A stretch of 64,000 bases of DNA from Neoconidiobolus thromboides FSU 785 (GCA_025603075.1 MU626277.1:3680-67679), one strand, 5' to 3'; positions 1 through 64,000 are shown, numbered from the stretch's first letter. Program-made: numbers and translations. Notes: a model not told the origin generated them from the letters alone.

Positions 1-165
1 AATGTATTAGGTGAAAATGGTGTAGCTGATGTTAAAGCTAAAGCTAAAGTTGATGGGATTGCTGATGAAAAAGTCAATGCTAGTGTATTAGGCAAAGATG
101 GTAACTTGCTACAGGTCGACTTAAAGAAAGTAATTTCGTTAGGTGATAGGAATAAGGAATATTAA
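1..165 (+). CDS. 3' end of a 27-aa beta-repeat protein (paralogue P0, truncated by window edge)
   Basis: Frame 1 reads NVLGENGVADVKAKAKVDGIADEKVNASVLGKDGNLLQVDLKKVISLGDRNKEY*, the same repeat and C-terminal cap as the ORF at 731. Confidence 0.88.
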   Translation, partial: NVLGENGVADVKAKAKVDGIADEKVNASVLGKDGNLLQVDLKKVISLGDRNKEY

Positions 166-597
166 GAATTGCGGGTTTCTATTGAATAAATAATTTAAGT
201 TAATTTAATTTAAATAGATTTAAAGTTGGTGGGTCTTTTTAATATTTTCAATAATATTATAACCATAAAAATAATTAAAGCTGGAAAATACAAAATATTA
301 TATCAAAGTTGTAGCATTTAATCTAAAGGCAAGTGTTTTATCATTTTAATCAAAAGTTAGTTTTTTTACTATGATTTTGATAAAGTATATAAAATTAGCT
401 TAAAAAAATAAGTTTATTTTATTTCGTTTTACTTTGCTAATGTATGCTAGTTTTCTAAATTTGGTATATAATTTTATTGTGTAAAATTAATGTAAATTTG
501 AATTGGAAACTAAACCACATAATTAAATTTTTATTAAAAATGAACCTTTTAAATTCATTAGAATTAAATTAAGAAAAATAAAAATAAACAAGACTTA

Positions 598-612
598 AAA
601 AAATAGTATAAA
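598..612 (+). promoter_or_regulatory. Putative TATA-containing motif AAAAAATAGTATAAA upstream of P1
   Basis: About 120 bp upstream of ATG 731. The identical 15-mer lies at 3602-3616, upstream of P2. Confidence 0.4.
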
Positions 613-730
613 TACATGAAAACTTTAACATTTTTGATATCTAACCTATTATTTTATTCGAAATCTAATAACACCTGCTTACCAATTAATAATTTATAAC
701 TAATTAACTAATAATCTATTTACTTTAAAA

Positions 731-1708
731 ATGAAGAATATTTATATAACTTTAGTATTAGTATCTTTTATAGCCAATACAATCTCCCATGAAACTACTA
801 GTAGTAATGAAACTTCAAACTCAGATTCAATAGAATCCAACTTATTAAACATCCCATCTAATGGAAATCAGACGCCAATTTCAAGATCAAGCTATGTCTA
901 TAATACTTATCAACCAGAATATTTAGCTAAAAAACCGGAAGAAATAAAACCTCAAGGTAGACCTGAAGAAAATAAACCTGAAGGGAAAAAGCCTGAGGAA
1001 AGTAAACCACAAGAAAAAAAACCTGAAGAGATCAAACCTCAAGACAATTTCCCAAAAGGCAACCAACCACAAACCAATCAACCAAAACGTAATGAGCCTC
1101 ACGACAATCAGTCCAAAGACTACCAACCTGAGAATGGGGGTTTACCCATTGATATAGGTGCCAATGTCAAGATTGGTAACATTGATTTACTCCGTATCAA
1201 AGTCCTTCTCGATCTTTTAAATAAAGACAAAGGCCTCGCCAACTTAAATGTAAAAGCCAATGTCCTCAATGATTTGGTGAAAGCTGATATTCTTGCCGAT
1301 GTCCTCTCGAAGAAAGGACTTATCAATGCAGATGTCAAAGCTAAAGTAGACGAGCTTGTAAATGCCCAAGTAAATGCTAACGTGTTAAGCGAAAAAGGAG
1401 TAGCTGATGCTAAAGTCAAAGCAAATGTAGCCGATATTGCCAAAGCTGATGTTAAGGCAAATGTGCTAGGTGAAAATGGTGTGGCTAAAGCTGATGTTAA
1501 AGCAGATATAGCTGATGTTGCTAAGGCAGATGTAGGCGCTAACGTCTTAAATAAAGAGGGTATAGCCGATGCTAAGGTTAAAGCGGAAGTAGGAAATGGT
1601 GAGAATAAAGTAGCGGATGTCAATTTGTTGGCTAAAGTATTGAATAATGGGAAATTAGCCCAGATCGATTTGAAAAAATTGAACTTATTGGGTGGAAAGG
1701 GATATTAA
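731..1708 (+). CDS. Secreted 27-aa beta-repeat protein P1 (325 aa)
   Basis: Intronless ORF with signal-peptide-like N-terminus, KPEE/NQP-rich linker, then GGLPIDI cap, about 5 repeats such as VLSEKGVADAKVKANVADIAKADVKAN, and a C-cap. Confidence 0.92.
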   Translation: MKNIYITLVLVSFIANTISHETTSSNETSNSDSIESNLLNIPSNGNQTPISRSSYVYNTYQPEYLAKKPEEIKPQGRPEENKPEGKKPEESKPQEKKPEEIKPQDNFPKGNQPQTNQPKRNEPHDNQSKDYQPENGGLPIDIGANVKIGNIDLLRIKVLLDLLNKDKGLANLNVKANVLNDLVKADILADVLSKKGLINADVKAKVDELVNAQVNANVLSEKGVADAKVKANVADIAKADVKANVLGENGVAKADVKADIADVAKADVGANVLNKEGIADAKVKAEVGNGENKVADVNLLAKVLNNGKLAQIDLKKLNLLGGKGY

Positions 1709-2475
1709 TGATTAAGGGTTTTATATTAAATAAATAATTATATATTTTGAATTTTATGGTTACAATTACTTTGTTTTGTCAAATTTAGTATTGATGCATT
1801 GATTCGTCCAGAATAATCAAAAATGAGAACATAGCGTTTATTGAGAATTATGTTATTGATTAAACATATCTCATTAGTCTTTTAAAAATTGAGTTTTCGT
1901 ACTACAGTTTTATAAAAAAATACAAAAATCTGACTAAAAGAATTTGAGCTTACTTAGTCTTCATAGGAATTAATAGCACGTATTGTAAAATAATTTTTTT
2001 GATACTTTATTTAGCATATCGAATACACTTTAAAATAATAATATCGTAAGCACTGCTTCAAAAAGTTTTGATTAAAAAAACTATAAAACATAAGATGAAT
2101 TATTTTAATTGAATTGTAATACTTTTAAAGTTATTTTATATTGCACTCTTGTATCTAAAATAAAATTACTACGAGGAGTATTAGTTCTATAATAAAAGGT
2201 TACATACATTTAGAAAGTTTCTTCTCATTCCTTTATTTTGTTTATTTTTATGTAAGATAAAATTATGAAAATCTAACTAATATTCAAAAAAAAACACTTG
2301 TCTTTTATCATATAAAAAGAAAGCTTCCATAGTTCTCAGACTATAGTAACGGCATATAAATAGATCCTGATATTATTGATATGATATTTACTCTATGATC
2401 TATTTTTAAAGATAAGTAATTGAAAGCTATTCCGCTCTCTTTAAGGGCAATTTATTACAATTTTATTATACATAT

Positions 2476-2566
2476 AACTGGGCATTTACAATTTTTTATT
2501 TACCAAGTTCAATCATGATGTTTTTCTACTTTTGCATGTGTAAATACAAAATGAAAATGCCCAGTT
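2476..2566. mobile_element. Second MITE-like element (TIR AACTGGGCATTT / AAATGCCCAGTT)
   Basis: Perfect 12-bp inverted termini flanked by ATAT on both sides (2472-2475, 2567-2570). Only one copy seen. Confidence 0.5.
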
Positions 2567-2570
2567 ATAT

Positions 2571-2668
2571 GAGGCTGTTTTTTTTTGTTTCATTACTTTT
2601 TCCATTTTTCAAGAGCTATTTGAGTAGAAAGATTATTAGTAAAATTCTTAAACAAAAAATACATCCTC
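2571..2668 (+). mobile_element. ~98-bp MITE, family A
   Basis: GAGGCTGTTTTT...TTCATTACTTTTTCCATTTTT...CTATTTGAGT...TTAGTAAAATTCTTAA...AAAAATACATCCTC, flanked by ATAT/GTAT. Confidence 0.8.
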
Positions 2669-3601
2669 GTATGTTTAATATAATTTGGTAGTAATGTTAT
2701 TAATTTTCAAATAAATTAAAATATGGCTTGGTAACTGATGTAATGGTTAATAAAATGAATTTATAGTGAAATATAATTCTAGACTCATTATTAGCATAGA
2801 ATTTATATTGATAAAGCGTTACGTATTTAAAAATAAATATATCCTATTTCCTTTCAATAATGATAAAGTGGATTAGTAATTTTTTAATTTAATTTAGCTT
2901 AGTAACCAAATTATAGCAAGTTTAGTTCTAGACTTGAAAATTATGGCCAATATTTATGCTGATAAAATTAAATAAATTAAAGTCAACTCTAAGAGAAAAT
3001 TTCGAGCTCAACTAACTATTACATAAACAGAAAGAATCAGGCTATAGTCAAGTTGTCTTAATATCATTGTTTAAGTTTTCAACTGTTACTTTATAGTAAA
3101 TATTGTAAATATTGTAAACAATTGTATGGTTAACAATGTTCTTTAGAGAATATTGATGATTTGATAAATGGGTAACCAGGTGGCAATTAATCTAAGAGGA
3201 CCTAAGTGCTACTCAATTCATTTAATTGTTACAAATAGTTCAACCTTTAAAATAACTAACTATCAGGATAACAAAGTTTAGTTTCTTATAAAAATTTAAT
3301 ATAAAAAATGTAGCAACTTCAAAGCCTTGAATTAAATCCTAATTTAATAGTTCTAAAACAATTAAAGTTTTCATTTTTTTAGTGGTTGATTTGTGGTTTT
3401 AATTGAATTTTTAATCAATATTTGTATTTTAATTATTTAATTACAATATTGATAACTATTAAGTGAAGCTTGTAACTTTATAATGAAAGTTCTATAGACG
3501 ATGGTAAAAAAAACTATAAGGAGGCTTAAAAGAGTAAAAAAAGCGGAATACTAGGGTTTAATATTCATTAAAACACTATAATAATATACTTAATAAGGAT
3601 T

Positions 3602-3616
3602 AAAAAATAGTATAAA
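3602..3616 (+). promoter_or_regulatory. Putative TATA-containing motif upstream of P2
   Basis: Identical to 598-612, about 100 bp upstream of ATG 3714. Confidence 0.4.
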
Positions 3617-3713
3617 AAGCTAATTTTAAGCTACAGTGAAAAAACAAAAAAACAAACTTTTATATCTAAAATAATAACCTATAGCTTTATACCTTATCTA
3701 ATATTGAAAAGAA

Positions 3714-4634
3714 ATGAAAAATTTTATCCTAATTAATGTTTTATTAAGTTTACTTACTGGCAGCACTTCTCAGCCTATGGGCATTAATTCTTACCAGCCA
3801 TGTAAACCTTATAGTGATTGTAGTGATAGACGTCCTATGAAAGAAGCTAATAATAATATACAAATCAACAATGTTCAAGATTTGGGTAATGTTATTGAAC
3901 AAATTGGTGAATCTTTAAAGCACCAGCAAAATCAACAATTTCAACAACAATATCAAAATCAACAGCAACAGCAGATGTTGACTCAACAACAAATTCAACA
4001 AATTAGACAGCAGGAAAAACAGCAAATGAATCCCAGTAAGTTCCCACCAACGGGCAAGTTGCCACCCATTGGTGGTTTACCTATTGACATTGATGCCCAT
4101 GCCAAATTAGGTGATATCGATTTATTAAACCTTAATGTGGTTTTAAACTTGCTCAGCAAAAAAGGGTTATTAGATGGTCGAGTAAAAGCAGATGTGTTAA
4201 ATAAATTTATTGGAGCGGACGCATTAGCTGGTGTGTTAACTAACAAAGGATTAGTTGATGCTGATGTTAAAGCTAAAGTTCGAGAACTTGTTAATGCACA
4301 AGTTAAAGCTAATATATTGAGTGATAAAGGAGTGGCAGATGCTAGAGTCAAAGCGGATGTTAAAGGAGTAGCTAACGCAGACGTTAAAGCTAATGTTTTG
4401 GGTCAAAAAGGATTGGCCGATGCTGATGTTAAAGCTAAAGTAATGGATTTGGCAGATGCTAATGTACATGCTAATGTACTAGATAAAAATGGGTTGGCTG
4501 ATGTTGAAGTTAAAGCTAAAGTTGGGCCAGATGGTAATATCGTTGATGCTAATTTGGATGCTAAAGTGCTTAAGGATGGGCAATTAGCTAAAGTGGGTTT
4601 AACAAAAGCAGATATTTTAAAGAGTAGTAAATAA
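3714..4634 (+). CDS. Secreted 27-aa beta-repeat protein P2 (306 aa)
   Basis: Signal-peptide-like start, Q-rich linker, GGLPIDI cap, and repeats collinear unit-for-unit with P1. Confidence 0.92.
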   Translation: MKNFILINVLLSLLTGSTSQPMGINSYQPCKPYSDCSDRRPMKEANNNIQINNVQDLGNVIEQIGESLKHQQNQQFQQQYQNQQQQQMLTQQQIQQIRQQEKQQMNPSKFPPTGKLPPIGGLPIDIDAHAKLGDIDLLNLNVVLNLLSKKGLLDGRVKADVLNKFIGADALAGVLTNKGLVDADVKAKVRELVNAQVKANILSDKGVADARVKADVKGVANADVKANVLGQKGLADADVKAKVMDLADANVHANVLDKNGLADVEVKAKVGPDGNIVDANLDAKVLKDGQLAKVGLTKADILKSSK

Positions 4635-4815
4635 CCATTTTCATTTATTTGTTTATTTCTTATTAAATGTTAAGGATGATGAAATAAAATATTTTAAATA
4701 AATATAGTTTCTAAAATTTGTTAAACTTTTAATTGAACCATTATTATTAAAATATTAAGGAATACAAAGATGCTAGTAAATTTAAATATTGATTAATTAA
4801 TTTTATTGTGAAACC

Positions 4816-7178
4816 TTAATATTTGTATCCATAATGTGTGCTTACAATGCTCATAATCGAAGCTTTCACTTGAGCATCAACTAAACCATCAACACCAAGG
4901 ATATTAGTATCAACCATGAGTTTGGCCATTTCAGCAATTGAAGCTCTCAATTTGAAATCAACTAATCCATTTGGTCCTAGAGCGTTGAGTTTTGCATTTA
5001 TATCAGCGATTCCATCAACACAAGCTTTTAATTTAAGATCAACTAGCCCATTACTTCNNNNNNNNNNNNNNNNNNNNNNNNNNNNNNNNNNNNNNNNNNN
5101 NNNNNNNNNNNNNNNNNNNNNNNNNNNNNNNNNNNNNNNNNNNNNNNNNNNNNNNNNNNNNNNNNNNNNNNNNNNNNNNNNNNNNNNNNNNNNNNNNNNN
5201 NNNNNNNNNNNNNNNNNNNNNNNNNNNNNNNNNNNNNNNNNNNNNNNNNNNNNNNNNNNNNNNNNNNNNNNNNNNNNNNNNNNNNNNNNNNNNNNNNNNN
5301 NNNNNNNNNNNNNNNNNNNNNNNNNNNNNNNNNNNNNNNNNNNNNNNNNNNNNNNNNNNNNNNNNNNNNNNNNNNNNNNNNNNNNNNNNNNNNNNNNNNN
5401 NNNNNNNNNNNNNNNNNNNNNNNNNNNNNNNNNNNNNNNNNNNNNNNNNNNNNNNNNNNNNNNNNNNNNNNNNNNNNNNNNNNNNNNNNNNNNNNNNNNN
5501 NNNNNNNNNNNNNNNNNNNNNNNNNNNNNNNNNNNNNNNNNNNNNNNNNNNNNNNNNNNNNNNNNNNNNNNNNNNNNNNNNNNNNNNNNNNNNNNNNNNN
5601 NNNNNNNNNNNNNNNNNNNNNNNNNNNNNNNNNNNNNNNNNNNNNNNNNNNNNNNNNNNNNNNNNNNNNNNNNNNNNNNNNNNNNNNNNNNNNNNNNNNN
5701 NNNNNNNNNNNNNNNNNNNNNNNNNNNNNNNNNNNNNNNNNNNNNNNNNNNNNNNNNNNNNNNNNNNNNNNNNNNNNNNNNNNNNNNNNNNNNNNNNNNN
5801 NNNNNNNNNNNNNNNNNNNNNNNNNNNNNNNNNNNNNNNNNNNNNNNNNNNNNNNNNCTTTTAATTTAAGATCAACTAGCCCATTACTTCCCATGACGTT
5901 AATTTGAGATGCTAATTTAACTATTTCACCAATAGAAGCTTTTAAGTCAGCAGTAGCTAAACCTTTATCACTAAGAATATTAGCCTTGATAATGAGGTCA
6001 GCCATCCCATTGATTGAGGCTTTAGCTTTAACATCCACTACACCGTTCTTGCCTAAAACACTTGCATCAATATCAAGTTTGGCAAGTTTTTCAATAGAAG
6101 CCTTCAGCTTGGCTTCAGCTAACCCATTAACACCTAATACTTTTGATTCAAGGATTAAGGAAGAGATATCTTTAATTGATGCCATTAATTTTAAACTAGC
6201 GACACCGTCATTGCCCAAAAGTTTAGCTTCAGCCGAAATCTTAGTAATTTTATCAACGCATGCTTTTAAGTTAGCATCTACAAGGCCATTCTTGTTTAAA
6301 ATATTAATCTGAGCTGATAAATCAGCAATGTCTCCGATACATACTTTAAGCTTTGAGTTCACTAAACCATCTTTACCCAAAACATCCAATTGAGCAACAA
6401 TTTTGGCAATATCACCAATAGAAGCTTGTACCTTTGCGTTGACCAAACCTTTATTACTGAGAATGCTAGCATCAATACCAAGGTCGATAATTTTTTTCTT
6501 ATCACCAACCTTAGCATCAATTGAAGTATCTAACAAACCTTTTTTGCCTAATAAACTAGCTTGAAAATCGGTGTCAACTTTTTTATCAAAAAGGTCAACC
6601 CCGCCTTTAACATCAACAAGCCCGTTTTTGCCAAATAATTTTAAATTTAAATCACTATCAACTAATTTATGACCAAACAAATTTAAATCAAAGCCCAAAT
6701 TGATAGGGATGCCATTTTTCTCTTTCTTATTACTATCAGCATTGCTATATTTAGGGTCTTCTTTCTTCTTAGTATCCTTATTATATTTAGAGTCTTCTTT
6801 CTTTTTTTTGTCATTATTGTATTTTTCTTCTTTCTTCTTTTTGTCATTATTGTATTCTTCTTCTTTCCCATATGTTCTACGGTAAATAGGTCCACTCTCG
6901 GAATAGCTAGCCACCATTGAAGATAAATTAGAACCTAATTGCTCTAAACCAATACTGTTGGTATCATTTACCCTTAACTCAGAAACTAAGTCCTGCTCTT
7001 GCTTTGTAGTTTCATGACAGGCACTCTCCCAGTAGTATTGTTCCGGACAAGGTTGGCAGGCGCCGTTATGATTATACAAACAATCGGTATTGGCTCCCAG
7101 AACCTTTTCGCTTTGGCATACACTGGAGAATACAGCTAAGAAGGCCAAGCTTACGTAGATATTAGAGTTATTAGGCAT
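4816..7178 (-). CDS. Secreted 27-aa beta-repeat protein P3 (at least 12 repeats; spans assembly gap)
   Basis: Signal-like start, small Cys module, YNNDKKKK linker, GIPINL cap, then repeats. Below the gap the repeats continue (…ACVDGIADINAKLNALGPNGLVDFKLRAS…HYGYKY*) to TAA at 4816-4818. Confidence 0.88.
5058..5857. other. Assembly gap (800 N)
   Basis: Run of N. The same 33 bp occur on both sides (5025-5057 and 5858-5890). Confidence 0.99.
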
Positions 7179-8415
7179 ATTAGTTATATGTTATTAAGGA
7201 GTATTTGGTTTTTTTGATATTCTTAATTGGTGAAATTAGAGGAGTTTATATACCTTTTCAAAACGATGCTAGATTATAAATAGATTCATTGTATCTTCTT
7301 TCAATCATTTGAATTTAAAACAAGTGGGTTTCTTACTTCAAAATAGTAGTTCCAAGAATTGGGGATAGTTTATTTTTATCACTACAATACATTCTACAAT
7401 ATCTATTATAGACTTTTAATTGAATACTAATAATGCTAGTTGAGGTTGAAAGTTTTAAATAGTTTCTATATTTGGAAATAGTCTAATAGCTTCATTATTT
7501 TACCAGGATAAAATTTTGTAAGATTTGATTTAGGCTTTAATCCTGTGAATAAAGTTACCGCTGATTAATTAAAGTATAGATATAATACAAATTATACAAA
7601 TAAATGCTATTATTAGGTTGTTTTTTATATGGTGATAGTTTTTCGTGCGCATAAAGAGTATTGAGTTACTGGTCGTAGCAGTAAATATTCTTTATTTCTA
7701 AAAATAATGCTTATTTCAATACTGATTTTTTTAGTAGCTGTAGCTGTATATTAAAAACCCTTTCTACTCACATGAAAACTACAAACATACGAAAACCTAT
7801 GTAATAAACAATAAATCAAGGTTTATTATTGTTTTTAAAATAGTAAGTTTGTACGAAAAAATATTTACATCTTTTTGTTTATATTAGATATTCTTGCTTT
7901 TTCCCCTCTCTTTTAATTATTTTAGTCTTAATATTATTATTGAATACAATTATTAATAAAATTTAAGTGGATATACATTACATATAAAATTGTTTATCAT
8001 AGTATTTGTACATTGAAACTCAGATAAAAAATCCCAGCTAAATAAATATGGAGAAAAGTTTATCCTATGATCATTATCATCGTTTCAGAGACTCATCAAT
8101 TAGATTAGTTTATTAATAAAACTCTTATGAGTTCTAGTACTCTATTAAAATATTTGATTGAAGTCAAAGACAAAATCATCCCAGTTTGATTAAAATTTAA
8201 TTTGCAAATACAAGAATGTCTTTTTTTGTTTTATTGTTGTTCATCTTTTAACTAGCATTAAATTTAGAAAAATCATGTTTGATAATGTATCAAAGGGATA
8301 TTTTATTTTACTTTATTTTAAAAAACATTAATAATTATAATATTTGTTCTTAACATTTTTAATAATAAATCAATACCGGAAAAAAGTTAACCCTTGGGTT
8401 TAAATTAATTCATAT

Positions 8416-8505
8416 AGGAGTGTTTTTTTTGGCTTCACTTTTTCCATTTTTTAAGCACTATTTGAATGGAAAAATTGTTAGTAAAATCAATCACAAATAT
8501 CGCTG
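8416..8505 (+). mobile_element. MITE family A, degenerate 3' end
   Basis: ATAT|AGGAGTGTTTTTTTTGGCTTCACTTTTTCCATTTTTTAAGCACTATTTGAATGGAAAAATTGTTAGTAAAAT matches the family core. Confidence 0.7.
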
Positions 8506-8950
8506 TACCAATGTTTTAAGATATCATATTTAAATAATAATAAATATTTATATTCAGTTATATTTTATTTGCAGGTATGAATAAATGTATGAATTCCTGA
8601 TATAAATTTATGAGATTTAAATATAAAATTCATATTAAAAAATTATCGATTCAGAATGTTCTTTATCATTTTACAATATAGGTATAAAAATTTAAACTTG
8701 AGCTTTGATTTTCTTGAAATATGGCCTTTATAGTAACTAACTCTAATATTAAATAAAAAAATAAAAAATCAATGCATTATATATTTGCTCTCACCATAAT
8801 CATATAATTACATAAAAGCTATACTAATATATAATTCAATAGTAAAGCTTATTTCTACCAAATATCGATATTGTTTACTACAGAGCCTAGTAGAGCGCTT
8901 TTACTATATAAGGTAAATTATCTTACTAAAAAACACTTAATTTCAATAAA

Positions 8951-9045
8951 GCTAGTGTTTTTTATAAGAATTTTACTAACAGCTTTCCCCCTCAAATAGT
9001 ACTCAAGAAACGGAAAAAGTGGTGAAACAAAAAAAAAACTACTAT
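8951..9045 (-). mobile_element. MITE family A, degenerate termini
   Basis: Reverse complement contains TTTCACCACTTTTTCCGTTTCTTGAGTACTATTTGAGGGGGAAAGCTGTTAGTAAAATTCTTA. Confidence 0.65.
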
Positions 9046-9623
9046 GTATCAGTTTTTTTGGCCATTTTATCATATAGTTTCTATGAATTCTTATCCTTGC
9101 CATATTAGAAAGATTTCAAATAGTTTTTTTCACTTCTTTACAAGTATTCCCCTCTATCTAACATGCATAATAAATTTGGAAGTTTATTTTATTTTGTTAT
9201 TTATCTATCATTTATACATAGAATTAAAATAAACTATTAGTTGAATGCTAAAAAGTAGCAATTTGCCATATATTTCATTATAATGAATTTCTTTAATAAC
9301 CAACAGACTTTTGTTATTTCTCTATCATCAAAGTTTTATAAATCTAACTACCTCTCACATGAGTGGATTATCTATTTGTTAGAAAAAATTTCACACTTAT
9401 CCTCAATTTAAATGAAATTAGTTAATATCCCAACCCAAGACCTTTTATGATCAACTATCTTAGCTTCCAGATTTCTTCGTAGACTCTAACATTCTGTTAA
9501 CTAAATCACCAAAAAACCTAAATCATAAAGTACATAACAGGTAAATATAACACAACTCAATTTAAAAATAAAAAAATAAAAATTGAGTTCTAGTCTTTTA
9601 TTTAGTGCTCTATTTTATATCAT

Positions 9624-10774
9624 TCAAACTTCTAATGTCATCCCGCGGTTATGTTTCCAAAGGTAATACGGCAGCCTCCAATCTCTTTGAGTAAAACCGG
9701 GATCAAAAATATCGAAATCAAGCCCTTCCATCTTTTTCAACAAGTAAACTGTTGGTACCTAAAAAGCTATAAATAAAATATAAAAATTGATTCAAATAAT
9801 AACTTACCCCTGATAACACTGCCGGGAACCCCCATTTTAAATGTTGTTTATCTTGGTAATCCCTCATCATCGAATTTGCCGTAATTAGATGGTCGTTAGC
9901 TCGGGTAGCTACTTCAAAGATACAATTTTTCATACTTTCTGTCATCTTTTTATTTTCAAAAGCTTGATACATCTGCTGTTGAGAAACCGTGTTTAAAGCC
10001 AAAGTTTGTGATGGGATAATCATTTCTTTGTTGCTTAAGTAATAAGGTAATGACCGTATTAAGTTGGTGATTGCGATTGCTTTGCCTAAGTGACTGAGTA
10101 TGTGATCAAGCTTACCATCTCTGATACCCAAGAGCTCTGCATGTAAATAGAGTAAACTGCTGGCCGTATTTTCTCCATAGGCATCTAAGTCTTCGATAGA
10201 ATTGAAGTGTTCAGAATTAAATTGGTTGGCCTGTAATTGAAGTTAACTAAAAATGGTAATGCTATATGTATAGTTAAAATACCTTTTCATTTATCACTTT
10301 TTTGAAAAAAGTAGCGGATAAAGGCGAAGACTGAATGGCTTTAAATAACTCTAAAGCAACTGGTTGGTGAGGCGGGTTGCCCTTAATATTATATTAAATC
10401 GTTATGTACTTTGACATATATTTTTGCTTACTTTGTAAATGTTATCTATTGTTTCTTTCCAGAATAAAAATCGCATCTGTCCAATATTACTATTAGATAC
10501 TTGGTCTTTAATCGTACTTGTTTCTAAGTTAAACGCTCTCAGCGCTATATATCCTTCCCTCACCAGCTTGGGTGTGAATAATGATACTAAATAGTGTTCA
10601 TAGTCGCCATTTCTAAACGACTTTTAATCGATTTTTTAGTAAAATCAAGTTTGATTACCTCACCAGATTATTACAATAAGTTTCAGTATTTATTGAACTT
10701 TGTTTAGCTGTTGTCCCTGTTGTATAACATTTGTTAAATTGAAAATTCAATTTGACTTTTAATTTCGATTTCAT
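9624..10774 (-). CDS. NDUFAF6: NADH dehydrogenase assembly factor 6 (squalene/phytoene synthase-like), spliced
   Basis: Exons give YCNNLVRNGDYEHYLVSLF…ALRAFNLET…GQMRFLFWKETID, ATRANDHL, and DFDIFDP…RDWRLPYYLW. Confidence 0.85.
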
Positions 10775-10859
10775 TTCAAAAAATAAAAAAGGGCAAGTCA
10801 CCCAATAAGGTTATATAAATTTAAAAGTTAAATTTAAACTTAACCTGGTTAAATTTAAA

Positions 10860-11968
10860 ATGGATTCATTAAACGAATTATTAAAATCAGAGATTGAAAA
10901 GAAGAAGCGCCAAATCAACAAAGTAGAAAGTGGAGGCAGAAAGTATTTCAGAAAAGGGGATATAAATAAGCTTCAAGAAGAGGAGTATTTAAAGCAACAA
11001 AAGCTTGAGAGTGAGAAAGCAAAAGTAAGCTTAATAGGAATTTGACTTGAAAGATAATTTAGAATTTAATTTTAATAGAAACAAGCTGATAAAGATGAGC
11101 AATCTGAGCCAGAAAATGAAAAAGAAAAAGAGGTAAGAAATCCTGAAAATACTAAATTCAAGTAATTAATTTCTTATAGGAGGAGCAAGACTCCATTATA
11201 GCCAAACTTCCTGAAGAAGAAGTAATCCGTCGATTGAGGAGCAAAGATCAACCAATAAGATTATTCGGTGAAACAGATAGTCATCGTCATTTACGTTTAA
11301 GAGCCTTAGAACTCATTGAAGAGCGAACAGATGGACAGCGTAATGATTTTATGAATATTTTAGAAGCCATTGACAGTGACATTAAAAATCAAAATTTGGA
11401 GAAGGAGGGAAACAGCAAAAAAAGTAAAGATTATTCTTATTTAAACATCGACACTTCAGAGCTTTCAGTTGATTTATTAAGAACCGATACAGATCGAGCA
11501 TATGGTTTAGTATACATCTATTATAAGCGAGCCTTAAAAGAATGGGAACAGGACATAGCCAATCGTTCAGAGGAAGTAAAACGTAGTGCAGCAGGAAAAA
11601 AAGCAGCAGCTACAATGATGCAAACAACGGATTACATCAAGCCTTTTTTTAGACAATTAAAGAAAAAAACTCTGGATATGGATGTGTTGAAATATATTGT
11701 CAATATCGCTATACAACTCAAACAGAGAGAATACGCTAAAGCTAATGATTATTATTTGAGACTAAGTATTGGTAATGCACCTTGGCCTATTGGTGTTACT
11801 ATGGTTGGTATCCATGAACGTAGTGGTAGAGAAAAAATTCATTCCAATCAGATAGCTCACGTGCTTAACGATGAAACCCAAAGGAAATGGATACAGTCAA
11901 TTAAAAGGATTATGACGTTTTTACAAAACAAATATCCTCCAGAGGATTTATCAAAGTGTGTTGGATAA
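10860..11968 (+). CDS. PRP18: Pre-mRNA splicing factor Prp18, 2 introns
   Basis: LRSKDQPIRLFGET, YLRLSIGNAPWPIGVTMVGIHERSGREKI, AHVLNDETQRKWIQSIKR. Confidence 0.95.
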
Positions 11969-12380
11969 CTGGTTAATAAAAAGTAAGAATTTATAAGTTT
12001 TAATCAGATCTTGTTTGTTTTTATTATTTACTATGGGGATCCCTTAATGCTTTCAACTTTTTATTCATTTTTTAGGCTTGAAATTTACGAATTATTGACT
12101 TTAGGAAGAACTAAAAGAGTTATATTTTATTTAGACTAAATTAAGAAACTAATATGTTTGGTAGAATAAACCTATAGCAGTATTAAAAGGGGTTTCATAT
12201 TTGCTATTATATTAGTAGTAGTAGCAAACGAACTAAACATATACGAAGTGATTCGTTCTTACAAATAACACTTCAAATGGGCAGATATTCAGCACTAATG
12301 AAATGTTAATCAATTTATCTGATATCCTTACTATTTTTTTAGCTGTCATTTTCAAGTATATTAGGAAGTTTATACAATAT

Positions 12381-12479
12381 GGGGATGTGTTTTTTTGCTT
12401 AAGAATTTTATTAGCAATTTTTCCACCGAAATAGTGCCTAAAAATAGAAAAAGTAATGAAACCAACAAAAAGCGCCCCC
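12381..12479 (-). mobile_element. MITE family A
   Basis: ATAT|GGGGATGTGTTTTTT…AAAAAGCGCCCCC|ATAT, 99 bp. Confidence 0.85.
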
Positions 12480-12483
12480 ATAT

Positions 12484-13600
12484 ATTGAAGCTATTCAAAT
12501 ATCAAAAATGCTGTTAATCATGTGTTTAAACAATAGCACTAATGCACTATACCAACAAATAATTTATTTTGAATAGCTAATCAATTTCATCCAATCAATA
12601 TTGGGGTTGCTTCTAACCTACCAAGAACTACTACATCAAAAGTTGTGGTAGGCGTAATAAATAGTAAATGAGGGGTAAGGCTATAACTACTTGTTGCAGA
12701 TACTTTTGTTAAAGGAAATCAAAGGATTGTCTTGAGCACTTCAAGTTTTAAGAAAAAGGTTAAGAAGTATAGAAACTCTTCGAAATTGGCTTCAAAATTA
12801 TCTACTTTAATTTATTTCATAAAACTGCATTTAGTTAAATTGTTTCGCATCTTATAAAAACCATGCAGATCTAAATCATCGCTATCAAATGTTTCTTTGT
12901 CGCCCGAAGTTACAAAACCTAATAAGTAGACTAGATGTTTTAAATTTAAAAAAATAGACTCTAATATCTCTTTTGATAAATGATTAAGACGAGCTTCTCT
13001 CAGAGTCTCTAATCTCAAATAATCAAGATTGGTTGCAGAACTAATTCCAAAGCAACTTAAAGTAACTATACTTCCTTTGTCGATTAAGCTTATACTAAAA
13101 TTTTTATTCTTAGCAGTAAAGTAGGAGCTAGTAAAATTTATTAATTTTATCCGTTTTAATTGTCTCAAATCTTCAAGATAATCAAAAATAGAATCATAAA
13201 AAAATGCCTAATTTCCAAACCTAAGTTAGCAGCTAAGTGCATATATCACAACTTTATTAAAATCTCCAATAAACCTTGTGGTTTTTATTAATACTTATAA
13301 TTTCTTAAACTTTGCTTTAATTCCATCTAATCCCTAAATTATAAATTGACCATATACCACTTACCTTAAGTGGCTTCTTCAATTTTTTTGTATTCAGATA
13401 CTCAGTAATAATTTTAGTTACTGCATCAGAATTATAATATCCAAACACTTCAACTTGGCTTAAGTGTTCATTGAATGGATATAATGGAGAATCTGTGTTC
13501 ACTATGAAATCGGTAGTTGTTAAGAAGTTAGGGATCTTCTTGAAATTTTTATTCGTTTTGGCAAAGAATCAATTCTTAGGTAATAAGTGAGCAGAGACTG
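12484..13600 (-). pseudogene. Degraded coding remnant, possibly LRR/RNI-like
   Basis: ORFs 13317-13502 and 12812-13168 are in different frames. The second reads on through several stops (MK*IKVDNFEANFEEFLYFL…LEVLKTIL*). Leu-rich spacing (LDYLRLETL, LKHLVYL). Confidence 0.4.
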
Positions 13601-14446
13601 ATTAAGCCGTTTTAGTTAATTGAAAATTAAACCCTATCCTACCTTTCCCTAGCTCTTCTAACCCTAACTCTAACTTTAGCGTTAATACTACTTATATATA
13701 AGTTATTTTTCTAAGCTTAAGCTGGATTGTTTTTTTCAGTTGATACTTTCTTTAACTATAAAAGGAAATAAGTTTTGCAAAAATTAGCAGAGGAAAAAAA
13801 GGCTCCTACTTTTCTCAACTCCCGCCCTGTTGACACTGTTATCATTGTTATCATAACCCCTGTTCCCGCCACTTCCACTGTTACTTTTATTATTGCTATT
13901 GCTACTTGTATAATTGGAATTATTGTTAAGTTTAAACCGTCAATCAACAATACAATCGCTATTTTCACTGCTATTAGATATATATGTGTGGTTTATGAAT
14001 ATTGAATCTGGGCATTTATTTAAACATCTGGTTTTATCACTACCTATACTAATGTGTCTCATCAACTTGCTGTTTTTTTTATAAGTTCTTGTTAATAGAA
14101 TCGATACCTATTAATGTCTCTTTGGTTATAATTAATAAATAGAACTATACTTAACTATTTTACTTGCAATTATAAATAAATATGTTCAAAAAGCACAAAT
14201 CTATCTATCTTTCTAGATATACTAACTTACAGGTCTCTCCTAATATAATATCAGGTAAAACAGGTCAGACTTCTATTCCATTTTGAAATAAAATTAATAA
14301 AAAGAAAAGAACTAAAATTAACTATTCTGTCATTTAATCTTGCTAAAACTTTGTAGGGGATTTTGATTAAAAACAAGTACATAAAAGCCATTAATGCTTT
14401 TAGGAGTTTGATAAAAGATTGACTTGTGATATTGCTATCGAAATAG

Positions 14447-14545
14447 ATCCATGTGCCTTTTTGTTTAGAAATTTCTCTAGCAACTTTTTCACTCAATATG
14501 AGATAAAAAAATAGAAAAGTAAATAATTCAAAAAGATATATCCCC
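14447..14545 (-). mobile_element. MITE family A, diverged
   Basis: Reverse complement GGGGATATATCTTTTTG…TTACTTTTCTATTTTT…TATTGAGTGAAAAAGTTGCTAG…TTTCTAAACAAAAA. Confidence 0.55.
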
Positions 14546-14797
14546 GTATGAAATATGAGTGTTGTTTATTGGTTTAATCTATAATTTTTATAATTACCAA
14601 GCTTAAGCAGTGGACAGATGCTAAGAAAAATATTACCTCATTTTTCAGATTGTTCTTATAACCACTAATCCTCAATAGAAAAATTTGGAAAGTAGAAAAG
14701 GTGAAATTAACAATTAAGCTTAATGATTGGCTGTCAATAAATGAATTTTTATTTATTAACAGTGACGAACAACCTTACCAAATATTTTTATTTCTCC

Positions 14798-16945
14798 ATG
14801 AAACTCAAAAACTTAGTATTAAGCTTATTAGTGGTGGTACCATCAGCAAATGCCTTCTACCTTCCAGGTTTAAACCCGCAAAACTATAAAGAAGGGGACA
14901 AAGTAGAGTTAGTGGTCAATGCTTTACAACCTATCATCAGTAAACGGGATCAAAAATTACGTTCGGTATTACCTTTAAGTTATTATAAACCCGAATTCCA
15001 TTTCTGTGAGCCTAAAGTCAAAGAATTAAAAAGTGAAAATTTAGGATCTGTTTTATTCGGTGATCGATTATATTCTTCGCCTTATGAGATCAATATGCTA
15101 AGGAACAGCACCTGTAAATTACTCTGTGAAAAAGAGATACCAGCTATAGACGGAGAATTCATTAATGAAAAAATCAAAGAACATTATGCTCATGATTGGT
15201 TGATCGATGGCTTACCAGTATCTCATGATACAACTAAAGACTCAAATTCAAACAGTTTATACTCAATCGGGTTTACCATTGGTGAAGCAAATAATAACGA
15301 TATCCCCATCTTTTATAACCACTTTGATATCATTATCCAATATCATACCACCGATTATGAAAATTATAGAGTGGTTGGAGCACAAGTATATCCAAAGAGT
15401 AAAGATACTAAATTAAAAAATGGAGTACCAGATTGTAGCATAAAAGAAAGCTTAAGATTGAGTAGTACGCTGGTTAATAAAGAAGTATTATTCACCTATT
15501 CAGTTGGATGGGAGTATTCAGAGACCCCTTGGGCTACAAGATGGGATGCTTACTTGAAGATTCCGGATTCAACAATTCACTGGTTTTCATTGATTAATTC
15601 ATCAGTGATTGTATTATTTTTAACTGGTATGGTAGCTATGATTCTATTGAGAGCATTACACAAAGATATTTCAAGGTATAATCAAATTGAAACCCAGGTA
15701 ATTTAGATTTAACTTTATAATGTTTAAATTTATGTTTAACTATGGTTATTCATGTAGGAGGATATCCAAGAAGATTTTGGTTGGAAACTAGTACATGGGG
15801 ATGTGTTTAGAAACCCATCGCATTCCATGTTATTATCTATTATGGTAGGAAATGGACTACAATTATTAGGCATGGCATTTGTAACTTTAGGTAATAAGTA
15901 ACAATAGCATTAGAAAAAGATATTAATATAATTTTTAGTATTTGCCACTTTAGGATTTCTTACACCAACAATGCGAGGATCTTTAGTTACTTGTATGGTA
16001 GTATTATATATGTTATTCGGTTTAATTTCTGGTTACACTTCATCAAGATTATATAAAATGTTTCAAGGTCAGAATCTTAAAACAAACATGATATTAACTG
16101 CTATTTTATTTCCAGGGTAAGCTTATTTCAATTCATTTTTTTAGTACAAATTAATATTTTTTTACCTTAAACAGAATCATTTTTACCTTATTTATTTTAT
16201 TAAACTTCTTTTTAATTGGATCTGGTTCTTCAGCTGCTGTTCCTTTTAGTACCATGTTTACTATGATTACCCTTTGGTTCTTAATTTCAATACCTTTATC
16301 CTTATTTGGTTCTTATCTTGGATTTAAGAAACCTGTAAGTATATATTATATCATAGTTCTGTTATTTATATTAAACCCTTGTATTTAGAGAATTACTCAT
16401 CAAGTACGTACAAACCAAATTCCTCGTCAGATCCCAGCTCAGCCAATGTACCTCAAACTAATTCCAACCATTTTAGTGGGTGGTATCCTTCCTTTTGGTG
16501 CAATCTTCCTTGAGCTATACTTTATTATGAACTCATTATGGTTTCATCGGTTATATTATATTTTTGGGTTTTTATTTTTAGTATTTATAATATTAATATT
16601 GACTTGTTCTCAAGTCAGTATATTATTATGTTACTTTCATTTATGTTCTGAAAATTATCATTGGTGGTGGCGATCTTATTTTACTGCTGGCGCATCGGCA
16701 TTTTATGTGTTTTTATTATCTATATTATATTTTTTTACTAGATTGCAGTTGGATTCGTTTTCTTCTATTGTTATCTATTTTGGTTGGTCTATTATTGTGT
16801 CTGTGTTTACTTTTTTGATTACGGGTAAATTCTTTGATGTTTATTTATTTATTTAATATTGACTTTTATTTTATTAGGCTCTGCTGGATTTATAGCTTGC
16901 TTGTTATTTGTTAGAAAAATTTATAGATCCATTAAGATTGATTAA
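14798..16945 (+). CDS. EMP70: Transmembrane 9 superfamily protein (EMP70/TMN, TM9SF2/4-like), spliced
   Basis: Signal peptide then FYLPG, SENLGSVLFGDR, IHWFSLINS, EDFGWKLVHGDVFR, WWWRSY and C-terminal IKID*. ATG 14798 is the likely start. Confidence 0.95.
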
Positions 16946-17177
16946 GGAGTTTAGTTTATGTTTGCATTTTTGACAATGCTTTATTCTGAAACACATAGCT
17001 TTTATTTTTGTAATTAGCCAGATTTGACATAGTAATTTAATAAAAACTTGTTAAATTTAGTATAAATCTAAATTGTTGTAAAATAAAAAATTTGATTTTA
17101 TAAACGAAAATAGTAATAATTAAGTTTTAATCCCAATAATATACTGGAATTTATTTCAAGAGAATTCATCAATAATT

Positions 17178-19139
17178 TTAAACAATGGAACAATCTTCAG
17201 CATAAACTACTGTTTCTTGAGAATAGGCAACTGAATCTTGAGTTTCATTTGAAATTACTTCAGTAATCTAATTAAACAATAAATAAATAAAACACAGTTG
17301 GTACAAAAATACTTACATTTAACCCTGAAATCAATTGATTTGAAATAAATTCTAGTGAAACAGGGAAGAAAGATTCACCTTGATCATCAGATGGAGCATT
17401 AAATTCAAGCTGGCATTCACTTTGCTCTTCATTGAGGGAAGGAAGTTGCCATACTAAACAAGAATCATCGGAAAGGGTACAATCACCATGATATTCTCCT
17501 AATTCAGGTTCATCCCCACTACTATTAAATAAAAGTTAATAAAAATAACGAAATTTAAGTAATAAAATTAACTTACGGAATTGGGATACTAAAGATGAAA
17601 TCATTGATTTCTACATTATTATCTTCTCTTCTGACTTCAATTGTGATATCACAACTATTGTTATTAGAAGGTGATACCCAACAAGTAACTATAAATTATA
17701 TTATATATTACTTTAAAATCAATAATAAAAATTACCTGAGAAAGGTAGTTTATTACTATTCTTATTTTCCAATTTCCACTTTAAAATACCAACTGATTGA
17801 TTTACTGGGAAACCACGATTTTGATCTTTAAGTGTTAATGTATAATCGTTATTAAAAGTATTTTTATCCATTTTAGGGTTTGTCTAATAAATAAAAATAT
17901 GTTAATTTATTGAGACCCCTTTTTCAATTATCAAAAAATGAATTTACCATAAATTGATAATCACTTTGATTTGGTACTCCTAAACTAGCTTTAATAAAAG
18001 AGTATGCTTCATTATGAACCATAACTGAAAGCTCTCCTCTCAAGTCCATAGAATGAATACCTCCATCTCGACTTAATTTGGCATATACTTTTTCTTCAAA
18101 TTTAAAGTGGATACTAAAAAAATAAAATAAAATAATAAATAAAATCAATTATAATCTATCTTACTCTTCTTGATCCTCATAATTAGCCTCATTTTGATCG
18201 TATGAATCATCCATTTCAATTTCCGGTTGAATAGAAGATATAACTTTATTACTTTTACTTTTACTTCCTAATTTCATACCACTCCCAGAAGACCTTAAAT
18301 CATTTTAATTTTAATTCTAAAGAGCATTAAACTAATTGATTACTTCTTTTTAGTGACTGGTTCATAATTGGTCATTTTTGAAGGTGTGATATCCGTTTGT
18401 ACTGGTTTGTAACCACCTTGGTTAGAACTAGATAAAGTATTTGGCTTTTCTCTATTGGCCAAAGCATCCCTCTTTCTTTGCTCATCCATAAGTTTAATCT
18501 TTTCTCTCATCATTTCTTTAGCTTCTTTTTCTTTATTCTAAAATAAAAATTTATAGGAAGTTTTTTATTTTAGTACTAACACAAAATTGTTACCTTAGCA
18601 ATAATCTCTTGAATACGTTCTTCATGAGATTCCATTTCAATAGTATTAGAAATCTGAGCTAAAGTCACCGAATCTCTATAACCTAAACTAACAATCTCAT
18701 CAAAACCAGATAATAAATCAAAACTATTTTCTAAAACTTTATCCTCATCTGTAGAGTGACAAATTTTATTAAATACTCGTCCCATTAATCTTAAAGTTTC
18801 TATATCTTGTAATATATTTGATTGTCGATTGGTTAATAAGATTAAAAATAAATTATCCATGGGTTGATATACATAACGTATATTATCCGTTTCTATAATC
18901 GTATGTTGAGATCCACTACCGGTTAATTTTGGAAATGCGCTCAATAAACCTTCGATTCTAGACTTGGGTACTTCTACAAACTGACGTGAAACAAGCACTA
19001 AGTATACATATTAATGAATTATTATATTACAGTAATATTTTAGTTACCTTTCCCACTGGCGGTACATAAAGATGCAGCTAAAACAACCTAAGTCAATAGT
19101 TAGTTTTACTTGAATTCATAGTCAACTAATTGTTACCAT
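17178..19139 (-). CDS. RET2: Coatomer subunit delta, spliced
   Basis: M|VVLAASLCTASGK|ALVSRQFVEVPKSRIEGLLSAFPKL, YVYQPM, SNILQDIETL, MESHEERIQEII, and mu-homology C-terminus. Confidence 0.95.
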
Positions 19140-19529
19140 GATTTAATTAAACAATAAAATTTAAAAGCTGTAAACTAAAAGTTTAGTGCTTTTATTTTGC
19201 CACGTAAAAGTTCGATTTGAAATTTTGATTGGTTTTAATATTATTTGTGAGAAATTTAAGTTATTTATTAATCTTGGACTAATAAATCAATCAATATTTT
19301 ATGAATTAATATTTAAAAAGCCTAAAGTGACTATAAACTCAAATTTATAAAAAAAGCTATTTCTTTAATACTTGACATGAACTAATTTTAATATTAAATA
19401 TTTTATTTCTATTGTAAATACTCTATTTAAAAGAATATATAATCAATATATTTTAAATTCCCAAATACTTTTTTATTTATTTACTAAACAAAAAAAATTA
19501 TCTATCTAATAACTCATTTTCCCTTCTTC

Positions 19530-20902
19530 TTAAAGCTTAGGTTGCTCTCCAGTAATTAAAACAAAAGCTTCAATATATTTATTTAATGTAGCTTGAACAA
19601 CGTCTTCAGGTAAAGTTACTGGATCGGATGTATCTTTATTAAAGCCATTGTCTAATAGATAATTTCTTACATATTGTTTATCAAAACTGATAAAAAAGAG
19701 TATCATCAATGAAAATTATTTAAATAAAATTAATATAATTAATTACCTATCTTGTCCTCGCCCAGCTTCATATTTATCTACTGGCCAAAAACGGGAAGAA
19801 TCTATTTAATTATTATCATTACTATATATTTTAATAAATATTAAATTACCTGGAGTTAATACCTCATCAGCTAAAGTAAATTGACCATTTTGATCAACAC
19901 CAAATTCAAATTTGGTATCTGCAATAATAATACCTTTTGATAGTGCATAATCTCTAGCCTAATAAATGATTATAAATAAATAGATTTATTAAAATATTAT
20001 TTCTTTTCTATATTTACCTTTTCGTATAATTTAATAGCTACACTTTCCATTAAATTGGCTTTTTCCTCACCAATTAACTTAGCCACTACAATAAACATCA
20101 ATATAAACATACAAATTTAATTCATTTTTAATAAGAATTTACCTTCTCTAGGATGTATGTTTTCATCTAAAGTAATAATAAAATAATAAATAAATGCCCG
20201 TCCAATAAATAAATAAAAAATAGACTTACCATGACCACCGATCTCAGCTTTAGTAGAAGGAGTAAATAATGGTCTTTCTAACTTTTGAGATTCTTTCAAA
20301 CCAACAGGCAATTGGATATCACAAACAGTGCCTTTATTTTGATATTCTTTCCAACCAGAACCTAAATCCAATTTCTATTAACACATTATCCCACTTTTTA
20401 TAATATCTTTTCAACTTACCAGTAATATACCCTCGGACAATAGCTTCTACTGGTAAAATTTCCAATTTTTTAACTAACATACAACGTCCTTCTAATTGAT
20501 TTCTGTACTTTTTAACACTTTCTGGCATCTCTTCAAAGTTAGCAGTAATCAAATGATGCCCATTGACTTCACTTAATAAATGAAACCAAAATAAACTTAA
20601 CTGAGTTAAGATTTTCCCTTTGTTTGGGATACCCTAGAGAATTGAAATAGTAGAGATTAATATATAGGTTCTTCTTGAGTTTATCTGAATAGATGTTTCA
20701 TGAAGATAAGGTGTATTATGAGGTAAAACATAAGATTATTGACTAAATTACTTACATTGTTCATAACAACATCAAAAGCAGATAGTCTATCCGTGGCAAC
20801 AAATAATAAACTCTTTTCATCAACAGAATAAACATCGCGTACTTTACCACGAGCTAATAGTTCTAAATCAGGACAATTGGATTCTAATAAAACGTTGCTC
20901 AT
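19530..20902 (-). CDS. ADE1: SAICAR synthetase, spliced
   Basis: [76 protein letters not shown]. Confidence 0.97.
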
Positions 20903-21442
20903 CTTGTTTTTGAATTGTTGATTAATAGTTGTTTTGGTTTTTTCGCAGAATTGATAAAATTTGAATTTTTTTTAGTCAACTTTTTTTAGTTAATTTTGTT
21001 CATTTTCTACCCAATAAAGAGTCGAGATTTTTAGGTTGTTAGGATTACTGAAATGAGTAATATTTTTGTTGAAGCTTCTATTTATAAAGACAATAGAAGT
21101 TGTTGAGGATAAGCTAATTGATATTATTACTATTATCTTTGTCTCTATACTTATCATTAATATAAGCTTATCTATTTTGTATATTAATAGAATTTAATAT
21201 ATATAGAAATCCATTACTCAATTTTCAGATCTTCTTACACTCAAAAAAATTTTAACTCTTCAAAAACTGCGGACTTTTATAAAAGTAATTTTTCTTAGCA
21301 TTTAAAAAACAGTTCTTTTAATTGAAGCCTTAAAAAATTGAACAAAATATAATTTCCCTTCCCAAATTTCTTTTTCAAATCCAAATTCATTTGAAATTTC
21401 AATTTCGAAAAATTCAAACTGAATTTTTTTAAAGTAGAAAAT

Positions 21443-23667
21443 ATGGTATCTAAAAAGAGCAGTGAGTTCAAATCGAATGAAGAGGTTTTAAATACAAAAC
21501 AATTAGAAGATGATAATGAATTAGAGATAAACCAGGGAGATCTAGAAGATGAAAGAGAAGAAGCGGAGGAGAGTGGAGAAGAGATGGAAGAAGAAGACAT
21601 TTCTGAAGCTGAAGAAGAGGCTGACGAAGAAGAAAGTTCTGAAGTAGAAACTTTAGCAAAAAGTCTTAAAAGAAAAAACACTCATTCTGACAGTGAAGAA
21701 GAATATGAAAAAGATGAATATGAAGAAGAGCTTGAAGCTTTAGTATTTGGTGTTAAAGATAATGAAGAGTTGAAGAGTACCCTTGATTTTACTAATAATC
21801 AATTGGATTTGGAAAACAGAAAACAATCTGAAGTTGTGTTTGATCAAAGTGGTAAAGAAGTGAGTGTATTTTTATGTTATTTAATTCGTAGGATTAATAT
21901 GAATCATTTTTTCAGTTATTTCATTTAGATGCTGGCGTAGTACAAGAAGGTGAGGAAGAAGAAGATAGCGAATTGAGTGAGGAGAGTGAAGAAGAAGAAA
22001 CTGAAGGTAATATTAAAATATAAGGGTTAAATAAAGGAATAAGCTAACTTGAAATAATAAATAGAAAAAGCAGCATGGGTGGATGATGATGATGAACAAG
22101 AAGTAATAGCTATTGCAAAAGAAGTAAAATTAAAGAAATATCGAGTTACTGAAAATGATGTTCAAATTTCAGGTGATAAATTGCAAGAAAAATTAAGAGA
22201 AACGTAAATATGTTTTGATTTAAATTCTATTGATTAATATTAATATTTATTTTAAATAGACATAAAAAATTAAATAATGAACCTACATGGGCTACTACTT
22301 TAGATACTTTGGATGATGAAATCATGGCACCATTTAGAAAAGTAAATGGTGTTATTGATACTAGTTTAAGTATCAAACGTTTAGATTCTGAAAAATTACC
22401 ATACGAACGTTGTCCGGATATTACTAAATCAAAACAACTTCAGGTAATTTATAGTTTGATTGTTATTTATAAATATAAGTTACTAATAATTAATTTTAGG
22501 GTTCTATTAAGTTTACTGAATTTCATGAAAATGGGGAAGTAGTTATGTTAGCGGGTAACAAAAATCCAATCAGTTTGTTTAGAGTAAGTTTACTTTAATA
22601 TATAATAATTTTATAATAATTTTATAATAATTTTATAACAATTTTATGATAATTTTATAATAATCTTATAATAAATAGGTAGATGGTAAAAATAATCCAT
22701 TAATAAAAGAAATAAATCCACCAATCAAAGATTATACTTCAGCTAAATTTATTAATGGAGGACAACAAATTATCGTCTCTAGTAAAACCACACAATTTTA
22801 TGTAATTGATGTAGAGAGTGGAAATATTAACAGTAGTAGATTAAAAAATGAAAAATATCGAGGCGGGTTCGATATTGCCACTACCATCTCTCCCAATTCG
22901 AATTATATAGCGTTTGCTTCTACATTAAATTCGGGAATCCATTTAGTCAACAGTCAAACTAAAATGTTAATGGGAACAATGAATTTACCGGATGGAATAC
23001 CAAAATCAATTTGTTTCGATAAAAATGAAAATTTATTATATACATTATCAAGCACCTCAAATGTTTATTGTTGGGATATTAGGATGTTAAGATGTATTAA
23101 TAAATTTCAAGATTTTGCTGGATTTAAAGCCTCATCTATGTCAATGAGTCCAGATAATAATTATTTATGCATTGGGTAAGGAATTTAAATTTTATAAATC
23201 ATTTGTTATAAATAGTTGTATGTGAATAATTTTCAATTAATTAATTTATTTTTATTTAGTTCAGAAACTGGAATTGTTAATTTATATGAAACTAAAGATT
23301 TAAATAATAATAATCCTAAACCAATTAAAGAAATTAAAAATCTAGTAACCAAAATTGATAACTGTACTTTTAACCATTCGTCTCAAATATTAGCTATTTC
23401 TTCTTCCGATAAAAGAGATCAAGTGAAATTGGTAAGTCATCAATATTTCTAACAATTAATATAAGATAACATTATTCTTTTATTTATTATTTATTCCTTT
23501 AGTTTGATATTAATAGCAAAAAAGCCTTCGCTAATTGGCCCATGTTAAATACCCCCATTTCTCATGCTACATCAATAGCATTTTCACCTAATTCAGGTTA
23601 TTTTGCGGTGGGCAATCAAAATGGTAGAGCACTCTTGTTCCGTTTACATAGTTTTCCTACTGCTTAA
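21443..23667 (+). CDS. UTP18: U3 snoRNP WD40 protein Utp18, spliced
   Basis: Acidic N-terminus with LEALVFG and AAWVDDDD, WD40 exons, and C-terminal FANWP…TPISHATSIAFSPNSGYFAVGNQNGRALLFRL. Confidence 0.88.
22601..22676. repeat. 11-bp minisatellite (TATAATAATTT)x~7 inside a UTP18 intron
   Basis: Direct reading of tandem units with three single-base variants. Confidence 0.9.
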
Positions 23668-23880
23668 AGAGTTGATTTATTATATAAATAATAGATGAAC
23701 GAATTGAATTTTTTTTGGGATATACAGAGAAGAGTAACTTTAAAAAAAAATTACGAATAAAAATTACATTATAGAGATTCAAGTAAATGTTTTTTGTTGA
23801 TTTGATCATGATTTTCTTAAATTAAAAAGTACTTTCTTTTTTAGAAGCTTTATTTTTTCTTATCTAGTTTAAAATTAATA

Positions 23881-24869
23881 ATGTCACTTAACATAATTAA
23901 AAAAGAATTAAGAAAAAGTATTAAACTTCGACTCAAACAAGTAACTGAAGAAAATGTAAAAAAGCAATGTAAGTCGTTAATATTCATATACCTCTATTAA
24001 GCAAAAAACAAGACTACTAATCTGTACTCTCTCACTTTTAAAGCACTTAAAGTGACAAAACATATCACTTCTTCTTCTTGGTTCCAAAATTCAAAAAAGA
24101 TATCCATTTATTTAAATATGCCCTTTTCAGAATTAAAAACAGAAGATCTAGTGAAAGAAATATTATTACAAAGTATTTATCTCCTGTTTCTATTTTTTCA
24201 TTTAAGTTAAGTTTATATTCAATTAAATAGATAAACAATGTTTTATACCAAAAACTAAAGGAGATGATATGCGTATGGTGGAAATCAAAAGTATTCAGGA
24301 ACTTAATGATCTACCAAAAAATAATTGGAATATACCAGAACCTTTAGATGGAGAAGAGGGAATGGATGGTAATAAATAATTTGTTAAGTTTTATTTTAAT
24401 GGATTGTTTTAAAAAGCAGTATTTAATCTTGAAAATGGCTTGGATCTTATTTTACTACCTGGTAAGTTCAATAAAATAATATCAAAAATTAAATTGTAGG
24501 TTTTCATGTATTGTTTTTAATCCTTTTATAGGTCTTGGGTTTGATATCAAATGTAATAGAATTGGTTACGGAAAAGGGTAAAAAAATTTAATAGTCAATT
24601 CTGTTAATTCTATTAAATTGACTTTATTTATTTAGTTATTATGATAAATTCATTCAACAACATTTGATTAAATTTAATAAGAAACCCTTATTAGGTAAAT
24701 TTAATTTAAAAATAATTAAACAACATAAATAATATCAATTTTCATTATTAATTATATTTACTATTAAGTTGGTATATGCTTAGAAGAGCAAATATGTAAC
24801 GAAATACCTATGGAAGAGTATGATTATCAATTAGATCAAGTCGTAACTGCGTCTCAAATATATCCTTGA
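23881..24869 (+). CDS. FAU1: 5-formyltetrahydrofolate cyclo-ligase (MTHFS), 6 introns
   Basis: KKELRKSI, YLNMPFSEL, WNIPEP, LDLIFTPGLGFD…RIGYGKGYYD, IPMEEYDYQLD. Confidence 0.92.
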
Positions 24870-25043
24870 AGATAATAATAATATTAAACTATTTTTAAAA
24901 AACAAAAATTTATTAAATTTGTTTAATTCATTAAATTAAATTCAATCTCCTAAAAAATGCAACGAATAAAAACAATAATAAGAAAAACATTCATTTGAAC
25001 CAAATCAGAGAAGAATTACTATCAATTACACTTTCATTTCATT

Positions 25044-28000
25044 TTAATTTACCTTACCTCCACCTCTAAGTGGCTTAGCAATTCTTGTAAATCCTTGTTG
25101 CTGATTGTTTAATTTTTGTCCATTATTTACTTGACCTTTAGGATAAATAAAACTAGGTTTAATTTTATTTTTTTCATTTATCATTTTAAATTGTAACTCA
25201 AATTTTTCGGCTTGTAATTTTAATTTATTAGTTGATTCTTCTAGTAATTTTTCCAAACATGCTATACGTTCACTTCGAGTATTAAGTTTTCTTTCCAAAT
25301 TAGAACTTTCTTTCTTTAACATGTGATTTTGCTCCACTAACTAATAGTAAAAATATTAATAATACAATCACAATACATTTATTATAAACTTACTGTATGA
25401 TGTACATGACTTAATTTTTGTACAAAATTATCAATAGTATTTAATCTCTTTTTATTAATAGCTGCTTTTTTCCTTTCTTTAATACTTTGTTGATATTCTT
25501 TTTGACTATCATTTAAAATTTCTTCTAATTCCGCTACTTTATTACATCGAGCATCTAATTCTTTAGCCAACATTTCTTTATGTTTTTCAAATTCATTTAA
25601 TTGTAAAGCCATTTTTTCTTTTAATTCCATTACCATAACATTTGTTCCTGTTGGATCTAATTTGATGTAATATTCAATTTGATTCTTTAATTCATCGTTT
25701 TCCTTTGTTATTAATTTACTATTTTCCATTAACTCTAAACATTCTTTTTCTTTGATATCAAATCTTTGTTTTTGATGCTCAATTTCTTCTTTTAATGTTT
25801 GTGTTTTTAAATCATATTGGTCTTCTAATTTGTTTTTTATTTCTTCAAATGAAACATGATCTTTAAAATGAGATTTAGTTAATAATTGCTCATATTCTTT
25901 ATTAACATTATTGTATTTTTCATTTAATAAGTTATTCTTTTCTTGTAGCATTTGTTGATCCATAATTAGATTTTTAATTGATAAATCTTTTTCTTTAACT
26001 TGGGTTTGCAATTCGTTCATTTGATTACGTAATTTAACTATATCTTTATTGGAAACAGGTTGATTTTCTTTTAATCTCTCTAAATCGTCTAAAGTATCTC
26101 GAATCTCTTTTTCATGATTACCTGCAGCAATAACTGATTTTGATGTTGTCATCATTTTAACAATTTTTTCCACCCTTTTATTATGCATTCTTTCCTTTCT
26201 TTTATCTCCACTTGATTCATTGATATTTTCTAATTCTTCTACTCTTTTTAAACTTTCTTTTAGATTTCTTTCTAAGCTTTGACATTTTTCTAATATACTA
26301 TCATAATTGATTTTCATTTCTTCATTTTCATATTTCATTGTATCGTTTTCTAACTTCATTTGATTAATCTCTAATTTCATAATTTGATTCTCTTGTTCCA
26401 TTTGTTTCATTTTTTCCATTTCAAATTGTTCAATTTCTTTTTCATACTTTTCCATTGTTTGATGTAATTCAGCTATTTCATCTTCCTAATAATTATAATT
26501 ATTATGTTAATTAAAACTCAAATTACTTTATAATTTATTTAACTTACTTTTTCAGCTAATGAATCCATTAATTGGTTTTCTCTTTGTAAATACATTTCCT
26601 TTTCCTCTTCTGCTAATGGAGATGGTATTGTCCAATTAGGTTGGACAACTTGAGTAACATTTGAAGGAGATGTTAAACTAGGCGTTGATGTACCTGAACC
26701 ATTAGGTGTATCTGATAATGGGCCATTCATAATATCATAGGATTTTGATCGTGAATGTGTTATACTTGGTCTGGATATGGCTAAATTTAATTTATCTGCT
26801 GTTGCAAAATTTTCTTTCGTTACATTACCACCTTATTAAAGTTTTTGTTAATTTAATTTGATTTGATTTATTAAATATAGATATTTAATAATCTCAACTT
26901 ACCATTTCTCCAAATATTAAGTTCCTCTTCTAATAATTTAATATATTGTTGGAAAGTAATAATTTGAGTATTGGCTTTTTTAAGTAATGCTTTAAGTTCA
27001 GCTGGACTAAGGTCTTGATTAATTTTAGCTTTATTCTTAATCTTCTTAGCTCTAAAAAAAGCGAAATTTTAAAATTTTAATTAAATTATCAAATCTTAAA
27101 ATTTACCTCATTCCAAACCTTAAAGTACTTAATGTTTCAGCTTCATTAAAAGAAGAAGGAGAACAATTAATAATTAAAGTAGTTCGTGAATTACCACCTA
27201 AAGATTCCTGTAATATTCTAGTTAATTTAGAATCTCTATAAGGTACATGAGAGGATTTTCCATCTGTCAAGGCATTGATAACCATACCTAAAGAGGATAA
27301 AGATTTATTAATTTTTTTAGCTTCTTCCAAAGTTTGCCCAGAAGCTCCTGTTTTTCCGACCTATTAATAATAATAATAATTTTTTAATACTATTTTTATT
27401 AATTTTTTATTACTTACTTTTTCAGAACCAGCTAAATCCACTAAATACAGTCTTCCTCTTTTAACACTACCACCATCCAATAAATTTTTTTGATTGATTG
27501 TAATTACAAATATTGAATGACTTCTAGAGCTTTCGGCATTCATATCTAATCAAATTAAAATTAACATTCAACGAAATAGTATTTAAAGTCAATTTACTTG
27601 TATGTGCCACTGCTCTCGATTTAATACCTTTACTCATAACTTCATAAACTTCATCAATTGAACTAACATAAACTTCCATTAAACCTTTGACATAAACACC
27701 TCGATTTTTTTCTTCATGAATTGGGAGATTATCGTTTTGAGCTAAAATAAGTTAAAATATTTATCAATAACAAAATCAAATATAAAATATTTATTATATA
27801 ATAAAACCTACGATTTAATAAATCCCTAATTTTTTCCATATAAATTTCCATATAGGATACATTGACTGTATATTCTAACGAATCAGGTGAATCAATTATA
27901 TGTGTAAAGATACTTTCAACTATTCGTGGGATGATTCCCTTGAACTCTTCTTGACCAGTGTTAGCACCCTGTAAAATAATGTTTAATTCTTTGAATTTAC

Positions 28001-28463
28001 TTATTTTAATAGCTGATAATTGAAATTAACTTACCATCATTGTAAATGTTTTACCAGATCCTGTTTGTCCATAAGCAAACACTGTACCATTATAACCTTT
28101 TAATACGTCTGGATTTTTAAAAAAGAAAATACATTAGCTTATTGAGTTAATTTTAATTATGATTATTTAAATTATTTACCGTCCACTGTTGATTTAATAG
28201 AATATTCAAAAACTTCAGATTGAGTTGAATCAGGACCAAATAATTTATCAAATGTAAATGTATTTGATTCATTTAATTCTTTATCTATCTGTTATAAAAA
28301 AAACTTTATTAGTTTTAGTTCCTTTTTGTTTTAATTTATAGATTACTCCTAATGATACTGTATCGGCTTCCTTTTCAAAACTAGTTATTACTTTTCCGTT
28401 GGCAGATAATTCAATTGAATTTTGTGGTCGAAACCGACATACTACTTTGATATTATTTGACAT
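25044..28463 (-). CDS. kinA: Conventional kinesin heavy chain (kinesin-1), spliced
   Basis: [56 protein letters not shown], long coiled coil, and tail [10 protein letters not shown]. Confidence 0.96.
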
Positions 28464-28838
28464 ACTCAAGGTTTAAATATGATTATTGATTATTGATTAT
28501 TGATTTATGCTTTTGAGTGGTGTTTTTGTTAACTTATGCTTTTTTTGATCTGTCAAATATAAATTTCTCCTTTTAAAAAAATCCAACTATTCCTCCTCTT
28601 TTCTTCTTTTCTTCTTTTCTTCTCTTTTCTTTTTATAAAATTAAACTTCAATAAATCATAAAAGTTGAATTGAATTCTTATTATTTTTGATTGTTAAATT
28701 ATGATTTTATTTAAAGTTCCTATAACTACTTAATGGTTAAGGGGAGTTGATTGGCTTAATCAATAAAAGCTAATTTTTGGCTAATTTTTTAATTTAATCA
28801 AAAGGGAGTGTGATAATTGATAGTAGGATTTTAAAGTG

Positions 28839-28903
28839 TTGTTATTTCAAATAAAAACTGGTATTGTTTCAATGAATTTTATTATTCTTATTTGAAATAA
28901 CAA
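28839..28903. repeat. 16-bp perfect inverted repeat with 33-bp spacer
   Basis: TTGTTATTTCAAATAA (28839-28854) and TTATTTGAAATAACAA (28888-28903). Confidence 0.7.
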
Positions 28904-30348
28904 ATTAAATAATAGAATAATTTACATAATACTTTATTAGAAAGTTATTCAACAAACTAACTTGCTATTAAACTGATAATCAAATATCTCTCTGTTAAGC
29001 CTGGTATGTTAATTTTTATTAAATCAAAGCGAAAGTTGTTAATCCATATCAAGAAAAGATATTTTATTATAGCGCTTAACTTAACTAAGACCAACATTCA
29101 GTATTTCTTTCTTCTAAATAAATTAACAAGAGGCAATAGTAATAAACCACTAATATTATTACCACATATCAGAAATCAAAAAAAATAAGCTTATTTTAAA
29201 TTAGCTACTATGGGAATAATTTAAATGTAAACCTTCTCATATAATTTAACGATTTCATAAATTAAATGCTTTTATATGATTAGTATATTTATAACTATAT
29301 GATAACATTTAATTTGTAAGATTGTCAACTTACATGAGAGAGCTCACATTTGAAATGTATTAGTAGTATTCAAAGTAGCACATTAAAATAGTTTCTTATT
29401 GAAGTTTTGAAATTAGATATTAAATTAAATTGGTGGCTTTGATTTGTTTTATGTTGTTTTTTATCGAAAATCTCTAAAAGTATTAAAATATTTTTCTAAG
29501 TCAATCATAGGTTAATGAAGTTTATTCATATAGCAAGGTAAGAATAACTTAAAGACAACAGTTAATAGTTAATATTTTTCTAATAAACTTTAAATTAATC
29601 AATTTATTTATTATAAAACTATTATATTTTCACATTATAAAATATGATACAAAAATAATTTATTTTATTTCAATATTTTTGTTCACTTTTACTTAACTTA
29701 AAATTTAAGAACATTATCAAACAAAAATGAACGTTCCCAAATATGAAATGAAACATAAATTTTATTTTTTAATCTAAAATGTAATAACTTACGGTTGAAT
29801 ATTTGCGTGATATTATTAAATTATTAGTAAACTAAACTATTAATTTTCATATAGAAGCGAAATCATGCTCCCTTGTAATTATAGATCCTGTTTTACTACA
29901 ACTATTTTCTATTAATTTTATCATTTCCAAGTAATTGAGCTAGTTAAGCTACAACTATTAAAGCCATAGATGCTTCAACGATAAAATAAACCAACTCTCG
30001 CTATAATTTTAAACACTTTTCTATTCTTTAAGATCTATCATGAGATGTGTTTTTGAACTATTAATTTTAAGAACTAGCTTAATAATTTAGTATTATCTTC
30101 AGTCATTCTCAATATTTCTTATAAAAATCTTCATGATGATAAAATAAATCTTAATTCCTTTATGATTTTATCAAACTATTAAGTTGATTGGTTTTACTTA
30201 ATAACTTTCGAACCTTATGATCAAGTCATTTGAAATGAATATTCAAATAGCTTAATATCACTTTTAAAAATATTCAAAAAAAATAAGGTATATAAATAAA
30301 TTAAAATAAACATTATTTTATTTTATCTTCAAGTCAGAGATTTCAATT

Positions 30349-32742
30349 ATGAAGAGCTATCATTTAATTTCTTGTTTTACATTGTTTCTCTATAGCGTAA
30401 CTAGTCAAAATGTCACTACTACCAAAAACTTACAAAAGAAACAAATCACCATTGATAACTTTTTAAAATCTACTTTTTCCAAACAATCTTTCAACTACAA
30501 TTGGGTAACTCATGAGAGTGAACGTGATGGCTATTATGTTGAAGAAGAAGACAATAAAATCATTTTAAAATCCATCGATCTTACTGGTAATAAACAAGTT
30601 AAAGTATTAATTGATACCACTAAATTTATTGATGAAAATAAGCAACCTATAATTTATGATGATTATTCCCTTTCTCCTGATTTACAATATATTGCATTAA
30701 CAGTGAACTCTACTAAATTATGGTCTAAGTCCAGTTTTGCATCTTATTATATCTTTGATTTACAAGATCCTAATCGACTAGGTAGATTGATCAATCGTCA
30801 TTATCGTAACTGGGGACAATATAATAAACAAGATAATATATTACAAACCTTAGTATGGTCACCAAAAGGACATAATTTAGCATTTGTTCAAGATAATAAT
30901 ATTTATGCAATTATTGAGTCTTTTACTAGTTTAATTCAAGTCACTAAAGATGGAAAGGATACTTTACAGAATGGAATTCCTGATTGGGTTTATGAAGAAG
31001 AAATATGGCCTAATAAAGAAGCTATTGTTTGGGATCAAAGTGGTACAACGTTAGCTTATTTAACTTTCGATAGTTCCAATGTTCAGGTCCAAAGTTTAGA
31101 AACATTTACTACTAGAAAAAATAATGCTCAATTTTCATTAACTTCTAAACCGTATTCAAGTGTTTATGAACAACGTTATCCAAAACCAGGCTTTAATATT
31201 ACTCAAGTTAAAATTAATGTTGCTGAATTAACTACTGGAAAAGCCAAAGTACATCAAATCAATTATAATTCAGTTAATGAAATTGATCCTGTGGTTACTG
31301 ATTTGCAATTTTCAAAATCTTCTTATAATGATGGGCTTATTATTCGATTTACTAATAGATTTCAAGATAGAGTGTATACTAGTGTAGCAACTAATCGTAA
31401 TTATTCCAATCCAACTATTGTACGTCAAGAAAAAGCAGGTCAAGATATAAATAATCCAAGCTTAGATGATAAAGGATGGTATGAAAATAGACCTCTTTAT
31501 TTATTACCAAAATTACATGAATTCGGTATTAACGAATCCGCTTATATTGATTTTGTTATTGTGGATGGTTTTACTCATCTTGCTTTATTCTCTCCAATTA
31601 CTGCTTCCAAGCCAAAAAGAATATTAACTAAAGGTGATTTTGATGTCGTTTCTATCAATGGTTTAGATGTCAAATCTGGTACTATTTATTATTCAAGTGC
31701 TGAAACAGATTCTACTGTGGAAGATATTTATTCTATTAAACTTGATGGAAGTAACAAAGTTCATTTAACTAAAGATCAATTTACTGGTGATTCTCAAAAA
31801 TCGGGTACTTATTCAATGTCCTCTTCAGCTTTAGGTGGTTTTGTTGTTATAAATTATAACGGTCCATCTATCCCATGGTCTAGATTAACAAAACAAGGAA
31901 AATTAAATAATTCTCTTTTACTTACTAATAATACCAAACTCGCTACTTTAGTTGAGGAATATAATTATCCCACAACAGTATATTCTAAAGTCAATGTCAA
32001 TGGTAACTCTATCAATGCCTTCGAAATCCGACCATATGATTTTGATCCTTCTAAAAAATATAATGTTGTATTTTATATCTATGGTGGGCCAAACAGTCAA
32101 CAAGTCACACGTAGTTTTAATTTTAATTTACAACGTTGGTTGGTGGGTAGTCGTAATGATACCATTGTAGTAACAGTAGATGGACGAGGTACTGGTCGTA
32201 AAGGTAGAAAATTTATGGTCTCAGTACGTGAACATTTAGGTGAATATGAAGCTGATGATGTGATTTCAGCTGGTCAACAATGGGCTAAATTACCTTATGT
32301 TAATCCATCAAAAATAGGTGTTTGGGGTAAATCGTATGGTGGATATATGACTTTACGTACACTTGAACTTCAACCTAAGGATCTTGTCTTTAGTTTTGGT
32401 GCTTCTTTCTCACCAGTATCTGATTGGAAGTTTTATGATTCTTTATATACAGAAAGATATATGTTTACTCCACAAGTGAATGCTAAAGGATACAACAAAT
32501 CTGCTATCAATAATTTTGAAAACTTTAAGAAGACAGAATTATTTTTGACTCATGGTACAAGAGATGATAATGTTCATCAGTCTAATTCTATGTATATTAT
32601 TAATAATTTTGCTGCTAATTATATTATCTCTTATGATTTTACTCCTGTTATTGATGATAATCATTACTATGAATCAAAGTCAAATAAGCGCTCCCTCTAT
32701 CTTAAGTTGGAAAGGTTCTTTAGTCGTGTTTTTAAAGCTTAA
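30349..32742 (+). CDS. Secreted dipeptidyl peptidase IV (S9B), intronless
   Basis: Signal peptide, DWVYEEE, YPKPG, YGGPNSQ, VDGRGTG, nucleophile WGKSYGG, GTRDDNVH and DDNH triad. Confidence 0.93.
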   Translation: MKSYHLISCFTLFLYSVTSQNVTTTKNLQKKQITIDNFLKSTFSKQSFNYNWVTHESERDGYYVEEEDNKIILKSIDLTGNKQVKVLIDTTKFIDENKQPIIYDDYSLSPDLQYIALTVNSTKLWSKSSFASYYIFDLQDPNRLGRLINRHYRNWGQYNKQDNILQTLVWSPKGHNLAFVQDNNIYAIIESFTSLIQVTKDGKDTLQNGIPDWVYEEEIWPNKEAIVWDQSGTTLAYLTFDSSNVQVQSLETFTTRKNNAQFSLTSKPYSSVYEQRYPKPGFNITQVKINVAELTTGKAKVHQINYNSVNEIDPVVTDLQFSKSSYNDGLIIRFTNRFQDRVYTSVATNRNYSNPTIVRQEKAGQDINNPSLDDKGWYENRPLYLLPKLHEFGINESAYIDFVIVDGFTHLALFSPITASKPKRILTKGDFDVVSINGLDVKSGTIYYSSAETDSTVEDIYSIKLDGSNKVHLTKDQFTGDSQKSGTYSMSSSALGGFVVINYNGPSIPWSRLTKQGKLNNSLLLTNNTKLATLVEEYNYPTTVYSKVNVNGNSINAFEIRPYDFDPSKKYNVVFYIYGGPNSQQVTRSFNFNLQRWLVGSRNDTIVVTVDGRGTGRKGRKFMVSVREHLGEYEADDVISAGQQWAKLPYVNPSKIGVWGKSYGGYMTLRTLELQPKDLVFSFGASFSPVSDWKFYDSLYTERYMFTPQVNAKGYNKSAINNFENFKKTELFLTHGTRDDNVHQSNSMYIINNFAANYIISYDFTPVIDDNHYYESKSNKRSLYLKLERFFSRVFKA

Positions 32743-33087
32743 AGAAATGCTTTTATGAATTAATAAATATATCATTAATTAAATAGCATTTATTTTTAAT
32801 GTGCAAGTTATGAAAAAATTGGTATTATTGATAATAATATGAATTTGATTAAAATGGCTATGATTAATCAAATGGTGTTTATATAAACTATATATTATAA
32901 TATTAGGAAAAAGATTCAAATGAATATATCTATGCACCTGCTTACTCTAGGGGTTTAAGTAAAGTGTGATATCATTATTAGGTATTAGGATTAAAAGCAA
33001 ATGTTTGAAATGTAATAAATCATGTATTAATGGTTGGAGTTAAAAAAGATATATATACAAACTGTAAACCTATATATAAAATTAAAT

Positions 33088-33159
33088 GGCTTAGTGGTCT
33101 AGTGGTATGATTCTCGCTTTGGGTGCGAGAGGTCCAGGGTTCAATTCCCTGCTGAGCCC
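33088..33159 (+). tRNA. tRNA-Pro(UGG)
   Basis: GGCTTAG/CTGAGCC acceptor stem, CTCGC-TTTGGGT-GCGAG anticodon arm, CAGGG-TTCAATT-CCCTG T-arm, downstream T-run. Confidence 0.96.
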
Positions 33160-33925
33160 AATTTTTGGAATTGATTTAAGTTCTAATTTTTTACAGCTTT
33201 AAACAAATTTTATTTGTTTTTATATGGATTAGTTTAAAACTTGGTTTATTTTTTGTCCAGTTTAGATTTAGGAAAAATTGCAAATCAAGTACAAGGTACC
33301 ATAAAATTGTTTTTCAAATTACTCATGTAGTAACGTTTTTTCATCTAATATTCGAAAAATTTCAAAAATTTAAGCTACATAGAAATGAACAAAAAAGTTG
33401 AATTGAAACTTTTTCCTTAACTTCAATCAAGATTAAACTTAACCATATAATTTTAGAATTTATATCAATTAAAAAGACAAATAATTAAATGTTACAAAAA
33501 TCTATCATTTTGTTCAATATAAAAAACATAATATCTAAAACTAAATCTTTATTTCGAAATTTTTTATTCATCACATAAGGATTCATCAGTAATCCTATCT
33601 TTCCTATAGTGATCTAAGATATTATGTAATATTTGCTCTATACAGTAAAATTTGATAATCATGTCCTGCTTTGGGCAAGCAATAAAAGCACTTAAATAAT
33701 ATTTAAATTGCTTTATTTATGTCAGCAGTTAAAACAAAGATATCAGCCAATCACGTCATTATGTTTAGAAGTCAAACCGCTTACCCTTTTATTTCTCAAT
33801 CAATTCTGACTGCTTTCAGAGGCGCAACTTATGAATCATTGATCCTTGAATATCAATATAACTTGTTTTGTTAATGAAGACAAAATCAAGTGGTCACTTT
33901 ATTTATTTTTAAATTTTTCCTAAAT

Positions 33926-34375
33926 TCAAAAACGATATTCTTCACTGTTAGAAGTCATACCATTATAAGCACACTTACCGGGATATCCGTGTTCTCTGCC
34001 TCTAGATACTTTTGCTCCAGATTTATATGCTATAACGATGTATTCTTCCAGAGAGTCTGATGGCATCACATAGTCAAACCTTTTGATTACTCTAGAACCA
34101 ATGCCAAATTCTATTGCACTTTCACCACTTCCAGTATGACTCTAATATTTATCTCCTCTAATTATAAGATCTAATTCTTCTCCATATTCGTATTTTAATG
34201 GTTCAGCTAAATATACAATGACAAAAACTTCCCCTTCCATAAAATTATTAACATGGTATTCAACCTTATCTTTCATCCATTTAGCACCTTCTGGTTCTAT
34301 TTTTAATGTCTTTTTATCAAAGAAATTATGATATTTTAATGAAATTTCAAAAATTAATAAAATAAACTTATGATT
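33926..34375 (-). pseudogene. Probable pseudogene of a ~150-aa, possibly secreted protein
   Basis: One frame of 149 codons with a single internal TAG (34142-34144). It begins HKFILLIFEISL with no Met and ends …GREHGYPGKCAYNGMTSNSEEYRF*. Confidence 0.4.
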
Positions 34376-34483
34376 TTATTGGCTAAAAGTAACTTGAAGA
34401 ATTTGAGCTTAATCGTAATAATTGGTTTAAGCAAATAGTGACTATGTAAACTCAAATTTGAATTTATCCATATCTCATTTTTT

Positions 34484-37180
34484 ATGTTTGCAAATATTTT
34501 AACTTCAAATACATCGGTTTATAGTCCTTTATTTCAAGTAAATATATAATGAATAATAGTGATAAAATTGGTGCTAACGAACCCTTTCTTTATACAGGGC
34601 TCTATTTTAGTTGGTCAAATCTCTTCCTTTTTAAATAATAATGTTATCCAGCCTTCTAGAGTTAAGTATAATAGCTATTCAACTGGGCAAAAAAAGAAGC
34701 ATGGGGTTGGCCAAACTGAGTCAGAGATAAAGAAAGATCCTAGAACCGGCCTAAATGAAAACAAGGTAAGAAATTTAGTTTATTCTAATCTTTAGCTAAA
34801 TTTTCATAAGACAGGTATAGAAGTCGGTTTAACAAGTAACAGTAATGATTTAGTAATACCACCATTTAAAACCAAGTTTGGTCTACATTTTTTACCAACT
34901 AGTTTCAACAGTTTAGACTATCAAACACATGGTATTTTAAGCTCCATTTCTAGTATGAAGTTAAGACTCAATCCATTATTAGTTAAGAATGATTTCACGA
35001 AAAGAAAAACCTTAACCAATCAATCTATGTTAAATTTGTTAAAAGGATTCAACAGTAAGCTTAATTTTTGTTATGGTTGATTTTGGTTAAATCTTTTAGG
35101 AATTGAAAGTAGAGGTTTTGCATTTAAAACAAATACTGAAAAAAGACTTTCTAGTTTAGAAGATGAGGCTAATGAAAATCCAACAAATGCAGTTAAACAA
35201 GCTGCTTTTTATCAAGTAAGCTTAGCGTAAAAGTCAATAATTAAAATAATAAACTATTATAGGAATTATTAAAAGGAGGGTATTATAATATATTAATTAA
35301 TCGACTTGAAAATTATGATTTTGGGATTAATGTAGATTGTTTACAATACTATATAACAGCTTTGATAAAAAATAATCAAACGGATTCCATTGCTACTAAA
35401 GTTTTAAAATTAATTCAAACAAAACCTTTTTTCCGTTCTATGGAACATTCAACCCTTACTCAAACTTTTAAGAAACCTTCAACACCAACATTTGATAATA
35501 CAACATCTACCTCTTCTGGAACAAAAGATAAACCAGTACATGTGATTGTTGATGAATGTATTGTTATTTTTTATTTTTTTGTTAAAATTTACTAATCAGT
35601 TTTTTATAGCTAGCTCAGTTTCTATGTGGAAAGCAATTAAAAGCGTTGGATTAACATTTACTTACATCTTTTGTATCCTTACCTTCATAAGTTTAGCACT
35701 TGAAAACTCAGGTTTGGCAAAAAGCCCACCTAAAATACAACCTGAATTTGAGCCAGATATGACAAGTACAGTTACCTTTAATGATGTACAGGGTGTCGAT
35801 GAAGCAAAGGATGAACTCATTGAAATTGTCGAATTTTTAAAAGACCCATCAAGGTTTAATGAATTAGGGGGTAAGTTACCAAAAGGTGTACTTTTGACTG
35901 GGCCACCAGGTACAGGTAAAACTTTATTAGCTAGAGCCGTGGCTGGTGAAGCTGGAGTTCCATTTTTTTTCATGTCTGGATCTGAGTTTGATGAAATGTA
36001 TGTGGGTGTTGGAGCAAGAAGAGTCAGAGAACTTTTTGCTGCTGCAAGAAAGAAAGCACCTTCTATTGTATTTATAGATGAATTGGATGCCATTGGTGCC
36101 AAACGTAATCCTAAGGACCAAGCATATATGAAGCAAACATTAAACCAATTGCTTGTGGACTTGGATGGATTTTCGCAAACAGAAGGGGTTATATTTATAG
36201 CAGCTACTAATTTCCCAGAACTTTTGGACAAAGCTTTAGTTCGTCCAGGTCGATTTGATCGTCATGTAGAAGTACCATTACCAGATGTAAGGGGTAGACT
36301 TCAAGTTTTGAAACTTCATTCAAAGAAGATACAAATTGGACAAGGTAAATAAATGTTTTTGTTTTAAATATTATATTGATTATGCAATCTAGATGTTGAT
36401 TTAAGTACACTTGCACGTGGCACACCTGGGTTTTCAGGTGCTGAATTGGCCAATTTAGTTAATTTAGCTGCTATCCAAGCATCACGCTCCAGTTCACCTG
36501 TGGTTAACTTAAGTCATTTTGAAGAAGCAAAGGATAGGATGATTATGGGTGCTGAAAGGAAGTCTGCAGTAATAACAGATGAAAGTAAAAAGTTAACAGC
36601 TTATCATGAAGGAGGACATGCGCTTGTAGCTTATTACACCCCGGGTGCTTTACCACTACATAAAGCCACCATCATCCCAAGGGGACGTAGCCTTGGTGTA
36701 ACGATGCAGCTTCCAGAAATGGATAAAGATAATTATACGAAGAAAGAGCTTAAAGCAATGCTAGATGTTTGTATGGGTGGTAGAGTAGCCGAAGAAGTGT
36801 TATATGGAGAAGAAAATGTGACTTCAGGTGCACAAAGCGATTTACAGAAAGCCACCTCAATTGCCCGTCGTATGGTAATTGAGCTTGGCATGGGGACTAA
36901 GCTCGGGCCAGTGGATTACTCTGGAGATTATGATCGACTCAGTCATGAAACTAAGCTAGAGATAGAGAATCAAGTGCGTAAGCTATTGGATGTAAGTTGT
37001 TCACTATACTATTATTTAATGTACTAATTTTATTTTTAGGATGCTTATATGAGGGCTACTTCACTTATAACTACTAAGAAATCGGAGCTAGATCGATTGG
37101 CAGCAGCCTTGATTGAGTTTGAAACGTTAAGTGCTGAGCAGATGGCTAATGCTATGAAAGGCAAGAATGTTGGACTGTGA
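34484..37180 (+). CDS. YME1: Mitochondrial i-AAA protease (FtsH family), spliced
   Basis: [62 protein letters not shown]. Start ATG inferred from splice sites. Confidence 0.95.
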
Positions 37181-37651
37181 TAGATAAGATGGAGGATTAA
37201 TTTAAAGTAAAAGATAAAAGATAAAGATATTTTTTAATTAAATAATTTTTTAAGTGTTTGTGATTTAAAATTAAAAGTTTGGGTTAATCTTAGTTTACTT
37301 TTTAATTAGTGTAATAATTAATCTTATATTAATTTAGTTAATATAGATAAATGTATTTAAGTTTCTTAAGACGAAGGAGTACAGCAATAGAAACTTGATG
37401 CTTCTTTCCTTCTAGTCACGCATCTTTAACCAAAGAATCTAAAATATGAAAACACATTCAAACATCAAAAAGTTTCATTCTACCTTACCTGTAAATAAAA
37501 AAATCACCTATAAGAGCATTTATATTGAAAGAAAACTAACAATTGAAAGTCTGTATGTTTTAATATCAAAAGAAGATATATGCTTAATATTTACTGAGAT
37601 CAATAGCATTTTATTAAGAAACTTTTGGCATGGATTCAGCTATTTAAAGCT

Positions 37652-38466
37652 TCAGCTTTTTTGATCTTCATCAAGGAACTTAAGGTGATTTTGATAGAAC
37701 TCAATAATCTAAAAATACATTAGAATGACCTTAGCTTAGCAAATTTATATATTTACCTTCTGAGGGCACCTTTCATTAACAACTTTAGAGTTATGTGAAG
37801 TATGACATCCATTTTTCCTAATAACCATATTATTTTATCGAAAATAAATCTTAGTTGCCCTACCAAACTATATAAACAATAAGCTCGCCTTTTGAATTAC
37901 GTTCAATAGTTTCAATTTCAACTACTTCACTTTCCCAATCCTCTAGATCTTCTGGAGGATAATTGTGAGTAAGCTCAATCCCATTCTCTTCCAAGTCTTT
38001 ATCTTTATTTTCCGCCGTTGTTTTACGCTTTTTACTTATTTGTGTTTTAGACCCACTATCTTTGCCCTTATTTTTACCTTTCCAATAATCGTCAAGTAAA
38101 TCTTTACTTAAACTATTTTTGAATATTAGATTCCGTTTTAATCTTCATTTTAAAAGCAACTCACATATTATCTTCGTCCTCCCAAGTATTTTCTTCATGT
38201 GGAAACCCTTGCCATTTTATTAAATATTGATATCCACCCTTTTATTATTAAATTTTTAACTTCAATCCTTTTACTAATATCAGAACCCTTACCCTTTTAA
38301 TCTTTTTATGTTCCAAAATCGCTTCTACTATATAAACTTCTTCATCCTCTTCACCTTCTTCAACTTGATTTTTATCACTTTTTTCTTCATCTCCAATTTC
38401 AACTACTACGCTCTTATCTATGGCTTCTTTCTCAACTGGTGTATTGGCTTGATTGTTCGTCATCAT
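37652..38466 (-). CDS. HP1: Heterochromatin protein 1 / Swi6 (chromo + chromoshadow domains), spliced
   Basis: EEDEEVYIVEAILEH…YLIKWQGFPHEENTWEDEDN, basic hinge, then ELIVYIVW…KVVNERCPQKIIEFYQNHLKF. Confidence 0.88.
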
Positions 38467-39204
38467 TGTTAGACAAACGAAATGCTCTTTTTTGCTCTTT
38501 ATTTTTTACTGAAAATATGATCCAACTTTTGACCAATTATATTCCCGAAATTTGATAGAGAGCTTCGCCAATTAAATGATTGGAAGCAGAAGTTGGTATG
38601 AAGTGAGAATTTATGGACTTTTTAAGGGGAGAGCTAAATATTATTATTATTATAGTAGGGACATACTTTTTCAGTGGATTTTTTAGTTAAATGGACTTTT
38701 AATTAAAATTGAGCATTTTAATTGAAATTTCAATTTTTTGCCAATAGTCTGTTCAAAGGTTAAAATTTTATTTTATAATGTGAATTCTAATTTTAAAACA
38801 ATAAAGTAAAGCTTCAAGGATTTGTTTTAAAAATAAATTTTTATTAAAAAATAATTACTATGAAAGTTGTGGGAATTTAAATAGCATATATTGTTAATAA
38901 AGAAAGCGTTTAAATAAAAGTAAGAAAAGTCTATAAAGAATTTATATGTATAATTATTTTTTTAAAGTATAGTTAATTTCAACACCAAATATTCCTCATA
39001 TGTAAAAATAAAGCTATATCTAATTCTATACCCTATCATTAGTTTTCTAGTGAAAAAACTAAGAGCATTTATGAGATTTCGATACAAAATAAATTAAAAA
39101 GTTTAATAAAGTAGTAATATATTAAATTAATTATTTAATCTGTTTTGTTAACAAAGCACTCAGGAACTAACACCCTTCGAAAGATATTGAAAATAATAAT
39201 ATAT

Positions 39205-39302
39205 GGGGTTATATTTTTATATTCAAGAATTTTAGTGATAGTTTTTCTACTTAAATAGCGCTTAAAAGATGGAAAAAATGATGAACCCAAAAAAACACCC
39301 CC
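39205..39302 (-). mobile_element. MITE family A
   Basis: ATAT|GGGGTTATATTTTT…AAAAAAACACCCCC|ATAT, 98 bp. Confidence 0.85.
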
Positions 39303-39444
39303 ATATTGTTAGACTTTAACCAATAATTATAACTTAAGCTTAGGATGTCCAGATAGTGTGTCTCAAATAAGACGATATGATTGGCTAATTTTCAATATTC
39401 AAGTTGCTCAGTTTTTTAAAATAGTGTTTGAGTAAAAATAATAT

Positions 39445-39533
39445 GGGGGTGTTTTTTAGCTTCATTACTTTTTCCATTTTTAAGCGCTATTTGAGTGAAA
39501 AGTGTTGGTAAAATTTTTAACAAATACATCTCC
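39445..39533 (+). mobile_element. MITE family A (short internal deletion)
   Basis: ATAT|GGGGGTGTTTTTTAGCTTCATTACTTTTTCC…AAATACATCTCC|ATAT. Confidence 0.85.
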
Positions 39534-40345
39534 ATATATATCTAATTAATGTAGGGATTTTTTATTTGTAAATTGCATTTTTATAAAAGTAAATTACATG
39601 AAATTCAAGTTTTAGAAACTAAAAAATTAGTCAGCAACTCAAAATAACACCAATCATGATAGTAATTACTTAGTTTGAAGGTTTTATATTAATTTGTTTT
39701 ATGGCATGCTATACTTCAAAAAGTATGTCACATACTATTCAGACACTCTAAATTTAAGTTTATTTAGTGTCTTATTTTGTATTTTTCTATAATAGCTTGA
39801 TTGATATAAAATAAAACTATTAATAAAATAATGAAATAATTACGTATGTGCATATTTTAATTTATAAAAAAGAGTTAATGATAATCCAATTAAAATTGGT
39901 TTTTAAGAATATAATTGCCCTTATTCTTAAAATTATAAAAATTTTACTTGGCATCTATGTCTATTACATTTATTAAAACAAAAGTAGATGTATGATGATT
40001 TACAAAATAAAAATAAATATGGATAGCTTTTTTTAGTAGCACAATTAGATTTTTATCTAAGTCTTTGTTAATACTATACCAATCACCATAACATAATACT
40101 GCTAATCTACATAATGTTACTTTGGAATAATTAAATAAGCTAGCTAATTAATGTTCTTATGTTTAAAAGTGTATAAACAATTAAAAGTAATAACTTCCAC
40201 TTTATTCCTGATAATTTTATTAATTTAAATTTAATAACATAAATATATTTTATATATATTATAATAAATGGTTATATAGTTAAAATCGCTTGCCAAATTT
40301 TATCATCCTAATTCGTTAATATCTTACTTAATAACTAACCACTTG

Positions 40346-41656
40346 TTAAGCCAATGATTTTATTGAACTAAAATAAAATGAATTAGTATCGTTCATAATT
40401 TGTGTGACAACATAACAATTACCTTCTTCTATGATTAGTTTCTGACAAACCTAGGCCTTCTTCATCAAAAGGTTTATAAAGATCTTCTTCATGTACTGAA
40501 CCATTTCTATAAATCTGTGTACAATTTTCTCTTTCTAAAGTATCTGGTGTAGTCAATGGATTATAATCCGAGTTATTAGTGTCATTTAATAAAAACACAC
40601 CAGAAAAGATAACTAAAAAACCAATTAGTAAAGAGACCGCTTCAACAGGGGTAGCATCTTCGAAACCTCTGAAGAAGATAACTGAAGCAGTTAAGGTAGC
40701 TGTTGTAAAAAATACATAATAAATGGGAGTAACTACATTGGTTGAAAAGGTATCTAATGCCTTATTAAAATAATTCATTTGAGTAAGAATACATAAACCA
40801 GTAGTAATAGCAAAGATATAAGTAGCTGGGTTCCATAATTGGTTATTCCCAGACAATGTAAGTTTTAACGCAATACCAAACCCTTTGGATGCCATAACAG
40901 TAATGGAACCTATTAATGAACATATTGAAATATAAACCAAGGGATATTTCTTTCCATATTTTGGTCCATAATAATAGATCATAACTAAACAAAAAGCAAG
41001 TACTAATAATGAATAAGTAACAAAGGCTAAAAAATAAACAATTAATAAAAAATAGACTATAGATTAACAACAAAAGTTACCAGGATGCACAGCATAAGCC
41101 ACAATTTCATTAATGTCTTGAATCGTTTTATCTTTAGGGGCATGTAACACAATAATAATAGAACCAAGGATACATAAAGCACAACCTACTTTACCAGTAC
41201 TATCTAATTTTTCTTTTAATATTACAGAAGCTAAAATAGCGCTTTTTGAAAAGTAATGCTTAGTTTTTTGTATAGATAGAATTATGTTATCTTACCCAAT
41301 AATCACACTTAATGCTCCTAAGGGAGTTACTAATATAGCGGGTGCAAATGAATAAGCAGCAAAATTTGCTACTTCACCAAAAGCCACTACAGAATAAAGT
41401 TAATATTGTGATTTTACTAATACAAGTGTCATTTACTTGTTGATAGGCCAATCCACCAAATACCATTTTTTAAATAAGAATAAGCATGAGCGTCACCGCC
41501 TAATAGAAAGTCTATTTAACAAAGATAATTTATAATGTTTTATAAAGTACCGTTCTGTGTTGAATCAATCAACCCCATCTTAGTGACTACAAAAGATATA
41601 CCAATCATACAACTTGAAACTAAAGCTAGTATTAAACCAATGTATTTGTCTTCCAT
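40346..41656 (-). CDS. NIPA-family magnesium transporter, spliced
   Basis: [73 protein letters not shown] short last exon ends SIKSLA*. Confidence 0.93.
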
Positions 41657-43394
41657 AATATATATCGAATTTTATATAAAAAAAGATTGAAATATTGAAA
41701 AACTAATAATCTAACAAATAAATAAACAAAAAACAAAAGATTAAATTAATTGATTTTAAACTATTTTTTTAAATCTATTTGATCATTGCCATTATGATTC
41801 TTTTATTTTTATCTCTTAGTTTATTTAATTTCCTTGAACCCCACTTATTCAAGCTTCTTCTCCATCCTCAATACAGAAATCAAAGCCAATGAAATTTGGC
41901 CTATCTTCCATGAAATCTTTTAAAAGCCAGTTTCTTACGGCTGTTATATCTCTATTGTAACTCAGTTTGCTGCTATTTTTATAGCCAGTTATTTATTTGA
42001 TTTTTTTGAAGTGTGGTCTTTAAATTTTAACTAATTATACAAACTTTATACTAAATGAACATTTACTTAAGTCGTAATAGAACTACAATAGCTTTAGAAA
42101 TTTCTTTTTTGATAAGCCTTTTTTTAACAAATTTCAATGCCATTGTTAAGCTTCCAAAGTATTTATTGGCTATAAAAAGGTCACCACTTGACTAGGACTA
42201 TTAATAAATGAAAATGACAGAATTGACTACCATGAATAGCTTTTTTTAGAGATTGAAATTAGTATTAATTAATTAGACAAAGGTCAGCAAAGTTTGGCAG
42301 CTTGATGTTTGAGGTGCCTATATTTGGCTTATTAACTTCTTTAATATTTAATTCTTCTAAAAAGAAATTGATAAATATTTTTATTGAATTTTTCAAACTT
42401 TATTATACAAATTCTTTGACTTTAGAGGCTATTTAATACAAATTATAAAAACTATATGACATGATAAGATGGTTAAAGAAGATTCCATGGCAAGAACTAA
42501 ATATTCATAAAACAAGCACTCACCTTAACCTAAGATTGACCCATTTTTAAGGAGTATTTATTTAGTGACGAATTGTTTTGACTTTTTTTGGCGATTTTTT
42601 ATAATTAAATTATATTTACTATTTTAAAGTATGATCATTATATCAAGCATAATTCCAATATATATTTTTTCTTAAATGAGAAATTAACTAGACCCCAAAA
42701 GGGTTGCAACAGTTACAATTGACTCTGAAACTAGGTTTTAGTTTTATTACTAAAATTGTTACATAAATCGAAACTTTATAGCTAGTGTTAGGATACAATC
42801 AATCTGCCCAATTGTTAATAACATTATTTATAATTGCTAGTAATTGAGTAAACTGCTTGAGCTTTGACATCAACTCAAAAACTTCAATTTCTATTAATTA
42901 AAGAATTTCTTAGTTTAGTTTAAAATAAAAATAAAAATAAAAATTGTTTCTATCAAGAAAAATGATACATTTAATATTCTAGAAACAACAGGGTATTATC
43001 CTTGTTAATTTCGTTTATAAATATAATTTTAATTTATTTTTAAAATAATAGGTTGGTTTTTAAACATTTTAATAGTTTCAGCTTTTGATGTTATTAACTT
43101 ATTCAAGAGACTCTTTTTAAAGTTCAAGAATATGTCTTAAATATTCAATTTGGAGAACATATTTAACGTTAATAATTTAAAATAATAATAGTTTTAATTT
43201 TCAGTTAAAACATTTATAGTAACCTTTAATTACAATTTAGACAAAAAGATAATAAATACGTCTATTTAAGTCAATATAAACAGAACTCAACCCAATAATG
43301 CTACTTGTTAACCGTAATCGCATGTCAACTTCCAATCATTTGATTCATCAACTCCAAATAGCAAAAAGCCTCTCACAGCCAACAAATTGGCAAA

Positions 43395-46268
43395 CTAACT
43401 ACTCTGACATTTCATAAATATCAAATTCTGATAAAGCCTTTTGATCTATCGAATTATCAACTTCAGAATCTACTACTTTACCTTCAAATAGATAATTGAC
43501 TTCCCCTTTTAGTGCCTTATTTAACATGGTATTTGCGTTTTGATACACTTTTTTACCCCTTGGTATAACTGTTTCATTCTAAAGTTTTTAAAGTTTAAAT
43601 AGAACTTCTAATATATATAAATTAAACTTACATCTTCTGCTTCCAATGCTTTTTTATATCGTTCTATATATGTGATTCCTTTATTGCCGCTAGGAGCACC
43701 TTGTTCTTTTATTATTTTTTGTGTTTCTTTTAATATCCCATTTTGCTATTTTGATATTAACTAATATTAAGTTAAATTAAAATCGTACTTACTTTGGCAT
43801 TTTTTACATTCGATGTCTGATTGTATAGTTCTTTTTTATTCACACTTAAATCAATCTTGTTTGTTTTCTTGTATATCCATAATTAGTAAAAGTTGAGTTT
43901 ATGATGATATAAATGAAGTACCTTAGCAGCTTTAGGCTTCTTTGTAGCCACTTTCTTATCCTTTGGAGATATAACATCAGGCTCTAAAGACTGTTGGATA
44001 TTTATAGAATTAAAGCTCAAATTAATTTTACCTTCTTTTTTTCTTTTCATGCCTTTATTATTGTGGACTCTTGTCTAAAATAACATTAATATAGTCTGAA
44101 TTGAGATGTTAGAATTTACTTCTCTCAGCACTGGTTTTTGAGTAGTAGTTGAATCTTCCAAAAAACCTTGATCTTTTTTACTTCTAGAGCGTCTTTTCCT
44201 AGTATTCCTTGCCTCCATAGTATTATTCGCCTCATTTACTAATAAACCAATTAACTATTTCCCTTTTATAACTTGAGTAGCTTACAAATACAAACTTTAT
44301 TTCCTCCCCAAGAAAATTTTAAAGATATAGCTTTTGGTAGTTCTTTTTCTTCATTTTTCCAATATTCTAATGGCTTTATAACAGCCCTACCTGATCTTGT
44401 TCTTCTTATATTTCCTGATTCTTTGTCATTTTTTTGTTTTTCAATCAATTCTTGTAATTTCAAATTACGTTTGGTTGAGTTGACTATAAATAAATTAGTA
44501 TGTAACTATTATTTTTAAAATGTATTACTATCATTGGTCAGTAAATTATTTGTTGTATTTTCATCTTTTTCAGCAAACTTTGTTTTGTTTGATTCTATAA
44601 TATAGTTAGTATAATATTATGACATGTAAAATGACCATTACTATTTGAAAGAGATGCTGGTTTCTTACCATTTAATTGAGGCGATTCTGATTGTGTATCA
44701 TCATTTAAATTGGTAAAATTATCACCTAGATTCAATTCATTCAAGTTAAAGTCCTCTCCAGGATTGGTAACTTTAGCTATCATGGGCTTTAAACAGCGTC
44801 TTTTATTTTTGGCCTTTATCTCATTTTGCTTTGATTCATTTTGATTATTAGCTACCCTTACACCTGGTTTCTTATTTGTCTTAACCAAATCTATGATATA
44901 TAATTAGATTGATATTACAAAAAATAATATAAGTACTATTAGTTAAAGAGGATGCTGTTTTTTTAGTATTTAATTGAGTTGGTTTCAATTTGATGTTCTT
45001 ATTTGAATTGACAAAATCATCATCTAAAATAATTAATCTTCAAAATGTATAAATGTTGATAACACTAACCTGAGTCATCAACTAAATTTAATTTGAATGA
45101 ATCAAAGTCTTCTTTGATTTCAGGAATTTTAGCTATCATAGGCTTTAAAATATGCCTTTTATTTATATGTTTTATCTCGACTTGAATTTTTTTATCCGAA
45201 CTATTAGATCGCCCTGTACCTGACTTTGTATTTACTTTGTTTGAATATTTATTTACATTGCCCAAATTGGACGCTGGTAAATTTTCTGGGATTTCTTTGT
45301 TTAAAATTGTATGTTCTTTTTTTAATACTCTTTTACCTGTATTTATAGCAATATTCTCTTTTGGTGCCATATTTGTATCCTTACTCAATGGTGTATTTCC
45401 TATTATTGCCTCTTTTTTATTTTTAAGTAATGAAGTATGCTCTTTTTTTGACAATTTTTCACCTTTATTTGATGTAATCTTCTCTTTTGATATAGTCCTT
45501 TTATCTTTATTTAAAAATGGGCCCTCTTTGGTCATCACACTACTCTCTTTATTTAGTGTTATATCTGGTTTCATCGTCAATTGTTGATCCTTATTTATAA
45601 CTGAATGTAATAAACCCATGCCAATATTTAAGCTTATCCCTTTACTTTTTTCCTCACTCATATTTAAGTTGTACTTCTTCAAAATATCTATTGTATCCTT
45701 TTTTGATGACTCAATTGGCTTGTCAACATTACTCCAGTCATTTTCTTCAATCGATGGATATTTGCTTAAATTAGAACTTGAATTACTTATATTCATGCTT
45801 GATGAACTCTGCTTCTCTTTATTCATTCGTATTTTCCTCTAAACAACCATAAATATATATAATAAATTGACTAATCCAGCTTACTATATTCAATGGCTCT
45901 ACGCTTCTTTCAAATGTTTCATATGTATTCCTAACCATCTAAAAAATTTAACTTCTTTCAAAACATCCAAAAATAAGGCTTACTATAGGCATTGGACTTT
46001 CCATGGCCAACCTTTCAAATGCATCAAAATTGTTTAATGAATTTAAAGTTTTTAAAGGTTCAATAGAAGGGTAGTTGAATGATGTTTTTGACGTTGTATT
46101 GAATTTACCGCTTTCGATTTCGCTACTTTTAGAATAAGGATCTTGCTGAGAAGGTTGCATGCTCTCATTATCTGGGTTTATTTTTGGCAATATAGAAGGA
46201 AATGAGTAAGAGGCGTCTAATTGAAATAACGCATCCACTGGTAAGTTGCCTTTGAAATTATTCTTCAT
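43395..46268 (-). CDS. Low-complexity basic protein with CENP-C motif (CENP-C/Mif2- or KNL2/M18BP1-like), spliced
   Basis: Exon chain from MKNNFKGN to …DIMKCQSS*, containing RRTRSGRAVIKPLEYWKNE. No cupin or SANTA domain recognised. Confidence 0.7.
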
Positions 46269-46368
46269 GGTTGGATGTTCGTTAATTATCTAGTAGTGAA
46301 AATTTTTAAATTGGTTTATTAAAATTAGAGATTAAGTAAAAATAATGGGGATAGTTAAATGTCTTTTA

Positions 46369-46405
46369 AGCCAATGAGTAAAAGCTATTCTCTATAGCCA
46401 ATCAG
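46369..46405 (+). promoter_or_regulatory. Two CCAAT boxes in the divergent promoter of the CENP-C-motif and LisH genes
   Basis: AGCCAATGAG and AGCCAATCAG about 27 bp apart. CCAAT also occurs in other divergent spacers (about 10802, 21012, 61864). Confidence 0.35.
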
Positions 46406-46892
46406 ATGATCAGCTCGAATTTCCAACAAAATGACTGCTCAAATGTTCAAAATAGATTTAACGCACAATATCTGGTACATTAAATAATTAGATGCTTATT
46501 GGTTTAAGGATCAGAACCAAAAAGTATTATTTTTGCTAATTTAAGCCTTAAGGGCTATTCTTAATACACCAATAGCTACATTATATATAATGTATAGCTA
46601 CTATTACTATAAATCATATATAGTCATATGTAAATATAGGAATAGCAACAAAAAAATAATCAAGGATATACTAGTTATAAGAATAATAATATAACATCTA
46701 ATTGAAATTGTCCTGTTTTAATTCCTTATAACTTCTCATTTTATTTTTTGGTTGAGGTTCAGAGGATTTTGATCATTGGCCAATAAATTTTTTGAAATGA
46801 TTAAGCATTATATTGCTGTTATTTAAAAAAAAGAGTGCTTTGTCATACCAAGGTTAATATTTTTAACATAGTTTGAACCTAAACATTAAAAG

Positions 46893-48582
46893 ATGAATCA
46901 TGTCAAAAAACCTATGCATGAGGACCCAGAGAAAGCGTAGGATTGCTATTAATCATTTTAAATTTTTACCTACTAAAATAGTTTAGATTACTGCATCTAT
47001 GAATATTTAGTTAAAAAGAAATGTTTTTCAGCTGCTGAAGCTTTTTTAATGGAAAAAAAGATCGACAAAGAAACTGCTTCAAATACCAACGATGATTCCG
47101 AACCTTCCATTTTAGATTTTTGGGAGCCTTTTCATGTGATGTATGCAGGCTATAAAAAAGTAGGCTATGAAAGGCCTGAGTTAGCTGCTTTTTTTCAGGT
47201 AGTTTTTAACAGCTTTAATTGACTTTTCCATTAATAATCAATCTAATTAGGCAGAAGAACAAAGCAATATCACCTTTGAAAAAATAAGAGAAGCAATAAA
47301 AAATAAATCGAAAAACGAAACTACTGATGAAGCAGTAAGGAAATTAAGATATGGCTCACCAAATAAAAAACCCTTTTCAGAAAATGGTTCAAAAAGGAAG
47401 TCTACAACTCCATTGAGTCAAAGTGAACCTACAAAAAACAACAGTGCTTCTACACCTATAATGTCTTCAATCTTAAGTGCATCTAACAATGAAAAATCAG
47501 AAGGGACTACTACTTTATCATCTCAAAATATAATGACTATTTCACTCCCACCACAAACACTTCCTATAACAAGTTGGGATAATTTGCAGGCGGATTCGAA
47601 AGATTTGACGACAACCGGATTGGGTATTGATCAGGCAATGAGTAATCCAGAAATGCTAATAAATCAATCTATACAAATGGGCGATATGAGTGGGCAAATG
47701 CAAGGTAATTTGATGGTACAAAATGTAGCTAACTTGAATGCACAACAACAATATGTAGCTTCACAACATGCTTTGCATCGACATCAATTAAAAAGACAAG
47801 GCACCAACCCAAATATAATACCACCTCTAGTTGCTGCTATTCCACCTCAAATGAGACCAAATATGGGTGTCATGATAAATAATAATAACATCAACCTTCC
47901 ACTTCAACGAGATGTGTTTACACAGCATCATAAACAGGTTCAATTTTTAAAGATACAACAATTCAGAGCCCGACAACAGTTATTTGTTCAGCCACAAGGA
48001 TTTGGTCATGGTTTAATGCAAAATGTAGGAGGCAGTAATCCATTGTTACAGCAACAATTTAATCAGATGCAAATGTTAAATCAATTTCCACAACAAAACC
48101 AGATGGATATGATGCAGAGTAGCTTCCCTATTCCACACCATGATGTGTTTGCTTCCATACCCGATATCCCCATCGATTTTAACACCCAGCTGAATCCCAA
48201 CAATTTATCAATATCATCTAGTGAAAATCAAACGACAATGAGCAATTTTTCAAATGGGCTACAGAACGACCCATTACTAACAAACTCCATCATATCGCAG
48301 GAACATAATGGTATACTACAGAAAGAGATGAATAGTAAACCCGATAATTTAGGCAGTTCAGATAGTTATCAAGGCCCTACAATCAATGGAATGAAATGTG
48401 ATCCAGTTCGTACCGATTTGGAAGAAATAGAAGATTTTGAAAGGTATATCAATAGTGCACCCTTTATACCTAATTTTAATGGTGGTAATATTAATGGAAA
48501 TAATATCAATGGAAACAGCCATCTGAATGGCAATGGTCAGATGGGTGGTAAAAATGGGAGTGAAGGTCCTAGGAATGTTTAG
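46893..48582 (+). CDS. LisH/LUFS-domain Q/N/M-rich transcriptional regulator (Flo8/Som1/SSDP-like), 2 introns
   Basis: EDPEKA|LDYCIYEYLVKKKCFSAAEAFLME…PSILDFWEPFHVMY, followed by a Q/M/N-rich tail. Confidence 0.75.
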
Positions 48583-49156
48583 GAATCGTTTGAGTGTTTA
48601 CCATTGTAAGTAGATGTTTTTGAACGCTGATTTGAAATAACTAATTATTATTATTTTAGTTGAGATAAGCTTGAGATTTGATTATAACCTTATAATACAG
48701 CTTTATTAAATTTGGCTCCAATTGTATTATCTAAAAGTATGATTAATTATATCAACTTTTTTTGTTTTTTTGTTGCGACTTATTATATTTGCATTTTGTT
48801 TGCTTAAATTTTTAGCTAAATAAATATTACTGAAATATTTATATTTTGATGTTTAGTTTTTTGAAACTTTTGAGATAAGACTAAATGAGTTTTAGTGAGT
48901 GAGATATAAAAAAAATTGATTAGTCTTTGCTAGTTGTCCTATGAGCTTTTAGTTAATAAATTCAAGCTAGGTTTTTAGATGCATGTATAGGTTTTTATTA
49001 AAAATAGTAGATTAACCAATTCTGTAAACACATTAAAATCATTATAAATTACAGCTAGATTATACCGTTATACTAAAAATGAGTAGAAGAATTTAATAAT
49101 GAACTAATTTTACTGATTTAGAAAACAATTAAAAAGTAGCTATTACATACCATTCA

Positions 49157-51063
49157 CTAATGTCTAGAAATTGGCGAAGTTCTAGCGCAGGCTTGGGAAG
49201 CGTTACTTGCTCTAAGATTACAAATAATATTTTTCCTACATTTTTCCTTACATTGAAAATCTTGATGAGCCTGTTTATACATAACCTTGTGAAACAGTTC
49301 CATTCGATGAGGTTTAGCTTCCAATTTATTGACAACCCGATGCCACCATTGCGGAGTTAATTCCATATTATCATAAGGTCTAGGTAAAAAGAAATCCCTA
49401 GCACTATACTCCAACTTCCATTTAGGTTCCTCAAATTCACTGGCAGTAGTTAAATCCCATATATATGTAAGACTATCATAAATTCCATAGTTAGTTGCAC
49501 CCACCTCATAAATCCTAAATCCAGGATTAATGTTTTTAAAGGTAGTTACAGAGGGATTGATGTAAGCGATATTAATAGCAGTATTCTCTTGTTTAGTTTG
49601 ATTGCTTTGATAAAACAATTGAAATTGATCCAAATGAGTATGACCATAAAATTGGCCTTTAATAAGATGAGAGTATCTATTAACGATCTGATGAAACCCA
49701 TCAGACCAATATGGGAAACAATCTGGATGAGCTGGAGGCACATGTCCTATAATGTACACCATCTCTCCAGTGTTCTCAGCTTCGTTTAGTTCTTGAATCA
49801 ACCAATGAAGGATAAAATTGGGATCCTGATTGTCTTTTTGTAGACTCGAAACCAACCAAAAGTTTAATAGATAGCACATATTTGTATTAAGTGATATCAC
49901 TTTAAGACCTGGGAAGGGCTTCATAGAGTAAACCCCTATTGCTTTTAGAGATTCTAGTGCTTTTTTTGGTAGCCAATCTTTCCACATACTACCAAGCTCA
50001 GAATAAAGGTTGACATAGTCGTCTTGTACTATTTAATAAAATTAATTTAATTGGCAGATAGATATGAAATTGAGTTACCAGAAGTTGATGGAAACAAATT
50101 AGCAGGTACTTGTTCATGATTACCGATAGCTGGTATAACAGGAATACTTAAATGATCAAACGCTTTTTTTAATAAATCAAACGTGGATCTTTCAACTTGG
50201 CTTGCTGTAATAGAAGACTGATTCCAAACATCATGCGCTGGGATATCACCAGTAAAAAGTACAACGTCAATTGGCGTTAAGTCATTCGTAATAAACTTTA
50301 GCATTGATTCAAACAATCTTTGTGGTATGTCACAATTATAATCCCCCCATTGGCTTGCTGCTCTCTTAATCTTTTCACCTTTATTTCTAGAGTATTTCTG
50401 ACAGCAAATAGGTGCTTTACAATCTGCTTCTGCTCCAGTTTCATATAAATGGTCGATATGAAGATCAGATAATTGTAATACTCTTAGCTTTTTCTGATCC
50501 CTGATAGGCTCTGATTTCACCTCTAATTCTCTTTTCTTTTCCGGAAACTCTAAAGTATTTGGCTTCAAATCTTCTGGGTAATCACAGGTATTATCCAATG
50601 CAAAGCAGAATAGTTGCTTTAATTCCGCATTTTCTTTCTTATTAAAATCAATAGTTTCTAATATCTTAAATATCCAAGGTGCATACAAATCAATTGACCC
50701 TCTACATACTTCTGCTGGTTGCCCCTTTCTTTTACATATATCAAGCACCGCATTGATAACCAAAGGTCTGAATAAGGAAGATGCATAAGCGCGCTTAAAA
50801 GTTACTAAGCCTCGTTTACAAGCCCTACATCCTACTGAGCCACCCTTTGATATGTCCTTAGCAATTTTTCTGAAGAAGTCTTTTAATCCTAAAGTAGTCT
50901 CAATGTCTGTACTAGCCTGTTGATAGAAATGGGTTAATGAAGAGCCAGTGCTACTCAAAGTGGATTCGATTTTGCCTATAAAAGGATACTGTTGTGAATA
51001 AATGTAAGTGTTTGGCGATAAAAATAAAAATAAATAAATAAAAGTTAAAGAATTGAAAAACAT
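49157..51063 (-). CDS. Secreted acid sphingomyelinase-like phosphodiesterase with saposin domain, 1 intron
   Basis: Signal peptide, saposin-type Cys (CRAC…C…C…C…C), DLHID, GDIPAHD, GNHE, GHVPP, GHTH. An intron of about 50 bp near 50029-50078 joins the two ORFs. Confidence 0.92.
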
Positions 51064-52062
51064 TTTATTGATTTTTCAAAGCTATTTTTTTGATTTATAG
51101 GTAGCATTTAGCCTGCTAAGTTTGAATGCGTTACGTTTCATTGGTTTAGGTAAATTATCAAAAATGATGATTTAACTCAATAGTGTTTTGTTAGACTTAC
51201 ATGTGCGAACGTATTTTCTCTTAAGAATTCTTTATATGTAGCGGGATTATAATAAGTAAGCATGGACTGAGCTAATTATTAACTTGTTTGTTAGTTCTGT
51301 ATAGGTCATGTTATTTAACTTAGTTCTAATAGCTTCATTTTATTACCCCAACTTCTATTTTTTAACAATTTTGGTTTATACTTTATACTTTGTACTTTAT
51401 AGCAAGTTTAATATCAAAATCATAAAAAATATCCAAACGTTTTTACTAGCTTAATATAATAAAATTGTACATTAAAGCCTTATAAATTAAACAAAAAAAA
51501 TACATTGTTATAAGAAATTTATTGAACTCTATTGTGTAAATTAAAAACTACTTTAAATGTTAATTTAAAGATTGATAGTTAATATAATAATTAAATTGTT
51601 AGTTATAATTCAATAAGTTATTAATAGATCATTATCAGCAAATCCAATGATTCAAAAACTACACACTTAAAATATAGTTACATATGGATACATGTGCCTT
51701 TAAAAGATGGAAATAGAAAAGAATTTACTTTTATTTCCTCTATCAATAATACCTACACATGACTCTCTTCTTCAAATGCAGCCAATTTATTATAAAAAAA
51801 TTTAAGGTTACTTGATATAAGTCAAATCATTATAATATTATTTATCTAGTATTAGTGATTTAATAGGGCGAAATACTATATTTCTAGTAAAGAGGTAATA
51901 ACACTTAATATAAAGTTTCAAAAGTAATATACTATGATTGTAGTATTGTTGAGGTTGGAATGAGTAGTACTTTTAAAAAAAGTTATATTGAGTAAAGTGA
52001 TGTAGGAACAAAAATACCATGGATTTTGATATCAATCTAAAACAATTCAACAAAGTTGAGAT

Positions 52063-52158
52063 GAGGATGTATTTTTATGTTTAAGAATTTACTAAAAAAA
52101 TTTCCACTCAAATAATGCTTAAAAGATGGAAAAAGTAATGAAGCCAAAAAACACCCCC
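52063..52158 (-). mobile_element. MITE family A with AGAT target-site duplication
   Basis: AGAT|GAGGATGTATTTTT…AAAAAACACCCCC|AGAT, 96 bp. Confidence 0.88.
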
Positions 52159-52470
52159 AGATGCTTTATTCTTTTTATTACAGAGTATAATATTGCTATT
52201 TATAACCATGTTTTTTATTTGAAATTTGACTAAGGTTTTTTTGGTTTATACTGCTCAATAGTAAGCAAAACAATAAAATGAACAAAAATGCTCTTATTGA
52301 TATTTTAATAATATTATGATTTTATATCTATTTCAAAATCTGTCACTTCATAACCAATTCTTATATCAACAAAATGTTATACTTGATTTAATAATATCCA
52401 AAGTCAACAGTAAAAGTGATTTAGTTATACAAATAAAAAAAATGTATCTTTTATTTTAACAAGTTAAAAA

Positions 52471-54397
52471 TTACTCCATTGCATCTTGATCTCCATTTCC
52501 ATTACTTCCTTGATTTTCTTCAGTTTTCTCAGCCTCTTGGGGTTTGTTGTAAATCCAAGTAGACGAAAGTACAACACCATCATATTTTGATGAAAGTGGG
52601 TAAGCCTAGAACAAAAGTTAAGTATAAATCATTACATTTCTTTATTTTAAAAAGTACCTTGATCGCATAAAAGTTGTTTGGAAAGGAAACCACATAACCT
52701 TCTTTTTCTTGATCAAATTCTATATTTTCAACATAATTTAATCCCTGTATCTCAATATTAATTTTACATACTTAAAACAATTATAAAATTACATTAAGGA
52801 ACTGTTTCACTTCTTCACTTTGTTCTTTAGTAAACCCAGTTACAATGAATGATTTTGGTCGATTGTCAAGTTTGAACTTTCTAGCTTGATAAGGTTTATC
52901 TTTAACCCATTTATTACTTCCGGCTGCTGCATAAATTGGGTAAGGCTTACTGGTCGCATTATCAAGTTTATTCTCCCTTAAATTATTTAGTATAGTCTCT
53001 TCTTCCTCAATAGAATTCATTTGCTCTTTAATTGATTTTGTAAGTTGGTTTAAAGTTTGTATAAGTTCCTTTTTACTATGCTCTGAGGTATTTGAATCTT
53101 CGATCATGGTTATGAGCTCCTTTTGACTTTTTAATTGTTTTTCAACTAATTCTGTTTTTTGTTTGATTAATGAAGTTACAGTTTTAATCCTTTCCTCGCG
53201 CATAGCAGCCAATTCTTCGCTATTTTTGTGAGGAGCGGGAGTGTGATAAGTAGGTTGAACACTATTATATTCTTGTGCTTTCCATTCTAATTTAACAAAT
53301 CGATTATCGAATATTGGTGCAGTTGAGTCAATTGCCTTAGAAGCATCAGTCCTTATTTTAAACTCTATCTCAGCACATGAATTAATTTCATTAAGACTAA
53401 TTTCAACGATTTCTCCAAATCGTGAAAAATATTCCATAATTGAGTCTTTAGATAATGATTCTTTCGGAATATTGTAACACACGATCCTTTTTTCATTGTT
53501 TTGTCGTTGAAATGTACCGTTATTTGCACCATTATTAAACTTTAATCTGCCTTGTATATAGGGTCCTCCTCTTTGCTGCCCGCCATTCAAGTTGGTTGGA
53601 TCATACTCATCTTCAGGCTGAGAGCTTATCACATTACTATTTATTGGATCATATACTTGATGGTTATTCATTTGATTTGAAGAATGATCAATCTCATGCG
53701 AATAATGACATTCTTGGCCCCATTTACAATATCCAGTTTCTAAAACAGAATTTGGAATAAGAACAAAATTATAGACTAAAAATTACCTGAGAAATAACGG
53801 CAAGGTCTTTGGTATCTTTTAGTATACCTTTCATTTCATCAATATAAAAGATTTAACAAACATTTAAAAAAAAATACCTTGGTTCATTGAACTTATTTTT
53901 AATCTTCTTATATTCAGTCTCATGAGCTGGTGAAGTACCTCTTTTTTTCCCTGTTTCATATTCTTCTTGGTCTTGAGATCTTTCACCGATCCATGAAAAC
54001 AATTTATTGATGAATGTCATCGTTCCTATTTACGAAATTATTTCAAGTACTTTTATTTTTGTTTTTATTACTGTCTTCCAAGAATTCTTCCAATTGTTCC
54101 AGGCATTCTTGTTTTATTTCTGAGCTGGGCTTATCATTTCGTATCAAAGTGACAATATACTCAGAAAGTGCTTCATTATCAGCATCGGAACTAGATAAAA
54201 CAAGTGTTAGCTTTTAAAAAAGAATCTAATGGAACAAATCATGAATCATGTTTAACATCAATTTTGGAAATTAATATTATCAATATCCAAATACTTTTGC
54301 TCCTAAAACTAAACTAAAATATTATAAATTACATTGGTGCTAAAGAATTCAATAAATAATTCTTTAATTCGGTCGAATCTACGGTTTTGAGATACAT
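52471..54397 (-). CDS. PWI + CCCH zinc finger + RRM protein (RBM26/27-like), spliced
   Basis: LKNYLLNSLAP…DADNEALSEYIVTLI, PCRYFSETGYCKWGQECHYSH, RRM (YFSRFGEIVEI…AEIEF), coiled coil, KLDNRPK. Confidence 0.88.
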
Positions 54398-55585
54398 TTT
54401 TTAAAATCAATACAATTTTATATAAACTATATTCAGCTATTAATCTTGATTAATAGTTTTAATAATTTAATATTTAAATGTAAAAAGAATGTTTATTAAT
54501 TTTTTACTTAAAAACTAAGCTGGTATTTTTGGTTTTCTTAACATTCGCTTCTAATTGGTTCAAATGAAGCCAATCAAGACTTTTTGTAAAGAATATATTA
54601 TAATCTTGTAAGTTTTAGATTTTTTTAATCAACTTTAAAATAGAATATTATGATCAAATTTAGTTATTGTTGCTTTTCATGTATTCATCCCCACTATTTA
54701 CTTTTTTATTGTGTCCTAATGTCCAATGTATACAATTATTATTTATAGAAATTAGATCTTAAATGTTTTTTGTTTTGTTTATTCATTAAACAATATTATC
54801 TTTTAAGTTTTATTATTATCATGTTATTTCTATTTTCACAGAAAGATATAGCTTTACATTATTTATTTTATTAATGATAGTAAGCTTTGTCACATTGTTT
54901 ATTTTTGGTTTGGTTTGAAATTTAAAAACTCAAAATTAAAATAATTTAATATCTAAAAATAAGTGGAAATAATAATTTTTGGCAACTTTTGAATATAAAA
55001 TTGATTCATAAATACATTAATCTTTTTTTTCATTAATTGAAAACAGTCTACAAATACTATTTAAAATATGGTAAAATAAAGAAATTGGTATTTAAATAAT
55101 AAAACACATTAATAATTTATATGAACGTTTCTTTTGTTTAATTTTTTATTGATAATTTTTCTACACAATACCACTGGAAAAAAAGGAAAAGAAACTAAAT
55201 CAGGATATTCTAATATACAATTTACTCTCCTATTTCAAACAAGCCAAAAGAGCATCATCTAGCTAGCACAATAGCAGTATGTTTAACTTCAGATTAACTT
55301 CATCTTAATGATATTTTTAATTACTATTATTATTCAAAAGTAACAGACTATGTTTTAATTAAGAAGTAAAAATAAACATGTTTACTATAGCTAATAAAGA
55401 TATCATTACTAAGCTAAAGAAATAATTCGGACTAGTTAAAATTATATTTAATGAACTATTATAGTATAAATATTACTGAAATAGTTAATAGTGCTAGCTA
55501 ACTCTTTTAACTATAGCTATAATAAAATTAATAATGAAATGGTATAATCAAAAACATTGTATAATGACATTGATGACATGTATAT

Positions 55586-55681
55586 GGGGATGTTTTTTTT
55601 ATTTCATTACTTTCTATTTTTCAAGCACTATTTGAGCGGAAAATTTGTTAGTAAAATTCTTAAACACGAAAATACATACCC
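55586..55681 (+). mobile_element. MITE family A
   Basis: ATAT|GGGGATGTTTTTT…AAAATACATACCC|ATAT, 96 bp. Confidence 0.85.
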
Positions 55682-55812
55682 ATATATTACATACATATTT
55701 ATAAAGTTACTTTGTCACTAACCAATGTAACGGAATTTTTATGCTGAATCAGAAGATATATATATTTAACAAATTGAACTTATAAGAAAAGATGATTTCC
55801 ATAAGGGAAGTT

Positions 55813-55884
55813 GGCTAGCTGGCGCAATGGTAGCGCGTTGGACTCCAGATCTAGAGGTTAGAGGTTCGACTCCTCTGCTGGTCA
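55813..55884 (+). tRNA. tRNA-Trp(CCA)
   Basis: GGCTAGC/GCTGGTC acceptor stem, GCGC D-stem, TTGGA-CTCCAGA-TCTAG anticodon arm, AGAGG-TTCGACT-CCTCT T-arm. Confidence 0.92.
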
Positions 55885-56599
55885 TGACTTTTGGAATATA
55901 TTCTAATTTATTCTTTTAATATTATGTAAAATATTTTTTCTTTGATTTAATTTAAAAATTCTACTAAGAAAGCTAAAATTATCTTTTTTCATTGATGATT
56001 TGTAATGTTGTAAGCCAAAAATTAACTTGCAATTTTTAAGTACAATAATTGATTGCTAGATGACTTGGTATAAAAGCTTAGTTCAAGTCTTATTTAATCT
56101 TGATTTTTTTAGCAAAGATTGATAATTTGATAATTGAGTACTAAGTGCTATAAGATATTGTTTTCTGCTTAATTTTAAATAAGTTATATTAGAGCGCTTC
56201 TTTGACCAGCGTTTGTTTGTATTTTTCAAGTTTTACGTTACGTAAAAAATGGACAAGAAAATGAGATTGGAAAGCACCTAATTTTAAGTAGGCTTTTAAA
56301 TTTCCTATATGGTATAGATTTGTCATTTTAGGTTATAAAGATAGATTGAAAATCAACTTGATAGCTAAAGGTTGGAGGTTCAACTTTTCTATTGGCCAGT
56401 CTTTTTTATATTAGCTTTGAGTTTGGATTTGAAACTTTAAACATTTAAAAGCTAATTTTAAAAAAATAATCTACCTGTATCGACCAAAACCTTTCATTTT
56501 ATTTCAAAGCATTACTTCAAACTTTTTGATGGGCATTATCTTAAATTTTAATCTTATCTAAAAGTTAATCAATAACATTCGACAATTTTATTTAAAACT

Positions 56600-59184
56600 T
56601 TAAATTGGATTTTCAGGTCCAAGAATTTGGTCAATTTTCTAAAAGCTATAATTGGTACTCATTATTATGATTGTCATCAACTAAACTTACTATAGGATCC
56701 AATCTTTCTGTAATAATTGCTCGTTTAAAACCAGAGGATATGACTTCATTAAACAAGGATTGTATGGAACTGTAATACAAGGATAAGCTATATGATATAA
56801 TTTAATAAACAGTAAATTACTTGTCCAATTTTACAAAGACTGGTAACTTCCTTTGAAAATATTCCAAATCTAATTGTAATTGATAAAACGCATTTTGATT
56901 GAATGCACTCAATCTAATAGCTTCAGAAGTAGCCTGATAAAATATTAACATAATGAACAACATAAAATGATTGATATAAATATAGTAGTAGTATGTTGAT
57001 TATTTTTACCTTCAATGTTATTTTGGCCAACTGAATCATGATATCATCTACTGTAAACCCAGTATTAGAATAAATCTCAATCTTATCAGAAAATAATTTA
57101 TCAATTTTATTAAGCCACAAATCAGGTTGTAGCTCATTCTTCTTATTTAAAAATAAACCGGTAAAAGTCTTATTTTTAGTAGGCGACATTAATTGTAAAG
57201 AATTACGGGATGGCATCCTATAATCTAAATCTAATTTATGATAAAATAAACTACATTATTATATATATCATATTGTGTTTTTACCCATTGAATTACTTCC
57301 AGAACGGATATTATCTTTAGCTGGGAAAATAGCTGAAAGATTAGTTAGTGAGACAAACATTTGTGTAATGCTCAGCCAAAGTGAATTAACTTGCGTGATA
57401 GTTGGCCAAAGGTTAAAAGGATAACTAGAGTAAAAATTTAAAATATCTTTTGTCAAATTATTTCCAATGCTTCTAATATATGTATTAAGTATCTGACTAC
57501 TATAAGCTCTTGATAAATTCATTACGTTTTCACATTCTTGTTCCCACTCTAAAATCACTTCTTCTTGACTAGGTTGATGAGAGTAAGGTATGTTAATCTC
57601 AATTATTAAAGTGGTAATATAATTCGTATAAATTGATGCTACAAAATTATCATAAAAATCTAACAACCACTTACTATTTAATAATAATAACAATTCATTA
57701 TCTTTCATTTTAATACTTTCAGTTAGTATACTCTTAAAAAATTGATTCAACTTAGTTTGTAAATATCTATAAAACAAAGCCCATGTCCCTGATAATTGCC
57801 AAAAGGGTATATCTACTTCCAAAAAACTTTTAAAAAAAGACAATAATTCCATCATATTTTGTAATAGCCAATTCTTCATCATAACTATCTTACTTTGTAG
57901 TTCAATAATATCATTCAAATACCCTTTCTCCATATTGATATCCATTATTTTATTTATGTACTCTTGTTGAATTGCGTTAAACTTATTCTCAATTAATTTC
58001 TGTTCAAAATCGCATATCGTAAGTCTTATCTTTTGTAATAAATTAATTTCACTCATCTTACTGCCACATAATGAGGAATACGTAGCCAAATCCGTTAAGA
58101 TAGAAGAATAGATAGAAGTAATATGGTTCAAATCATTACTCTTTATTTTAATGTTATCGATCTTTATCAACTTTAAAACCGTATTATTATACTCAAGATC
58201 TAATAATTTATTTATTGTTTCTAAAAAGGTTGATTTAACATTATTCGCTTTCAACTCTTTTTCAGATTGAAAATAATAGCCATGAAAGCTTTCAATAAAT
58301 TCGTTCAATTGTAAAAAAAACTCATTGTTAAGTCCTTTAAGCCAATCTATTTGGAATGAAAATTCTACCAACGCATTGTTCTTATTGATCTCTTTAATCA
58401 GCAAAAGGTGATGTTGATTCAATATCTTTGAAAACCTTTTAAAAATTAAGTTGCAAAAATCATTATACAACTTTTCATTACTGTTGTAATCATCCTTTAG
58501 TTTAATCAATAAATAATACCAATAATTTAATTCAAGTATACTATTATTCTCATTACTTATCTTAAACCTTAATATATCCTCTACCTTTTTAATCAAACTT
58601 TTCGCTTCTTTCTCAATCTCCGTAAACAGTTTCATGCTCTGGTATTTATCCACCAACTTTTTTGTATACAAATAATAGTTGATCGCTTCTAAATACATTT
58701 CTTTATCAATATATCCACTTAAAGTTGCAGGCAGCTGAAAGATGAACTTGAACTTTTTTAACATATCATTGATATTCAAATACTTTCCCAGCTCCTTCCT
58801 ACTTTCTTCTAATCCAATATCCATCTGGTTATTATTTTTATTAATTAGATCCATACACTCCGACGCCACACTTAATTCTTGAAACATGTTATCTAAATTA
58901 TCTCTCATACTTCGTATGCTCTCATTAGCTTTTATAAATTTACTGTAATTTTCATACACTAGATTCTTGCCATCTGAATTCAGCTCTCTGATATCGGTTA
59001 GTAATGTAACATCACGTTCAATTAATCCCTTCAGGTCCTGTTGGGTGTATAGTTTATTTAAATAAGGTCGATATTCAAAGTTACTTTCATTAATTTCACT
59101 ATTCTGTACTTTATTTAGATTGTAGAATGCTTTCAGCTTCTCTCGTGCACTCGCTTTAGTTGGTTTATTAGTGCTGCTTTCCAT
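56600..59184 (-). CDS. VPS51: GARP/EARP subunit Vps51, spliced
   Basis: AREKLKAFYNL…IRELNSDGKNLVYENYSKFIKANESIRSM (Vps51 N-domain). C-terminal IQLAKITLK…SLFNEVISSG…DPI|KIDQIL. Confidence 0.85.
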
Positions 59185-60169
59185 TGTTATAAAAATAAAG
59201 GATGATATTTTTTCGGTGGCTTAAATCAATTTCTAACATTCAGTTTACGTGCTACTTTTAAAGATTTTGGAGGTCCAGTGGCATAAAATTTGCAATTAAA
59301 ATTATGCAGTCAAAGTTCCGATTTATGAGGTTTTTTGAATAAGGGATGATTGTTTTAGCTTTTCTAATACCCTTCGAAGTTTTATACTCTATAAAAAACG
59401 AACAAAGTATTGAAAATGAAAAAGACATTCCTCCCCTATAAAAGTTTTTAATTATACCAAGGAAATGTGTTTTCCTTTTAAGATGGAAAAGCTCGATAGC
59501 ATTATCTTTTTTATTATAAAAGTCATTTAATATTTTTTGTTGAATTTAGTTCAAAAGTATTTTGATATTATAAAGCTAAATAAAATAAAATAATTATACC
59601 CAGCTGTAACCTTTTCAAAGTAGCAAAGCATTCCAGAAAGATGGTAACTTCATTAGTTCAAAAAAATCAGGAAATTCCTTCAATCTAGTCTGGTAATTTA
59701 AGTCAGTCAGAGTAAAAGCTTCTAGCTGACTAGATAAGCCAGTCATTGAATCAAAGGTTTATGATTGGTTGAAAAACAAACTTATAATGCTTAGTAAATT
59801 CTAGCTTGTGGGATAGGGTTAGGATTTTTTGCTTTCATTTTAGTGTAAAGTTTAAGATAATATAATGTTTACATTAAAATATGATTTCTATAACTTTAAT
59901 GTAGTATTTGTAGTATGAAATTTAAAGATAATAAATAATTCAAACTTACTTTAATCATTATAGTATGAAATTAGTCCATTCATTTAAATGGCCTTAAAAG
60001 ACTACTAGAACACCAAGCAAAAAACTCTATCCACAATCAAAATTCAGAATAATCCTCAAGGCTAAAACATTAACTTAGTATTTATTAAAAAAAGCTTCCA
60101 AGCCCAAGCCCAAGTCCGAAAAAATTATCAAGTAATGATAACGAGAACAAGTTAACCACTATCTTATAT

Positions 60170-61792
60170 TTAAAACTAAACAAAAGCAATAAATAATTTA
60201 AAGCAAAAACAAAAGGTTCTGTCTTACCTTAATTTCATACGTGCCTGCCTTGGTAAGGTACCTAACCCATTTAACTGATTGGTAGTTGGACTTTTCAAAC
60301 ACCTTCAAGAATCTAACTAAAAGGCCAGAGGAGGTGAACATAAGAACCTAAATAAAAAAGTTAGTAAAAATCCTTTAATAGATAATTAAAATTCTACTTG
60401 AAAGTTCATACAGATAGGAGGGCGTGACCAAGTTTTGTCAACAGTGGTAGCAGTGAGTTCTACCTCTGCTGAAAATGAGTATTCATTTTGACCCTGGAAA
60501 CGAGAAATTCTAAAAAATATTAATTAAAATTATAACAATCTATTCAAATTTACTTCCAAACAATTGCATTCTCGGCAGGTACATATTTGGCCTTACCTGC
60601 ACCAACACGTATACTGCTTCCCGATGTATTGAGTGGTGTAGGTATCTTAACCACCACATTATTGGCATATAACTTAGATGAAAAGTTAGCTTTTACCAAT
60701 ACTTTATACTCAACTCGAGACTTTCCAATCTCGTTGACCACTGGATGAACTCTGAATGGTAAATTGATGTTCTCTGTGGTACGATATTTCATTAACTCAA
60801 ACTCACCATCAGGTGGTATAAAACTGATAGTTCGGTCGCTGTCAAACTTTCCCAACTTAACGCACTGATGGAACTGACAGTCATCAATCTCAACTGCGTT
60901 TGAGCGTCTAGGACTTTAAACTTGTTATTTATGATTTAAAACGATTAATAAATATTATTACCCAGATCGGTCTGTATTATCCCTATCTAATAAAAGCTTA
61001 TCATTGAGTCCAAATTTACACTCTGGCATACCAGATAGGTAAGCACGCATAAGGATCTGACCGGAAACATCCGCGCGCAGGGTTGTGCCTTTAGTACTCA
61101 TAGATAGATTTACGGATTCAATCACATCAACAAAAGCTTCATTTTTCCTATATTTGATGTCAGGTCTTCGCCATGAAATGGCACCAGTTGCTTGAATTGT
61201 AATCTTTGAAGAGTCCTCTTTCTATATAACTATTTAACATTAGAAACAAAACAAAACCGACAAACTTACCACTGCCTTTTCAGATTTCACTCCTTCGGTA
61301 GTAATATAAAGCTTCAAGATATCGGCATCTGTATTTTGTGGGTAGCCAAAATCAAGGATCTCTACAAATTTACATTAGCCCAAAATAAATAATAGCTTGC
61401 TACAACGTACCGTCTAACAATTCGTAAATCAAAACAAAGTTGTTCTTAACCGCTTCTTCATCAAATTTAATAAAATAACTTCTTCCTAATGCAATAAAAC
61501 GATAACAAAACTCAAACACCATCGCTGCATTTGTATTAGCTTTGGTTACTGCCACGATATACAAATTATCATGTCTCACGTGAAAGAAGGAGGTGGAACC
61601 TAAGGTGATGAATGGTGCACGTACCTGGTTGTTCGAGATTACTTGGATTCTAAAGATGTCAGCAATGGAGCGTCTGAAGAAGGGTAAGTTATATTGAGTA
61701 ACATGTGAATAGGCTTACTTTAAATCATGACGATACAGACGAGAGATCAATACTTCTCCTTTTTGATTATAGATAAAGAAGGCAGAGATCAT
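60170..61792 (-). CDS. APM4: AP-2 complex mu subunit, spliced
   Basis: [78 protein letters not shown]. Confidence 0.96.
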
Positions 61793-61973
61793 AATGAAGT
61801 GCCACAAGCAAAATTGAAAAGTATAAGTGGCATTGAGTTGAGTTCATTTAAATTTTAGTTGAACCAATGATAGTTAGGCTTAATAACGATGATTTATAAT
61901 TAATTTAGAACTCAAAAAAATGATTATTTTTAATATTTATTAGAATAATAATTATAATAGTAGCACTAATATT

Positions 61974-64000
61974 ATGTCTGAATACACCGAAGTTTTAGAG
62001 AAATATGATATCAACCCAAACGACACGTTTGAAGATATGAACCTTCATAATGAATCTATCTTTGAAAACCAGGTGGTAGAGTTCCAAAGGAACGCGGTTG
62101 AGATCGATGATATGTTAATGCCAGGTAATCCAATCCCTTTAATAAGAATAGTAAATAACTCATCATTATAGACGTATCTAGAATCTTAGTTATCTACACA
62201 GGAGGTACAATTGGTATGACTCATAACAGAGATAACGGATACGAGCCAAAAGCCAACTATCTAAGCGAAACTTTGGCTTCTCAATCACGATTTCATGACC
62301 CAGAAGGTTTGTTTAACTCTAGCAATAACAATTCAGTAAACAGCTCAAGGGTAAATTCTTTTGTTAATCTTGCCTCTTTATCTAGCCCAATGTCGCCTAC
62401 CTCCTCAGAAAGTAAAGGTGCTTCGCTCTTAACCCCAAAAAACAAACTTCGGTGGCTATTGACCCCAAAATCCCTTTATGGTAAGAGGATTAGATACGCT
62501 ATCAAAGAATATGATCCACTATTGGACTCATGTAATATGACTATGGCAGGTAGATTTTTAACTATGTCCCTATTAACTATTTATACCTTTCTGCAGATTG
62601 GATTAAGATAGCAACAGATATTGAAGTCAACTATAAGAAATATGATGCTTTTATAGTACTACATGGTAATATATATATGTGTAAAATTTGAGGGCTAAAA
62701 TAGGTTAAATAGGCACCGATACCATGGCCTATACAGCTTCAGCATTGAGTTTTATGCTCGAAGACTTGGGGTATTTATTTTAGCAGTTAAAACCAGCATT
62801 TTTACTTATACAGCTTTAGAAAAACGGTAATAATCACGGGATCTCAAGTACCAATATCAGAGGTGCGTAACGATGCTATTGAAAACTTATTGGGAGCCTT
62901 GACTGTGGCTGGCCACTTTGTTATCCCAGAAGTTTGTTTGTATTTTGGCAATAAATTGTTCAGAGGCAATCGATGCTCTAAAGTAAGTGCAATTGATTTT
63001 GAAGCTTTTGACTCCCCAAATTTAAGGCCTTTGGTACATATTGGAGTTAATATTGGTAAGACATATGGGCCTTTTTTAATTTAGTTTAATTTAGTCTATT
63101 AATATTTGATAGAGGTCAACTGGAACCAAGTTTTAAAACCAAAAGCAATTGGTAGGTTTAAGGTGCATAAAGCAATGAATCCAAATGTAGCTGCTTTACG
63201 TTTGTTCCCTGGTATCACGGAAGCAACAGTGAAAGCATTTTTATCACAATCAATCCAAGGAGTTGTCTTAGAAACTTTTGGAGCTGGGAATGCGCCTAAT
63301 AGAGCTGACATATTGAATGCGTTAAAAGAAGCTAGCGCTCGTGGTACTGTTATTGTGAATTGTACTCAATGTAATTATTTTTTTTATACTGAGATGTTTT
63401 CTCATAATTAATAGGTAGAAAAGGTTCAGTTGCTGACCTTTATGCTACAGCTAAAGGATTAAAAGATGCAGGAGTTGTGCCTGGGATAGATATGACGCCA
63501 GAGGTATTAAATATTTTATTCAATAAAATTTATTTATAATTAACTTATAGTGCGCATTAACTAAATTAAGTTATTTGCTTGCAAAAGATTTGAGCGCGAA
63601 TAAAGTAAGAGAGCTAATGAGGAAAAACTTGAGGGGAGAGCTAACTGGGGAATTGTTTATTGATAATTTGGAAATTTTTGATGAAAAGGATGATAGCTTG
63701 GAATGTGGCTCTGATCTAATATTTATTGCAAAGAAATTGTCAGAGCTTCAGCTTAATGATACAATGAACAGTAATGAAAAAGTCAAAGTCATAAATCCAG
63801 GGAACAAGTTTGAAAAAACGATATTCCCAGTGTTACTTTGCAATGCGGCTGGTGTCAACGATGTAGAATGCTTAAAATATTTATTAAAGTCAAGACCTAA
63901 TAGTTTTAATGTTAACTGCGTCGATTATGAGGGAAGAACTCCGATAGTAAGTTATTCGAGTAATTGTTTAACTATCGATTTGTTGCTTATTATTTTAGCA
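61974..64000 (+). CDS. ASPG: Type I L-asparaginase with ankyrin repeats (60-kDa lysophospholipase-like), runs off window
   Basis: YTGGTIGM, LLDSCNMT, HGTDTM, ITGSQVP, LFRGNRCSK, LETFGAGNAP, DMTPECALTKL, and ankyrin start DYEGRTP. Confidence 0.93.

Follow-up and report, generated by a model that had tools for sequence, protein, structure and literature searches.

A tandem cluster of genes for a previously undescribed 27-residue repeat, candidates for extracellular beta-ribbon proteins, in Neoconidiobolus thromboides

The left end of the window (the whole stretch of 64,000 nucleotides of N. thromboides FSU 785 DNA analyzed here) contains at least four anciently diverged paralogues in tandem. 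The genes are apparently intronless, and two of them are clearly transcribed. The four genes proposed by an initial annotation of this DNA were all located as real paralogues: P0, represented by its tail only, P1 and P2 on the plus strand, and P3 on the minus strand. Further copies of the repeat genes were sought between positions 7200 and 64000, and none was found there. The genes nearest the cluster contain introns. The P0 remnant (1-165, plus strand) comprises the C-terminal 54 codons and the stop of the fourth paralogue, the gene being cut by the left end of the window. Its translation has a single complete unit followed by a degenerate final one and a tail ending in RNKEY, and shares 48-51% identity with units of P1, P2 and P3.

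The remaining three genes follow the layout initially described for them, a hydrophilic linker followed by a start motif of the form G[LI]PI[DN][IL]; the linkers are of low complexity and differ between paralogues. P1 (731-1708, plus strand; 325 aa) has a signal-peptide-like start with a hydrophobic core at residues 6-15, a linker rich in Lys, Pro and Glu, and GLPIDI at residue 137. Its repeat domain (1139-1705) holds about six units, and the C-terminus reads GGKGY. P2 (3714-4634, plus strand; 306 aa) combines a signal-peptide-like start, two Cys residues and a poly-Gln linker with GLPIDI at residue 121, and its repeat domain (4074-4631) is likewise of about six units. The third gene is the longest, and runs on the minus strand from 7178 to 5858, then through an assembly gap, and then from 5057 to 4816. 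The 5′ part of P3 (5858-7178) encodes 440 aa, which include a signal-peptide-like start, a module of four Cys (C33, C41, C44 and C54), a linker rich in Tyr, Asn, Asp and Lys that is encoded by tandem repeats of 33-36 nt, GIPINL at residue 156, three degenerate units and, from residue 239 onwards, regular units. The 3′ part (4816-5057) encodes the last 2.5 units and the tail STHYGYKY. The true 3′ end of the gene is the stop at 4818-4816, which lies in a different frame in scaffold numbering. A 711-aa ORF spanning 5043-7178 was discarded as an artefact, as it reads through the run of N.

The gap that interrupts P3 is a run of 800 N (5058-5857), bordered on both sides by an identical 33-base sequence (5025-5057 and 5858-5890). 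Three DNA sequencing runs (X2, X3 and X4) and one RNA run (X5) all contain a joint from 5024 to 5858, in frame. Joining the flanks directly gives 13 units for P3. A simple false gap was nevertheless ruled out by two observations: the contig across the junction has about twice the depth of its flanks, and a back-joint leads from 5959 to 4855. In addition, the RNA run has a loose end at the gap with an in-frame overhang. Because of the doubled depth, the back-joint and the in-frame RNA overhang, we consider that the gap hides about four units; it is probably a collapsed tandem duplication of some four further units rather than 800 unidentified bases, and P3 would then probably total 17 units.

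Upstream of P1 and P2 lies a 15-bp motif, AAAAAATAGTATAAA, which forms a DNA repeat family. The first copy (598-612, plus strand) precedes the P1 ATG by 119-133 nt, and the second one, identical to it (3602-3616, plus strand), precedes the P2 ATG by 98-112 nt. An RNA contig starts at 3608, that is, inside the motif copy upstream of P2, and the RNA contigs of this gene span 3608-4538. P2 and P3 are transcribed, and P1 is only weakly covered. In RNA run X5, depth is 40-60 on P3 (about 63 on its 3′ part, 4816-5057), 5-9 for P2 and about 2 for P1, a gene which is hardly expressed in the RNA libraries examined. The same run has a depth of 0 across 2790-3589, in the spacer between P1 and P2, compared with about 40 in the DNA runs.

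The repeat domains of P1 and P2 are under purifying selection: they are 60% identical, with pS of 0.70, pN of 0.27 and a dN/dS of 0.155. The strain variants listed include 13 synonymous and 16 non-synonymous changes, with no coding indels among them.

The unit shared by these genes was described at the outset as 81 bp, or 27 residues, and autocorrelation of P1, P2 and P3 bears this out, with peaks at lags 27, 54 and 81. Its consensus is VLGxKGLADAKVKASIxDIAKAxVxAN. The turn motif, which reads L-G-x-[KN]-G-L-A-D, recurs every 27 residues, and its Gly is invariant across units; at unit position 27, Asn occurs in 10 of 15 units, and Lys at position 13 in 12 of 15. The DNA copies lie 81 nt apart with a sub-spacing of 36 + 45 nt, and the earlier description has to be corrected in that the 27-residue unit is itself built of half-units of 15 + 12 residues. 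Fifteen clean units have a mean identity of 40%, compared with 10.4 ± 0.5% after shuffling. The arrays are composed mainly of Ala, Lys, Asp, Asn, Gly and Val and are almost devoid of aromatic residues, Pro and Cys: aromatics amount to 1 in 186-189 residues in P1 and P2 and to 5 in 285 in P3, while Cys is absent from the arrays of P1 and P2 and present two or three times in that of P3.

Export of the P1-P3 proteins is predicted from their signal-peptide-like starts. A heuristic check was positive for the N-termini of all three, as had been suggested for them: a 10-residue hydrophobic core lies within residues 5-16, with small residues at -3 and -1. A second membrane segment or a GPI-type tail was sought in P1, P2 and P3, and neither was detected. 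Each protein contains a single dibasic site, located in the linker.

We then searched for relatives of these proteins. The 27-residue repeat family is previously undescribed and has no Pfam model. Scanned against Pfam at E ≤ 10, P1, P2 and the two parts of P3 returned linker noise only, and neither P3 nor a profile retrieved anything significant from the PDB by sequence, in agreement with the view that the cluster belongs to no named family. When P1 was compared with 5.8 billion proteins in a word-indexed search, the match obtained was to its KPEE linker only. An exhaustive HMMER search with P2 against 1.84 billion representatives yielded two bacterial matches and none from fungi, and a search with the repeat profile yielded about 30 proteins from bacteria but none from fungi. 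JGI metagenome contigs gave 185 pattern matches, of which none was confirmed, and feature searches of the ESM Atlas reached scores of at most 0.65, which are uninformative. In the literature searched on Conidiobolus and the Entomophthorales (secretomes, hydrophobins and transcriptomes), no description of such a family was found.

The cluster had been attributed to a lineage-specific system of a probably early-diverging fungus. The second part of this attribution agrees with the neighboring DPP-IV gene, whose best non-self matches are from Zoopagomycota. As for the first part, no fungal relative appeared in three large searches, but the restriction to the lineage is only apparent, as the databases searched hold few Entomophthoromycotina proteins and neither P1 nor P2. 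The exact sequences of the cluster are absent from a collection of 15 billion proteins in which a neighboring gene is present.

The bacterial matches come from a small, uncharacterized family of secreted proteins in Rhizobiales (Shinella, Aminobacter), and they are the only ones in the databases, the E-value being 2.9e-5 with a single sequence as query and as low as 4e-32 with the profile. In the bacterial proteins, a signal peptide and a GGL-type start precede repeats of the form G-x-x-G-L-x-D-A-x-V-x-A; identity with P2 is 44% over 111 residues (four units), including the stretch G-L-A-D-A-D-V-K-A, and the domain starts are alike (GGLxVxVGVSLG versus GGLPIDIGANVKIG). This raises the question of whether the repeat domain shares ancestry with the bacterial family, for instance through horizontal transfer, a proposal that bears on origin and not on function. 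Alignment of the fungal and Rhizobiales profiles with hhalign gave a probability of 96.3% (E = 2e-9), but reversing the bacterial sequences still gave 93.6% (E = 2e-7); column-shuffled controls gave E-values of 0.3-0.8. Because the reversed control scores nearly as high as the real comparison, most of the profile score reflects the periodicity common to the two families, and homology was not accepted. The families also differ in their architecture. The bacterial unit has 14-15 residues (29 per pair) compared with the 27 of the fungal arrays, and is Gly-rich where the fungal units are Leu/Lys-rich. Nearly all bacterial members end in a conserved two-Cys domain of about 45 residues (IKRC and LCRLL motifs), which is absent from P0-P3. 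We regard common ancestry as improbable.

With respect to structure, the repeat had been described as a beta-repeat, and two types of evidence agree with this. The hydrophobic moment has its maximum at 170-180 degrees (z = 6.0-6.6 for 170 degrees), whereas at 100 degrees it does not exceed the value expected from shuffled sequences (z of -0.7 to -3.2); and both AlphaFold models are all-beta. On the basis of the values at 100 degrees, an alpha-helical repeat was rejected. The model of P3 residues 237-440 is of moderate confidence (pLDDT 68.6, pTM 0.57), and the alignment behind it includes bacterial rows of unproven homology; that of P1 is poor (pLDDT 45). In the P3 model the chain forms an antiparallel meander of 10-residue strands, with loops alternating between three and four residues. 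Foldseek searches of the models against PDB and AFDB clusters and a shape search of the Atlas returned nothing significant. VIA-align matches reached Z of 8-11, where Z is typically 7-8 when there is no clear match, and they are mostly generic beta-barrel meanders; the matches of lowest rmsd include single-layer beta-sheets.

From the model and the periodicity, a meander topology is predicted for the array. Each unit would most likely form two 10-residue beta-strands, linked by one turn of three residues (positions 17-19) and another of four, G-x-x-G (positions 3-6), and this alternation of strands and turns along the array would therefore generate a long antiparallel hairpin ribbon. One face of such a ribbon would be apolar, with Ala or Val at positions 8, 10, 12, 14, 16, 20, 22, 24, 26 and 1, and the opposite one would expose Lys, Asp, Asn and Ser. 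The first and last units, which are family-specific, probably cap the edges of the ribbon.

The AlphaFold meander may mask either a parallel solenoid or a chain that stays disordered until assembly. In a solenoid, or in a curli-like functional-amyloid subunit, the 27 residues would form strand-arc-strand coils with Ala and Val inside, and monomers would stack into fibers. The two strands per unit, the invariant turn Gly and an Asn27 reminiscent of an Asn ladder (10 of 15 units) would suit such a fold, and the Ala/Val positions of both strands could build a dry core. Language-model feature matches to chaplin, rodlin and ice-binding beta-roll clusters (0.55-0.62) are leads at best. However, the model drew an antiparallel meander instead, stacking in register would align the Lys13 residues (12 of 15 units) in a same-charge ladder, and neither Curlin_rpt nor chaplin matched at E ≤ 10. 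We consider a solenoid unlikely. Curli CsgA and the chaplins do resemble the cluster proteins, as predicted here, in having a signal peptide, a few imperfect strand-turn-strand repeats, Gly or Asn at the turns and small core residues, and they are themselves extracellular; they differ in unit length and motifs, and from the P3 model in being parallel solenoids. The Curlin repeat (PF07012) is a Gln/Asn-rich unit of about 19-23 residues whose profile does not match the Ala/Val/Lys/Asp-rich 27-residue unit, and chaplins (PF03777, ChpA-C) and rodlins have no Pfam match to the cluster proteins. The RTX beta-roll (PF00353) is also different, with tandem GGxGxDxUx motifs of period 9 compared with a period of 27, and no match.

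A second possibility is that the proteins are hydrophilic protectants within an extracellular mucilage, akin to LEA proteins or hydrophilins, and that they remain largely disordered in solution and order only on drying. The predominance of the six residues listed above, in arrays nearly free of aromatics, Pro and Cys, is compatible with this, as are the long, disordered linkers and the low to moderate confidence of the models. LEA group 3 proteins and hydrophilins are defined by an 11-residue helical periodicity, though, and in the cluster proteins the period is 27, helical amphipathicity is absent (z negative at 100 degrees) and no LEA Pfam match was obtained. The strict alternation and the invariant Gly turns point rather to a defined beta fold, and a protectant role appears quite improbable.

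Taking together predicted export and predicted fold, our main reading, to which we assign a probability of roughly 0.45, is that the cluster encodes secreted antiparallel hairpin-ribbon proteins which act as extracellular structural or surface-active material. The apolar face would be buried against a second ribbon or against a hydrophobic surface, and the resulting material might be comparable to cross-beta silk, or to a hydrophobin-like coat or adhesive of hyphae or conidia.

An amphipathic sheet could also serve to bind lipid, wax or another ligand of a host or of the environment, in the manner of the ApoB beta-belt, lipovitellin or JHBP-type sheets, in which case the proteins would be soluble secreted binding proteins or effectors and not a material. 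The P3 model has structural matches to the beta-belt of ApoB-100, to lipovitellin and to sheets of the AsmA/LptD type, but all of them are weak and generic, and there is no sign of a closed cavity. A sequence match to the mite protein Der f 7 is non-significant (E = 0.39), and an apolar face that is mostly Ala would make a poor lipid-binding surface. Ligand binding is accordingly rated as distinctly unlikely. Finally, a membrane-inserting beta-barrel or pore acting on host cells would suit the strands of the model, which are 10-11 residues long and alternate in polarity, and VIA-align ranked porins and further barrels of outer membranes highest (Z up to 10.8). These matches are a generic meander resemblance, however. 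Transmembrane beta-barrels and beta-pore-forming toxins present to the lipid a side of large hydrophobic residues, together with aromatic girdles, whereas the apolar positions of the cluster arrays are mostly Ala and Val, with one aromatic in 189 residues and no girdle; the density of net charge is high, and P3 would have more than 26 strands. A pore is hence very improbable.

For secreted hairpin ribbons acting as material, a close parallel is found among the cross-beta silks, for example the egg-stalk silk of lacewings. This insect cross-beta silk has a 16-residue period, with Ser/Gly/Ala-rich strands of eight residues that run across the long axis. By analogy, the fungal proteins would share with it secretion, a chain made almost entirely of short periodic strand-turn repeats in a hairpin meander, a packing face of small residues, and Cys or Tyr at the termini that could be cross-linked. 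There is no sequence similarity between the two. Long antiparallel meanders with strands of about 10 residues are also found in the central sheet of OspA, whose self-assembly mimics match the P3 model with Z of 8.7 (rmsd 2.5 Å over 106 residues), and in the CPAP/SAS-4 G-box (TCP), with Z of 9.4. Identity with these is 5-8%, and they are not secreted fungal proteins; moreover, both faces of their sheets are polar and solvent-exposed, whereas the fungal sheet would have an Ala/Val face.

Hydrophobins and the Ustilago repellents offer a parallel in the role that the initial annotation also suggested for the cluster, being small, secreted, amphipathic proteins that coat the surfaces of filamentous fungi. 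Hydrophobins (PF01185/PF06766) are defined by eight Cys in the pattern C-CC-C-C-CC-C; the arrays described here have 0-3 Cys and no Pfam match. Repellents are released from a precursor cut at many KR sites, in contrast to the single dibasic linker site of the cluster proteins. Classical hydrophobins are not known outside Dikarya. A more specific version of the main reading, which we put forward tentatively and hold to be rather unlikely as a whole, is that outside Dikarya hyphae or conidia are coated or glued by a secreted, Cys-poor and hydrophobin-independent beta-ribbon, amphipathic and one layer thick, with self-assembly via the Ala/Val face as in a cross-beta silk, the repeat design of the Rhizobiales having arisen independently.

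Even if the function were to be a different one, the cluster adds a protein family that lacks any Pfam model. The repeat, as modeled, is also a natural case of the ionic strand design with one apolar face that is found in self-assembling peptide materials. Water-repellent or sticky aerial structures and spores are poorly understood outside Dikarya, and the proteins of this cluster are concrete candidates for components of them.

The first 7.2 kb of the window, which is AT-rich (G+C about 23% between genes, 36–40% in the genes P0–P3), hold four related open reading frames, as the initial annotation had proposed. P0 is cut by the left end and seen as a tail only (plus strand, 1–162, 54 residues and then a stop), while P1 (plus strand, 731–1708) and P2 (plus strand, 3714–4634) encode 325 and 306 residues. 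P3 lies on the minus strand and is interrupted by an assembly gap of 800 N (5058–5857). Its 5′ part starts at 7178 and covers 440 codons before the Ns begin at 5857, and its 3′ part, with repeats of the same type, extends from 5055 to a stop codon at 4818–4816 (C-terminus ...STHYGYKY). As the repeat resumes past the gap in another frame of the scaffold numbering, a listed 711-residue open reading frame through the Ns is an artefact, and the P3 gene model had to be corrected. No other copies of the repeat genes are present in the remaining 57 kb of the window. The same contig carries an intronless DPP-IV/S9 peptidase gene (30349–32742, 797 residues).

Past the start motif, which reads GLPIDI in P1 and P2 and GIPINL in P3, as had been described, autocorrelation in P1, P2 and P3 gives peaks at lags of 27, 54 and 81 residues and a lesser one at 15. 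The turn motif comes back at 27-residue intervals, four times each in P1 and P2 and seven times in the sequenced 5′ part of P3. DNA copies lie 81 nt apart with sub-spacings alternating between 36 and 45 nt, and hence each unit consists of two half-units, of 15 and 12 residues. From fifteen clean units we derived the consensus V-L-G-x-K-G-L-A-D-A-K-V-K-A-S-I-x-D-I-A-K-A-x-V-x-A-N, in which Leu2 and Gly6 never vary and Ala14 and Lys13 rarely do. Compared in pairs, the units are on average 40% identical; shuffling lowers this to 10.4 ± 0.5%. The repeat motif of the initial annotation is upheld.

Three public DNA runs (X2, X3 and X4) and one public RNA run (X5) were compared over positions 1190–7189. 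The gap in P3 probably does not correspond to 800 unknown bases: the 33 bases before it are identical to the 33 bases after it, merging them preserves both frame and repeat register, and a joint from 5024 to 5858 with these 33 shared letters is present in contigs of all four runs. A simple false gap was also rejected, as depth roughly doubles on the 247-nt junction contig relative to its neighbours (74.5 versus 34 in X2, 104.5 versus 41 in X3, 73 versus 27–37 in the RNA run), a back-joint from 5959 to 4855 occurs in all three DNA runs, and the RNA junction contig extends 120 letters past 4855. The 30 visible letters of this overhang read, in frame after ...VKASI, E-N-I-V-K-V-A-G-D-L, a fit to unit positions 17–26 of a further repeat rather than to the C-terminal tail. 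With I67 of the 3′ part at unit position 16 and L407 in the 5′ part at position 7, a link that keeps the register needs at least 17 residues; the duplicated block would then measure 91 + 17 = 108 residues, or four units. We read the gap as a tandem duplication, some four units long, that has been collapsed, the link being the part that we infer. With this putative link, P3 would be about 617 residues long and have 17 units; the direct join gives 509 and 13.

The genes are real. P1 and P2 share 60% of the residues in their repeat domains, but synonymous sites are saturated (pS 0.70, pN 0.27, dN/dS 0.155); the two are old duplicates on which purifying selection acts. X4 and X5 represent diverged strains; the differences listed for P2 and P3 are 13 synonymous and 16 non-synonymous, with no coding-region indels listed for either run. 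Depth in the RNA run is 40–60 over P3, 5–9 over P2 and about 2 over P1, and a second look-up also found P1 weakly represented in RNA libraries (share 0.16). Over 2790–3589 the RNA depth is nil although the DNA runs reach about 40, so the coverage is transcript-like and does not come from DNA carry-over. Where RNA contigs cover the genes they are colinear with the genome, and no introns are seen. An identical 15-bp motif, AAAAAATAGTATAAA, stands at 598–612 and 3602–3616, some 100–130 nt before the ATG of P1 and of P2. As the RNA contig covering P2 begins at 3608, within one copy, the motif may mark the transcription start rather than a −30 TATA box. In each of the three DNA runs, a short element between P1 and P2 (2390–2789) has a word depth of 10^4–10^5, while that of its flanks is about 35. 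It has many joints and loose ends, is present in the RNA run too and holds an inverted repeat (2471–2494/2548–2571), and it resembles a MITE-type repeat of very high copy number.

The N-termini of P1, P2 and P3 have a 10-residue hydrophobic core within residues 5–16 and, near residues 19–24, small residues suited to signal-peptidase cleavage, which bears out the signal-peptide-like starts noted before. Outside this core, none of the three proteins has a hydrophobic segment, at the C-terminus or elsewhere. The linkers differ between paralogues, with Lys/Pro/Glu pentapeptides in P1, poly-Gln in P2 and Tyr/Asn/Asp/Lys-rich repeats in P3. As those of P1 (961–1048, 15/30 nt) and P3 (6746–6867, 33–36 nt) are encoded by short tandem repeats of their own, they expand independently of the 81-nt units. 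Each linker includes one dibasic site. P2 has two cysteines, and P3 has four before the linker and others at unit position 15 in three units; the C-terminal residue is Tyr in P0, P1 and P3.

In the arrays, which have a pI of about 8.7–8.9, Ala, Lys, Leu, Val, Asp, Asn and Gly are abundant, and aromatics, Pro and Cys almost absent. Compared with shuffled sequences, the hydrophobic moment is far higher at 160–180 degrees (z 4.3–6.6) and equal or lower at 100 degrees, so the periodicity is of the beta-strand type and not helical, as first suggested. With paralogues only, AlphaFold gave a poor all-beta model of the P1 domain (pLDDT 45). For P3 residues 237–440, with an alignment of paralogues and bacterial look-alikes of unproven homology, pLDDT was 68.6 overall and at least 70 for 99 residues, and pTM was 0.57. 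This model has 10-residue strands separated by spacers of alternately 3 and 4 residues; on the unit, strands span positions 7–16 and 20–2, and turns 17–19 and 3–6 (G-x-x-G). With these turn lengths, Ala/Val/Ile at positions 8, 10, 12, 14, 16, 20, 22, 24, 26 and 1 would share one face, Lys/Asp/Asn/Ser at 9, 11, 13, 15, 21, 23, 25 and 27 the opposite one, and Leu2 would pair with Leu7 beside the Gly turn. Foldseek returned no significant match among solved or predicted structures. VIA-align aligned the model to many beta-barrel meanders at Z 8–11, best values of 7–8 being typical for models without a clear match; low-rmsd single-layer sheets were OspA self-assembly mimics (2.5 Å over 106 residues) and the CPAP G-box. 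All that we conclude from these matches is that the P3 model shows an antiparallel meander. The array may instead be a parallel solenoid, and to one of amyloid type we give a small chance.

The repeat proteins belong to no Pfam family and have no PDB sequence match, in agreement with the earlier view that no named family was involved. Their sole database matches are some 30 proteins, each about 200 residues long, which come from Shinella, Aminobacter and wastewater metagenomes. These have, besides a signal peptide, a GGL-type start, a Gly-rich spacer, a conserved C-terminal two-Cys domain and repeats of 14–15 residues (V-G-G-S-x-G-L-x-D-A-x-V-x-A); they too lack a Pfam match and are uncharacterised. 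P2 is 44% identical to one of them over 111 residues. Profile–profile comparison gave a probability of 96%, but 94% with the bacterial sequences reversed (about 0.1% with columns shuffled). As the reversed control is nearly equal, the score comes mostly from a shared, nearly palindromic periodic pattern, and common descent is not accepted. The bacterial two-Cys family spans Shinella, Aminobacter and relatives (proteins P0002–P0032), and one member, on a wastewater metagenome contig (L001, 168–827), adjoins transglutaminase, alpha-E and circularly permuted ATP-grasp genes.

No fungal relative was found in large protein-database searches or in JGI metagenome contigs. The lineage restriction assumed initially is thereby hinted at, if faintly, because databases are sparse near this host: the DPP-IV protein retrieves itself, its best non-self matches being 33–34% identical, and a 15-billion-protein collection lacks the exact P1 and P2 proteins, although P1 is in the ESM Atlas. 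Protein searches found no similar proteins either. As the neighbouring DPP-IV protein is in the protein database, the P1 and P2 genes may be missing from the deposited genome annotation. Those best non-self matches come from the Dimargaritales Dispira and Tieghemiomyces, which places the host among early-diverging fungi, as had been surmised. The N. thromboides genome has been described as small and mostly non-repetitive (PMC11105155), figures that do not contradict the present data.

P1–P3 would be exported proteins, each consisting mainly of a long and regular beta-ribbon that has two faces and is capped at its ends. The Ala/Val face of a single sheet is unlikely to be left exposed; most simply, it would be buried against a second ribbon or a hydrophobic surface. 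Since that face needs burial, the most likely role, to which we assign a probability of roughly 45%, is the predicted extracellular structural or surface-active one (wall or spore coat, adhesive matrix or hydrophobin-like film). A soluble lipid- or ligand-binding effector is quite unlikely, a LEA-like protectant distinctly improbable and a membrane pore scarcely credible. Reviews describe entomophthoralean conidia as enveloped by a sticky, mucinous fluid whose protein composition is unknown (PMC9026835; PMC8588673), and this fluid would be a plausible site for proteins of the P1–P3 type. Overall, the initial observation is confirmed and its interpretation supported in part. What is new is the sequence family; its general kind, the secreted tandem-repeat proteins of fungi, is familiar.
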